A DNA stretch of 57,172 bases from Lentisphaeria bacterium. Its GTDB lineage: Bacteria; Verrucomicrobiota; Lentisphaeria; JABSQK01; JAWLHB01. The stretch is from the NCBI GenBank assembly GCA_041690595.1, contig JAWLHB010000050.1, positions 1 through 57,172 on the forward strand, given 5' to 3'. This document shows, one piece after another, positions 1 to 57,172 of this stretch (positions are counted from its first letter, which is position 1; each line of letters opens with the position of its first letter). The position numbers and the translations under genes were made by a program. The notes under the pieces are model-generated. The model did no database searches, was not told where the DNA came from, and was given only the letters and a program-made list of their open reading frames with translations.

Positions 1-3000
1 GCGTCACTCCCAGCACCTCGTTCGGCGTCACTGTCGCCGGCAGGGTGTTGAAGCTGATCCAGTTCCAGTTCTGCACCAGAGGGATGGTCTGCGTCACCAA
101 CCCCGCATGCATGGTCACCGGCGCCAGGATCGTGCCCCAGGCGGTGTCCTGTACAAAATCGAAACCTTCCATGACATCGTGGATTTCGCCCGTGGCCGCG
201 TCCCACACCTGTAGCGTGAAGCCCGCTTCGGTTCCCAGATCACTGAAGACCTGCAGGCTATAGGTAGACCCCGTTGGTCCAGCACCAATCTGAACAACGC
301 CGCGACAGACGCCGTTCTTGAATGCCGCCAGCAGCGATCCATCCGTCTCGATCATTACCTCGTCGGGAAGCAACTGCACCTTGGCATAGACCTCCATCGA
401 GTTCGCCATGCCAACGGGATTGGCCCAGGTCGGTGGCGTCACTGGGGTGATATAAACGGCCGTATAGGTATCAACCGCGGCATTGATGGTGATATCAAGA
501 TCCGTGCTGTATTCTTCCCCGTTCTTGAGCCACTTGGAGAAGGTTTCTCCAGTCTCTGTCACGGCCGGAGCCGTTACCGTCACGATTGCCCCGTTGTCAT
601 ATAGAAGCTCGAACGGTGTGACGCCGCCGCTTCTTTGGAGAATGTCCGCCGGCAATGCCGGGATCTCGACACCGCTGGCCGGATTCTGCGAGGCGATGGT
701 TACGCTGACTACCTGCGGGCCGTAGATTGCTGTATAGCTTGCATTACTTGAGGCGCTGACTTGCAGAGTCCGCTCGCCGAATACGCCATAATCAAGGGCG
801 CCGATCTGCCAGACGCGGAAGAAGTCGCCGCCAAAGGTCTCCGGAGCGGTCAAGGTAACGTTTGTGCCCTCATAATAAAGGGGGCGGAAGTGGGTGGTGC
901 CTTCGGTGCGTCCAGCCAGATCCATGGGCGTGATCGCTATCGGCACGCTGAGCGGCAAGGCATAGGCGCCGTTTGCCCAGACATCCAGGTTGACCGAATT
1001 GGCCGGCGGCATGTCGAAGAAGGCAACCAGTGTCATGCTCGAGGTGACATTGGTCACGGTCAATGGGTTGTCCGAGGAGTACCAAGTGCCGTTCAGGCGC
1101 CATTCCAGGAAGACCGCGCTGTTGTTGCCAATCGCCGTCACGGCCGTACAGTCGCCGCCGTCGGCGACGCTCTGTATGGTATTGCCATCCAGTGAAACGT
1201 CGATATACGTCGTGTCCGTCTGGAACATGACGGTGTGGTTCACGGGACCGCCCCCATCATCGACCGTCAGGTCATAGACGGAGAAGGCCTCATTGGCGGC
1301 AAAGACACGCGGAGCGCCGTCAACGCTGTCCTGAGCGACCGCGACATTATAGTAGGAGAGTTCCAGTTGGTAGGTGCCGGCCGAAAGGGGAACCGCCAGT
1401 TGGGTCGAGGAAATATCCACAACGCCGCGATAGATGTTGTCGTCCTCCGGAGCCGTGTAGATATCGAAGCCAGCATGCGTCGCTGTACCGGTTGCACCAC
1501 CATAGGCACTCCAGGCGAAGTCGATAGTGCCGGCAGGAGCGGAAACGGAGCTTCCGATCGGCATGGGTGCCGTCAACTGAGGCACTGACGACGGGAAGGA
1601 AAAGTCGCCCGCCTTGGACATGCTGACGGTGTACGTTCCTTCGAGAGTTGTGCCGGTGCTGTCGTAGATGCCGAGGACATAGTCGCCATCGGGGAAGTCC
1701 GCCAGCAGTTCGGCGGCGGTTGCGTAGGTGACACCATCCATGTAGCCGCGGGAGAACTCGTACCATGAGTAGCCGTCACTGCCGACATCGTCGAGTTCAA
1801 AGAAATAGTCTGTCGCGGGAAGAGTCGGCACGGTCACCTTGAGAATCTTGTTCTCGGGTGCACGCGCATCGATCTCTATGGAGTACCGGCCATCGGTTTC
1901 ACGTACCCGCAGCATGACGATGTCGGTGAAGTCACCGGCAGGTACGCTGCCGACGGTAAAGGAAGCAGTGTCCTGGGAAGCGGCATACTGTGCCACCTCA
2001 CTGCCCAGCACGTCGTCGCCGGAGAGCAACGTCCAGTCGGAAACCAGGTTGGCCGTCGTCACATCATTGGCGTAGCCGATGACAATGTCGCTGGCACCGG
2101 TGAAGGTGCCGAAATCGCGGGTGAAAGAGGTAGCTTCGAATCCAGGGTCTCCGTTCCACCACATGAAGTCCTCATCATCATCGACATCCACGTAGCGTAC
2201 ATCCGCGGCGCCGGCCCATGTCCAGGTGAAGATATGGGGCGAAGAGATGTTCGATGGCACAGCGTCGAGTACTGGAATGGCCGGGAAATCGGCATCAAGT
2301 ACCTGGCGCATCGTGTAAGTGTAGGTGGATATAAGGTTGTCACGGGTGATCTCCAGCGTCCAGTCGCCGGAAAATTCGCTGTTCAGCTCAGCCAGAGTGC
2401 CACGGTAGGGACTCTCGATGTAGAATTCGTCCCGGTCGCTCCAGTCATCCTTATCGAAGACAATCCATTCGCCCGTGCCCTTCGTCATCCGCACTTGGGT
2501 CGCGCCCGGTACGTCCATCCATATCTCGGCAAAGAAGGCATCCGGAGAGGCTTGGCGATAGACAAGGAACTCGACCACACCCGGCGCCACCGGGGGAGCT
2601 GCGTTGCCCGGGTTGAGATTGTCGTACCAGACATCCATGTCGCCGCCGTAGAGGCGCAGCCAGGACATGGCCAGGGTGCCCTGTGTTGTATCCGTATAGG
2701 CGACTTGTCCGCCGCTTGGCAGGTCCACGGTAACGGTGAAGGTATCGGTGTTCCAGTCCCACCGCATGGTGACGGTATGGTAGCCGGTCGGCTCCCAGTT
2801 GCCAATAACAAGTCCCACTCCGGGCCATGTCGTCGGGTTCGGCGAGTAAAGAGTTATCTGGCGATGCTGCGGGGCGATTGCCGTATCGTATGGTTTCTGC
2901 ATGCGGAACCAAATCCCGGCTGCCCACATGTCCCTCTCATCCTTGACAGCGATACCGCCAAAGGTCATGTAGCCAGCCTGATAGGAGCCTGGTGCATAAT

Positions 3001-5683
3001 AGGTCGGGTTGATCATGACCGACATCTCCAGAACCCCGGCGCTGCTGTCGACCGACAGGGGCAGGTCGGCATACTCGCCATTGCCCATCCGCAGGCACTG
3101 ATCGCCGCTTGCCTGATTGCCGGCGACCACCTGAATATACTGGCCTGGGGTGTCCTCGTAGGAAGTCCATGACGCTGGCAGTGCTCCAAGCTGATACTCC
3201 GGCTGTTCAAAGCCGATCAGAGCGGTGCCACCGTCGCCGGCTTCGATGGACACGACCGTGGAACGCGGCTCGGTAACGTAATAATCATAGGAATCGGCCA
3301 GACTGACGAGGAAATGGCGGGGAGTCGTGGCGGCGGGATTGCCGAGTATCTGGATATCCATCGTAGCGGTAGCCGCGCCTTGAGCAAAGGTGAACATGGA
3401 GTACAAGGCGCTGGAGACGGAAGGACCGGCATCGGGCAGCGCATAATCGAAGCCTGCCTGGGCATCGAGCGGGCGGATCACGCAGGATATACTGGTCTCA
3501 TAGTCATAAGGGGCGGTGCGACGGGCGAGGATCGTCAGTGTTTGCGGTGCATTCGGGACGCGGGTTGCCCACGTGTCCATGCTCATGATGCCGCCGATCC
3601 TGCAGATATCCAGATTGTAGATATCGCCCGCCGTCAGGACGATGGTCGCGGTACTGTCCCAGGATGCGGCGCTGTCATGCCAGAGGCCATTGCCACTATA
3701 ATCTTCAAGGCGAATCTTGTAGCTTCCCGGCATGATCGCGCCATGGGTCACGGCTTCACCGTGATGCCCCCCTTCGAGCGTATAGGCCGGCTCCGCTTCG
3801 GAACCGAGGGCGACATCATACAGAGAGAGCATGCCGCCGTAGCCCATGTCGTTTGTCAGCGAGGCCTCGCGAATGTGAATCGCCGCATAGGCTGGATCGT
3901 TGACGACGGTCAGGCCGTACCCCACTTCCGCACGATCGTCCCCACTGCCCGACGTCGCATGGAGGTTGTAGACACCGAGTCTGGCGCCCTGCTTGACGGT
4001 GGCGGTGCGCTGGGCCTGGCGATTCATGTCACTCCACATCACCTGGTTGTTCGGATCCGACTCGTCCCACACCGTTTCAGGGGAGATGCCGACCCAGCCA
4101 ATGGAAGTCGTGGACTGGACATAGAAGGTGAAGAGATCGTCTCCGCCGTTATCCACTACCTGCGGGGATAGACTGTGCATGGTGAAAAGATCCTTTCCAG
4201 CGGGGATCGCAACCGTCACCGTGATCGTGCGGCTATAGCCGTCGGGTCCCATGAAGGTAAGGTCCGCCGTTCCGTTTGAACGGGCATAGACAATGTAATA
4301 CTCCCACATCTGACCCACGCGAACCGTGCCGACCACCGATGAATTGCTCGATACGATCTCGCCGGTAGGCGTCCACGTCGTCCAATTGCCAGGGGAGCCG
4401 ATGAAGCTGAAGATCAATGGCATTCTGCCCTGCTTCGTCCAGGTCATGGTATCGCCTTCGATGACCTCATGGTGCTGCTCGTAAGTAGTATAGTCGTACC
4501 AGCTGAGGGCGACTTCGCAACTTCCCACCTCGTAGAGCATGACGTCGACCTGATGGCTCCGCGGCAAGGCGGCACCATCGTCACCCTCGACGGCCTGGAT
4601 GGTGAGCAGGTGGCGGCCAGGTGCCATGAGAGCGGTATCGAGCGCCAGCACGTAGCCGCCGGCATGGATGGTAGAAGAGAAGTTGAAGGTGGCGGTGGGT
4701 ACGGCATCGCCTAACTCATCGACACAGCTGAAGAGGATTCCCCCGGCGGGCGGAGCATAGCCGTTATCGAAGCCGAGGTAAAAGCCGACGGTAACGTCGG
4801 TACCCAGGAAGGCATCGACCGATCTCTTGCCGTTGAGGTGAAAGCCGGGGGAGGTAATCTGATAGGCATGTACGCCGGTGCTCTTGATAAACCCGTCGCT
4901 GATGAGCGAAAGGTATCCGGAGGTTGCGGGCTCATCGATACGCACGGTTACTTCGGTGTCACTCCACGACAGCACGGTCATGCCGGCAGTCTGCCCATTG
5001 AGCTTGACATCCCCGCCCAGTCCGAAACCAGTGCCGTACATGGTCAAGCTCTCGCCATAGGCGCCACTGACTGCCGAGAGGGAAGCCAGCCGCGGAACCG
5101 CCCCAACTGTCGCACTGCTGCAGTCCAGGCTTACGCTGGTCAAGGAGAAGCTGCCATAGTGCACCTTGGTAAAAGCCAGAGAGACGAGCTTGCGTGCGTA
5201 GGCCGGTACAACTATCCCGCCAAAAGGCACCGCCACAGCTCCCCCCGACGGAACGTTTATGCTGGAAAAAGGCAGCAAGACCAGTTCTTCCAGATTATCC
5301 GTGTCGGTCAGGTAGGTCAATACAAGATTGAGTACAGTGCTGCCATCGCTGGTGTAGATGTTCTCCATCACCACCGATCCACTGAGCATCTCTCCACCTG
5401 CAACCGTAGCATTCAGTGGCTGACTGATCACCTCGCCATAATACTCTTCGACGGCGGGATGAAGATCGATCCGGCCATCGCCCTGGATCGGATTCCACCA
5501 GTTCAGTTCCTCCGGCAGGTTCCATCCATCCAACCCCGCGCCGAAATCTCCATTGTGGACCAGTTCGACCGCCGACAAGGAGGCGGCAACCAGCAGCATC
5601 GCCAGCGAGATCAAACCGCGCTTCGCCCATGCAAAGGCCAGATTGCCCGTGAATAGACTTCGTGTTTCCTGTCCCTTCTTCAT
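1..5683 (-). CDS. Giant secreted/surface modular protein (>=1894 aa, 3' end beyond the window) with IPT/TIG-like, Calx-beta-like and other Ig-like/beta-sandwich domains
   Basis: Absent from the ORF track because no stop codon lies inside the window. Hand translation from ATG 5683, with an AGGAGG RBS at 5693-5698, gives MKKGQETRSLFTGNLAFAWAKRGLISLAMLLVAASLSA (signal peptide). It continues through ELVHNGDF, a TIG-like GAYGESLTMYGTGFG...VLSWSDTEVTVRI segment, and ends in-frame at QTIPLVQNWNWISFNTLP at the window edge. No listed minus-strand ORF terminates in this frame. Confidence 0.85.
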   Translation of the reverse strand, partial: MKKGQETRSLFTGNLAFAWAKRGLISLAMLLVAASLSAVELVHNGDFGAGLDGWNLPEELNWWNPIQGDGRIDLHPAVEEYYGEVISQPLNATVAGGEMLSGSVVMENIYTSDGSTVLNLVLTYLTDTDNLEELVLLPFSSINVPSGGAVAVPFGGIVVPAYARKLVSLAFTKVHYGSFSLTSVSLDCSSATVGAVPRLASLSAVSGAYGESLTMYGTGFGLGGDVKLNGQTAGMTVLSWSDTEVTVRIDEPATSGYLSLISDGFIKSTGVHAYQITSPGFHLNGKRSVDAFLGTDVTVGFYLGFDNGYAPPAGGILFSCVDELGDAVPTATFNFSSTIHAGGYVLALDTALMAPGRHLLTIQAVEGDDGAALPRSHQVDVMLYEVGSCEVALSWYDYTTYEQHHEVIEGDTMTWTKQGRMPLIFSFIGSPGNWTTWTPTGEIVSSNSSVVGTVRVGQMWEYYIVYARSNGTADLTFMGPDGYSRTITVTVAIPAGKDLFTMHSLSPQVVDNGGDDLFTFYVQSTTSIGWVGISPETVWDESDPNNQVMWSDMNRQAQRTATVKQGARLGVYNLHATSGSGDDRAEVGYGLTVVNDPAYAAIHIREASLTNDMGYGGMLSLYDVALGSEAEPAYTLEGGHHGEAVTHGAIMPGSYKIRLEDYSGNGLWHDSAASWDSTATIVLTAGDIYNLDICRIGGIMSMDTWATRVPNAPQTLTILARRTAPYDYETSISCVIRPLDAQAGFDYALPDAGPSVSSALYSMFTFAQGAATATMDIQILGNPAATTPRHFLVSLADSYDYYVTEPRSTVVSIEAGDGGTALIGFEQPEYQLGALPASWTSYEDTPGQYIQVVAGNQASGDQCLRMGNGEYADLPLSVDSSAGVLEMSVMINPTYYAPGSYQAGYMTFGGIAVKDERDMWAAGIWFRMQKPYDTAIAPQHRQITLYSPNPTTWPGVGLVIGNWEPTGYHTVTMRWDWNTDTFTVTVDLPSGGQVAYTDTTQGTLAMSWLRLYGGDMDVWYDNLNPGNAAPPVAPGVVEFLVYRQASPDAFFAEIWMDVPGATQVRMTKGTGEWIVFDKDDWSDRDEFYIESPYRGTLAELNSEFSGDWTLEITRDNLISTYTYTMRQVLDADFPAIPVLDAVPSNISSPHIFTWTWAGAADVRYVDVDDDEDFMWWNGDPGFEATSFTRDFGTFTGASDIVIGYANDVTTANLVSDWTLLSGDDVLGSEVAQYAASQDTASFTVGSVPAGDFTDIVMLRVRETDGRYSIEIDARAPENKILKVTVPTLPATDYFFELDDVGSDGYSWYEFSRGYMDGVTYATAAELLADFPDGDYVLGIYDSTGTTLEGTYTVSMSKAGDFSFPSSVPQLTAPMPIGSSVSAPAGTIDFAWSAYGGATGTATHAGFDIYTAPEDDNIYRGVVDISSTQLAVPLSAGTYQLELSYYNVAVAQDSVDGAPRVFAANEAFSVYDLTVDDGGGPVNHTVMFQTDTTYIDVSLDGNTIQSVADGGDCTAVTAIGNNSAVFLEWRLNGTWYSSDNPLTVTNVTSSMTLVAFFDMPPANSVNLDVWANGAYALPLSVPIAITPMDLAGRTEGTTHFRPLYYEGTNVTLTAPETFGGDFFRVWQIGALDYGVFGERTLQVSASSNASYTAIYGPQVVSVTIASQNPASGVEIPALPADILQRSGGVTPFELLYDNGAIVTVTAPAVTETGETFSKWLKNGEEYSTDLDITINAAVDTYTAVYITPVTPPTWANPVGMANSMEVYAKVQLLPDEVMIETDGSLLAAFKNGVCRGVVQIGAGPTGSTYSLQVFSDLGTEAGFTLQVWDAATGEIHDVMEGFDFVQDTAWGTILAPVTMHAGLVTQTIPLVQNWNWISFNTLPATVTPNEVLGVT

Positions 5684-5957
5684 TGCCCCGTTCCTCCTAG
5701 TAATACTCACCCGAACCCGTTAATGTTACCAACCAGCGTAGAAGGGCTCATATAGCAGCTGCCCTGTACTCAGCTTTCCACTGGGTACAGGCTGCGCCTC
5801 ATCTGCCGAGTCCATATCCCAATTATAGTCCCGCATCTGGTGGCATTCAATACCTTCATCGGTAAATAACGCCAAAAAAGGAGGTTCGGGCCTTTTCTTT
5901 GAATTTTAGAGCCCTTCTAATCGCTTACCGATTCTAACCCATCCCGACATCAGCCGG

Positions 5958-8900
5958 CTAATCGACCCTGCTGAAACCGTTCAGCGTGGCTGAGACATGG
6001 CCCATGGCCTGGTCGATGGTCATTGACTCCTGATTGATGGTCAGGGTCATGGCGTTGATGCCGCAGGTAATGGTGCTCTGCATGAAGATGCCATTCTCTT
6101 CATCGAGGCTGGAATGGCCCCAACTGTTGCCGCTCAGGCTCATGGGCAAGGTCTGCAATTGGTTCGAAGGCAATCCGATCCGCAAGGTGCTGTTGGCGCC
6201 GTACATGAAGCGGAAACCAAGGAGATCTTCGCGCCCCCCCAGGAAGGAATAGGTACTGGCGGCGACCGTCAGCGGATAAGCGAAGCTCGCTCCTTCCCTC
6301 CAGTTCTCGACGGTATAGTACCACTGGGTTCCCTGACGCCAGGCAAGCAGGGCCTGCATCTCGCCGGTGGCCAGATCAAGGAGCAGGTAGCCGGGATAGC
6401 TGAAGCTTTGCACCGCATTCTCGCCGGCGTTGACACCGCTCCAGGTGAGGTTGTAGCAGGCAATGCCCGTGCTGTTCAGCCCGGGTATGACCGTGGCTTC
6501 AGGCTCGGCCTTGCTGTTGAAGGCGGGAAGCTGAATCCCAGCGTCCGTCGCCAATTCGCCCAGCAGCACCTCGAAGGGGGTGTTGCTGGTGTTTTCCTGC
6601 TTCGTGCGCTCATAGTCGAAGCGAGCACTCATGTCGCCCATCTCGACGATGGTTGGCTGGACGTTGGGAGCGCCGGCGCGCCATGGTCCGGCAAAGCTGA
6701 CCACCGCCGGCCCCGTAACGCCACCGCCAAGGGGCACCTCGCTCGGATGCACGTTCCCGAACATGTGGCCATAGTAATACTCGCCAGTCGCCACCGGCAC
6801 GGCCTCGACATCGCTCATATGGAGCACCCAGATGTTGCTGGCTCCAATGTCGGCCGTGTACCATCCTGGGAAGTCGATCCGTTCAGCGTTGCCATCCTGC
6901 CAACGGACTACCGCCGACGCCCGATGATTGCGCAGGTCGAGAAGCAGGTAGCCGTTTCCTGTAAGGGGCACCGCACCGGCGCCGTAGCAGGTACCGCGCA
7001 TGGTGAAGGAGTAGACCAGGTTCTCGGACTGCTCGTGGTCGGTGATTGTCAACGTCGCGGTACCGTCGGCATGATCGAGGGCGCTGGCGGTGAGCGTCAC
7101 CTGCACGTCCCCGTCGAAGTCATCGTCGTTCACGGCGTTAACGGCAAAGGTTGCAGTGCTGGAACCCGCCGCAATGGTGACCGTCGCCTGGACCACCGCT
7201 TCGGTCGTATCACTGCTGGTCAGGTCGGCCACCAACTGCGCTCCCGTGTTGGTGTTGCGGGTGACGGTGGCCACGGTCGTCCCCACATCTTCACTGATGG
7301 CAGCCGCCGCCAGCGACAGGCGCAGCCAGGGCTCGTCATCGTCTTCGATGGTGCCGATGCCGACCGCCTCACCGAGACTGAGCATGGTCGGGTTCGAGAG
7401 GGTCAGCGTGAAGGTTTCATCTCCTTCGTGCAGCTCGTCGTGGAGGGATTGCACCACCACTGTCGCCGTTATCTGGTTCGCGGCAAAGGTCGCCGTACCG
7501 CTGGTGCTGGTATAGTCGCTGCCGGCTGTTGCCGTGCCGCTGACGGTGGCGTAGTCGGCGCTGCCCGCGAAGGGACTGGGCCGGTCCAGACTGAGGGTGA
7601 AGGTCAGGGCACCTCCCTCCAGCGCACTTGCGTTGCTCACGCTGACCCGCGGCACGTCGTCATTGAGGATAGTCCCGACCGCCTGCATATCGGCGGCGGC
7701 TGCACCAACGAGATTCGTGAGGGTCAGATGGAAGGTTTCGTCGCCCTCGATAACGAGATCGCCGACGACGTCAATGGAGATCATTCCAGACATCTCTCCG
7801 ACCGGTATCACCAGCGTACCCGATCCATCGTGATAATCGATGCCACTTGTGGCCGTACCGGCGACAGTCGCATACTCGACGCTCACCACGCTTTCCGAAG
7901 GGGCACTCAGTGTGACGGGGAAGCTGAGGACGGTAATGCCTTCATCACCTTCCATGATTCCCTGATTGGCAACGGAGAGATAGGGAATCGCGACTTCGCC
8001 CGTACCCGTCAGGTCCACGGCGATCCGTGGACGGCTGGCGTCATTGCACTCGATCAGCAGAGTACTGCTGTAAACCTCTTCCGCGGGTGGGGAGAAGATG
8101 ACCTGCACCTCCACAGCTTGACCGGGGCTGAGAGTCAAAGGCAGGAGGGGGACGGAGGCCAGTCTGAAAGGGCTTGGGCTCAGGACCAAGTCGGGAGCTT
8201 CAGTCAACAGGGCGACGGGATAGACCAGTTCCTCCTTTCGCGCCGGAGCATCACCGAAGGTACTCGGATCGGTGCTGAATGGCCGCGCGTTGTACCAGGC
8301 CTGCGCGTCGCCGACAAGCGCGCCGCCCGGTGCCACCGGCGGGGCAACCATTACATTGTCGATGAGATGCACGGTGGGGTCGGAGCCCTTGTTGTAAGCG
8401 ATCAGACCAGTACGGCCGGGACCGGGGATAGACGAATCGCTGCCGCTCCACGCCAGATAGCCATTGAAATAGACCCGCAGGTTCGAACCGTCAGCGCTGA
8501 AGATGACCTCGTTCGTTGCCGTCCCCGTGCGCAGGTACGGAGATTCGACCCAGCCGTCCGTCAGAAAGGTGAGCTTGCCGCCGGAGAACCTGCCAACCCA
8601 GTAGCTGGTGTCAGCGGCGATGGCGACACCATAGGCAGTGCCCACCGTGGGATCCCAGACGAAATCGTTGCTGGCGCGAATGACGATGCCCGCCGCGGTC
8701 GACTGGCGCCCCGTGCGGCGGAAAGCGGCACGGCACGACAGGTCGCTCCAGATCCCCCCCGTGTAGTTGGATTGCATGTAGGTGTCCACGCTGGCGGTGG
8801 CACGATACTCGCCATTGGCCACGCTCCAGGCCCCGCCCGTACGCGGCACCCAATCCTGGGCAACGCCGTCCTCGAAGTCTTCCCCGTAGTGCGCGAGGAG

Positions 8901-11900
8901 AATGGAATCGACAATCAGGTCATTCGTGGCATCCATATTTCTCAAGGTCAGGGTTTCGGTTTTTTCCTGATTCAGGCCAATGGTTCCGAAGGGCATGCGC
9001 AGGTCATCGGCCGGCAGTATGGAATCGGTGACACCGATCTCGCCGGGAAGCGTGTCGGGCAGATAGGCCACCTGATCCAGCCAGCCACAATCGCTGTTGC
9101 GGCTGAGAGAACCATCCTTCCTGTACTCCCACTTCAGGGTATGCGAGCCCTCGCCGATCTCGTAGCTCTTCTGCGCCCACGCCGCATCACCGGATATGCT
9201 GGTCTCGAATGTGCCATTCCTGTAGAAGCTGAGCTTGTCATAGCCCGACTCGGAGGAGGCTTTCCACCAGAAGGTCAGGGTGCCGGGTCCCAGTACCGTC
9301 GTCTGGATATAGGTGGACTGGCTATGCGCGATAACGCCGCTTTGCGCGGCATCGATGCCATCATGAGTAATGGCCGTCTGCGGGAACCAGTTGGCGTTGC
9401 CGCCGGTCACCCACGTCAACTCGCAAGCATCGACGGCTTCGCAGAGCTGATTGCCGACGGCGAGCCTCACGGCGCGTTCCGTGGTGACGCTGGTGGTGGC
9501 GTTGCACACCCGCACGGTCGCGAGGTGAACGCCGGCAGGAAGGCTGGGCGCGCTGAAGCCCACGCTCACCTGCACCGAGGTGCCGGGAGCAAGGGAACCG
9601 GACGTCCGCGAGAGCGTCACCCAGGAGGTGGAGGCATCGGCGGTCCACTGCATGGTCTGGCTGGCGCTCGCATTGGTGAGCAGATAGGTTCTGCTGGAAG
9701 GGGTGAAGGGGCCGCCAACAGGGCCGACGGCCAGAAAGGGATCGGTGGGCGTCACCTGCAGGGGATCGGCAGCCACTGTGCCCAAAATCACCAACGTGAT
9801 CACCGGTTCATCGGCGTCGTTGCCGGCGATGACGAGGCTCGCCTGATGGGGGCCCACGTCTGCCGCTTCCAGCGGAGCAAAGATCACGTCGAAAGCTACG
9901 CTGGCGCCGGGCGCCAGGTTCAGCGGCAGGACCGGCGCCTCCGCCAGGCTGAAAACGCTGCTCGGCGAGAGCGAGATGCTATCCACAATGATGGGGTGCA
10001 CGGCGTCCGTATTGCGCAGCGTGACGGTCTCGGAACGACTCTGGTTGAGATCCAGTGTGCCGAAGGGGAGGTTGCGGTCATCGGTCGGCAGGATCGAGTC
10101 CTCCACTATCAGGTTGCCGGGTATCGCGACGACATCGAGGATGACGGAAAAGGTTACCGCGGTCAGCCCTCCACCTGGGGTGAAGGTGACGTTGGCGGGA
10201 TAGCTTCCCGGCGCCAGGGCGTTGGCGGCAGCGCCTATGCAGAGTTGCACCGCCTGCTCCTGACCGGGCTGCAGAACGCCTGACGAGGGCGTGATGCTGA
10301 CCCAGGGTTGGTTCGCGCCGGCTGCCCAGTTGAGCGCCGTGCTCCCTGGATTCCTCACCACATACTCGCGGCAGGACGGCTCGAATGGACCACCGGCATA
10401 GCCGAGTGCGCGGAAGCCATCCCGGGGCGTAAGAAAGGCATTGTAGCGACTCAGATCGCTTTCGGTGAAATCCAGTGGCATACCGCCACCCGCGGAGAGT
10501 CCGGCCACTCCGCCCACGGCGTCGATATTCAGGTAGCTGAGGCGGATGATCCCGTTGAAGAACAACTCGAGCTGCATGCTGTTGCGATTGTTCATGTCGT
10601 ACTCGGTGACATTGACAAAGGTTATGGCGAGGCGATCCGCCAACTGCCTGTAGCCAACGTTGCTCGCCGGGGTCAGGTCGAGGCGCAGCATCGAGATGCC
10701 GGGCAGCTCAAAGTGTTCTTGAATGGATGCGTTGTAGTCATCGCTGCCGGCGGTAAAGGTCACATAGCCATTGCTGCCGACGTAAGCGGTGCTGTAAGCC
10801 TGCCCGTGCAGAAGAATTTGCTTGCCATCGGCAAGCGCCACGACGCCAAAATCATCATCGTCGAGGTTGAGGATGACGCTTCCAGTTGGAGAGACGGGAA
10901 ATGCCGCGATCGACGAGGTACTTGCCATGTAGCCATGGGGCGACTCGTCCGGATAGAAGGTGATGGAGCGATAGTCCAGATCATTGTCGTTGGCCGTGAA
11001 GGCTTCGGTGAAGTGATCGATCTCTTCATGACCGGCACGCGCGGTGGCAATGGCACGCGATGAGTAGAGCGAGCCTCCGTAGTGGGCCCAGGCGGTGTAA
11101 TAGTAAAGGGTGCCGACCGTAAGGCCATTATCAGTCGCGGCATTGCCTGTCCCCGAATAGACGAGGGTACCGTCATTCCATGACAGCGGGTAGCTGCCGG
11201 TCTGGCGACGTATGACGACGCCCTGCAGTCCGCCGGCAAGAGGATTGCTCCACGTCAGATCCACTGAGGTTGCATTCTGCCGACTGCCAGCGGTGAAATT
11301 CGTAATCGGGTGGACGTTGACGGGCAATCCCGCGAGGCGCAGGGACTCGGGAGCGCTCAAGCGTGTTCCGGTTGCCGTGACACCTTCCCAATCCCGCAGC
11401 GGTGTCCCCCCATCGAGCAGCCAACGCTTCAGTTCCATCCAGGAGGCGTCAGGATACTCCGACAGCAGCAGTGCCACGACCCCGGCGACGTGGGGCGTCG
11501 CCATGGAAGTTCCGCTGAGCAGGCCATAGGTGTTGCCGGGAAGGGTGCTGAGGATACTGGACCCCGGCGCAGCGAGATCGACGTTGACAGCCCCATAATT
11601 GCTGAAGCCCGAGCGGGCGTCGTACCGATCACTGCTCGCCACCGCCACGATGTTTTCGCTGGCATAGCTGGACGGATAATTGGGTATCTCTTCCACGTTA
11701 AGGCTCTCGTTGCCGGCTGCCGCCACAAACAACTGACCTGCCGCCGCCGCCGCATCGATCATGTTCTTCATCGTCTGGGAGTAGCCCCCGCCGCCCCAGG
11801 AATTGTTGGTGAGGTGAGCGCCCTTCAGGATTGCGTACTCCAGTGCGAAGGCGGCATCCGACGTGGAGCCCGATCCATCCGCGTTGAGAAACTTCAGGGC

Positions 11901-12674
11901 CATGATCCTTACCTGATGATTGACGCCCACCACGCCGACGCCGTTATTACCGGTGGCGCCGATGGTACCCGCCACATGCGTTCCGTGGTAATGGTCGTCC
12001 ATGGGGTTGCCAGTGGCGACGCCATTCACCCATTTTGCTCCATGAATATCGTCGATGATGCCGTTGCCGTCGTCATCCACCCCCGGAAGGCCATTGAGTT
12101 CCGCGGTATTCGTCCACATGTTGGCGACGAGATCGGGATGGGTGTAATCGACGCCGGTGTCGATCACGCCAACGATGATATCGCGACTGCCGACGGCGGT
12201 ATCCCATACTTGGGTGATGCCGATGTCCACCCCGGCCGTGCCGCCGCTCTGCCCGGTGTTGCGCAGCCCCCAAAGTTCGCCAAAGCGGGGATCGTTGGGA
12301 ATGGCGAGTGCATGCACCGGATAGTCCGGCTCCACGAAACTCACCTCCGGCATGCGCAGGTAGCGGGCGGCAGCCTCTTTCAGGGTCATGGCCGCAGGAA
12401 TCTCGACCATATCGATCGGCCGCAGCGCATAGCCGCGCACCCGTTTCGCCCCAACCTGCGCATGGGCATTGACGGCTGCCTGCACCCCGAGGCGCGACTT
12501 GAAGCCGACCAGAAGGCGTCTGGCCGAAGTGCCCGCCGGCAAGTTCTCCGTATCAAAGGCTGCCAGCCGCTCTGCCATCGTAGCTGTCGCCCCCTTGACA
12601 TTCTCCTGGCCTGCTGCCGTCCCCGACATCGCCCCTATCGCTATCCACACCAGCACCAAAGCCGCGAATCTCAT
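5958..12674 (-). CDS. Secreted S8 (subtilisin-family) serine peptidase, multidomain (prodomain, FN3-like, BACON/ASH-like Ig domains, lectin-like domain, Calx-beta repeats)
   Basis: Catalytic motifs VIDTGVD, HGTHVAG and GTSMATPHVAG are present. The signal peptide MRFAALVLVWIAIG suggests a start at 12674 rather than 12836. Calx-beta-like motifs YATVAGTATSGIDY and EGDETF recur. Confidence 0.92.
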   Translation of the reverse strand: MRFAALVLVWIAIGAMSGTAAGQENVKGATATMAERLAAFDTENLPAGTSARRLLVGFKSRLGVQAAVNAHAQVGAKRVRGYALRPIDMVEIPAAMTLKEAAARYLRMPEVSFVEPDYPVHALAIPNDPRFGELWGLRNTGQSGGTAGVDIGITQVWDTAVGSRDIIVGVIDTGVDYTHPDLVANMWTNTAELNGLPGVDDDGNGIIDDIHGAKWVNGVATGNPMDDHYHGTHVAGTIGATGNNGVGVVGVNHQVRIMALKFLNADGSGSTSDAAFALEYAILKGAHLTNNSWGGGGYSQTMKNMIDAAAAAGQLFVAAAGNESLNVEEIPNYPSSYASENIVAVASSDRYDARSGFSNYGAVNVDLAAPGSSILSTLPGNTYGLLSGTSMATPHVAGVVALLLSEYPDASWMELKRWLLDGGTPLRDWEGVTATGTRLSAPESLRLAGLPVNVHPITNFTAGSRQNATSVDLTWSNPLAGGLQGVVIRRQTGSYPLSWNDGTLVYSGTGNAATDNGLTVGTLYYYTAWAHYGGSLYSSRAIATARAGHEEIDHFTEAFTANDNDLDYRSITFYPDESPHGYMASTSSIAAFPVSPTGSVILNLDDDDFGVVALADGKQILLHGQAYSTAYVGSNGYVTFTAGSDDYNASIQEHFELPGISMLRLDLTPASNVGYRQLADRLAITFVNVTEYDMNNRNSMQLELFFNGIIRLSYLNIDAVGGVAGLSAGGGMPLDFTESDLSRYNAFLTPRDGFRALGYAGGPFEPSCREYVVRNPGSTALNWAAGANQPWVSITPSSGVLQPGQEQAVQLCIGAAANALAPGSYPANVTFTPGGGLTAVTFSVILDVVAIPGNLIVEDSILPTDDRNLPFGTLDLNQSRSETVTLRNTDAVHPIIVDSISLSPSSVFSLAEAPVLPLNLAPGASVAFDVIFAPLEAADVGPHQASLVIAGNDADEPVITLVILGTVAADPLQVTPTDPFLAVGPVGGPFTPSSRTYLLTNASASQTMQWTADASTSWVTLSRTSGSLAPGTSVQVSVGFSAPSLPAGVHLATVRVCNATTSVTTERAVRLAVGNQLCEAVDACELTWVTGGNANWFPQTAITHDGIDAAQSGVIAHSQSTYIQTTVLGPGTLTFWWKASSESGYDKLSFYRNGTFETSISGDAAWAQKSYEIGEGSHTLKWEYRKDGSLSRNSDCGWLDQVAYLPDTLPGEIGVTDSILPADDLRMPFGTIGLNQEKTETLTLRNMDATNDLIVDSILLAHYGEDFEDGVAQDWVPRTGGAWSVANGEYRATASVDTYMQSNYTGGIWSDLSCRAAFRRTGRQSTAAGIVIRASNDFVWDPTVGTAYGVAIAADTSYWVGRFSGGKLTFLTDGWVESPYLRTGTATNEVIFSADGSNLRVYFNGYLAWSGSDSSIPGPGRTGLIAYNKGSDPTVHLIDNVMVAPPVAPGGALVGDAQAWYNARPFSTDPSTFGDAPARKEELVYPVALLTEAPDLVLSPSPFRLASVPLLPLTLSPGQAVEVQVIFSPPAEEVYSSTLLIECNDASRPRIAVDLTGTGEVAIPYLSVANQGIMEGDEGITVLSFPVTLSAPSESVVSVEYATVAGTATSGIDYHDGSGTLVIPVGEMSGMISIDVVGDLVIEGDETFHLTLTNLVGAAAADMQAVGTILNDDVPRVSVSNASALEGGALTFTLSLDRPSPFAGSADYATVSGTATAGSDYTSTSGTATFAANQITATVVVQSLHDELHEGDETFTLTLSNPTMLSLGEAVGIGTIEDDDEPWLRLSLAAAAISEDVGTTVATVTRNTNTGAQLVADLTSSDTTEAVVQATVTIAAGSSTATFAVNAVNDDDFDGDVQVTLTASALDHADGTATLTITDHEQSENLVYSFTMRGTCYGAGAVPLTGNGYLLLDLRNHRASAVVRWQDGNAERIDFPGWYTADIGASNIWVLHMSDVEAVPVATGEYYYGHMFGNVHPSEVPLGGGVTGPAVVSFAGPWRAGAPNVQPTIVEMGDMSARFDYERTKQENTSNTPFEVLLGELATDAGIQLPAFNSKAEPEATVIPGLNSTGIACYNLTWSGVNAGENAVQSFSYPGYLLLDLATGEMQALLAWRQGTQWYYTVENWREGASFAYPLTVAASTYSFLGGREDLLGFRFMYGANSTLRIGLPSNQLQTLPMSLSGNSWGHSSLDEENGIFMQSTITCGINAMTLTINQESMTIDQAMGHVSATLNGFSRVD

Positions 12675-12878
12675 GATGATTCCAATACTGTAAGCATTAC
12701 AAGTTAAGTGTATCACACGCCACCACATGGCGTCTGGCATAATTGCTTCCAGTATTTGAAATGCAAGCCCGGCTTCGGGTATTTGCGCACGATTTCGCCG
12801 ATTCCATTCCGAGTATGGAATCGTTGCCCCTTGCACGCTACGGTATGCACGTCACTATCCACCTACCTGGAGCCTTCC

Positions 12879-13772
12879 ATGTTCATCGATATGCACGCGC
12901 ATGCCTACCGCAAACCTGTTCCTTTTGTTGTCGAGTTTTGTACCGCGGAACAAGTGCTGGCCCGATACGACCAGCATGAAATCGAGCGGGGGGTGCTTTT
13001 GCCCATCGTCAGCCCGGAGATCTACCTGCCGCAGGCCAACGAGGATATCCTGGACATGGCGGAGAAGTACCCGGACCGTTTTATTCCCTTCTGCAATATC
13101 GATCCGCGTGCCCTGACCAATGCCGTCGACGCGCCGCTTGACAGACTCCTGCGCTACTACCAGGACAAGGGGTGCAAAGGGGTCGGGGAGATCATGCTGA
13201 ACGTGCCGCTCCTGGATCCCATGGTTCAGAACCTCTTCAAGCACGCGGAGGCGGTCGGTCTGCCGGTGACCTTCGACGGTTCCGACCGTGTAGGCGGAGA
13301 CTTTGGGCTTTACGACGAAGCGGGCCTGCCGCAGTTGGAGCATACCCTTCGGCGTTTTCCGGATCTGACCATCATTGGCCACGGCCCGATCATCTGGAGC
13401 GAGCTTGGCCCGCTGGAGACGCCCGGTCAGCGCAAGCCGAGCTTCCGCCCCAATGGCGAATTCATCTTCACGGCCCCCCAGTCCGGTCCCATTACCGAAG
13501 AGGGCGTTCTGCCCAAGCTGTTGCGGCGCTACGCCAACCTGCACGGTGAGCTCTCGGACGCTTTCCCTGCCCTCGATCGGGACCACGACTACGGTCCCCG
13601 TTTCCTGACGGAGTTCCAGGACAGGCTCCTTTTCGGCACGGACATCTGCTGCGTGGAGATGCCCTTCCGGACGCTGCACCTTCTTCTGGAGTGGCGAGAA
13701 GGCGGCAAGATCAGCGAAGAAGTCTTCACCAAGATTGCACGGCAAAACGCGATCAAGCTGCTGAAGCTTTGA
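12879..13772 (+). CDS. Amidohydrolase-superfamily (Amidohydro_2-like) metal-dependent hydrolase
   Basis: N-terminal IDMHAH metal motif, KGVGE and LLFGTD; GGAG RBS before ATG 12879. Confidence 0.85.
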   Translation: MFIDMHAHAYRKPVPFVVEFCTAEQVLARYDQHEIERGVLLPIVSPEIYLPQANEDILDMAEKYPDRFIPFCNIDPRALTNAVDAPLDRLLRYYQDKGCKGVGEIMLNVPLLDPMVQNLFKHAEAVGLPVTFDGSDRVGGDFGLYDEAGLPQLEHTLRRFPDLTIIGHGPIIWSELGPLETPGQRKPSFRPNGEFIFTAPQSGPITEEGVLPKLLRRYANLHGELSDAFPALDRDHDYGPRFLTEFQDRLLFGTDICCVEMPFRTLHLLLEWREGGKISEEVFTKIARQNAIKLLKL

Positions 13773-13829
13773 TGTCGCGGAATCAACGGTCAAGCCATCC
13801 TGACAACGCCTTGGGGGGCGGGGAGAGGA

Positions 13830-13905
13830 TGGAGCCAGCGATCGGACTTGAACCGATGGCCTGCTCATTACGAGTGAGCTGCTCTACCAACTGAGCTACG
13901 CTGGC
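13830..13905 (-). tRNA. tRNA-Thr (anticodon CGT)
   Basis: Reverse complement GCCAGCGTAGCTCAGTTGGTAGAGCAGCTCACTCGTAATGAGCAGGCCATCGGTTCAAGTCCGATCGCTGGCTCCA folds as a cloverleaf, with anticodon stem GCTCA/TGAGC, loop CTCGTAA, T-loop GTTCAAG and an encoded CCA. Confidence 0.96.
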
Positions 13906-14000
13906 CCGGAAGTCACCTAAGGTTTGGTAATTGACTGTGCATTCGACTAAATTCAAGTACGGATGGATGGAAACCGAGGATTTTAAGGGAGAAGAGGCTG

Positions 14001-15155
14001 ATGAAGGTGGTGTTGGCGTCGGATTCTTACAAGGAGTGCCTGCTGGCGCGGGAGGTCTGCGCGGCCATGGAAGCAGGGGTGCTCAGCCTGAACGCCGGCA
14101 TCGAAACGGTGATGGTCCCGATGGCTGACGGCGGCGACGGCACCCTTGACGCCGTGCTGGGGAATCTCGGGGGCGAGCGCATTTCGCAGGTGGTGACGGG
14201 TCCGCTTGGCAACGCGGTGGAAGCGGAGTATGGCTGGATCGGGGCAGAAAAAACGGCGATCATCGAGGCAGCGTCGGCCAATGGCCTGCACTTGGTGCCG
14301 AAGGATCGGCGTCGGCCGATGGAGCTGACCACGCGCGGCGTTGGTGAGTTGCTGCTGGCGGCATTGGCCAAGGGTGCGGCACGCATCATCCTGACGGTTG
14401 GTGGCTCGGCGACAGTGGAAGGGGGTACAGGGTTAGCGCGGGCGCTCGGATACCGTCTCCTGGATGAGGCGGGCGAGGCGATACCGGAAGGCGGCCGGGG
14501 ACTGTCAAAGCTGGCGCGGCTGGAGGCACCAGCGGAGCGTCCATGGGAGAAGGTGAGAATCGAAGTGGCATGCGATGTGGACAATCCGCTGACCGGTGAG
14601 CATGGGGCCGCGCGCGTCTTTGGCCCGCAGAAGGGGGCGACCCCGGAAGAGGTGGAGCTGCTGGATGACGGGTTGGCACGCCTCGCCGTGATCGTGAAGC
14701 GTGATCTGGGAATCGAGATCGCGACGCAACCCGGCGCCGGCGCGGCCGGTGGATTGAGCGCGGGCATCGTCGCCTTTGCCGGAGGCGAGCTGCGCCCGGG
14801 AATCGATCTGGTGATTCATCTGGTCGGGCTGGGCGAGGCCTTGGCCGGGGCCGATCTGGTGATCTGCGGCGAAGGGAAGACGGACGGTCAGACCTTGCGC
14901 GGGAAGGTATGTGCCGGTGTGGCCAGGGCGGCGCGGAAGGCGGGCGCAGCCTGTGCGGTGATTTCCGGCAGCGTGACCGCCAGTCGCCGTGAGTTGGCCG
15001 AGGTCGGCATCGATGCGGCATTCAGCATCTGCCGAGGGCCGCTGTCGCTGGAGGAGGCGTTGAAGAAGGCGCCGGAGTTGATCGAAGAGACGACGGCAAA
15101 TCTGGTGGCAGCCTTTGCCGCCGGGCGTGCCGTTGGCGCGGCCAGTGAGGATTGA
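14001..15155 (+). CDS. glxK: Glycerate kinase (GlxK/GarK family)
   Basis: Motifs MKVVLASDSYKECL, PMADGGDGT, VGGSATVEGG, ACDVDNPLTG, FGPQKGA, GAGAAGG and GEGKTDGQTLRGK. Confidence 0.93.
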   Translation: MKVVLASDSYKECLLAREVCAAMEAGVLSLNAGIETVMVPMADGGDGTLDAVLGNLGGERISQVVTGPLGNAVEAEYGWIGAEKTAIIEAASANGLHLVPKDRRRPMELTTRGVGELLLAALAKGAARIILTVGGSATVEGGTGLARALGYRLLDEAGEAIPEGGRGLSKLARLEAPAERPWEKVRIEVACDVDNPLTGEHGAARVFGPQKGATPEEVELLDDGLARLAVIVKRDLGIEIATQPGAGAAGGLSAGIVAFAGGELRPGIDLVIHLVGLGEALAGADLVICGEGKTDGQTLRGKVCAGVARAARKAGAACAVISGSVTASRRELAEVGIDAAFSICRGPLSLEEALKKAPELIEETTANLVAAFAAGRAVGAASED

Positions 15156-15160
15156 GGGCC

Positions 15161-15556
15161 ATGCCAACGCCCCAAACCCCGCGGGAGCTGGTGGCTCGTT
15201 TCACAGTTAATCTCGACGGCTATTTTCGGGAGTACCGGATCTGGCTGATACTGCTGGCGCTGGCAGCCGTGGCCGACACCATCTCGACCATCATGTTCAT
15301 GGTGACGGATGGAATCGACCATGAGGTGCACCCTGGTGTACGCGTCATGTCGCTCGTTCTCGGACCGATCGCGGGTCCGATCGCCAGCAAGATGCTGCAG
15401 GTGCTGGGGGTGATGGCGATAACGATCTACTTTCGGCAGCGGGCGTGGATCATCTTCATGCCCGTGGTGATCCTCTATACCTGGGCTGCGTGGTACAACA
15501 TCTGGGGACGCAATATCTACGTGCCGCGACTGCTCGACCTGCTTGGCCAATCCTGA
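15161..15556 (+). CDS. Small integral membrane protein (DUF5658-like, unverified)
   Basis: Three or four hydrophobic segments with a D..ST...G..E.HP pattern; directly follows the glycerate kinase gene. Confidence 0.65.
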   Translation: MPTPQTPRELVARFTVNLDGYFREYRIWLILLALAAVADTISTIMFMVTDGIDHEVHPGVRVMSLVLGPIAGPIASKMLQVLGVMAITIYFRQRAWIIFMPVVILYTWAAWYNIWGRNIYVPRLLDLLGQS

Positions 15557-15576
15557 AGAGGAGCCACCAGACAGCG

Positions 15577-16950
15577 TCAACCGAGATCGTGCTTCTTCAT
15601 CTTATAACGGAAGGTGGAATACGGCATCCCCAGAAGCTTGGCGGCCTGACTGCGATTCCACTTAACCTGGCCGAGAGCGGCGAGCAGTTGCTCACGCTCC
15701 AGATCCGCGCCGATGGGCACATCCGGAGCCGCCCCGGCACCTTCGTTGCTGGGCATATCCCTGAGGTGCAGGTGGTCGATATCGATCCTCGCTTCCGCTG
15801 TCAGGATGGCGGCGCGCTCGATGATGTTGCGCAACTCGCGCGCATTCCCCGGGTAATCGTACTCCACAAGCAAGGACGTGGCGCGGGCGGTAAAGCCATT
15901 GATCTGCTTCTGGCGTGGCCGGCAGAAGGTTTGCAGGAAGTGGTTGGCCAGCGGCATGATGTCCTCGCGCCGCTCGCGCAATGGCTGAAGATGGATGGAG
16001 AAGACATTGAGCCGATAGTAGAGGTCCGAGCGGAAACGCTTCTCTTGAACACGGGTGGCAAGAGGGGCATTGGTGGCGGCGACAACATGAACGTTGACCG
16101 GAGTCTCGCGCGCACTGCCGACACGGCGGACCACGCGAGTCTCGAGCACCCGCAAGAGCTTGGCCTGAGCCTGTGGCGTAAGATCGCCGATCTCATCCAG
16201 AAAGAGGGTACCGCCATCCGCGAGTTCGAAACACCCAGCGCGGTTGACGGTGGCGCCGGTGAAGGCCCCGCGAACATGTCCGAAGAGCTCGCTTTCCACC
16301 AGAGAGTCGGGAATGGCAGGGCAGCTGACGGCGATGAAGGCATCGTCCCGGCTGTGACGACGGAGATGAAACTCGCGCGCGGCGACTTCTTTTCCAGTAC
16401 CGGTCTCGCCGGTGATCAGAACCGTATCGCAGTTGGCATCGACAGCCTGCTGGATATAGTCGCGAGAACGCTTGGTGGCAGCGCTTTCGCCGATCATGAT
16501 CTGCTCGCCATGACGCTCCCACTCGCTGCTCTGCAGCCCGCCGATAGTGCTGCGCAAGCGTGTGCAATCCTGCCGCAGGCGCCGAACACGGGTGGTACGC
16601 TCAAGAACGGCATCGAGGTCGATCAGGTGAACCGGCTTGGTGAGAAAGTCGGCCGCGCCTTGTCGCAGCGCCTGGATCACCGTCTCCATATTGCCATGGC
16701 CAGTGATGATGACAACGGGCAGATCCCGGTCGAGGTGCTGCATCTTGGCCAGAAGGCTCATGCCATCCATTCGCGGCAACCGGATATCGACGATGGCAAC
16801 ATCGAAATCGCCGGTGTTCATCAGCTCGAGGGCAGTCGTGGCGTCCTGTGAACAGACAACATCGTGACCACTCTCGCGCAGATAGCCGCCCAAGGTATCG
16901 AGGACGATGACTTCATCGTCAACAATGAGGATTTTGAGGAGTTCCGGCAT
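15577..16950 (-). CDS. Sigma-54-dependent response regulator (NtrC family: REC, AAA+, Fis HTH)
   Basis: Receiver ILIVDDE, Walker [41 protein letters not shown] and a C-terminal HTH. Confidence 0.95.
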
Positions 16951-17208
16951 GGGAAATTGATGAGTAAAAGAAAGGAAACGGAGTACTGAAAAAATTCCCT
17001 AAGGAATTGTCAGGTAGGAAGATACGAATCTGAACATGTACTATAGCAGGTCTAATCGGCAGGGAAAGGGGACTCCGCGGAAGTTCTTTGCATGATGGCA
17101 GTTTCTCGCGGAAGGCGGTCGATGTGACCTCAGGTTAACAGGCATCATTCGACCGTCCGGTGCGAGTGACGCGAAGGAGCAGCGTCACCCGCACCGTACA
17201 GGGAGGCT

Positions 17209-17988
17209 TCAGGGAGCGTTGCAGATGTCGTAGGTGACCTGAAGGGCTTCAAGAGGATCACCCTTGGGGGCGAATTCATGGCCGACAAAGTAGGGATAAC
17301 CGGCCTGTGAGATGGCGGCGCAGATCCCGCGATAGTTCAGTTCCTGGGTATCGTCCATATCCTTTCGTCCGGGATTGCCGGCGGTATGGAAATGACCGAT
17401 CCAGCGAATATTCTCGCGAATGGTGCGAATGAGGTCGCCTTCCATGATCTGCATGTGGTAGATGTCGAAGAGCAGCTTGATACGCGGCGAGTTGACTTTC
17501 TGGCAGAGTGCCAGCCCCCAGGAAGAGTGGTCCGCCATATAGCCGGGGTGATCGACACGCGAGTTGAGCAGCTCGATATTCAGGTTGACCCCTTTCTCTT
17601 CCGCATAGGGGGCAATGCGACGCAGACCGCGCGCGGCGATGTCCAGCCCTTCGTCGTCGGTCAGTCCTTCCCGGCGATTGCCGCTGAAGCAGATGAGGCC
17701 GGCAATGTGATGCTTGGCCGCGAGATCGATGGATTCGCGCAGCTCTGCTTCGATGCGGTCGTGTTCAGCCGGGTCATTCAGTCCGACGGGCAGGGAGCGG
17801 TGTCCGCACATGGTCGCCACTTCCAGGCCATGACGATGGGCGGTGTCGATGTAGCTCTCCCACGCATCGTCACGGAACCAGAATTCGATGGCCTTGTAGC
17901 CGATGCGTGCGGCGACTTTGCAGAGTTCGTCCAGCGAGAGTTCCTTGGGCTTGAAGAGCGGAAAACAGATGGATTGCTTGATGGGCAT
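17209..17988 (-). CDS. hyi: Hydroxypyruvate isomerase-like TIM-barrel protein
   Basis: Motifs IELLNS, LLFDIYHMQIMEGD, HFHTAGNPGR and VGHEF; GGAG RBS before ATG 17988. Confidence 0.85.
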   Translation of the reverse strand: MPIKQSICFPLFKPKELSLDELCKVAARIGYKAIEFWFRDDAWESYIDTAHRHGLEVATMCGHRSLPVGLNDPAEHDRIEAELRESIDLAAKHHIAGLICFSGNRREGLTDDEGLDIAARGLRRIAPYAEEKGVNLNIELLNSRVDHPGYMADHSSWGLALCQKVNSPRIKLLFDIYHMQIMEGDLIRTIRENIRWIGHFHTAGNPGRKDMDDTQELNYRGICAAISQAGYPYFVGHEFAPKGDPLEALQVTYDICNAP

Positions 17989-18141
17989 GTGGATCTCCTC
18001 ATGGTTATTGGGGTTGGGTCTGGTGCACCTGAGCATAAGGTGTGTTCTACACCGGCAGATACCACCGCGAAGAGCTGTAATCGGCAAAAAAATGGTGCGG
18101 GCATATCCTTTGCGGCTGGGTGGAAAGGGGTGAAAGGGAGC

Positions 18142-18170
18142 TTGACATGAGAGAAGAGCTAGCCTAAACT
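18142..18170 (+). promoter_or_regulatory. Candidate sigma-70 promoter for the radical SAM gene
   Basis: TTGACA (18142-18147), 17-nt spacer, TAAACT (18165-18170), about 60 nt upstream of ATG 18229. Confidence 0.55.
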
Positions 18171-18228
18171 AGTCTACCGGCCAGGCTCTCCCGGCAATGC
18201 TCTTTTTCACCCACACTCAGGCACGACC

Positions 18229-19311
18229 ATGAAGTCCGACATCACTTCCGCCGATCGTCATTCGCGCGGACGCGGGAGCGCATCGCGGCCGACGAGTCGT
18301 TTCCTGCCGTTGCGGTATGAAGCGCTGCCGCCGGATGGTTGGGAAGAGGATGAGGATCGGCCTGCCCTGCAGACACGCTTCTTTCGCGACGCGGCGCGCA
18401 GCATCATCACCTGCAACGAGAGTCCCGACGTGGGTTTCGACGCGGGAATCAACCCGTATCGCGGCTGCGAGCATGGCTGCATCTACTGCTACGCGCGCCC
18501 GAGCCATGAGTATCTGGATCTTTCGGCGGGCCTGGATTTCGAGAGCATGATCTTCGTGAAGGAGGAGGCGCCGGAGTTGCTGCGCGAGGAGCTATCGCGA
18601 AAGAGCTGGGAGCCACGCTTGCTTGGGATGAGCGGGGTCACGGACTGCTACCAGCCGATCGAGCGGCGCCTGCAGCTCACCCGCCGCTGCCTGCAGGTCC
18701 TGGCGGAAGCGCGCAATCCGGTATCCCTGATCACAAAAAGCGGCCTGGTCACTCGGGATCTCGACGTTTTGTCGGAGCTTCACAAGTTTGGTGCAGTCCG
18801 GATCGGGATCAGCCTGACGACGCTGAACGGGCAACTGGCCCGACAGCTGGAACCGCGGGCAGCGTCGCCGGAACGCCGCTTGGCAGCGATTCGCAAACTG
18901 GCCGCGGCGGGTCTCCCGGTGGGAGTCAATGTAGCACCCGTCATCCCGAAACTAACGGACGAGGAGATCCCATCGATTCTGGCGGCGGCAGCTGAAGCCG
19001 GAGCGACGTGGGCGGGTTACGAATTTCTGCGCCTCCCCCACGGCGTGCAGGAGCTGTTCACGGAATGGTTGGAGCGATGCTACCCCGACCGGTGTGAAGC
19101 GGTTCTGGCGCGGCTGCGGGCCAGCCGCGATGGCCACTTGAACGACAGCCGCTTCGGGAGCCGGATGTCCGGAACGGGCCCCTATGCGGAGCTGATCGGC
19201 GGTATGTTTCGGCTGGCGGCGCGCCGGCATGGTCTCGACCGGCCTATGCCCGACTTGACGGCGAAGCACTTTCTACGTCCGGGCGATCCACGCCAGCCGA
19301 CCCTGTTCTGA
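18229..19311 (+). CDS. Radical SAM protein, PA0069/Rv2578c (SPL-like) family
   Basis: INPYRGCEHGCIYCYAR (CxxxCxxC), GLDFES, TDCYQPIE and ITKS. Confidence 0.92.
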   Translation: MKSDITSADRHSRGRGSASRPTSRFLPLRYEALPPDGWEEDEDRPALQTRFFRDAARSIITCNESPDVGFDAGINPYRGCEHGCIYCYARPSHEYLDLSAGLDFESMIFVKEEAPELLREELSRKSWEPRLLGMSGVTDCYQPIERRLQLTRRCLQVLAEARNPVSLITKSGLVTRDLDVLSELHKFGAVRIGISLTTLNGQLARQLEPRAASPERRLAAIRKLAAAGLPVGVNVAPVIPKLTDEEIPSILAAAAEAGATWAGYEFLRLPHGVQELFTEWLERCYPDRCEAVLARLRASRDGHLNDSRFGSRMSGTGPYAELIGGMFRLAARRHGLDRPMPDLTAKHFLRPGDPRQPTLF

Positions 19312-19322
19312 CAGGGAACACA

Positions 19323-21422
19323 TCAGGCGGCGGAATCGCCCCGGATGGCGCGCAGGAGGGCTTCGGTGGGACCCGATTTGGAGAGATAGACCGCAGCGCC
19401 GGCGTCAACCATTTTGGCCGCCATGTGGTCATGCTCATGCATGGACAGGGCGACAATGCGGACATTGTCGTGCTCCTGGTGGATGAGGCGGGTCGCTTCG
19501 ATGCCATCCATGATCGGCATCATGATATCCATGACGACGACATCCGGCCGCAGGAGTTGTGTCTGGTGAACGGCCTCGCGACCATTGCTGCACTTGCCGA
19601 CGATCTTGATGTCGGGATGCCCCTGCAGGAGGGCGACAAGCCCTTCGCGCATGACGAGATGATCGTCGACGAGGAGAACGCGCAGGACGCCGGGGGCAGT
19701 GGCTGCTTCTTCAGGCTCAAGCACGGTCGCCGTGCCGGCGCGGCCGTCACGACCGGAAGCGCAGGACGAGGTGCTGGAGTCACCATTCGCGCCCCGATGA
19801 GCTGCCATGACTTCGTGCGGCAGGCAGAGCGAGACACGGCATCCACCGCTGGGATTGCGGGCAACCTTCAACTCGCCGCCAAGGATCCCGATTCGCTCGC
19901 GGATACTGAACAGTCCAAGTCCCTGCTGGTGGCAGCATGCGTTCATCAGCTCACCGTTCATTCCCCTGCCGTCATCACTGACGGTAACGATAAGCACCCT
20001 GTCGCGCTCGCTGACCTCGATGCATGCATGCTCGGCGCGGGCGTGCTTGACGACATTGAGCAGAAGCTCCTGAACGGCACGATAGAGGAAGGTGCGGAGC
20101 GAATCCTGCGCCGGCTCGCGGATCGTCTCGGCCTTGACATTGATATGGAGGCCGAAGCTGCCGCTGGAATAGTCGGCCAGCCAACGCAGCCCTTCGACCA
20201 GGCCGCTCTGGTGCAAGGCTGGTGGACTCAGGTCATGGCTCAGATCCCGGGATTTCCGCACGCAATTGTCGAGGAGGGAAGAGATAACGGAAAAGGCGGG
20301 AAGCTGTTCGGGAAGGGAATCGGCCACGGCGCGCAGGTGCATCTGAGCCCCGACGAGCAGTTGCTGCAGGTCGTCATGGAGAATCTCCGAGAGGCGTCGT
20401 CGTTCGCGATCCTCCGCCTCCGTCAGTTCCAGGGTCAGACGCTGCAGCATGCCGGCGCGTTCATTGGCCACGCTGGTCTGGCGAGCGACTTCTTCCTGGA
20501 GATGATTGTTCAGACGAGCGAGTTCTTCTTCAGCCTCTTTCTGGCGATGGATGTCCTCGACGACGCATAGGAGGTGCTGCGGCTCTTCCTGATGTTCCCA
20601 GCTTGGCTGGCGCAACAGGCTGGCGGTAAGGCGAACCCACCGCACCTCGCCATCCTGGCGAACACAGAGAAGGTCGCTCTTGAAGAAATCCCGCTGATTA
20701 TCGAGCAGCCCCTTTATGCACTGTCTGGTTTCGCCGCGGTGGATCGGATGAATGCGCTGGAGAAAATGGGTGGCAAGCAGATCGGGACGATTCATGCCGG
20801 TAATTTCGCAATAGCGGTCATTGACGGCGTGGCAGCAGCCATCGGGCTGGGCGATGACGAGCCCCACGCCGGCCCTCGAGAAGGCCACGCGAAATTGTTC
20901 TTCGCTATCTCGCAAGGCCTGCGCCGCCATCTTGCTGGCGGTGACATCTTCGACGGCGGCCAGGTGGCGCATCCCCCTGCCATCGCTATCCCGCTGAACG
21001 CAGCCATTGATGCGCACCCAGGCGAGGCTCCCATCCTTGCGGCGATAGCGCTTCTCGCTGAACCAGCTGCTGCGCTTTCCTTCGCGAATGCTGGTCGCGA
21101 GGAGCAGCTCCGCCTGACGATCCTGCGGGTCGAGCAAGCCAAGATGGGTAAGCTGCAGAAGCTCATCGTGGGTGTACCCAGTGATATCCGTCATGCGTTC
21201 GTTCACTTCAATGAATCGCCAGCTATCCGGTTCAAGCACGGCGAGACCAACCGAGGAGCGTTCATAAAGGCAGTATCGCTGGTTGTTGGCGCCACTGAAA
21301 CAGATATCCTTGTCGCCGATATCGCCGGCTGTGCACCCAGGCGGCGATGCACATCCCGGAGCTGCTGAATTCTCTTTGACTGGTTGTGCGTATGCGCGAG
21401 AATCTGCATGCCGTTTCTTCAT
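19323..21422 (-). CDS. Hybrid sensor kinase: two PAS domains, HisKA_3, HATPase and a C-terminal receiver
   Basis: PAS motifs EKRYRRKDGSLAWV and RQDGEVRWV; ERRRLSEILHDDLQQ; QELLLNVVKHA; DDGRG; GLGLFSIRERI; receiver VLLVDDH...DIMMP. Confidence 0.92.
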   Translation of the reverse strand: MKKRHADSRAYAQPVKENSAAPGCASPPGCTAGDIGDKDICFSGANNQRYCLYERSSVGLAVLEPDSWRFIEVNERMTDITGYTHDELLQLTHLGLLDPQDRQAELLLATSIREGKRSSWFSEKRYRRKDGSLAWVRINGCVQRDSDGRGMRHLAAVEDVTASKMAAQALRDSEEQFRVAFSRAGVGLVIAQPDGCCHAVNDRYCEITGMNRPDLLATHFLQRIHPIHRGETRQCIKGLLDNQRDFFKSDLLCVRQDGEVRWVRLTASLLRQPSWEHQEEPQHLLCVVEDIHRQKEAEEELARLNNHLQEEVARQTSVANERAGMLQRLTLELTEAEDRERRRLSEILHDDLQQLLVGAQMHLRAVADSLPEQLPAFSVISSLLDNCVRKSRDLSHDLSPPALHQSGLVEGLRWLADYSSGSFGLHINVKAETIREPAQDSLRTFLYRAVQELLLNVVKHARAEHACIEVSERDRVLIVTVSDDGRGMNGELMNACCHQQGLGLFSIRERIGILGGELKVARNPSGGCRVSLCLPHEVMAAHRGANGDSSTSSCASGRDGRAGTATVLEPEEAATAPGVLRVLLVDDHLVMREGLVALLQGHPDIKIVGKCSNGREAVHQTQLLRPDVVVMDIMMPIMDGIEATRLIHQEHDNVRIVALSMHEHDHMAAKMVDAGAAVYLSKSGPTEALLRAIRGDSAA

Positions 21423-21568
21423 GAAACCGGCCTCTCGTCATGGGGTTCGAGTACGGTAAGAGCGACCAGGAACGCTGCTAACTTAATTCTATATTTAGAA
21501 TCTGTCTACCCCGATCACCAAATCTTCACGGGTGAGAATCGGCGTATCCAGGGTCGGCGTATCCAGGG

Positions 21569-22987
21569 TCAGCAGACCTGCAGAAAGTCGATTTGCAGAA
21601 GGAGGGCAAGCTTGCGCAGCTTGGTGGCCAGGTGCCCGACGCCGATGGCGCAATGATGGGCGGGACCGGCAGCGCACCAGCTATTGAGAAAGGCTTTGGC
21701 GCCGATGCCGAAGCGATAGCGGCTGTTGGTGTTGCCGATTTGCAGAACGGCGCCGGGAACCGACTCTGCTTCCGCGACCAGGAGCATGAGCGAACCGGCT
21801 TTCTGGACGACACTGAGCAAGGTCACCGGTCCATGGCGGACGGTCATCTGAATGGAAAGGCCCTTTCCGGGCTTGCCATGATAGACGGGCAGGGGAACCA
21901 GCCCCACTGGGCCTTCAGCGATAGCCACATGGGCAGGCCCGTCGTGGCCAAGGAAGACGACATCGTCGACAAAGTCGGTGAGGTAGAGTTCCGAGAAGGA
22001 GCCGCCGGCGCCCAGCAGATCCATGATCTTCATGGCCTGTACGTTCTTGACCTCACACTCGCCGGCCACGGGAACATGGCGCCCGGTGAGGAGGGTGTTG
22101 CCGGCAATGACGCTGGTAACGATGTTCTCGTAGTCGTTCCCTGGCGCACCCTCATAATAATAGGCCATCGCGCCGAGATCGTGTGCCGCGACGAGTTGAT
22201 CGAGGGCGACAGAAGTGGTGGCAGCACGCTGCAGTTCGGCCGGCTCGCATTCGTCGGAGACGGCAAACTTGTCGTGAAACTCGGCGATCTTGGCGGCGGT
22301 CTGGGCAGGGGTAACGTCTCGGCGCAGCTGGTGGAGTTCGCACATTTCAAGCAGTTCGAAATGATTGCCGAAGAGAACGGAGTGCTGGGTGAGATCACTG
22401 TAGACGTCGAGCATGCCGCAGTAATAGTGGCCGAGAATACCGACGCGATTGCGAGCCATCGCACGGCGGACCCTGGCGGCGTCGACCCAATCCTCGATCT
22501 CCCGCCAAGCCTCGTCGTCCCGCAGATGACCGGTGACAAGATGATAGTCGATGCCGGCCCTGTTGAAGACACTGGCGATCTCGGGGGCGCTGCAGGCCTG
22601 GCAATGTTCGAGCCAGATGCCGGTCATTTTGCCCCGATCGCCCAGAGCGTTGAAGCGCTCATAGTCCAACTGCGGAACGGGCTGAAGATTGAGCACGACT
22701 ATCGGCACCTTGGCCTGCTGGACGACCGGCAGAACCGTTGAGGAGAGCGCGTAGGTGGTGATGAAGAGAAAGATGATGTCAGCCTCTTCGCGGCGGAAGC
22801 GGCTGCCGGCCTCTCGTGCCCCTTCGACAGTGTCGATGAGGCCGACATCGATGAGATCGGCGCCGAAGGCGGCGAGTTTGTCATGCACCAGCTGCTGATA
22901 GGCCAGGAGCTTTTCGCGGAGACCTTCGAACTGCGGCCAATAGGTGTCGAGTCCAATACCGAAAAGTCCTGCCCTGATGTGATGCAT
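21569..22987 (-). CDS. L-arabinose/L-fucose isomerase-family protein
   Basis: [35 protein letters not shown] and [12 protein letters not shown] match this family. Confidence 0.85.
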
Positions 22988-23236
22988 ATCGATCTCTCCA
23001 CTCTGGTTCGTATTCTTCGGAAAGAGCAGTATAGGTCAACTGTGCATCGGCGTCAACAAAGGAAGGGGTTGGTCGCGTGGGCATCCGGTGCAACAGTTTG
23101 AGTACGTGTTGTTGCGCGATTGTGTGGCGAGGTTATAGTAGCAGATCTATGTTGCAGTGCATGTTTCGAACAACGATGGAGCAGTGGGATACGGCGTCTG
23201 AGGTGGAATTAGAAGACTTCGGGAAAGGGGAAATAC

Positions 23237-24679
23237 GTGGCAGCCGAAATAAGCAACAGCGGATATGCGGTCCTGGTGGTTGAAGATAATCTCCTGGTCG
23301 GAATGGGGCTGAAAGCGACACTACTAGACGAGGGCTTCACGGTCGAGTTGGCCGAAAGCGGCGTGGCGGCCACCGAGTTGCTGCAGGCAAAAGAGTTCGA
23401 CATAGTCCTGCTGGACATGCGACTACCTGACGCGACCGGCGATCAACTTCTAGCCGGATGGCGCGAGAGATGGCCGGACTTGACGGTTATTTTCATCACT
23501 GGCCACGCGACGGTGGAGATGGCGGTCGAGTGCCTCAAGGCTGGAGCGTACGATTTCCTGGCCAAGCCCGTGGAACGGCCCCACCTGATCAAGACACTGC
23601 AGAACGCGATCCGCCACCGGGAGCTGAAGGACAAGGTCGAGCGCCTGTCGGAGCTTTCGCAACGGGTCACGGATACCATGGTCATGGGCGAAGTCGTGGC
23701 ACTCGACCCGGCCAGCAGACGGATGATGGAGATGGCGTCGCGCATTGCGGCGAGCGATTTTTCGTGCGTTCTGATCACGGGCGAAAGCGGGACGGGCAAG
23801 GGACTGCTGGCGCGAACGCTGCACAAGCTCGGCCGTCGCGCGGAGCACCCGTTTGTCGAGATCAATTGCGCGGCGATGCCGGCCAACCTGGTCGAAAGCG
23901 AGCTGTTCGGCCATGTCAAGGGAAGCTTCACGGACGCGAAGACAGACAAGGTGGGTCTCTTCGAGATGGCGGACAAGGGGACCCTCTTTCTCGATGAGAT
24001 CGGAGATATGGACGTGGGGCTGCAAGCGAAGCTGCTGAAGGTGATGGAGGATCAGCGTTTTCGGCGGATCGGCGGCAACAAGGAAGTGAAGGTGGACGTG
24101 GCCATCGTCGCGGCCACGAACCAGAATATCGAGCAGCACATCACCGATGGACACTTTCGGGCGGATCTCTATTACCGGCTCAACGTGCTGCCGATGCTTC
24201 TGCCCCCCCTGCGGGAGCGCAAACAGGACATCGAACAGCTCTGCAATCATTTTGTTGTACGCTTTTCGCGCAAGCTGGGCAAGCAGATCGATGGATTCAG
24301 CAATGAAGCGATGGCGGCGATCAAGGCGTATTCCTGGCCCGGCAACATCCGAGAGCTGCGCAACGTTGTGGAGCGCAGTTGCATTCTGACGCCGGATCCG
24401 GTGATCGGCGATCTGGGGCTGCTCTTCCCGAATCGGCCGGTGCATGAGGTGCGGGCATCGGCCGCGGCGGCCAGTGAGATCTCGACATCGACACCCCCGC
24501 CCACTCCCGCCTCCAGGCCGGCGAGATTGCCGGCGATGCCGCTGCAGGATGCGGAACGGCAGATTATCGTTTCAGCCATGGAGGAAGCGGGCGGCAACCG
24601 GAATGAAGCGGCCAAAGTTCTGGGTATTCACCGCACGACACTCTACAAGAAGCTCCAACTATACGGACTCGATAGCTGA
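23237..24679 (+). CDS. Sigma-54-dependent response regulator (NtrC/AtoC family)
   Basis: Receiver domain, [40 protein letters not shown] and HTH AAKVLGIHRTTLYKKL; GTG start. Confidence 0.95.
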   Translation: MAAEISNSGYAVLVVEDNLLVGMGLKATLLDEGFTVELAESGVAATELLQAKEFDIVLLDMRLPDATGDQLLAGWRERWPDLTVIFITGHATVEMAVECLKAGAYDFLAKPVERPHLIKTLQNAIRHRELKDKVERLSELSQRVTDTMVMGEVVALDPASRRMMEMASRIAASDFSCVLITGESGTGKGLLARTLHKLGRRAEHPFVEINCAAMPANLVESELFGHVKGSFTDAKTDKVGLFEMADKGTLFLDEIGDMDVGLQAKLLKVMEDQRFRRIGGNKEVKVDVAIVAATNQNIEQHITDGHFRADLYYRLNVLPMLLPPLRERKQDIEQLCNHFVVRFSRKLGKQIDGFSNEAMAAIKAYSWPGNIRELRNVVERSCILTPDPVIGDLGLLFPNRPVHEVRASAAAASEISTSTPPPTPASRPARLPAMPLQDAERQIIVSAMEEAGGNRNEAAKVLGIHRTTLYKKLQLYGLDS

Positions 24680-24753
24680 GGCGGCTCCCGGCATCCATTC
24701 GCCAAAGGGCAAGATCGCTTCATCATGCCCAGAGACACAATCCTGTCACGGAG

Positions 24754-27105
24754 ATGAACGTCATGAAGCACGTTGGGCCTGTTGTGACCATGCTCATGTT
24801 TCTCTGCCTCGGGGCCGCGGGTGGGGAGAGCGTCGCGTATCATGTCGACTTTGCGGACATGAAGGTGGGACGGGTAACTGACGAGCTGCATCTGGTGGAC
24901 GATGCGGCAGCGCCACATGGCAAGGCGATGCGCATCGATTACCGGCAAGGAGGAGTACCGGGGCCGATCGGCCATACGCGCGCCCCCCTGCGTGGACTTG
25001 CCGGCGAGGTCCGCGTGCTGATCCTGGCACGTGGCGAGGGTTTCAGCGGCCTGCGCCGTCAGTTGCGGCTCATCGCCAATTTCCGTCATGAGGGAAGCGG
25101 GATGACGCATGCCTTCCCGACGCTGCTCCAGGGGGTGCGCCATCCGGAGAATGGCTACGTACTGTTGGCGGTCACGGGTCTCCTGCCGGCGGCTCCCGGG
25201 GACTACACCTTCTACTTGTCGGCTTCCTGGGTGGAGAAGGAGGAAGCTCCCCTGCCGCGTGCATGGATTGGAGAGGTGAAGGTGATGGCGCATGACGAGA
25301 CGGAACCCTACATCAGCGATGGGGCGCCGGAGAAGATGCGGTACGCGGCGGGCGCCAAAGCCCGCTATCGGCTTTCCGTCGTGAATCCCCGCAATGCCGG
25401 TTTCCGCGGTATGCTTCGCCTGCATGAATCGTACGGCCTCCAGCATCGTCGTTTGGTGGGCACGGAGCGTTGTGTGCTCGCGCCCGGTGAGCGCGGGACC
25501 GTCGATTTCACGTGGCGAACGCCGAAGGTGGAGGCGGGCCGGGCTCTGGAGGTCGAGCTTGTTGAGGGGGATGTGGTGCTGGACAGGTGGGAGGACGAGA
25601 TGGGGGTCGCGGAGAATCCGGGGTTCCTGGCCAACCGAACCATGTACACGGAGGAGCAGGGGCACATGGGCGTGCACCACGCTTTTTATATCGGGCCGGC
25701 GCCGGATACGCGCTCACGCCAATCCGTCGATTACGTGATCGACAAACGCCGCCAGCGCATGGAGTACTTTTCGTGGTCGTACAACGAATTGGCGCAGTTC
25801 ATTCCGCCGGCCGGGGAAGATCCCTTTCTGGGCAATGAGGGAATCTGGTGGCAGAGCATGAAGAAGCTGCGCCTGCAGTTCGGGCTGCTTACGGATGCCG
25901 GCGTCAGCACCATCACCTACGTCAACGGCCATGCCTGGGGGCCGACTGCTTACGATCTTTATCAACGACGGCCGGAATGGTTTGTGTATGGTGAAGATGG
26001 GGATCTGCGTGGCAACAGCTGGGAGATGCAGTGGCGCAGCCAGTATGAGCATCGGTACGACCTCGACTTCAGGATTCCGCGCAAGTCGCCTTTCTTCTAT
26101 GGTGTGCTCAATCCGCTGCTGCCGGAAACGCGCCGGTACATGGCCGATCAGTTCATCCGTCTGAACCGTGAGCTTCAATTCAGCGGGGCGCGCTGGGATG
26201 TATGGAGCATGGATGTGACGCCAAACGACTATGACCTGTACGGGCGTCCGCTGGCAGGCGACTGGGAGGAGGCCGATCGGCTGTGGGCGGAATCGCTGGC
26301 CGCCATCAAGAAGCTGGTTGCGGAGGAGGTGAAGAGCTTCACCTGGGGCTACAACTACTGCGCGCCCGAAGAGAACTTGCGTACGCCTCTGGTGCTGCGG
26401 GAGAAGTGCCGGGGAGGTGGCTGGATGCTTGACGAACGTGCCTATGGCTACTTTCAGAAAAACTCTCCCTACCATCGCTGGGAAGATTACCGCGACCGCA
26501 TGGTCGGCTGGGGCAACGAAATCCTGAGCTACGGCGGAATCTACAATCCCTTCGCCTTTCGCCGCGGCGGCGCGTTGTACGGGGTCGACCGCCTGTATCA
26601 GGACATTATCCGCATCCTCTCCAGCGGTCGCGACAGCTCCTTCTACAGCAATCGCGCCGGATTGGCCGGCGAATTGGATCGTCTGGCCTTCCGCTTCAGC
26701 AATACCTACTATGGCTGGAATCTCCGGCTGCAGTCGCCGGAGCAGACGGAGATCGCCGTGATGGCGGATGCCCCGCTCTGGTGGAAAGAGCTGGTCTTCG
26801 CCAACACCAGCCACGACGGCCGGCCGCAGCGCATTGTCCACCTGGTCAATCCCCCGCTTGCCGAGAGCATCGAGGACGACCCCGGGTCGGCGGTTCGCCC
26901 TCCGGTTGAAGGGATTCGCGTGAGCTGCGCCGCGTTGCAGGGCAAGTTGCCGGTGAAGGGCTGGTTGCTGGCGGCCGAGCCGATGGATGCGGATGCCGAA
27001 CCTCTGGTACAGGCGGTGCCTCTGGTCCTGCGGCGGACTGAGCAGCGGGTGGAGGTGGACGTACCGCTTCTGCATTACTTCAAGACCGTCGTTTTCGAGT
27101 ACTGA
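24754..27105 (+). CDS. Secreted putative glycoside hydrolase (GH66-like layout, tentative)
   Basis: Signal peptide, Ig-like N-terminal part, aromatic-rich barrel region (MEYFSW, FSGARWD) and a C-terminal IVHLVN beta domain. The family assignment is inference. Confidence 0.6.
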   Translation: MNVMKHVGPVVTMLMFLCLGAAGGESVAYHVDFADMKVGRVTDELHLVDDAAAPHGKAMRIDYRQGGVPGPIGHTRAPLRGLAGEVRVLILARGEGFSGLRRQLRLIANFRHEGSGMTHAFPTLLQGVRHPENGYVLLAVTGLLPAAPGDYTFYLSASWVEKEEAPLPRAWIGEVKVMAHDETEPYISDGAPEKMRYAAGAKARYRLSVVNPRNAGFRGMLRLHESYGLQHRRLVGTERCVLAPGERGTVDFTWRTPKVEAGRALEVELVEGDVVLDRWEDEMGVAENPGFLANRTMYTEEQGHMGVHHAFYIGPAPDTRSRQSVDYVIDKRRQRMEYFSWSYNELAQFIPPAGEDPFLGNEGIWWQSMKKLRLQFGLLTDAGVSTITYVNGHAWGPTAYDLYQRRPEWFVYGEDGDLRGNSWEMQWRSQYEHRYDLDFRIPRKSPFFYGVLNPLLPETRRYMADQFIRLNRELQFSGARWDVWSMDVTPNDYDLYGRPLAGDWEEADRLWAESLAAIKKLVAEEVKSFTWGYNYCAPEENLRTPLVLREKCRGGGWMLDERAYGYFQKNSPYHRWEDYRDRMVGWGNEILSYGGIYNPFAFRRGGALYGVDRLYQDIIRILSSGRDSSFYSNRAGLAGELDRLAFRFSNTYYGWNLRLQSPEQTEIAVMADAPLWWKELVFANTSHDGRPQRIVHLVNPPLAESIEDDPGSAVRPPVEGIRVSCAALQGKLPVKGWLLAAEPMDADAEPLVQAVPLVLRRTEQRVEVDVPLLHYFKTVVFEY

Positions 27106-27113
27106 ACAGGAGA

Positions 27114-28961
27114 ATGCCCATGCGTCACTTGCTGATCGCCTGTCTGTTTGTCACCATGGCCGTGAAAGCGCAGGAAGCTTCGTTCGACCTGATCGGCCCG
27201 AATGCCTTGTCCAACGCCGGCTTTGAAGGCGAGAGCGGGATGCAGGGGTGGACCGCCAGCGTCGACGGTGGCGCCACGGTGGAGTTGAGCCGAGAGATCT
27301 TTCTTGACGGCCAGCACTCCCTGGCGCTGGTAACAACGGGCGCGAAGCAGAGCGCCGGGGTGATATCGGAAGCAGTCAAGCTGAAGCCGGGGCTGCACTA
27401 CCTGGTGGCCGTTTCGTATCGGCAGGGGGGATTCGGGGTGACGGGTGACTCGTATCGCGGGACCAGCTCCTTCGCCAAGGTGACCTGGTTGAACGAGGAG
27501 GGTCGCCCGATCGGTTCCGACTCCGGCATGAGTCGGTTCCCCTATGGCGCCTGCGGTTGGGACATTCGCGATGCGCTGGTTAAGCCGCCTCCCGAGGCAG
27601 CCTCGCTACAGGTCGAGGTGCATGTGAGCAACAACAGCGTCGCGCATTCCGGCGAAGCCCATACAGCGACTGTTTGGCTCGACAGCATGCAGGTGCGTCC
27701 GTACCGCCCCCCTCCCACTCCGGAATGGGCAACCGGCGAGGTTCGCCATGTGGTGGAAGGGACCATTGTACGATCCGACCTGCGGGTTTTTCATCCGGCG
27801 GCGGAGGTCGACTGGCACTCGATGGGCGGGGCATGGTCGAAGGTTGTCGCCGACCCTGAGGCCGCAAGCGCGCAGGCGCTTAAGGCGACGGCGGATGCGG
27901 GGCGCGGCCTGATGGCTCACTCACCGTATTATGATGCGATGCCGCCGGGCCTTTATCGCCTGCGCATGCGGGTGAAGGTCGCGGAGACGAGCAGCGCCAA
28001 GTCAGTCGGGAGCCTGGACATCGCCAGTCGCTTTGCGGGAGGCCGCCTTCTCCTGCCGATAGTCCCCGCGGCCTTCGCCGAGCCGGGCCGTTACCAGGAG
28101 ATCGAGCGCGACTTCCTGCTGCGGGATGACAGCTGGTGGTGCATGCGCTTCTATACGGAGGGAATCAGCGAGTGGCAGGTGGATTGGATCAAGGTCTTTC
28201 CGCTGCACACCTTCACCGATCGCGAGCTGCTGACGGTCTATCCCGGCGCAGCGGCAGGGTTACCCGACGAGCTGATCGTCACCCGCCAGCGGCCATGGCG
28301 CGTGCTCTTTGTCGCGGGCCTTGGCTATGACTGGTCGGCGCCGACGCGGATCCTTCACCTGATGGATCCGCGGATGGAGATCACGCCCGCGTGGTGCCGC
28401 CGCGATCGGAACTTCAGCATCGATGGTATGCCAGAGAGCGCGGAGGAGCTTTTTGCGTACAACCTGGTGGTCCTGGCCAATGTGCATGGCAATGCTCTGG
28501 GCATCCGCCACCGGCTCTATCTCAATTCCTACATCGAGCGGGGCGGAGCGCTCCTCGTACTTGGCGGTCCCCAGAGTCTGGAGCGCGGGAAGTGGCAGGG
28601 TTCACTGTTGGAAGAGGCGCTGCCAGTTCGAGCCATGTCGTCCTTCGACAGCCTGCTGCACAGAGCGGAAGGCTGGGCGATTACCTTGGAAGAGAAGCTT
28701 CCATGGCTTCGTGAATCCGATACGTCCGCCGTGCCCCTTGCCTACTTTCTACATCGGGTCGAGCTGACGGAGAGCGCGCAGCTCTTCGCCCGGGCAGGGG
28801 AGCATCCTTTCCTGGTTGGGGCGGAGGTCGGACGAGGCCGAGTCGTCTGCGTACTTGGCTGGCCGATGGGGGAGCCGGGGCCGGAGGCGCTTCCCTACTG
28901 GCAGTGGGAGGATTGGCCTTACCTGATGCGGAATGCCCTGTGGTGGGCACTGCGCTACTGA
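27114..28961 (+). CDS. Secreted protein with an N-terminal CBM-like domain and a C-terminal class-I glutamine amidotransferase-like domain
   Basis: Signal peptide, NALSNAGFE (CBM4/9-like start), and YNLVVLANV...YIERGGALLVLGGPQS...GRGRV (GATase1-like). Confidence 0.7.
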   Translation: MPMRHLLIACLFVTMAVKAQEASFDLIGPNALSNAGFEGESGMQGWTASVDGGATVELSREIFLDGQHSLALVTTGAKQSAGVISEAVKLKPGLHYLVAVSYRQGGFGVTGDSYRGTSSFAKVTWLNEEGRPIGSDSGMSRFPYGACGWDIRDALVKPPPEAASLQVEVHVSNNSVAHSGEAHTATVWLDSMQVRPYRPPPTPEWATGEVRHVVEGTIVRSDLRVFHPAAEVDWHSMGGAWSKVVADPEAASAQALKATADAGRGLMAHSPYYDAMPPGLYRLRMRVKVAETSSAKSVGSLDIASRFAGGRLLLPIVPAAFAEPGRYQEIERDFLLRDDSWWCMRFYTEGISEWQVDWIKVFPLHTFTDRELLTVYPGAAAGLPDELIVTRQRPWRVLFVAGLGYDWSAPTRILHLMDPRMEITPAWCRRDRNFSIDGMPESAEELFAYNLVVLANVHGNALGIRHRLYLNSYIERGGALLVLGGPQSLERGKWQGSLLEEALPVRAMSSFDSLLHRAEGWAITLEEKLPWLRESDTSAVPLAYFLHRVELTESAQLFARAGEHPFLVGAEVGRGRVVCVLGWPMGEPGPEALPYWQWEDWPYLMRNALWWALRY

Positions 28962-28969
28962 GAAGCCGG

Positions 28970-29671
28970 CTACCTGGCTTCGCGGCAACAGGAGATCATG
29001 TCGTGGCGCTGGATGGCGGCGACGATTTCCCTGGCAACCAGGGCATGCCCTTCGGGGCCGGGATGTATCCAGTCGTCGGGCGAAATGAAGGTCGAAAGGG
29101 GTGTACCGGAGTCGCGCGCGGTCAGACTGGCCTGGTAGGCGTTGGCAAGAGGCAACTCCCACTCCTCGGCCATGCGCACCGCTTCTTCCAGGTAGACAAT
29201 CCGCTGCTCGGCCATGCGGCGACGTATGGCCACGGGGGTATGGACGAAATTGGGCACGGTTTCGAGAAAATGCTCGGGATCCGGGGCGATGGTGACAACA
29301 AAGACGAGCTCGGCGCGGGTCTTTTCGCGCAGGGTGGAGAGCATGCGCCAGTGCATCTCGCGAAAGTGCTTGAGTCCTTCGGTGGTGGCCCCGTCAGCGC
29401 CATTGTTGTAGGCAAAGCTTTCGAGCATGACGATGTCGGGGTCGAGCGCGACGAGGGGGGGATTGGTGCGGCCGCCGTGCTCGTAGCTGTTGGTGAGGCG
29501 CCGGAGGGCGTATCCGGCGCGGGTGCCACCGACCGCCTGGTTGACCAGATCGAAGGAGCATTGCGGCGACATCTGGCGAAGGAGTTCCGCCAGTGCCGGC
29601 ATGGCCGGACCGGCGCCTTCGGTCATGGAATCGCCGGTGGCAACGACGCGGATGCAGTCGTGATGGGGCAT
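28970..29671 (-). CDS. SGNH/GDSL hydrolase
   Basis: GDSMTEG, NQAVGG and DWIHP motifs. Confidence 0.88.
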   Translation of the reverse strand: MPHHDCIRVVATGDSMTEGAGPAMPALAELLRQMSPQCSFDLVNQAVGGTRAGYALRRLTNSYEHGGRTNPPLVALDPDIVMLESFAYNNGADGATTEGLKHFREMHWRMLSTLREKTRAELVFVVTIAPDPEHFLETVPNFVHTPVAIRRRMAEQRIVYLEEAVRMAEEWELPLANAYQASLTARDSGTPLSTFISPDDWIHPGPEGHALVAREIVAAIQRHDMISCCREAR

Positions 29672-29882
29672 GATCTTAACAAGTCCCGGGTGGAATTGCA
29701 GCAGGTATCGAGATCACCGCGATTGTAAAGGGCAGTTGCATGTATCCGTGCTCCAGGTGAAAATGTGGCGCCTCAAAGCGCTTTGAACGCATTGAATAGG
29801 GTAATGCGAGGAGACCAAAATGCAACCGCTGGCCAGCAGAGTGACTCTGCTTCGCGTCACGGACCAGCACCCGGTGCATCGA

Positions 29883-30914
29883 TCAACAGTGGCGTGGCGG
29901 TGCCAGGCTTTCGCCAGTCTGCCAAAGGTAAGGCAGCACGACCGGCGAAAGCCCCTGCAAGGGCTTGTCCAGCTTGGTAAGTGTCTGCGCGACGGCAGCT
30001 TTGCCAAGCTCGGCAATGGGGCTCTGCATGGTGGCCAGGCAGAGAGCCATATCGTCAGCGTCGGCATCGTGAAACGTAGCGATGCTGAAGTCGTCGGGGA
30101 TGACCAGGCCGCTGGCAGCAGCGGCATAGGCAACGGCGATGGCTGCCGTGCTTGCATGAGCAAGGATCGCGGTTGGCCGATCCTCGAGCTCCAGCCAGGC
30201 GCGCGTGAAGGCAATGCGTTCGGAGAGGGGAAGATGACCAGTACCGCCGATCAACCGTGGCGGCAGCCCCGCGGCTTCCATGGCTGAGCGATAGCCGATG
30301 TGACGGTCAATCACACTGTAGTGGAGCCTGCCATCGCTGACATCGGAGCAGTAATTGACGAAGGCAATCCGCCGATGACCCAGCGCGAGGAGTTGCTGTG
30401 TTGCGGTGCGACTGGCGGCATAATCATCCGCGTAGACGCAATCACCGTGGTGCTTGGAGTTGATCCATATCGCGGGAGTCCGCAGTTCGTTGATCAGCTT
30501 TACAAGGGTCGCGGGTATACGGGCCATGTAGGCGACGATGAAGCTGTCGACGCTCAGTTCCCGCACCACGCGCGGCAGCCCCGCGGAGCGCGAAAGATGC
30601 TTGTCGGAGATGTGGGTGAGCGACATGTGCAGGTCATTTTCCTGGAGTTCAGTCTGAATGCCGGCCATCAGCCGCGGAAAGATGGAGTCCTTATCCGGGT
30701 TGGAACTGGTGAGTATGCCGATGTAGTTCGAGCGACCACTGATCATGGTTCGCGCCGCGGCATTTGGACGATAGTCAAGCGTTCGTGCGACAGAGAGAAT
30801 GCGTTTGACGGTCTCCTCTTTGTAAAGGTCGACGTTGCCGTTGAGAACCTGGCTGACGGTCGGCATGGAATAACCAACACGTTCCGCAATCTGCCTGATC
30901 GTCACCTTCGCCAT
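29883..30914 (-). CDS. LacI-family transcriptional regulator
   Basis: VTIRQIAERVGYSMPTVSQVLN HTH, YRPNAAAR, LGHRRIAF and IPDDFSI. Confidence 0.95.
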   Translation of the reverse strand: MAKVTIRQIAERVGYSMPTVSQVLNGNVDLYKEETVKRILSVARTLDYRPNAAARTMISGRSNYIGILTSSNPDKDSIFPRLMAGIQTELQENDLHMSLTHISDKHLSRSAGLPRVVRELSVDSFIVAYMARIPATLVKLINELRTPAIWINSKHHGDCVYADDYAASRTATQQLLALGHRRIAFVNYCSDVSDGRLHYSVIDRHIGYRSAMEAAGLPPRLIGGTGHLPLSERIAFTRAWLELEDRPTAILAHASTAAIAVAYAAAASGLVIPDDFSIATFHDADADDMALCLATMQSPIAELGKAAVAQTLTKLDKPLQGLSPVVLPYLWQTGESLAPPRHC

Positions 30915-30980
30915 AACCGGAATTGCCTCACTCTGCAGATAAACTTAGCTGTCGGGTAGTCTATAGCACCGATTAGCGTC

Positions 30981-32249
30981 CTACAACCCAATACTGTCAG
31001 CATTATCGCCTCCATTTTCGGTAGAAAGACGATAGACGGTACCGTGGGCACCATTCTGGTAGCCATACCCATCGCCACTGGTTACGTACAGCCAGCCGCC
31101 ATGCCAGAGTACATTCTCGCTTTTCATCGAAGGATTTGTTGTCATCGCCGCCAAGTCGGCCCAAGGTGCTGCGGCGCCCTCACGGCCATCGAAGGGCTGC
31201 GCGGGATCGGGTTGAAAGCGAAAGATTCTGGCCGGCTCGGCGCTGACCACATAGAGTCGCCCCTGATGGTCGAAGGTCATATCGGTCAGGTTGGCGCTGG
31301 CCCCGGTATGCGGATCGAATGGCTCGAAGCGGGCCACAAGCTGCGCCGCCACAGGCTTTTTCGGCGCGAAATCATCCCCGAGTGGCAAGCGGAAGATCAC
31401 GGAGGAGGTACGACAGCCCACGTAGAGATACCCGCCGTGTGCAGCCAGGGCGCTGTGGCCGTACCACTCGGCTACTCCGCCATCTGACAGAGGCACGCGT
31501 TCATCGAGCACCACCTCGCTTGCCGGCGGTCCGGCGTGGGGATCGGCGACAAGGGCACGCAGATCGTAGCGCACCAAGAGGTTATTGTCCTTGGCAACGG
31601 CATACAGCCAGCGTCCCAAGGGAAGGCAGTTATCCGGTCCGTTCAGCCAGCCATGAGGCGGCGGATGATGACGCGGGTCGTGATGCGGATAGCTGCCGCC
31701 AGCGCTGCCGCGGTGTCGCTCCACCTCATGCCATCGTTTCGTCCGCATATCGTAGCGCAGCAAAGCGTCGGTGAGATTCTTGCTGAAGTGGATCGGGTCA
31801 TCGGCGGATCGTTGCTTGTCGATGCCACTGAAAGCACAGATATAAAAGCTTTGCGTCGGCTCGTGCCACCGCAACGTGCAATAGGGACGATCCGTCAGGC
31901 GATCGCTTTCAGGTGGCGTCGCCTCGCGGTTCCAGAGGCTGAATGGTGGCGAGGTGGGGAGGGTCAGAACGGTGCCATTGTTCCGCACGGCCGCCGATAC
32001 CTCGGGCGCATCGGCGGCTTCGCTGATTCGCGGGTCGACGATGAAGAGGGTTCCGGCCCGATCGTCGATCTCGGCGGATACGCCACCGGCTCCGCGTACG
32101 CGCCCGCGGGCAAGCACATGAAGCTTGCCATCGACCATCGCCAAACCACGGGGGAATGGGACCGCGGTGCTGACCCTCTCCAGCAGAAGCGTGTTGCCAA
32201 CCAGCGAGACTCCCACGCACCATGCCATTACCACCAATCTGCTTACCAT
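30981..32249 (-). CDS. Hypothetical secreted protein, probable beta-propeller
   Basis: 422-aa ORF with a hydrophobic N-terminus and repeated blade-like motifs (FPRGLAM, GWLNGPDNC, GYLYVG, DMTFDHQGRLYV, GWLYVT). Confidence 0.65.
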   Translation of the reverse strand: MVSRLVVMAWCVGVSLVGNTLLLERVSTAVPFPRGLAMVDGKLHVLARGRVRGAGGVSAEIDDRAGTLFIVDPRISEAADAPEVSAAVRNNGTVLTLPTSPPFSLWNREATPPESDRLTDRPYCTLRWHEPTQSFYICAFSGIDKQRSADDPIHFSKNLTDALLRYDMRTKRWHEVERHRGSAGGSYPHHDPRHHPPPHGWLNGPDNCLPLGRWLYAVAKDNNLLVRYDLRALVADPHAGPPASEVVLDERVPLSDGGVAEWYGHSALAAHGGYLYVGCRTSSVIFRLPLGDDFAPKKPVAAQLVARFEPFDPHTGASANLTDMTFDHQGRLYVVSAEPARIFRFQPDPAQPFDGREGAAAPWADLAAMTTNPSMKSENVLWHGGWLYVTSGDGYGYQNGAHGTVYRLSTENGGDNADSIGL

Positions 32250-32512
32250 CGCCTCGCACCTCCGTTGCCGCTTGTTCCGTTATGGCCGGGGAACATTACT
32301 GTTCCCGCACTGTTCGCGCAAGCAATCACACTGGAAAAGGAGCAGCAATTCGCGAGACCGCGCTGACGACTATCTGCAAGTTTGGCAGAGCTGAGTGAGA
32401 AGAGAGGATGGGTCAGCATGGCAATCTGCGCACCAAAGTTGCGGTTGAGGCGGTTCAGGCTCTACGTTATCCGAAGGGCACACGTTTTAATTCCCACATG
32501 GGAGATCTTTGC

Positions 32513-33070
32513 ATGGCACTCACACCATCCACCATGATGCCGCTGGGCACGCCGGCACCCAACTTCAGCCTGCCGGAGCCGCTGACCGGTAACATGATCT
32601 CGCTGGCGGATGCACGCGGAGAGAAGGCGACGGTGGTCATGTTTATCTGCAATCACTGTCCATTCGTGAAACACGTCAATCCGGAGTTGGTGCGGCTTGG
32701 GCATGATTATCTGGAGAAAGGCGTGGGATTTGTCGCGATCTCGAGCAACGACGCGGAGCATTATCCAGACGATGCTCCCGGGAAGATGGCGGAGGTGGCG
32801 AAGTCAGTCGGTTACCCGTTCCCCTATCTCTACGATGAGACGCAGGAGGTGGCCAAAGCCTATAATGCGGCATGCACACCGGACTTCTACATCTTTGATG
32901 CCACCATGACGTGCGCCTACCGCGGACAACTGGATGACTCACGCCCCGGAAATGACAAGGCGCTGGATGGCAGCGATATCCGGAATGCGCTGGACGCGTT
33001 GCTGGCAGGTAAGATGATCTCGGGCGAACAGAAGCCGAGCGCCGGCTGCAATATCAAGTGGAAAAAGTGA
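32513..33070 (+). CDS. Thioredoxin-fold AhpC/TSA-like protein
   Basis: MFICNHCPFV (CxxC), AACTPDF, YRGQLDDSRP and GCNIKWK; GGAG RBS before ATG 32513. Confidence 0.92.
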   Translation: MALTPSTMMPLGTPAPNFSLPEPLTGNMISLADARGEKATVVMFICNHCPFVKHVNPELVRLGHDYLEKGVGFVAISSNDAEHYPDDAPGKMAEVAKSVGYPFPYLYDETQEVAKAYNAACTPDFYIFDATMTCAYRGQLDDSRPGNDKALDGSDIRNALDALLAGKMISGEQKPSAGCNIKWKK

Positions 33071-33155
33071 AGGCGCCGTGCCGCCGGAGCGACATCGACG
33101 CCTGTTCACCTTGCATGACTATGGTATAGAGAGCTTTACGGCTCGCGCGTCAAGC

Positions 33156-33389
33156 TCAAGTGCGATCCTTGATCTCGTCGACTCCTGAATTGCGGGCACA
33201 GTTGGCGCAGCAGAAGATGGAGTTGTCGGACTCAACGCCATGGCCGATGATCCGGCAGCCGCAATGGCTGCATTTGGGCGCCAGGCTGGTGATCGCGCAC
33301 TCGAAGGAGTCGAAGGTATGGGTTTCGCCCTCGAACTCGATCGTCATAGTCTTGTCGTAATCATTGCCACAGGTTTCGCAGGTAGCCAT
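33156..33389 (-). CDS. Small Cys-rich metal-binding (prokaryotic metallothionein-like) protein, 77 aa
   Basis: MATCETCGNDYDK...FDSFECAI...CSHCGCRIIGHG...FCCANCA, with a GGAG RBS upstream. The real start is 33389 inside the longer listed ORF. Confidence 0.85.
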   Translation of the reverse strand: MATCETCGNDYDKTMTIEFEGETHTFDSFECAITSLAPKCSHCGCRIIGHGVESDNSIFCCANCARNSGVDEIKDRT

Positions 33390-33466
33390 AGCAGAAATCT
33401 CCCTTTGATTAGAGATGTCGGTAGCGGGGGCTGCGATTCTTGTAGCAGGATCCTTGCCGATTGTAC

Positions 33467-34852
33467 TCAGGTATAATGGAGTTGCGCCGTGGCGACGGTG
33501 TCGTGTGAGGGGATGAGACGCAGCCAGTGCGCGCTGAAGCCGACGGGGAAGGTGAAGAAAGCGGCTCCCTGTGGTCCGGCTTCCAGCGTGGTAAAGGTCT
33601 GCCAGTGACCATCGCCGCGCGCATCGACCTGCAGTTGGAAGGTGACGGCTTCGGCGCCGTTGTGACTGAGGTGCAGGCACTTGCCGTCGAATCCGGTCAT
33701 CAGGTAGGGATCGGAGGGTTGGTTGGCGACGACGGGGCTGTCCCACCAGGGGCCGCCCCACCCTTTGGCCTTGCCGAGCTTCCAGAGGTCGTCGGTGCGG
33801 CCAAACCAGAGGCCGGATTGGGGTTCGGCGCACTGGAGGTTGCCGCCGGCATCGTGGGAGCAGTTGTCGCTGCCGATGACCAGGTTGCCGCGCCAGCTGC
33901 AGAAGTCGCCGTGAACCCAGAGGTGGGTGGAGATGGGCCGCACGCCCCAGACATGGCCGCCGTAGGCCCAGGGGGAGAGTTCATACCACATGCCATGGAG
34001 GTCCATCAGGAAACGCTCATGCTCCACCGATCGGATACGGGGCCATTCGGTGGCCCATTTGTGGTCGAAGGTATGGGACGCTTTGGGCAGACGATAATCG
34101 CGCCATTGGCCATCGGTATGGGTATAGACGGTGAGCAGGGCGCTGGCCTTGTCCCAGCCGGTGGCGAAGATGGTGTCGCCAAGGAAGCCGAGTCCGTTGA
34201 CGGCCACGTAGGGGGCGCGACGGATTACCTTCCATGAAGAGCCGTCGAACTCCGCCAGGAGCCCTTCGTGCCGCTGACCGGTGAACTCGCGACTGTCATA
34301 CTCGTTGTTGACGACGATCAGACGCCCGCACTTGCTGTAGCAGTCCTTGAAGTGGCAGTTGCCTTCGCGATTGGTTGCCAGTTCGCGGGTGAGATCGAAG
34401 ATCTGGTTGACCGCGAGAGTATGCACGTCGAGTTCGAAAAGTTCCCCTTCCATGCCAAGCATGTAGACGAGGCGATCGGGGTCGGTGAGGTGGCGAGCGG
34501 TGCCGCAGAGGCGGATGTCGACAAGCGGGGTCACGGTCCGCACGCGATGGTCGGTATCGATGAGGTGAGGGCCGATGATGAGCTGGCTGCTGGCGTGATG
34601 GACGAAGCGGTTGGCGTAGGTGCCGTCGACTGCGGCTGGATGGCGTGACATGGTCATATCGGGCTCGATGACGCGCAGGCCGGTGCCGGTGCCGGTGGTG
34701 CGGCGATGGGAAACGTAGTTGAGCACGTAAAGCTTGCTCTGCCACGGCATGAGGCAGCCGATGCCGATCTCGCTACGAGGTGGGCCGAAATCGGCAATCT
34801 GGGCAAATTCCGGAATCACGCCGCTGAACTGATGAATGGGGGATGTAGCCAT
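33467..34852 (-). CDS. Conserved hypothetical Trp/Gly-rich protein (probable beta-propeller)
   Basis: Long ORF with typical codon usage; start MATSPIH after AGGAG; divergent from an AraC regulator. Confidence 0.75.
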   Translation of the reverse strand: MATSPIHQFSGVIPEFAQIADFGPPRSEIGIGCLMPWQSKLYVLNYVSHRRTTGTGTGLRVIEPDMTMSRHPAAVDGTYANRFVHHASSQLIIGPHLIDTDHRVRTVTPLVDIRLCGTARHLTDPDRLVYMLGMEGELFELDVHTLAVNQIFDLTRELATNREGNCHFKDCYSKCGRLIVVNNEYDSREFTGQRHEGLLAEFDGSSWKVIRRAPYVAVNGLGFLGDTIFATGWDKASALLTVYTHTDGQWRDYRLPKASHTFDHKWATEWPRIRSVEHERFLMDLHGMWYELSPWAYGGHVWGVRPISTHLWVHGDFCSWRGNLVIGSDNCSHDAGGNLQCAEPQSGLWFGRTDDLWKLGKAKGWGGPWWDSPVVANQPSDPYLMTGFDGKCLHLSHNGAEAVTFQLQVDARGDGHWQTFTTLEAGPQGAAFFTFPVGFSAHWLRLIPSHDTVATAQLHYT

Positions 34853-34952
34853 GGTTTCTCCTGTGGGTTGATGCTTTACCATTGCACGCCGGCATACATT
34901 TCGCCACAACGACAACTTGCCGAATTTACCCAAAGCCTTACCTTATTGTATC

Positions 34953-35828
34953 ATGGAGAACCATAATCACGAGATGCCCCGCTACCGTGACTGGCTCGGC
35001 TTGACCACCAGGCTGCTCTGGTGTTATGACGATCGGGTGGACTGGCGACGAACGCCGCCGGGCAGACAGATCGTGCCGCTTTACGCCCACAACAGCGCCT
35101 GGCTGGTGCGCGAAGGTTGGGCCGAGGTGGATGATGGAAAGCACACTCTCCGCGCGAATCCGGGGGAATGGCTGATCGGACGACCAGGGCGCAAGAGCCA
35201 GCGTTTTGGGCCGGAGACACGCCTGCTGTCGATCGCTTTCGACGTCCACTGGGCGGATGGAGGCTTCTGGCTGCAGAAGGGGTTGAGCCTGGTCCTCAAG
35301 GCGGCTGGCGCTCCGGGGCTGGAGAGCCGCGCCCGGCCGATGGTTCGCGCGCTCGAACGCATTGCCCCGGACACTTGGGATGCACGAGAGCATCGCTTCG
35401 CCCATGCAAGCTTCTGGCGTCTGCAGAGCGCCTTGATGCTCTGGCTGATCGAGCTGGTGGATGCGCTGGCAGCACATGGCGTCACCCCGGACTACCGCGA
35501 TCCGGTGGATGAACGGCTGGTACAGGCAAGACGGCGCATCGATGCATGGCCAGTGGCTGAGCCGCTCCATTTAGAGCAGATCGCCGCCGAAGTCGGCCTC
35601 AGCTCCGTCCACCTGCAGCGACGCTTTCAAGAGCTCTTTTCCACGACGCCAAAGCGGTACTTCGACGACCTGCGTCTGGCGATGGCGCAGCAACGCTTGC
35701 GGCTGCCGAATACCCTGGTGAAGGAGGTGGCGTCGGCAGTCGGCTTTGCGCACCAGGCGCACTTCACCCGCTGGTACCGCCAACGAACCGGTTGCACCCC
35801 CAGGGAGCATCTGCACCACGAGGGGTGA
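34953..35828 (+). CDS. AraC-family transcriptional regulator
   Basis: C-terminal double HTH LEQIAAEVGLSSVHLQRRF...VKEVASAVGFAHQAHFTRWYRQRTGCTP. Confidence 0.92.
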   Translation: MENHNHEMPRYRDWLGLTTRLLWCYDDRVDWRRTPPGRQIVPLYAHNSAWLVREGWAEVDDGKHTLRANPGEWLIGRPGRKSQRFGPETRLLSIAFDVHWADGGFWLQKGLSLVLKAAGAPGLESRARPMVRALERIAPDTWDAREHRFAHASFWRLQSALMLWLIELVDALAAHGVTPDYRDPVDERLVQARRRIDAWPVAEPLHLEQIAAEVGLSSVHLQRRFQELFSTTPKRYFDDLRLAMAQQRLRLPNTLVKEVASAVGFAHQAHFTRWYRQRTGCTPREHLHHEG

Positions 35829-35834
35829 ACCCGT

Positions 35835-36632
35835 TCAGCTTTCGTCGCCGTGATGGCGCGGACGTGCGAGTCCGCGTTCACTGGTGAGAGCGAACTCGAT
35901 CATCGCGCTCACGTCGGGAGAATCCGGGAATTCGGCTCGCAACTCCTCGATGGCTTTCTCCAGCGAGAGGCCGGAGCGGATGATCTTGCGGAAGGCGAGT
36001 CCAACTACCCGTATCTGTTCGCGCGATCTCCCGAGGCGTTCCATCTTGACCTTGTTGATGGAGCGCAGTTCGGCCGGATTTCCATCGGCGATGCAGAAGG
36101 GCAGAACGTCCTGTACGAGCTTGGAATAGCCGCCGACGAGCCCCATGGTACCCACCCGGGCAAATGGCACGATGCCGGCATTGCCCATGATCACGGCATG
36201 ATCGCCAATCTGCACATGGCCCGCCAGCATGGCGCCACTGGTCATGATGATGCCATCGCCAAGGGTGCATTCATGAGCGATATGACAGTATGCCTGAATC
36301 AGGCAATCGCTGCCGATATGCGTGACTCCCCCATCTTCCGTGGCCGCGTGGATCGTCACGTACTCGCGAATGGCGTTTCGGCTGCCGATCTCGACCCGGG
36401 CCACCCCCCCCTTGTACTTGAGATCCTGGGTCTTCTTGCCAAGGCACGCAAAGGAGAAGACTTCACACTCGTCCCCAAGGGAAGTATGGCCGTCAATCAC
36501 CGCATGCGACTGCAGGATACAACGGTTGCCGAGCGTGACATGGGGGCCCACACAGGCGTATGCGCCTATCTGGCATTCTTCGCCGAGGCGGGCGCCATCT
36601 TCGATGATGGCGGTAGGATGGATCTTGCTCAT
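35835..36632 (-). CDS. lpxA: UDP-N-acetylglucosamine acyltransferase
   Basis: IHPTAIIEDGA, hexapeptide repeats, QDLKYKG, IREYVTIH and HIAHEC. Confidence 0.93.
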   Translation of the reverse strand: MSKIHPTAIIEDGARLGEECQIGAYACVGPHVTLGNRCILQSHAVIDGHTSLGDECEVFSFACLGKKTQDLKYKGGVARVEIGSRNAIREYVTIHAATEDGGVTHIGSDCLIQAYCHIAHECTLGDGIIMTSGAMLAGHVQIGDHAVIMGNAGIVPFARVGTMGLVGGYSKLVQDVLPFCIADGNPAELRSINKVKMERLGRSREQIRVVGLAFRKIIRSGLSLEKAIEELRAEFPDSPDVSAMIEFALTSERGLARPRHHGDES

Positions 36633-36669
36633 GAAGGTCTCCGGTCTGACGGCCGCAGGCAGCTGGGTC

Positions 36670-37611
36670 TCAGTCTTGTGGCATGATGGTGACTTTGATA
36701 TCCGTTTCGGCGACCAGTTCGCTGCCCACATAAAGCTTGGAAATGGCCTGGCCGAAGCGCTCGCGCTTCAGTGTCAGTACCGAATCGATCAGCAACTGGT
36801 CTCCTGGGAGAATGGGCCGATGGAAGCTCCCCTTGTCGATCGACATGAAGTAGCCGATCTTACCTTGGTGCTCTGGACGCGAAAGGAGAGCGGCGCAGCC
36901 AGCCTGGGCAGCGATCTCCGGCACCAGATAGCTGGGCAGAAACGGATGCTGGAAAGTGGAAGCGCGGAAGAAGGGCTCGTTGTAGGTGATATTCTTGAGC
37001 GCGACAAAGCGTCCGCCCCCATCGTCCGTGGGCTGGGTCGCCACGATGCGGTCGATGAGCAGGTAGGGAAAGCGGTGCGGGATGGCGGCCATGATGCCAA
37101 CGGTGCTCAAGCCTTCGCCCTCGAAGAAAACCTTGGGATCCGGCGCCAGCTCACGCGGCTGAAGATCGAGTTGCGCATCCAGGAAGCCGATAGTCAGCAG
37201 CGCCTGACTGGTGACCTGGCCGTCCACTTCGGTAGTCGCATCGACGAGGAAACGCCCGTTTTCGGACTCGCTGATGGCGGCCTTGATCAGCAGACGGTCG
37301 CCGGGGATGACGGGCTTGCGGAACTTGATGCGCTCGGCGGCGAAGATGAATGGATAACCGGTGTGGGCCGGCTGCATGTCGCAGAGGATCAGCGTCGCCA
37401 ACTGATTCATGGCTTCGACCTGAAGGACCCCTGGCAGAATCGGATGATTGGGGAAATGGCCGCAGAAATGGGCTTCGCCCACGCTGATATTCTTGATCGC
37501 CACACCGCTGCGCCCGGATTCCAGGATCTGGGCGCGATCCACCATCAGGTAAGGCGGACGCTGCGGCAGAATCTGCTGGATACGCTCGATATTCAGAAGA
37601 TGATTACTCAT
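36670..37611 (-). CDS. fabZ: Tandem two-domain 3-hydroxyacyl-ACP dehydratase (FabZ-FabZ fusion)
   Basis: Domain 1 has ILPQRPPYLMVDR, HFCGHFPNHPILPGVLQVEAM and KFRKPVIPGD. Domain 2 has IPHRFPYLLIDR, KNITYNEPFF and FHRPILPGD. The gene lies between lpxC and lpxA. Confidence 0.88.
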   Translation of the reverse strand: MSNHLLNIERIQQILPQRPPYLMVDRAQILESGRSGVAIKNISVGEAHFCGHFPNHPILPGVLQVEAMNQLATLILCDMQPAHTGYPFIFAAERIKFRKPVIPGDRLLIKAAISESENGRFLVDATTEVDGQVTSQALLTIGFLDAQLDLQPRELAPDPKVFFEGEGLSTVGIMAAIPHRFPYLLIDRIVATQPTDDGGGRFVALKNITYNEPFFRASTFQHPFLPSYLVPEIAAQAGCAALLSRPEHQGKIGYFMSIDKGSFHRPILPGDQLLIDSVLTLKRERFGQAISKLYVGSELVAETDIKVTIMPQD

Positions 37612-37660
37612 GTCGTTTCCAATCCAGTCTTTGGGTTCCACATGCTGAGAGAAATTGACT

Positions 37661-38515
37661 TCAAACCAGGGCAAGCTCCGGCCGCAGCGAGCGGCAGATG
37701 TGCTGCGCCATCGCCACGTTGAGCGGGTGCCCCGGCTTCACGGCGATAACATGACCGATGAAACGGCCTCCGATCAGGCTCAGGTCACCGACGATGTCGA
37801 GCATCTTGTGCCGAACGAACTCATCGGAGTAACGAAGGCCGTCCTTGGAGATGATGGCCCCATCCTTCATCACCACCGCGTTGTCCAGGCTGCCGCCCCG
37901 GATCAGCCCGCGCTTCATCAGGTATTCGATCTCCTCGTAGAGGCAGAAGGTGCGAGCCTCGCACAACTGATTGACAAAGCTGTCGGCTGTCACTTCCAGA
38001 TTGAGATATTGCGTATCCATCAACGTGGCGCCGTACTTCACGGTGCAGGAGATGCGGTAGCAGTCGGACGGGATCAGGATCAGCTTGCTGTCTCCCTGCT
38101 CCACGTACAGGGGTTCCGTCACCCGAAATACCTGCCGCATGCTTCCCTGCACCTCGACGCCGGCCGCGGCGATGAGCTTGCAATAGGGAGCGCTGCTTCC
38201 GTCCGCGATGGGTGGCTCGGGGCCGTCCATATCCAGCACTGCATTGTCGATGCCGAGCGCATAAAGTGCTGCCAGTACATGCTCGACAGTATGAACCTGA
38301 GCATCGCCACAGCGAATGGTTGTCGCCCGCACCACATCGACCACATGGTCCACATGAGCCTTGACGGCGGGTGCACCCGGCAGATCGATGCGCCGAATCA
38401 CGATGCCGGTGTCGGCCGCGGCGGGGGAAATCGTGAGGTGAGCCCGTCCCCCCGTGTGCAGGGCGATTCCGGTGTAACGGGTGGGCTGCCGAATAGTGCG
38501 CTGGCGATCGTCCAA
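37661..38515 (-). CDS. lpxC: UDP-3-O-acyl-GlcNAc deacetylase
   Basis: RQRTI, GIALHTG, TVEHVLAAL, PIADGSS, ARTF and EFVRHKMLDIVGDL. Probable TTG start at 38515; the start is uncertain. Confidence 0.93.
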   Translation of the reverse strand: MDDRQRTIRQPTRYTGIALHTGGRAHLTISPAAADTGIVIRRIDLPGAPAVKAHVDHVVDVVRATTIRCGDAQVHTVEHVLAALYALGIDNAVLDMDGPEPPIADGSSAPYCKLIAAAGVEVQGSMRQVFRVTEPLYVEQGDSKLILIPSDCYRISCTVKYGATLMDTQYLNLEVTADSFVNQLCEARTFCLYEEIEYLMKRGLIRGGSLDNAVVMKDGAIISKDGLRYSDEFVRHKMLDIVGDLSLIGGRFIGHVIAVKPGHPLNVAMAQHICRSLRPELALV

Positions 38516-38904
38516 GTGGTAGATTTCCAAAAGGTGGGATAGTGTAAGTATTGGGTCATGTACTTGACCCCGGATGGTGGCCTTTTCAAGTGGTCGCCGC
38601 CGCCATTCCTTCCCACCATCACGGCGGCTCCGATGCCGCGATGGCTCGACGGTGGAATAACAGCACACGGGCAAAGCCTCGCTTTTTGCCTGAATATCGG
38701 GGATGTACTTGACTTTTCCGCGCCGGAGCGGTCAAGTAGCCACATCGTCTAGATGCGCAGTATCTGGAATTGAGACAGCACTTTGGATCTTGACCCACCA
38801 GCCCAACCTCTGGGGAATGAGGTCGGAAGAAGTAGCTGCCGGTGACTACATGCGTGCGAATGACGATAATGCATCCATCAGCAATTTAGGAAAAGCCTCC
38901 TCAG

Positions 38905-39231
38905 ATGAATGAAACGGTGAAGAGACTGCTCATGTTGCAGGAACTCAACATTACCCTGAAAGAAGCTGCGATTGTGCATGGGGACGATCTCGAGGAGCAG
39001 GATACAACCCTCTTGAATTCCCGAGTTGCGGAGCTGCGTCTGCAGATTCCCCCTGAACTCCTTTCACGATATGATCGTCTCTCGCGTCAGGGTCTGGCGG
39101 TCGTGAAAATTCACCATGGCATGTGTCTTGGCTGCAATATCGGCATCGCCCGCGGCGATATCAACCGCATTCTGGCTGGAAAGCTTGAACCGGTGTGTCC
39201 CCATTGTGGTAAGTTTGTCATAAACGAGTAG
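38905..39231 (+). CDS. C4-type zinc-ribbon protein (DUF164/zf-RING_7-like, short)
   Basis: LLSRYDRL...CLGCNI...CPHCGK. Confidence 0.8.
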   Translation: MNETVKRLLMLQELNITLKEAAIVHGDDLEEQDTTLLNSRVAELRLQIPPELLSRYDRLSRQGLAVVKIHHGMCLGCNIGIARGDINRILAGKLEPVCPHCGKFVINE

Positions 39232-39272
39232 AAGTGATCAGCATGTTAAATAACGGGAAGGTGTAGTCGCCT

Positions 39273-39743
39273 GTGTCTACGCTCATGAATCTTTCGACTT
39301 TTCTTGCCGCCGATCGGATTGTTCTTGGATTGACCGCGGCCACCCCACGTGAGGTGCTCGAAAAACTTGTCGACCCCATGGTCAAGGCTGACATCGTTTC
39401 GGATCCAGAACGCTTTCTGGCTGATCTTGAGCGACGTGAAGCGGAAATCACCACCGTCATGGAAAATGGCGTGGTCATACCCCATGCGCGTTCCAACGCG
39501 GTCAAGCGCCTTGGCCTGTGCGTCGGCATCGCAAGCGAACCGGGCATCATCTTCAATCCGGAAGCAGGCGTGCTCAGTCGCCTCTTCTTCTGCATTGCCG
39601 TTCCCGCTTTCGCCCCCACCGCGCACATGCCCCTGCTCCAGCGTCTCGCTAAATTCGCCCGCGAGCCGCAACGTGTCGAGCGCCTCCTGAAGAGCAAGAC
39701 CGCCTCCATTGGTTCGCGATATCTCGGTAGCTACAAAGGCTGA
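39273..39743 (+). CDS. PTS EIIA-domain protein (fructose/nitrogen type)
   Basis: RREAEITT..NGVVIPHAR, containing the phospho-His motif of the EIIA-2 family. Confidence 0.88.
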   Translation: MSTLMNLSTFLAADRIVLGLTAATPREVLEKLVDPMVKADIVSDPERFLADLERREAEITTVMENGVVIPHARSNAVKRLGLCVGIASEPGIIFNPEAGVLSRLFFCIAVPAFAPTAHMPLLQRLAKFAREPQRVERLLKSKTASIGSRYLGSYKG

Positions 39744-39749
39744 GACCGT

Positions 39750-42323
39750 CTATCTTGGCGCGTCACGTTCGACCACGTCCCGTGGCAGCAGCAGCGTTTC
39801 CGCTTTCTCCGCAACAAAGGGCGGCACCGTCAGCAACTGCAGCCGCCCGCTGATCCCCTCGATCCGCCACAACTTGCCGTCCTCGCCATCCGGCACAGGT
39901 ATTGAAAAGTAGTCCGCTTCCGTAAAGGTGTGGGCGACCGTACCATCCGGAGCCAGGATCTGGCCTTCACTGGCAGCGCAGAAGCCGCCAATTTCACCGA
40001 CTCCCTTCGGCACATAGAAGTAGCCATAGCGCCGGCCGGCATGGGACGACGACTGGGTAGCGCTGAACTCGCAGACCCGGCCGACGTCTTCCGGAAAGAC
40101 AACACTGGTCCTGTCCATGCCATCCGTAACGATCAGACGATGCAGTCCGGAGTGTGGCGTGGTCAGGGTGACCTCGCGGCTCTCGCCGTCAGGCGGACTG
40201 CTTCCGGTGGCCACCGGCTCCTCCTGCTTGCTGCTGTAAAGCGAAAGCTGCGCATCCCCACGGTCACGATAGTGTGCAATCAGTCCCCCTTGCACCTGCA
40301 CCGCGAAGGTGGTCGGCGCCTCGTCGACCCACAGATAATAGATCCTTCGCCCCCGATCGGTGACCGAGTCGCTCACCGGCCTCACCGGCTCCAGCTTGAG
40401 TGGCGAAGCCGGTATCAGATCATAGCTCCACGTGCGTTCGTCGAAGGTGACAACCGGATTGTTGGCGATGCCTTCGGTCAGCATCTGCTCCAGCTCGTGA
40501 CGCTCCCAGGGCTCGCTGCTCTTCCATGGATTGTAGACCGGTTCCGGACGCTCGACGACCGCTTCCTCCAGTTCATCCATCATCCCGTCCAGGCCGGTGC
40601 CAGGCTCTTCAGGACGTGTCCCTTCGGCTTTCTGCCAGTGCGCCTCGACCGGAACATGGACCGACTTGTCGCGACCGGGCAGATCGCGGTAGAGCGCGAG
40701 ACTGTGGATCATGTGGGTACGCCGCATGCGGTACGCGTGCCGGATTACCTGCTCGAAGGCGGCTTGCCGCTTCTGGCCCGAGTTGGTGGAGTACTCGCGG
40801 TACAACTCCACATACCGCACATAAAGGAGGAGGTGATCCAATCGCGCCAGTATCTGCCGGTTCTCTCCCGCCAGCTCACGCGCCTCCTTCAAGCACCCAT
40901 AGAGGCGGCCGACAAGATCGCGTGACAACTGCGTCGGCTCTTCACCGCCGACAATCCGGTAGAACTGCCGCATCGGCTCTCGCGCCTCGCCGAAGCAGTC
41001 GCGCAGAAATTCCTCCTGCCGCTCGTCGAGCCGGTCCACCTCACGCACATCCCACAACATGCGGCCGGCCAGGTAGAAGCCAAGCCCGCAGACGCCCCAG
41101 TTATCGCTCGATTCAGCGGTCAGAAATCGCGCGCCCAGCTCATGGAAGCCGGGGACGGTGCGGCGAAGATAAGCAATCTGGCTGCCGCGGGGACGACCGG
41201 GCAGGTCCCTGTCCCAGGTGCTCACCCCATAGTACTCGCGGATGCCGAACTGCTCCACTCCCTGAGCCTTCCACCCGGCGATATAATCCTCGACCTTCGC
41301 CCCTTTCAGGAAGGCCGTCGCGGCATTGATGATGACCCGCGGACGCGCCGCGATGGTCGGTGGCGGCGCATGTTCATTATAGGCATACATGGCGACGTAA
41401 CGCTCGGGAAACTCCGCTTCCAGCATCTCCGAAACAGCGTTCGCCAGGGTCAGAGCGCGATTACTGGCCGAACCGATCGCCCGGCAGGCCTCGCATTCGC
41501 ACCAGCCGCCCCCATCGCTGGGATCTACCGAGACCGAATCCATCCTGGAATTGCGGAGCAGCTGCCGCCGCGCATCCTCCCGTACCAGCGCCAGCACCTC
41601 CGGATTGCCGATGCAGAGCTTGGTCGACTTCCGCTCCCCGTCGAGCAGACCGTAGTACTCCGGGTGCGCATCGAAGATCGCCTTGTTCCTGGAGATGATC
41701 CCGTCATAGGCATGCCCCGTATTGAGCGCGAAGCTGCTGACAGTGCGGTTGCGGATATGCCACCGAAGGTCACTCTCGCGATTCTCCGGCCAGCTGCCGT
41801 AGCCATACCAGATCCGCCGCACCAGGTAATCCGGAACCTCAACCACATCCAAGGCCAGGCTGGGTGCCGGAACTACCGGCACATGCTCCCATACCTCCCC
41901 CGGAAAGTACTGCCGGTAGCCGAGCTGGAAGAGCAGATCCCAGACCCCGTGCCTGGCCCCCAGCGCCGTATTGCCGATGACCCACACCCCATCCGCGTGG
42001 CTCCGCAGAAGGTAGGCTTCCTGGGTGCCCAATCCATCCGTTTGCAGCGCGCCCAGATCGCCGATCTTCGTAAAATCCTCGCGTGCACCGACGGCGATAC
42101 CGCTCTGCCCATCCCCTTCCGCCACCGAGAACGCCGCGCCAGTCATGCGCCCCAGCACATTCGCCAGGTCGGCCGCCGCCTCACGGACCATCTCCTCCGC
42201 GGTTGCCGATACCACGATCGGCATGGCCGCCCGACCATCCCCGGCAAGTTGTACCTCGATCGCCGACTCCGCCACGAATGCGACGGCTATCCACACCAGT
42301 ATCCAAATTTTATATGCATGCAT
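39750..42323 (-). CDS. Secreted DUF4838-type putative glycan-active protein
   Basis: Signal peptide, GH20b-like N-terminus (AADLANVLGRMTGA, EAYLLRS), HPEYYGL, KLCIGNPEV, SVDPSDGGGWCECEAC and MYAY. Confidence 0.8.
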   Translation of the reverse strand: MHAYKIWILVWIAVAFVAESAIEVQLAGDGRAAMPIVVSATAEEMVREAAADLANVLGRMTGAAFSVAEGDGQSGIAVGAREDFTKIGDLGALQTDGLGTQEAYLLRSHADGVWVIGNTALGARHGVWDLLFQLGYRQYFPGEVWEHVPVVPAPSLALDVVEVPDYLVRRIWYGYGSWPENRESDLRWHIRNRTVSSFALNTGHAYDGIISRNKAIFDAHPEYYGLLDGERKSTKLCIGNPEVLALVREDARRQLLRNSRMDSVSVDPSDGGGWCECEACRAIGSASNRALTLANAVSEMLEAEFPERYVAMYAYNEHAPPPTIAARPRVIINAATAFLKGAKVEDYIAGWKAQGVEQFGIREYYGVSTWDRDLPGRPRGSQIAYLRRTVPGFHELGARFLTAESSDNWGVCGLGFYLAGRMLWDVREVDRLDERQEEFLRDCFGEAREPMRQFYRIVGGEEPTQLSRDLVGRLYGCLKEARELAGENRQILARLDHLLLYVRYVELYREYSTNSGQKRQAAFEQVIRHAYRMRRTHMIHSLALYRDLPGRDKSVHVPVEAHWQKAEGTRPEEPGTGLDGMMDELEEAVVERPEPVYNPWKSSEPWERHELEQMLTEGIANNPVVTFDERTWSYDLIPASPLKLEPVRPVSDSVTDRGRRIYYLWVDEAPTTFAVQVQGGLIAHYRDRGDAQLSLYSSKQEEPVATGSSPPDGESREVTLTTPHSGLHRLIVTDGMDRTSVVFPEDVGRVCEFSATQSSSHAGRRYGYFYVPKGVGEIGGFCAASEGQILAPDGTVAHTFTEADYFSIPVPDGEDGKLWRIEGISGRLQLLTVPPFVAEKAETLLLPRDVVERDAPR

Positions 42324-42358
42324 GCCTATGGGACACTCGTATCGTCATGAGGTTCAGA

Positions 42359-43792
42359 TCAATCGGCCACGTTTTCGCCAAAAAGCTCCAGGACAGTCCG
42401 TTCGGCATTGGCCACGCAGCCGGGGATCCCGATGCCGCGATACGCGCTTCCGGTAAGGTGTAGGCCCGGCACCTCCGCGGCCAGCGCTTCCATGCGCGCC
42501 ACCCGCTCCAGATGCCCCACATCGTACTGCGGATTGCCGCGCGGCCAGCGATAGATGCGGACAACATCCGGTTCCCCCCGTATCCCCAGGATATCACGCA
42601 GCTCCCCCCGCACCGCCTGCAGCATCTCCGCATCATTCAGCTCCGCGATCTCTTCCTGTGCATACCCACCCACAAAGAAGCGCAGCAGCAGCTTCTCCTC
42701 CGGTGCGCGATGGGGAAACTTGTTGCTGTTGATGGTGCATGCCATCACCTGGTGGTCTTCCTTATTCGCCACGATAAAGCCCAGCCCATCCAGATGATGC
42801 GCATCCTGCAACTGCTCGCGCCTGAAGGCAAGCGAGACCGTCGCCGTCGAAATGTAACGAATCGTCCCCAGCAGCTCGCTCAACCGCGGCAGGAATGGCT
42901 CCACCAGCTCCGCCGTGTTGAAGGCAGGAAGCGCCAGCACCACCGCGTCGGCTCGCAACGGCTCTCCCTGCGATACCTCCACGTCAAAGCCCCCAGCCTG
43001 CCCAAGCGGGGACAGACGCGTCACCCTGACTCCCGGCCGCAGATCCCCCCCAAGCTGCTTCTCCAGCGCATCTACCAACTGCGCGAGCCCGCCGCGCAAG
43101 GTGAGAAAGGGCGACGGCGGCGGTGCGCCCGGTTTGGTTCCCGCGGCCGCGGCACGCGCCAGGCGCTGTCGGCGCATCTCGCGCACCGCCTTGATGAGGC
43201 TGCCGTGCTTCTGTTCCATGTCCAGAAAGTGTGGAAACGCCCCCTCCATGCTCAGCTTCTCGGGATCTGCCACGAAAATCCCCGCCATCAACGGACCCGC
43301 GATCCGATCGAGCACCTCCTGCCCCACCCGGCGCCGAATGAAGTCAGCCAGACTCTCGTCATGACGCTCCGCGGGCGCCGCAATAAAGGGCTCCATCGCC
43401 ATCCGCAGCTTCCCCGTGAGCGAAAAAAGCGGACTGCGCGCAAAGGCCACCAGATTGCCTGGAACCGCAAGGTAGAATCCCGGCGGCATCGCCCGCAGCT
43501 TCCCCCGGTAGAGCACGTAAACAGGACGATGGTTCAGCCCGGTCAGCTGATCCCCCAGCCCAAGATCGCGACAGAGCTGCGTGCCAGCCGGCTTCTGCGT
43601 CACAAATGAGTCGGGCCCCCCTTCGATGATCAGGTCATCGACACGCTCCGTAACGATTTTGCCTCCCAGCCGCGGAGAGGCCTCCAGAAGCGTGTAGCGC
43701 CAGGCCTGCCCGCGCGCCTTCGCCTGCTTTTCCAGATGCCAGGCAGTCGCCAGGCCGGCAATTCCTCCTCCCACGATCACCGCATGCTTCAT
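42359..43792 (-). CDS. hemY: Protoporphyrinogen/coproporphyrinogen oxidase (HemY type)
   Basis: IVGGGIAGL FAD motif, EGGPDSF, PQYDVGH and GIGIPGCV. Confidence 0.93.
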   Translation of the reverse strand: MKHAVIVGGGIAGLATAWHLEKQAKARGQAWRYTLLEASPRLGGKIVTERVDDLIIEGGPDSFVTQKPAGTQLCRDLGLGDQLTGLNHRPVYVLYRGKLRAMPPGFYLAVPGNLVAFARSPLFSLTGKLRMAMEPFIAAPAERHDESLADFIRRRVGQEVLDRIAGPLMAGIFVADPEKLSMEGAFPHFLDMEQKHGSLIKAVREMRRQRLARAAAAGTKPGAPPPSPFLTLRGGLAQLVDALEKQLGGDLRPGVRVTRLSPLGQAGGFDVEVSQGEPLRADAVVLALPAFNTAELVEPFLPRLSELLGTIRYISTATVSLAFRREQLQDAHHLDGLGFIVANKEDHQVMACTINSNKFPHRAPEEKLLLRFFVGGYAQEEIAELNDAEMLQAVRGELRDILGIRGEPDVVRIYRWPRGNPQYDVGHLERVARMEALAAEVPGLHLTGSAYRGIGIPGCVANAERTVLELFGENVAD

Positions 43793-43795
43793 ACC

Positions 43796-44722
43796 TCAAT
43801 CTCCTTCAACCGCGAGCAACGCATCGGCGATGGCCCTCAGGAACAAGGGCCGCGTATTCATCATCGGCACCCGCTCGAAGGCGACTCCATGCGATTCAGC
43901 CAACGCACGCGTCTCAATATCCAGATCGTAGAGGACTTCCAGGTGGTCGCACACAAAGCCGATCGGCATGGAGACCAGCTGCCGGACACCCTCTGCCGCC
44001 AGCCGTGGCACCACCTCCTTGATGTCCGGCCCCAGCCATTCACCGCCGGAAGCCCCCGCGCTCTGCCACGCAAAGCTCCATTCGATCCCCCCCACGGCCT
44101 CGGCGATAGCGGCCGCATTGGCCAGCAATTCCTCCTCGTAGGGATCGTCCTCGCGCATCCGCTGGCGGGGAAGGCTGTGCGCACTGAAAATCACCTGCCG
44201 GCGCTCGTCCGCCGACGTACGACTCAGACTCTCCCGCAGCGCCTCCGCCTGGCCCTGGATCAGCGCCGGTTGCCGCGACCAGCCATCTACCCAGCGCACC
44301 TCCAGAACCCCATCGAGCTGGCTCAACCCTTCGCCGACGGCCCGCACATAAAGGTCAAAGGTGAGAAAGCAGCGATGCGGCGCCAGGATCAGCGCAATCG
44401 CCTCCTCCACCCCATCCTGGCGCATCTGTTCCAGCGCCGTCGCAATCCGGGGCTGCCAGTGCCGCATGCCCACATAGACCGGCCACTCCCGCCCGCGTCG
44501 CGCCAGTTCATCCGCTGTACCCGCGGCCTGCGCCTGCGTCAACCCGGTGAGCGGCGAACGGCCGCCAATTGCTTCATAGCGGTGCCGAAGCTCCTCGAGC
44601 AGAGCCTGATCGAAGGGGCGGCCGCGGCGCACATCCAGCAAGTACTCCGGCAGATCCTCCGGCGAATCCGGCGTCCCGTAGGCCAGCAGCAAGACCCCAC
44701 GCTTTCGGTTCGGCTGGCTCAT
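43796..44722 (-). CDS. hemH: Ferrochelatase
   Basis: LLLAYGTP, IGGRSPL, GMRHW, FSAHSLP, WLGP and GFVCDHLEVLYDLD. Start MSQPNRK overlaps the hemE stop. Confidence 0.93.
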   Translation of the reverse strand: MSQPNRKRGVLLLAYGTPDSPEDLPEYLLDVRRGRPFDQALLEELRHRYEAIGGRSPLTGLTQAQAAGTADELARRGREWPVYVGMRHWQPRIATALEQMRQDGVEEAIALILAPHRCFLTFDLYVRAVGEGLSQLDGVLEVRWVDGWSRQPALIQGQAEALRESLSRTSADERRQVIFSAHSLPRQRMREDDPYEEELLANAAAIAEAVGGIEWSFAWQSAGASGGEWLGPDIKEVVPRLAAEGVRQLVSMPIGFVCDHLEVLYDLDIETRALAESHGVAFERVPMMNTRPLFLRAIADALLAVEGD

Positions 44723-45780
44723 GCCTCCTCCGTCGCTGACGGCGCGCCCGCATAGCGATGCACGAAATCGACGAGTACCTGCGCATGCTCCGGCGGCGTT
44801 TCCTTGTAGATCCCATGGCCCAGATTGAAGATGTGCCCCGTCCGCCCGCGGACGCCGTCCAGCACCCGCGCGGCCTGACGCTCGATCACCGCCGGCGTCG
44901 CCAGCAGCACCTGCGGGTCCAGATTCCCCTGTACCGCCACCGCTCCCACCTGCGACCACGCGACACTTAGATCGATCCGCCAGTCGACGCCGATCACGTC
45001 CGCGCCAAGCTCGCCGATCAGCGGCAGGATCCCCGCCGTATCCGTCCCGAAATAGATGATCGGCACCTGCTGCCCACCCCCATTTCGCGCGATATTGATC
45101 GCTCGCCGCGTATGCGGCAACACGTATTCCCGATAGTCGCAGGGGCTGAGAATGCCCGCCCACGAGTCGAAAATCTGCAGCGCCTGCGCTCCCGCCTCCA
45201 CCTGCGCTCGCAGGTAATCGCCCACCGCCTTGGCCAGCTTGTCCATCAACTGGTACCACGCTTTGGGCTCCGTGTGCATGAAGCGCTTCGCCTTCTTGTA
45301 ATCCTTCGATCCGCCGCCCTCGATTGCATAGCTGGCCAGCGTAAAAGGCGCCCCGGAAAAGCCGATTACCGGCACCGTGCCATTCAGTTCCCGCCGCACC
45401 ATGCGCAAGGTATCCAGTGTAAAGGAAAGAGTCTCCACGGGATCCGGTGCCGCCAGCGCCCCTACATCCGCCGGCGAATCGATCGGATGCGGAATGCTAG
45501 GTCCATCCCCCTTCACGAAGAGAACCTCCAGCCCCATCGCACCCAGCAGAGGCAGAATGTCCGCAAAGACGATGGCCGCATCCAGCTCGAATCGCCGAAT
45601 CGGCTGAATCGTCACTTCCGTCGCCAACTCCGGCGTCTTCACCATCGTCAGAAAATCATGTTTCTCCCGCAAGGCGCGGTATTCCGGCAGATAACGCCCC
45701 GCCTGCCGCATCATCCAAACAGGCGTGGTATCCACCACTTCACGACGGCAGGCTTTCAAAAATCGATCAGCTCTGGACAC
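44719..45780 (-). CDS. hemE: Uroporphyrinogen decarboxylase
   Basis: PVWMMRQAGRYLPEYR, GFSGAPFTLASY, QIFDSW, VQGNLDP and HIFNLGHGI. Probable GTG start at 45780 after GGAG; the longer listed ORF runs into the repeat array. Confidence 0.95.
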   Translation of the reverse strand: MSRADRFLKACRREVVDTTPVWMMRQAGRYLPEYRALREKHDFLTMVKTPELATEVTIQPIRRFELDAAIVFADILPLLGAMGLEVLFVKGDGPSIPHPIDSPADVGALAAPDPVETLSFTLDTLRMVRRELNGTVPVIGFSGAPFTLASYAIEGGGSKDYKKAKRFMHTEPKAWYQLMDKLAKAVGDYLRAQVEAGAQALQIFDSWAGILSPCDYREYVLPHTRRAINIARNGGGQQVPIIYFGTDTAGILPLIGELGADVIGVDWRIDLSVAWSQVGAVAVQGNLDPQVLLATPAVIERQAARVLDGVRGRTGHIFNLGHGIYKETPPEHAQVLVDFVHRYAGAPSATEEA

Positions 45781-46003
45781 GGTGACTCTCCGGTTGCGGA
45801 TGCGGCTCGTAACGCTGTGAAAGAGGCCCAAAACATAGCTTCTGCAAGACACTTTTGCGACCCCAAGCCAGAAAAAACCGACCAGCCTGCCCTCTTGCCG
45901 CTCGTGTCGCAATATGGCAAGTGATACCGGCTCCAGCCGTCCCGAACCGCGCGCCCCAGGAAAATCGCGGTCCATTCCTCGTTTCTCGGAACGTTCGGCC
46001 CCT

Positions 46004-46558
46004 GAAAACATCGGTCGAAAGGTCGGTACCCCCCGTGAACGCCACTCGCCTGAGTGGCTCCTCGTACCTGCAGACCGAAAACATCGGTCGAAAGGTCGGT
46101 ACCAAAGCGCTTCCCTCCCTGGGAACGCCTGTGCGTGTAGACCCGAAAACATCGGTCGAAAGGTCGGTACCAGAGCGCCTCCCGCCCTGGGAACGCCACT
46201 CGCCCTGAGTGCCTCCTCGTGCGCGCAGACCCGAAAACATCGGTCGAAAGGTCGGTACCAAAGCGCTTCCCGCCCTGGGAACGACTGTGCGTGCAGACCG
46301 AAAACATCGGTCGAAAGGTCGGTACCAAAGCGCTTCCCGCCCTGGGAACGACTGTGCGTGCAGACCGAAAACATCGGTCGAAAGGTCGGTACCAAAGCGC
46401 TTCCCGCCCTGGGAACGCCTGTGCGTGCAGACCGAAAACATCGGTCGAAAGGTCGGTACCAAAGTGCTTCCCTCCCTGCGAACGCCACTCGCCTGAGTGC
46501 CTCCTCGTGCGCGCAGACCGAAAACATCGGTCCAAAACCATGGACCAAAGGTCGGTCC
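46004..46558. repeat. Structured tandem repeat array, 8 units (67-88 bp period) with invariant core GAAAACATCGGTCGAAAGGTCGGTACC
   Basis: Cores start at 46004, 46077, 46145, 46233, 46300, 46367, 46434 and 46520 (the last is degenerate). The linkers are related to each other, not unique. Confidence 0.95.
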
Positions 46559-46652
46559 ACGGAACGTCCGCCCCCCGAAGGATTGCCCCCATCCTGTCCA
46601 TGTCATACCGACCCCACTTCCTAAGAAAAAAACATACGAAAAAATTCCGTCT

Positions 46653-46680
46653 AATATATCCCCTATAACCCAAACGTCAA
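46653..46680 (-). promoter_or_regulatory. Candidate sigma-70 promoter facing the repeat array and the hem operon
   Basis: Minus strand TTGACG (46680-46675), 16-nt spacer, TATATT (46658-46653), inside an AT-rich patch at about 46620-46700. Confidence 0.5.
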
Positions 46681-46827
46681 GCCATATTCAGTAAATTTTC
46701 GGCACTCTCTCCTTGGCCTTCGCCTTCGCCCTCGCCTCCCTCGCGCCCCATTCCATGCTTCCCCTTCTTCCCATTCCTGCCGCCCGCCGATCCTCCCCTT
46801 AATCCGCGTCCCCCTGTCCCCCATACC

Positions 46828-46866
46828 TTGTCGGGATCTGGAGATCGGATCTCCAGATCCCGACAA
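46828..46866. repeat. Perfect 19-bp inverted repeat (REP-like palindrome)
   Basis: TTGTCGGGATCTGGAGATC-G-GATCTCCAGATCCCGACAA. Confidence 0.9.
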
Positions 46867-46933
46867 AGAGCAATGAGGGGTCTGGGGAGGTGCGCCTCCC
46901 CAGCGGGGTCCGGGGCAGCGCCCCGCCGATCGT
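46863..46933. repeat. 71-bp double-hairpin dispersed repeat, copy 1
   Basis: Matches 52474-52544 except for one base; hairpins CTGGGGAGG-TGCG-CCTCCCCAG and CGGGGC-AGC-GCCCCG. Confidence 0.9.
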
Positions 46934-46968
46934 CCTCGCGTCCCCGCGTCGCCGCGTCTGCGCCTTTC

Positions 46969-47940
46969 CTACCCCCACAAATCGGTGCTCAGGTACTTGA
47001 GTCCCGAGTCGCAGATCAGGATCGCGATTGTCCCTCCCGCGCAGGGCCCCCGCAGCAACTGCAGCGCCGCCATCAGGTTCGCCCCGGAGCTGAAACCGCC
47101 GAAGATCCCCTCTTCCGCCGCCAGCCGCCGTGCGCCCGCGATAGCATCCGCGTCACTCACGCGCAGAAAGCCGTCGACATGCTCCCGATCCACCAACGGC
47201 AGCTCCTCGAAAGCCATGGAATAACCGCCGCCCTGGATCCGGTGATTGGGATCCTGCACTGCTCCTTCCGAGAGGATAGCCGCCCTCGCCGGCTCGACAA
47301 CATAACAGCGGATCGCCGGATTCTGCTCCTTGAATGCCGCCGCGCATCCCGCGAAAGATCCACCCGTACCCGCAAAGTCGCAGAACCCCGTAATGCATCC
47401 CCCACTCTGCTCCAGGATCTCCCGCCCCGTCCCCAGATAGTGGGAATTGTAGTTGCCGCGGAGCGTGAACTGGTTGGCCCGGAAGCCCTTTCGCTCCGTC
47501 ACCAGCCGTTGCGCAACCTTCTCCACCTCCGCCAGATCGCCGCCGGATACCTGTCCCGGCGTCGACTCGGCCAATTGATCCACCAGGATCACTTCCGCCC
47601 CCAGCGCCGCCATCATCCGCGCCCGCTCCCGCGAATTGCCTTTCGACATCACCGCCACAAAGGGATACCCCTTGATCGCGCAGACGATCGCCAGCCCCGT
47701 CCCTGTGTTCCCGCTGGTCAACTCCACCACCGTCTGTCCCGGCGTCAGCGCACCATCCGCTTCTGCCTCCTCGACCATCTGCAGCGCGATGCGATCCTTC
47801 TTCGAGAAGCCGGGATTGAGGTACTCCAGCTTCGCCAGTATCCGCCCATCCACGCCCTGCGTGATGCGCGCCAACTCCACCAGCGGCGTGTTGCCGATCA
47901 CCTCCAACGCGGAGTTCAGGATTCCTCGCTCTCTACTCAT
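46969..47940 (-). CDS. PLP-dependent cysteine synthase-family protein
   Basis: IGNTPLV, KLEYLNPGFSKKDR, TSGNTG, GTGG, HRIQGGG, GFSSGAN and DSGLKYLS; start MSRERG after GAGGG. Confidence 0.9.
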   Translation of the reverse strand: MSRERGILNSALEVIGNTPLVELARITQGVDGRILAKLEYLNPGFSKKDRIALQMVEEAEADGALTPGQTVVELTSGNTGTGLAIVCAIKGYPFVAVMSKGNSRERARMMAALGAEVILVDQLAESTPGQVSGGDLAEVEKVAQRLVTERKGFRANQFTLRGNYNSHYLGTGREILEQSGGCITGFCDFAGTGGSFAGCAAAFKEQNPAIRCYVVEPARAAILSEGAVQDPNHRIQGGGYSMAFEELPLVDREHVDGFLRVSDADAIAGARRLAAEEGIFGGFSSGANLMAALQLLRGPCAGGTIAILICDSGLKYLSTDLWG

Positions 47941-47972
47941 GCCACCCTCTCGAATCAAAGTTTCTTTTCGCC

Positions 47973-49205
47973 TCAATCGCTCAGCCCACTCGTCAACTGC
48001 ATCATCTTCACGCTGCAACTGGCGGCATTGACGCACCCTTCACCGCGATTGCCTTCCGTGTACAGCATCAGCAATGGCTCATCCGGCACTCCGCATGGCC
48101 GCATTTCAACCGATGGCAGCCAAGCGGCCTGGTCGGCGCGCTCCTTGGGAACCAGGTAACGGCGCGTTATCGATTCACTCGACGGATCCAGCCACAGGCA
48201 TCGTACGTGCTGCCCCGGATGCGCCCACTCCAGCTCCGGCGCGATCGTCGTCACAATGATCAGCTGGCCGCCCCTGTCAACCCCCAGCCGCCCCTGCGAA
48301 TTCACCTTCCACCCCGGATGATCGACAACCGCTTCATCCGTAAGCTCGATCGGCAGCCAACTGCCCGGCACCGACTGCACATAGAGCACCAGTCCCCCGT
48401 TGCGCGCGTTCCACACGCAGACGGCCTTCCGCCCATCCGGCAGGATTACAAGGTTGGCCGGGCGGAGATCCCCAGCAGGCTCGTGCGCAATCAGCAGCGC
48501 ATCTTCGATCCCCATGGGCACCACACTCACCGGCCGCTCGTCATCGTGAAACCAGGTCGTTCCGCCATCGGGGCTGTACAGATGCGTCAAGCCCACGCTC
48601 TTCGCCGCCTCGGCATTCCCCGGATACGTCTTGTAGAACTCGATGACCAGATGCACCGTCCCATGCGCGCCAAGCGTCAGGCAGTTGGTCGGAAAAATAT
48701 ACCCCTCCGCCGCCGCATGCATCACCTTCAGCGGCCAGCTCCAGACTCCATCCGGCGACTGCCGGTGAAGAATCACCCCCCAGCGGCCGCCATACACGCT
48801 CGCCCGCTGCGCCAGCAACAGCCCCCCGTCAGGGAGCGCCAACAGGCTCGGATACGTCGCCCCCACGCCAATGCTGTACGGCAGCGACCAGCTCTGCTCA
48901 TCCGCGGGTGTAGCCGAATGTCGGCAGACAAAGCCGCCCGTGCAATGCGACCCCGTCACCACGTGAAGCCGGTTGTCCATGCTTACCGCCAGCGCCGCGC
49001 TGCAGTGGTTGTCATGCCCCTGCGCCAGCGCGAAGGCCGTGATCACCTCACCCGTCGACGGCTCGACCCGCGCCAGCATCGTCCGATACTGGCTATCCAG
49101 CCACGTTACAAAGACTCCGTCGCGGTGACGGATCACCTTGTTCGACATGTGATAGGCAGTCGCCCGATCACAGCCATCCCTCGTCAGCACCCATGGTGTC
49201 GCCAT
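47973..49205 (-). CDS. BNR-repeat (BNR_4-like) beta-propeller protein
   Basis: HDNHC...RLHV, ATYPSL and the Asp-box SPDGGTTW. Confidence 0.75.
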   Translation of the reverse strand: MATPWVLTRDGCDRATAYHMSNKVIRHRDGVFVTWLDSQYRTMLARVEPSTGEVITAFALAQGHDNHCSAALAVSMDNRLHVVTGSHCTGGFVCRHSATPADEQSWSLPYSIGVGATYPSLLALPDGGLLLAQRASVYGGRWGVILHRQSPDGVWSWPLKVMHAAAEGYIFPTNCLTLGAHGTVHLVIEFYKTYPGNAEAAKSVGLTHLYSPDGGTTWFHDDERPVSVVPMGIEDALLIAHEPAGDLRPANLVILPDGRKAVCVWNARNGGLVLYVQSVPGSWLPIELTDEAVVDHPGWKVNSQGRLGVDRGGQLIIVTTIAPELEWAHPGQHVRCLWLDPSSESITRRYLVPKERADQAAWLPSVEMRPCGVPDEPLLMLYTEGNRGEGCVNAASCSVKMMQLTSGLSD

Positions 49206-49217
49206 CCGGGCTGCTCC

Positions 49218-51521
49218 TCAGCGTTCGATGAAGTTAAACGGCCCGAAGGCGTTCTGATTATGGCTGGGCGCCCCGCCGGCAACATTGTACCCTTGGTATT
49301 CGCGGTTCTTGCGATCCGTCACCCGGTGGCGCGTGAAATTACCATGCCAGGTCGTCCCCGTGCCCGGCAGCCGCGGCTTGTCGAAGCTGTCGTACGGTAC
49401 AAAAAGCTCAATCGACCAGAAACCATCCCCGAGGTGCCCCGCCGCCTTCACCCCCGGCGGATTCCAGCCCGTATTCTCGCGCCCGATGCTGTCCCAGATC
49501 GCGCCATTCGGATTCACGATGAACTGGTAGTAGCCCCCGCGCTCCCCTGTCGGATCGATGAAGATCTCCACATTGTCGTTCCACCAGATCAACGACGCAT
49601 CCCTGCTCTCCGCCGCGATGTCGTGCTTCAGCTTCTCCATCTCCGGCTCCGTCAGCCGGAAGCCGAAGGTGATCCCACGCCGCGTCCATACCGCCTTCAG
49701 CTCCGACGGAAAGGCCGGCGCCGACCGCTTCTCGTCCGCCTTCACGAAGTGAACCGGCTCAACATCCTGCCAGGCCGCATCATCCAGCTTGCCGTCGATC
49801 ACCGGATCTTCTGCCACCTGGTAGACATTCAGCGGCTTGATCCCTTCGCCATCGGCCAGCATCGCCGACTCCGCGAAGAAGGCGCGCAATGCCGGCTCAT
49901 AATACGCCAGGCGCGCACTCGCTTCCGCATCCCCCGCTGCCTCTTCGATCGCCTGCCCAAGCAGCGCTTCCATCGCCACCACCCGCTCCCGAGGATAGCT
50001 CTGCTCATAGACCGTCTTCGGCGAGAGCACCGGCTGCGTCCACTCAGTCCGCTCCCAGCCGTCGATCTGGTGCTCCACCAGCTTCCGCATGGTGCCGGCC
50101 GCCGGCCCGTACATCCGCCGACAGTACTCGTCGATCACCGCGTCCACATCGATCTCCGGATCCCACAGCACCTTCAGCCAGACATACAGGGAGAGGTGCT
50201 GCCGGCCCCAGTGATCGCCCACGCCGTTGATGAAGGTACCGACCGTCTTCTCGCGGTTCGCCCGATAGTGCGTCTGGGCCGTATAGGGGAAGAGGTATGC
50301 CGCCTTGGTCCGGTTCTCCGGCCAGCAGCTGTAGTGCCAGTTCTGAATCGGTCGCCCCGTCAGCCGAACCCACGCATCGATATTCGCCTGCTCTTCCCGG
50401 TTGATCGTCGCATCCTTGTACATCGCCAGCCCCGGCATCCCGCAGATCTGCACCTCCACATTGTCCGGAAAGTCGATCCCCTCCGGCGCGTACGTATAAT
50501 TCTTGTAGGGCAGATAGATCACCGTCATCTCCGGCCAGCGACTCTTCACCGCGTGCCCCAGCTCCGCCACGAAGATCCCCAGTACCCGGCTGGCGCTGCT
50601 GTAGGCGCTGCCGTCGTGGTTCCAGAGGCGGCGACAATCTTCGCAGCGACAGGATACGGCCATATCCGCCGGTGAAACGGTGATCGCGCTCCCCTTGATG
50701 ACGCTGCGCCCGCGGCTCGGCTCCACCTTCCCCTCAAGCTCCAGCGCGATCTCTTCCAGGTATGTCGCCAGCGTCTTCGCGTTCCCATAGCAGAGCATGC
50801 CATAGTCGCGCTCGCCGTCGCTGCGCAACTGGAAGATCTCCGGTCGGCTCTCCCGGTAGATCGCCTCCCAATTGTGCGGAGCATGCACAATCAGTTGGAT
50901 CGGCCAGGAATTGCCGCAGCGCAGACGCCGATCGTGATCCCCCATCTTCGCCGCACCGATGTTGGGCCCGCCCGATGGCCAGCGCACCCGCATGCGAAAC
51001 GCAGGCTCGTCACTCAGGTGCGCGGGCGCCACCGTCAGCGTCGGCGTCCGCATCAGCGACGTGCCACTCTCACCCGCCTCATTGCGATACTCCGGCCAAT
51101 ACCAGCGCACCCCGACAAAACGCTCCAGAAACTCATAGATCCCCCAAGCCGCTCCATCGGCATCCACTCCCGTAATCGCCACGGTGCCTGGCCCGGTCTT
51201 GATGCTGAAGCTCCCCGGCGGCAAGGCGCCATCTCCCGCGTCGACCCCGATCACGATCGCCGCACCCGTCGCCGGAACACTCTCGGCCCGTGGCAACACT
51301 GCCCCCGTTGTGCGCTCGATATAGTGGATCAAATCGTTCAGCGCTCCCCTCAGCACCGGCGTACTTTCGCACGTTACCACCACCGCCGCCCGACCCTCGC
51401 CGTCCCGCACGAGCACCACCGCTTCATGCTCCGGAGCCGCGTGAAACGTCACCGGATTCAAATCCTCCGCCGCGCGACAGAGTCCCGCTAACAACAGGGC
51501 CGACAAAAGCATCAGGCGCAT
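49218..51521 (-). CDS. Secreted DUF4838-type protein with C-terminal CBM9-like domain
   Basis: Signal peptide, YIERTTGA, GIYEFLERFVGVRWYWP, CRCEDC, then PVIDGKLDDAAW...DNVEIFIDP...YYQFIVNPNG (CBM9-like). Confidence 0.82.
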   Translation of the reverse strand: MRLMLLSALLLAGLCRAAEDLNPVTFHAAPEHEAVVLVRDGEGRAAVVVTCESTPVLRGALNDLIHYIERTTGAVLPRAESVPATGAAIVIGVDAGDGALPPGSFSIKTGPGTVAITGVDADGAAWGIYEFLERFVGVRWYWPEYRNEAGESGTSLMRTPTLTVAPAHLSDEPAFRMRVRWPSGGPNIGAAKMGDHDRRLRCGNSWPIQLIVHAPHNWEAIYRESRPEIFQLRSDGERDYGMLCYGNAKTLATYLEEIALELEGKVEPSRGRSVIKGSAITVSPADMAVSCRCEDCRRLWNHDGSAYSSASRVLGIFVAELGHAVKSRWPEMTVIYLPYKNYTYAPEGIDFPDNVEVQICGMPGLAMYKDATINREEQANIDAWVRLTGRPIQNWHYSCWPENRTKAAYLFPYTAQTHYRANREKTVGTFINGVGDHWGRQHLSLYVWLKVLWDPEIDVDAVIDEYCRRMYGPAAGTMRKLVEHQIDGWERTEWTQPVLSPKTVYEQSYPRERVVAMEALLGQAIEEAAGDAEASARLAYYEPALRAFFAESAMLADGEGIKPLNVYQVAEDPVIDGKLDDAAWQDVEPVHFVKADEKRSAPAFPSELKAVWTRRGITFGFRLTEPEMEKLKHDIAAESRDASLIWWNDNVEIFIDPTGERGGYYQFIVNPNGAIWDSIGRENTGWNPPGVKAAGHLGDGFWSIELFVPYDSFDKPRLPGTGTTWHGNFTRHRVTDRKNREYQGYNVAGGAPSHNQNAFGPFNFIER

Positions 51522-51756
51522 GATTCAACCTCACTTACTCTGGATGATGATTCGTTCCCTTCCACCGGCACTCCGCCAGGCGGGCAACACATGTCTCCAA
51601 TCTATCATTCTGCCACCTCCCATGCAACAGTGTTTCAAGGCATGCCGGCTTTCCGCCAAGGAAAGGCCTGACACTTTTCCAACATGACGTGGTGCAGGTT
51701 GCGAAGCGTGCTACTGTATGCTGCCCCCACGTACATCCTCCTGCTGGAAATGCGTC

Positions 51757-52425
51757 ATGAACATACCCGAGTCAATGCGCTGGAAGAACCTCTCCCTCCT
51801 TTCCAGGATCGGCCTTTGCCTGATCGGCACCGGCACCGTCGGCGCCCTCGGCGTGGCCGGCCTCAACCTGGCCGTCACCGCTACCACGGCACCCAAGGTC
51901 TTCAACGAGGTCGACGAAGTCCCGACTCGTCCCGTCGCCCTCGTCCTCGGGACCGGCCTCAGTTCTCCCTACCTTCACCATCGTCTGGATGCCGTCCGGC
52001 GCCTCTACGAATCCGGAAAAATCTCCCACATCCTCGTCAGCGGCGACAATCACACCGCCGATTACAACGAACCGGAGGGCATGAAGCGCCAACTTGTCCG
52101 CATGGGCCTCCCCGCCGCGGTCATCACCTGCGACTATGCCGGTCTGCGCACCCTCGACTCCGTGATTCGCGCCAGGGCCATCTTCGGCCAGCAGAGCCTC
52201 ATCATCGTCTCACAGCGCTTCCATCTCTATCGCGCCATCTTCATCGCCCGCCATCATCATATCGACGCCGTCGGCTACGCCGCCGAAACCGAGGAGCCAC
52301 TCCTCGGCGATGTCACCCTGCAACGCGAATGGATGGCGCGCATCCTCGCTGTGATCGACCTCTACCTCCTCGACCGCAAGCCAAGGCACCTCGGCAAGGA
52401 AGAGTTCATCCAACTCGACACCTGA
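51757..52425 (+). CDS. sanA: SanA/YdcF (DUF218)-family protein
   Basis: ALVLGTG, ILVSGDN, YNEP, DYAGLRTLDS, SQRFHLYRA and REWMAR. Confidence 0.85.
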   Translation: MNIPESMRWKNLSLLSRIGLCLIGTGTVGALGVAGLNLAVTATTAPKVFNEVDEVPTRPVALVLGTGLSSPYLHHRLDAVRRLYESGKISHILVSGDNHTADYNEPEGMKRQLVRMGLPAAVITCDYAGLRTLDSVIRARAIFGQQSLIIVSQRFHLYRAIFIARHHHIDAVGYAAETEEPLLGDVTLQREWMARILAVIDLYLLDRKPRHLGKEEFIQLDT

Positions 52426-52473
52426 GGCGAGCCCCGACTGGAGCGATTGCGTAAATCTCCGCGTCCCTCTATC

Positions 52474-52544
52474 ACAAAGAGCAATGAGGGGTCTGGGGAG
52501 GTGCGCCTCCCCAGCGGGGTTCGGGGCAGCGCCCCGCCGATCGT
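52474..52544. repeat. 71-bp double-hairpin dispersed repeat, copy 2
   Basis: Near-identical to 46863-46933; lies between the convergent sanA-like and tgt genes. Confidence 0.9.
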
Positions 52545-52574
52545 GCCCGCCACCCCGCGTCTCCACTCACCCAA

Positions 52575-53696
52575 TCACGGCTGCTCCCGCCGCGGCGGCA
52601 CATACTGGCGGTGAAATTCCCGCCGGTACTCGTCGAAGCTCCCCGCCTCCAGGTGCTGCCGGATCCGGCGCATCATCTCCAGGTAGAAGTGCAGGTTGTG
52701 CAGCGTCACCAGCCGCAGGCCGAGGATCTCGTCCACATTCACCAGGTGCCGCACGTAAGCGCGCGAGAAGTGGCGGCAGGCGTAACAACCGCAACCCTCC
52801 TCGATCGGACCGAAATCATCCTTGAAGCGACCCGCCTTGATCTGCATCATCCCCGTCGCCGTAAAGGCGCTCCCATTGCGTCCAACCCGTGTCGGCAGCA
52901 CGCAATCGAACATGTCCACCCCCCGAGCCACGGCTTCCACGATCTGCGGCGGGGTTCCCACCCCCATCAGGTACCGCGGCTGATCCGTCGGCAGGTAGGG
53001 CTCCGCGTACTCCACCGCCTGGTACATCATCTCCTCCGGCTCGCCCACGCTCACGCCGCCGATCGCATAGCCGTCAAAGCCGATCTGGGTCAGCGCCTGC
53101 GCCGCCTCCCGCCGCAACGGTTCGTAGCCGGAGCCCTGCACGATGCCGAAAACCAGCTGCCCGGGTGCCCGCGGCTGCTCCTTGCAGTCTCCCGCCCATC
53201 GCAACGTCAACGCCAGGGAAGCCGCCGCCTCGTCATAGGTGCACGGGTGCGGCGGGCATTCGTCCAGCACCATCGCGATATCGCTACCCAGATCCCGCTG
53301 AATCCCCATCGCCTCACGCGGCCCCAGAAACATTGGGCTGCCGTCGATGTGCGATTGAAACTCCACCCCGTGCGGCTTCAGCCGCCGCAGCTTTGCCAGC
53401 GAGAAAACCTGGTACCCACCGCTGTCCGTCAGGATCGGACGATCCCAACTGATGAAGCGGTGCAGACCGCCCGCCGCGCGGATGATCTCCATCCCCGGAC
53501 GCAGGTTCAAATGGTACGTGTTGCCCAGGATGATCTCCGCCTGCAACTCGACCAACTCTTGCGGCGAAACAGCCTTCACGCTGCCCCGCGTTCCCACCGG
53601 CATGAAGGCCGGCGTCTGGATCGTGCCATGGGCCGTCACCAGCGCCCCGCGACGCGCCCGCGAGGTACTATCCGTAAGCGAAAGCTCGAAACTCAA
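52575..53696 (-). CDS. tgt: Queuine tRNA-ribosyltransferase
   Basis: TPAFMPVGT, NTYHL, LTDSGGYQVFSL, GIVQG, RYLMGVG, DMFDCVLPTR and the CGCYAC zinc site; probable TTG start at 53696. Confidence 0.95.
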   Translation of the reverse strand: MSFELSLTDSTSRARRGALVTAHGTIQTPAFMPVGTRGSVKAVSPQELVELQAEIILGNTYHLNLRPGMEIIRAAGGLHRFISWDRPILTDSGGYQVFSLAKLRRLKPHGVEFQSHIDGSPMFLGPREAMGIQRDLGSDIAMVLDECPPHPCTYDEAAASLALTLRWAGDCKEQPRAPGQLVFGIVQGSGYEPLRREAAQALTQIGFDGYAIGGVSVGEPEEMMYQAVEYAEPYLPTDQPRYLMGVGTPPQIVEAVARGVDMFDCVLPTRVGRNGSAFTATGMMQIKAGRFKDDFGPIEEGCGCYACRHFSRAYVRHLVNVDEILGLRLVTLHNLHFYLEMMRRIRQHLEAGSFDEYRREFHRQYVPPRREQP

Positions 53697-53853
53697 GATG
53701 TTGCACTTCCTCTGATGTCGACGTACAGTTAGCTGCCAAAGGTCAAACTCTCCACGCAGGGAGGAGCATAGCAGGTTGCCCAAAAGGCCGCCGGCCTGTC
53801 AGCTGCTACAGCATACGTCCTGTCAGCCCGAAATCAACTCACGGAGCGAACGA

Positions 53854-55299
53854 ATGACGCCCCTTGCCGCATGGCTGGCACAGATGGCTGAAGAGTCGGG
53901 CTGGATTTTCCCGATCCTCCTCCTGATCATCCTCGCCGCCCTCGTGGTTGGCGCCAAGCGCCGCCGCGACCTCTACCGCGAGCAGGTCGCTCAGCTCCTC
54001 GATCGCGCCTCCCTCCGGCGCGCCGGCAAACCCCTCCCGCCCCTGCCGGATACCCTCCCCGACGAGCTGCGCCGCCTCGACGACGCCATGGAGCAACTCG
54101 CCATCGACCGCGCCGAAAAGGAAGCCTTCGAGCGCCAGATGATCCGCGGTCAGAAGATGGAGATGCTCGGCGTCATCGCCAACTGCGTCGCCCACGATTT
54201 CAAGAACCTCCTCGGCGCCATCACCACCGCCCTCGACCTCATCGGCCAGGAGGTTGGACAGAAGCGCGATCCCTCGGCCATCGACTGGCCCGTTATCGAA
54301 AGCGCCCTCACCACCCTCAACAGCTGCGCCAATCGCGGTCGCGATACCGTCAACCAGATGCTCACCTTCGCCAAGGCCGACCTCAACGACCGTCGCCTCA
54401 TCGACCTCAACCTCGTCCTCGGCGCCACCCGCCAGATGTGCAACTATTCCATCGACAAACGCATCTCCGTCGACCTCGCGCTCGCCACCCGTCCCGCCCC
54501 CGTCAACGGCAATGCCGCCCAACTCGAGCAGGCCCTCCTCAACCTCTGCCTCAATGCTCAGGACGCCATGCCCACGGGCGGCTCCATCCGCATCGGCCTC
54601 GGCTTTCTGACCGATCCCCCGGCGGAATCCTCCCTCTCCGGACCCTGCTGGCAGATCCGCGTCAGCGATACCGGCCTGGGCATGGATCCCTCCACCGTGT
54701 CGCAGATCTTCAAGCCCTTCTTCACCACCAAGTCACACGGCACCGGCCTCGGCCTCGTCATCGTCAAGAAGATTGTGGAAGCCCACCAGGGTGAACTCAC
54801 CGTCGACAGCGAAAAAGGCCGCGGCACCACCTTCACCATCCGCTTCCCCCAGGGAACCGGGGAACTGATGCAGGATCCCATCGCCATCGAGATGAAGCGC
54901 CAGCCGCGGCAGGCACTCGCCGGCGAACACATCCTCCTTGTCGACGACGAAGAGGCCATCCGCAAGATCAACATCGCCATGCTCGGCCGACTCGGCTACA
55001 GCGTCATCGTCGCCACCTGCGGTCGGGAAGCCATCGACAAGTATCGCCTCCACCAGCAGCACATCTCCCTCGTCATGCTCGACCTCATCCTCCCCGATCT
55101 CAACGGCGACGACGTCTTCGATCAGCTCCTCGCCATCAATCCCCACGTCAAGGTCCTTCTCATGAGCGGTCACACCAACGACCGCCGCATCGGCGACATG
55201 ATCCTCAAAGGCTGCCAGGGCTTCCTCAACAAACCCTACACCCTCGCCGAACTCTCCGCCGCCTTCGAGGACATCCTCGACAATCCATCCTCACCCTGA
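53854..55299 (+). CDS. Hybrid sensor histidine kinase (TM, HisKA, HATPase, receiver)
   Basis: VAHDFKNLL, NLCLNAQDAM, SDTGLGM, PFFTTK..GTGLGL and receiver ILLVDDE; GGAG before ATG 53854. Confidence 0.93.
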   Translation: MTPLAAWLAQMAEESGWIFPILLLIILAALVVGAKRRRDLYREQVAQLLDRASLRRAGKPLPPLPDTLPDELRRLDDAMEQLAIDRAEKEAFERQMIRGQKMEMLGVIANCVAHDFKNLLGAITTALDLIGQEVGQKRDPSAIDWPVIESALTTLNSCANRGRDTVNQMLTFAKADLNDRRLIDLNLVLGATRQMCNYSIDKRISVDLALATRPAPVNGNAAQLEQALLNLCLNAQDAMPTGGSIRIGLGFLTDPPAESSLSGPCWQIRVSDTGLGMDPSTVSQIFKPFFTTKSHGTGLGLVIVKKIVEAHQGELTVDSEKGRGTTFTIRFPQGTGELMQDPIAIEMKRQPRQALAGEHILLVDDEEAIRKINIAMLGRLGYSVIVATCGREAIDKYRLHQQHISLVMLDLILPDLNGDDVFDQLLAINPHVKVLLMSGHTNDRRIGDMILKGCQGFLNKPYTLAELSAAFEDILDNPSSP

Positions 55300-55344
55300 T
55301 CCCCCGAGATCCCAGTACTCGCCCCCCCGACTGGAGCCACTCCA

Positions 55345-55749
55345 AGCGGCGCCGTCCCAATGTGGAAGTCCCCAATGTGAGAGTCCCCTCCCGGCCGCCC
55401 CCAGGTCTTCACAAGTTCACGCTCGTTCCGCCCCTGCGCTGACTCAAAGTGGGAGTCCCCCATCCGGCCATTGCCCGGACATTCTTCTTCATACGTCCAT
55501 TGCCGTCCACGTCGTCCACTTCGTCCACTTCGTCCACTGCGTCCACTTCGTCCACTGCGTCTCCTTTCGCCACTTGCCCCAACGGGGCTACGTCCTCCAG
55601 CCCAGGGTTGGGCCGCCAGAGGCGGGCCTACCCTGGGTATACACCCGCCCACGCATCAACCCCGTTCGGCGTTGCGTCCAAGCCGCCGCCCCCTCCCCGC
55701 CTGAGCTCAAATCCACGGAACCTATTAAATATACCGAGGGGCTCTCCGA
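55345..55749. repeat. Composite direct repeat, copy A (about 400 bp)
   Basis: Long near-identical blocks shared with 56526-56974, including GTGGGAGTCCCCCATCC, the (GTCCACTNC)n 9-mer run and the CCCAGGGT...ACCCTGGG hairpin. Confidence 0.9.
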
Positions 55750-55902
55750 ATGCCGACCCTTCACCCCGCCCGCCCCTTGTCTCACAACTCGCCACTCCAT
55801 TCCATCCCATCGCTCCTCAACTCCACGCAATAGCATGAATGCAGAGAAAGGTCTGCTGCGCCGTCTTCCAGGTGCAGCAACCTGGCGCCGTATCGGCAAC
55901 AC

Positions 55903-56250
55903 CTACTCGGTTTTCGCTCCCAGTTTGGCCAGCTCCGCTTTGGGTACGCCGAACAACCCAACCGTGAGCATCCCGTCGCGAAGACGTGTTGTCGCGCTAC
56001 TATTCAGAACCAGCAGACAGATGATGCCCACGATTGGAATTAACATTGCAATCATGAAAAAGGCAGCTGAGCCCGCCGACTTGTCCAATCCTCTTGCCAA
56101 GCGGTAGACCGCATAAAGCATGAATGGCACGGTGACGATCATCAGGGACCAGATTACATTCCCAAGGATCCCAGCAAGCACCGCCCATATGGCAAGGGTC
56201 TGTGCCGAGGCAAGTTCGCGGAGTTTCTCCGGATCTGAATAGGTGTCCAT
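55903..56250 (-). CDS. Small membrane protein, 115 aa, visibly lower GC than its neighbours
   Basis: MDTYSDPEKLRELA... after an AAGGA RBS, with three or four hydrophobic segments (LIPIVGIICLLVLN). The longer listed ORF reads into repeats. Confidence 0.8.
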   Translation of the reverse strand: MDTYSDPEKLRELASAQTLAIWAVLAGILGNVIWSLMIVTVPFMLYAVYRLARGLDKSAGSAAFFMIAMLIPIVGIICLLVLNSSATTRLRDGMLTVGLFGVPKAELAKLGAKTE

Positions 56251-56432
56251 GCATCGTTCCTTTTTGTGGTTTGCGTCAATACTACCAGCAATGCCGCCAC
56301 CGTCTGGGGTGTCGTCACTTGTTGGACTTTCTCTTAACCTTACTAAGTACCATGCACCATTCCAGTGCATTTTACTCATTTTCGGCAAACAGAGGCGCAG
56401 CGACGTCCATTTCCACCCTCCACGACCAATAA

Positions 56433-56467
56433 ATTCTTCCCATTCTTCCCATTCTTCCCATTCTCCC
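56433..56467. repeat. 9-mer tandem repeat (ATTCTTCCC) x3 plus a partial copy
   Basis: Read directly from the sequence. Confidence 0.85.
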
Positions 56468-56525
56468 AACCCTGCCGCCCCCTGCCCCAACTTTCCACCC
56501 CCCCCCGCCTTGAGCCGCTCTCCCG

Positions 56526-56974
56526 AGCGGCGCCGCCCCAATGTGGGAGTCCCCCATCCGGCCGTTGCCCAGGAAATCTTCTTCATAAGTCCACGCTCGT
56601 TTCGCCCCTGCGCTGACCTCAAAGTGGGAGTCCCCCATCCGGCCATTGCCCGGACATTCTTCTTCATACGTCCATTGCCGTCCACGTCGTTCACTGCGTC
56701 CACGTTGTCCACTGCGTCCATTGCCGTCCACGTCGTCCACTTCGTCCACTGCGTCCACTTCGTCCACTGCGTCTCCTTTCGCCACTTGCCCCAACGGGGC
56801 TACGTCCTCCAGCCCAGGGTTGGGCCGCCAGAGGCGGGCCTACCCTGGGTATACACCCCGCCCACGCATCAACCCCATTCGGGTTGCGTCCACGGCGTCG
56901 CCCCCTTCCCGCGTGAGCTCAATTCCAATGTCGTCAGCCTCCACAGGCCCGACAATTTGGGAGGGGCTCTCCGA
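56526..56974. repeat. Composite direct repeat, copy B (about 450 bp, longer 9-mer run)
   Basis: Same block order as 55345-55749, with an expanded GTCCAC run at about 56669-56772. Confidence 0.9.
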
Positions 56975-57172
56975 GCCGCGACTAGGGCATTGCCATCCCC
57001 CCACGTGAGCTCAATTCCACCGTCGTCAGCCTCCACGGGCCCGACAGTGTATTGCTCATGTGTGTCACCCCCCTGTCAAGTCCTGAAGAAAAGTTGACAC
57101 ATTTACGGTTGGTGTAGCCTGCACAAGGGCGCGCGAACGATGCCCGCTCATAGAATGGGACTTCATCTCGTC

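Follow-up and report, generated by a model that had tools for sequence, protein, structure and literature searches.

A repeat array upstream of hemE in a Lentisphaeria bacterium is very probably a phage-derived small-terminase cassette that has lost its gene

Introduction

Bacillus PBSX and the capsid-forming PICIs (cf-PICIs) are repressor-controlled, domesticated or head-only packaging systems that occupy single contiguous loci, the cf-PICIs carrying an integrase and packaging themselves. Non-autonomous elements of the MITE type form deletion series, in which the ends are kept and the gene between them is lost stepwise. GTAs, as characterised in PMC11841831, are split over loci and carry a TerS without DNA-binding domain beside TerL, and the Bartonella BaGTA is described there as served by run-off replication from a stand-alone prophage origin. 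The same source reports that known GTAs need no pac sites, and names the choice of DNA by GTAs and GTA recognition outside the alphaproteobacteria as open questions. In phages, TerS confers packaging specificity, and the pac site of P22 is described as an asymmetric sequence inside terS (PMC9611059). As for small dispersed repeats, tandem amplification of REPs together with flanking DNA is on record (PMC3733652, PMC3333891), the motifs NHLH, YIHQNP and a downstream SS are given as the signature of TnpA-REP subclass 2.6, whose REPs are described as atypical (PMC6006769), and an orientation that follows replication has been published for IS200/IS605 elements (PMC3971601).

Here we analyse a window of 57,172 nt, the whole of contig C50 (JAWLHB010000050.1) of a Lentisphaeria genome, in which a promoter-led repeat array lies upstream of hemE. 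The assembly comprises 8.1 Mb in 99 contigs (C-numbers below), with 61.5% GC and 97% completeness. A look through sequencing runs gave four DNA runs of one study, with small shares, and no RNA run. Genes beyond the window were called with a self-trained caller, giving 5,483 genes at 88% coverage. Many repeat arrays reach contig ends or N gaps, and all counts of arrays and cassettes are lower bounds. We are highly confident that the array belongs to a family of promoter-plus-repeat cassettes that goes back to a phage small-terminase gene, and that this copy has no such gene left. That its motif B acts as a directional, pac-like packaging site of a dispersed GTA-like system is a predicted function, which we put at even chances, and we judge the full statement, cassette origin and packaging role together, to be evenly balanced as well.

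Results

A first-pass annotation, made from the letters of the window, had described eight hairpin-bearing repeat units behind a promoter. All eight cores were recovered, starting at 46004, 46077, 46145, 46233, 46300, 46367, 46434 and 46520, with the same spacings of 73, 68, 88, 67, 67, 67 and 86 bp. Units 1 to 7 match the 30-nt core of unit 1 at 93-100%, and unit 8, which bears a third, degenerate half-unit, at 70%. The core has 57 matches in the genome at ≤6 mismatches, versus none for three shuffled cores, a repetition far beyond chance. The two hairpins ascribed to most units are present, the GACCGA hairpin being imperfect in units 1, 3 and 4, and the TTCCC-GCCCT-GGGAA hairpin is confined to this locus (5 matches, 1 locus in the genome). 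Likewise, similar 19-mers flank the array on the plus strand (45988..46006 and 46561..46579; 16/19 identical), the left one being a linker module also found at a few other cassettes. The array sequence contains no N. Across its left edge, a related-strain contig matches over 151 nt with a single difference, and a second contig carries an extra 13-nt half-unit at 46230; none of the pieces listed spans the whole array, and the number of units is that of this assembly.

Each unit proved to be a mosaic of two dispersed modules, A (a REP) and B. On the minus strand, the tandem array (45988..46579) consists of eight such units, each with a B doublet, a linker and a REP or REP stub, making it a candidate TerS-recognition (pac-like) array. 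The promoter, here called P* (46653..46682, minus strand), is of sigma-70 type with a 16-bp spacer (-35 TTGACG at 46680-46675, -10 TATATT at 46658-46653; matrix score 41.3). As annotated, it points through the array, and it is the only promoter-like site in 45700-47100, where shuffles expect 0.2. An operator-like TTGAC-N6-GTTAT (46665..46680, minus strand; ideal form ATAAC-N6-GTTAT) overlaps the -35 box, and an AT-rich, UP-element-like stretch lies upstream of it (46683..46700, minus strand), as it does, by eye, at most P* copies. Between P* and the first B, a short leader (46580..46652, minus strand) takes the position that terS holds in full cassettes, with no terS remnant detected in it by blastn. 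The genes hemE, hemH and hemY (42359..45783, minus strand), whose identities score above NCBIfam cut-offs, are incidental downstream neighbours.

Module A, CTGG-G[CA]AC-GCCACTC-GCCT-GAGTGGC, occurs in 181 copies at ≤4 differences, 133 of them exact, and is extragenic, with 1 of 81 loci inside a called gene. Within the array it accounts for the additional hairpin CACTC-GCC(C)T-GAGTG annotated in units 1, 3 and 7, all on the plus strand: unit 1 (46033..46058) with its top strand on plus and a degenerate tag, unit 3 (46187..46213) with CTGG tag, 4-nt spacer and stem-loop, and unit 7 (46476..46501) with a whole copy. Units 2, 4, 5 and 6 hold REP A stubs (plus strand, within 46119..46423; at 46119, 46275, 46342 and 46409), which keep tag and spacer, have the hairpin deleted and yield the short 67-68 nt unit type. 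The two unit types noted earlier are therefore explained by whole REPs versus hairpin-less stubs.

A Y1 protein at C26:500-1108 scores 88.4 on NF047646 (REP-associated tyrosine transposase; cut-off 80), bears NHLH, YIHQNP and a downstream SS, and has outward-facing REP A on both sides, the REPtron arrangement. Module A is thus the REP of a resident subclass-2.6 RAYT. Among 26 homologous RAYT loci examined (27 of 30 fetched, minus the own locus), seven show CTGG, 4 nt and then a different, fully paired stem. A RAYT scan of the named genomes gave one weak match. As far as REP/BIME systems with TnpA-REP of subclass 2.6 (RAYT group 5) are described in PMC6006769, PMC3333891 and PMC3733652, REP A resembles them in its extragenic tag plus hairpin, the outward flanking of the RAYT, the 2.6 signature and arrays built by tandem amplification; it differs in having the tag CTGG with a 4-nt spacer in place of the canonical GT[AG]G, and in standing head-to-tail (90 of 93 neighbour pairs <400 bp) rather than in the inverted doublets of BIMEs and REPINs. 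CTGG-type REPs may already be listed in Table S1 of PMC6006769. Repeat pairs 700 nt apart flanking a cognate gene were considered and rejected, since they were longer repeat mosaics. The Y1 genes at C11:187754-188044 and C2:34068-34412 are each flanked by a repeat family of their own, in the first case a GTGG-tagged REP and in the second long hairpins on either side of an IS200-like protein. No obvious repeats accompany a fourth Y1 protein, on C61, and at L040 (G310:C1 near 3073830) a RAYT homolog is split by tandem copies of its own REP.

The head-to-tail arrangement of REP A makes its orientation readable. Relative to neighbouring genes there is little preference (12 same, 17 opposite), and adjacent loci agree with each other in 33 of 38 cases. 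REP A lies on the strand with T>A at four-fold sites at 67 of 79 loci, and at 39 of 41 in strongly polar contigs. Its strand is also that of a polar octamer, GGGTGGGG, at 45 of the 48 loci that could be assessed and, away from cassettes, at 31 of 34. The octamer, which we take to be KOPS-like, occurs 221 versus 51 times inside genes, and was derived from T-A-oriented contigs, which makes the two polarity markers partly dependent on each other. On C10 the octamer changes direction, which may mark a terminus. Because the matches to rpoBC, EF-Tu, groEL and gyrB lie on the octamer strand, this was taken as the leading strand; two other motif matches lie opposite. By the octamer, five other repeat classes have no such polarity, and neither tRNAs (18:19) nor total gene length (49%) pointed to any polarity. 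REP A orientation thus follows replication (45:3), matching the IS200/IS605 rule and what the lagging-strand-template model for Y1 enzymes predicts. The window contig may be an exception: its polarity is ambiguous, with a T-A z of -2.8 that stems from a single 8-kb bin and octamers reading + + - -. REP A is present in 13 of 20 head-on cassettes versus 1 of 10 co-directional ones, the latter being the hemE array.

A matrix built from the hemE-array promoter (consensus gCTTGACTTTTGaGTTAT-N6-TATnnT) found 47 genome copies of P*, that promoter among them. The core positions are invariant in 43/43 top copies, and six spacer positions vary freely. In the first 5 kb downstream of P*, 93% of gene length is co-oriented with it. 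Among 34 co-oriented downstream genes, the 20 scanned have no common function; they include regulators, a kinase, a CTP synthase, a glycosidase and an M50 protease, and 5/20 have no family at E 1e-8. Upstream flanks are unrelated by eye, and no terminal inverted repeats were seen there.

Motif B is an asymmetric 12-mer with consensus GACCGAGG[T/A]TTT on the P* strand. We counted 497 B-like sites in sense orientation and 9 in antisense; they usually form doublets, 175 of 203 short spacings being 12 nt. Coupling of B to P* is close: B follows on the same strand downstream of 45 of 47 P* copies and precedes only 2, and at least two B lie within 2 kb downstream of 43/47 P* versus 1/371 other TTGAC..TAnnnT promoters. 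Conversely, P* is present at 41 of 51 multi-copy B loci, and five of the other ten lie within ~800 nt of a contig end. At C3:76433, a variant promoter with an operator-like site precedes a B array and was missed by the matrix; the cassettes probably number above 45. Linkers, lengths and copy numbers vary between loci, and B is conserved in sequence, not in pairing. REP A is absent within 600 nt at 24 of 51 multi-copy B loci. The 16-nt B pattern was found in 0 of 150 class genomes, and P* and B patterns had no match in the viral contigs searched.

The origin of the cassette is indicated by 15 P* copies that are followed, 76-92 nt on, by a common reading-frame start, that of terS. Six of these encode a whole TerS core of ~210 aa with a repeat-built tail, and nine are truncated; B follows terS in 14 of the 15. 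Another 31 P* copies, the hemE one included, run into B after 35-351 nt without terS, and the leaders of 29 of these 31 are not alignable to terS. The family thus forms a deletion series of whole, truncated and missing terS with both ends kept, and the hemE locus is, with high probability, a terS-less member of a chromosome-wide cassette family in which P* is followed by an optional terS and a directional B array. The deletion series resembles that of MITEs, except that what was lost encodes a terminase subunit instead of a transposase, and that no upstream terminal inverted repeats were seen.

PF03592 (TerS) has 14 matches reaching the cut-off in this genome, 0-1 in each of 30 relatives and no more than 3 in any one of 400 phylum genomes, for each of which only ~10 candidates were scored. 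Among the six whole paralogs, dN/dS is 0.09-0.50, pointing to purifying selection. The predicted fold is SF6 TerS-like with a DNA-binding domain (pLDDT 79, pTM 0.44), and in the PDB the model's top four matches are all to SF6 TerS or its DNA-binding domain, at E values from 1e-3 to 5e-2. The TerS tails are full of otherwise unrelated genomic repeats. A divergent terS on C12, about 33% identical and with a P*-like promoter, contains, in frame, seven 12-nt repeats with 11 nt in common with the hemE-array core. In metagenome and viral contigs and protein searches, no close TerS homologs were found beyond the genome's own copies; in the profile search, six top matches fit the own copies by length and are followed by generic TerS at 1e-15 or weaker.

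Like a pac site, B is asymmetric, directional and located inside or beside terS. B is absent from the short terS of a related phage contig, L269, and has no match in viral contigs; descent of B from an inherited pac site is therefore unsupported. The 12-nt spacing of the doublets fits a relic coding repeat equally well.

Pfam and PHROGs searches identified phage modules elsewhere in the genome, and those on C2, C4, C12 and C20 lie between host genes. A head module (C4:105.9-113.6 kb: scaffold, capsid, small genes, lipase, portal) has a P*-like promoter ahead of it. In a repressor/terminase module (C2:166.9-170.2 kb), the gene of a CI-like repressor stands divergent to a 131-aa gene, which is accompanied by an HTH-less terS and by terL; the TerS beside TerL is 109 aa long, aligns with Pfam positions 55-130 of 141 and scores below the family cut-off. 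A replication module (C20:83.0-84.6 kb) encodes a DnaD-like initiator, with internal repeats and an AT-rich tract, and a DnaC-like loader; the internal repeat differs from B, so that B does not qualify as its iteron. A search for tyrosine integrases (PF00589) found none on contigs C2, C4, C12 and C20. A three-gene operon at C54:11219-14132 (L139; 121, 288 and 540 aa) stands behind an operator-like promoter, and is possibly a tail-tip module of the dispersed system; it has no family match and is not identifiable as phage.

The -35 region of P* reads TTGAC-N6-GTTAT, and the sole perfect ATAAC-N6-GTTAT in 8.1 Mb precedes the head cluster, with one-mismatch copies before the terL operon and the initiator. 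There are 22 palindrome sites at ≤1 mismatch, 13 of them outside called genes, and three of those precede the head, terL and initiator modules. Outside P*, the loose operator pattern is not enriched (11 sites versus 4-19 in shuffles). We infer that the palindrome is a putative binding site of the CI-like repressor encoded beside terL. No SOS box was found in the 233 nt upstream of a recA-motif gene.

The dispersed modules include no full tape measure and no baseplate J, and no lysis enzyme was identified in them. A separate, intact-looking prophage at C5:50000-105000 has its own terminase, portal, tape measure and serine-recombinase-like gene (labels by eye); it holds the sole tape-measure match in the genome, shows low skew and has no operator. 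Because tape measure, baseplate J and lysis enzyme are lacking and a separate intact prophage is present, particles of the dispersed system may be defective. On L269, orthologs of 11 dispersed-module genes stand in one block, with a normal short terS, and a 746-aa gene, by our reading a probable tape measure, precedes the p282 homolog; the corresponding gene here has 96 aa. A metagenome contig, L140, encodes a capsid 73% identical to that of the head cluster. Its first gene is a shortened scaffold preceded by a tandem repeat, and the perfect palindrome stands before the capsid gene. In that gene (L140:393-1810), four-fold sites carry C in 146 cases and G in 2, which suggests that the same extreme skew exists in the organism behind L140. 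Searches of 30 relatives and 400 phylum genomes gave no match to the capsid, and TerL has three distant matches in 350 class genomes; the studied genome is the only member of its family among the genomes listed. With the capsid undetected in these genomes, vertical inheritance rests on one 1.8-kb contig.

The genome is further marked by local G/C-skew domains. Across 474 windows of 10 kb, the G-C skew at four-fold sites, corrected for gene strand, has an sd of 0.24 versus ~0.02 from sampling; in a common pipeline, four relatives gave an sd of 0.03-0.09 versus 0.12-0.14 for four own contigs (54-140 kb each). Skew in the domains reaches about 0.8, is independent of gene strand and shows gradients and sharp jumps that the T-A skew does not follow; within the window, values change from +0.25 at 16-24 kb to -0.57 at 48-56 kb. 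In the surroundings of P*, G prevails on the sense strand from ~30 kb upstream onwards; the skew is highest, at +0.43, immediately downstream of the promoter, reaches zero at about 12 kb and is negative beyond. Because equal-skew controls have a similar, flatter profile, only the link to orientation is strong: judged by four-fold sites, 33 of 36 cassettes have a G-rich sense strand downstream and 38 of 42 have one upstream, and in 33 of 34 cassette-bearing domains the cassette points the G-rich way. Most domains (99 of 133) are cassette-free. In terS itself, ~80% of four-fold sites are G. A reading of the jumps as many replication origins was rejected, upward jumps exceeding downward ones only modestly, at 33:15 (threshold 0.5) and 119:105 (0.3), and T-A skew and the polar octamer being constant along contigs. 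Transcription from P* as sole source of the skew was also rejected, the head cluster behind its P*-like promoter being C-rich on the sense strand. The skew domains are not accounted for by packaging.

Discussion

In the mechanism that we propose, the head, terL and replication modules would be one domesticated GTA-like system under the CI-like repressor. Induction would relieve repression at all operators, the scattered HTH-bearing TerS proteins would bind B arrays and recruit TerL, and headful packaging of host DNA would begin at the cassettes, in one direction, from about one site per 180 kb. A cassette would be self-copying in that it travels with the DNA packaged from it. At the hemE locus, REP A of the resident RAYT invaded the array and local tandem amplification produced the 67-88 nt units; hemE would be a passenger. 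An extended form of this mechanism has a phage turned into a site-programmed gene transfer system, with one head/terminase/replication set, one repressor, ~45 oriented packaging-start cassettes and a history long enough for strand-specific G/C-skew domains of tens of kb to have been stamped into host genes; we hold it to be doubtful. Much the same tentative standing applies to its further claim that the DNA-binding domain was stripped from the terL-side TerS while some cassettes still supply a DNA-binding TerS.

A selfish or relic cassette, the chief alternative, in which P*-terS-B spread by other means, terS was lost and B is a slippage-prone coding repeat of the TerS tail, would explain the 12-nt B spacing, the TerS tails full of unrelated genomic repeats, the downstream genes without common function, the gathering of all repeat types in the same skewed regions and the 99 of 133 skew domains without cassette. 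It would leave the arrays as REP-invaded debris, P* being perhaps co-opted for downstream genes. Set against it are the 31 terS-less cassettes that still hold P* and B in order and orientation although the intervening DNA is unalignable to terS in 29, the P* core that is invariant in 43/43 copies beside a freely varying spacer, and the purifying selection on whole terS copies; we regard this origin, and the debris view of the arrays with it, as rather unlikely. B arrays might instead be loading sites for a repurposed TerS or phage initiator that acts on the chromosome and generates the skew domains. The G-rich sense strand on both sides of the cassettes, the 33 of 34 oriented domains, the G-richness of terS, the weaker skew domains in relatives and the presence of a stand-alone phage origin module all speak for such loading, but the internal repeats of the initiator are unlike B, T-A skew and the polar octamer keep their direction along most contigs, against many active origins, and most skew domains lack a cassette, and we give it little credence.

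The first-pass annotation had left a choice between a transcribed multi-hairpin RNA, among them a leader of the heme operon, and an iterated protein-binding array, having set CRISPR aside, rightly, as the linkers are copies of each other and no unique spacers are present. A repressor-controlled RNA family, whose multi-B transcripts act as protein sponges or antitermination leaders on induction of the phage regulon, has in its favour the conserved promoter that points through every array, the 93% co-oriented gene length, a minus-strand RNA that folds somewhat better than shuffles (z -2.3) and a possible CCGA/UYGG stem with G-U on that strand. Yet the opposite strand folds better still (z -3.9), linkers, lengths and copy numbers differ between loci, and no covariation was found. 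Among distinct B sites with an intact 5' arm, four Watson-Crick pairs form in only 16 of 169 and at most two in 41, as against four pairs in 2 of 37 sites with a changed 5' arm, and C-to-T changes are expected anyway on a C-poor strand. Rfam (E up to 1) gave two chance miRNA matches outside the array, far below gathering scores, and none to the array. A structured repeat ncRNA is thus not supported, and we think the RNA family improbable. Nor is a dedicated heme leader supported, since the promoter and motif unit stands ~45 times ahead of unrelated genes and no array was found upstream of hemE at 16 loci (16 of 30 relatives with hemE, one with only 234 nt upstream), where three short two-copy 14-mers are the only repeats; the array DNA was not found in the 30 relatives either. 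As an ordinary REP/BIME cluster the array would likewise be explained in part: by blastn it matches ~100 places in the genome and so is not unique, one of its modules is a genuine REP, served by a cognate RAYT, and REPs are known to amplify in tandem (PMC3733652, PMC3333891). However, REP A covers only part of each unit and is missing at nearly half of the multi-copy B loci, and promoter and B derive from the terS cassette; the coupling of P* and B to terS largely refutes both a plain REP cluster and a heme-specific leader, and that the array is nothing more than one of these is very improbable indeed. Of the two options in the annotation, the protein-binding array is the better one, here as a candidate binding array.

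Returning to the proposed packaging system, we find it alike to RcGTA, DsGTA and BaGTA, as these are described in PMC11841831 and PMC9662315, in having head and terminase genes over several loci, a separate prophage-type origin and an HTH-less TerS beside TerL, and unlike them in its 7 full-length HTH-bearing terS, ~45 oriented cis-cassettes and the lack of any normal-size tail among the genes found. At the level of genes, the features shared with GTAs are capsid, scaffold, portal, TerL and TerS, their spread over several loci and the HTH-less terL-side TerS. Since a GTA is also defined by particles that carry host DNA, have no room for their own genes and deliver DNA, and by vertical inheritance with the host, we speak of a putative GTA-like system with candidate pac sites, known from its genes, and do not file it as a GTA. 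With the pac sites of P22 and SPP1/SF6, as given in PMC9611059, PMC12829572 and PMC10996546, B shares an asymmetric, directional site inside an SF6-fold terS. Pseudo-pac sites are, in these accounts, chance look-alikes, whereas the cassettes are amplified and have their own promoter; lateral transduction starts in an integrated phage or PICI, whereas the cassettes lie away from any prophage. Unlike PBSX and cf-PICIs, the system is dispersed over loci. In the literature searched, which covers subscription journals thinly, we found no description of scattered terS/pac cassettes, of REP orientation by replichore or of such skew domains. Candidate start sites, direction, binding protein and repressor site can all be read from the genome and give exact predictions for particle sequencing. 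The very strong local skew domains tied to cassette direction, and the orientation of REP A with replication, stand as results of their own.

Further repeats are present in the window. Dispersed repeats at 46828-46946 and 52474-52563 include a perfect 19-bp inverted repeat and a G-rich element that is translated in TerS tails too, and at the contig end (55300-57050) a larger mosaic of 9-nt CGTCCACTT tandems and REP-like hairpins surrounds a small minus-strand reading frame. Elsewhere, the region C22:19500-32000 contains a 9.5-kb stretch without called genes and a P* cassette at its edge. The genes beside it look to us like those of type I-C Cas7 and Cas8c, and the gene-free stretch is probably a real CRISPR array.
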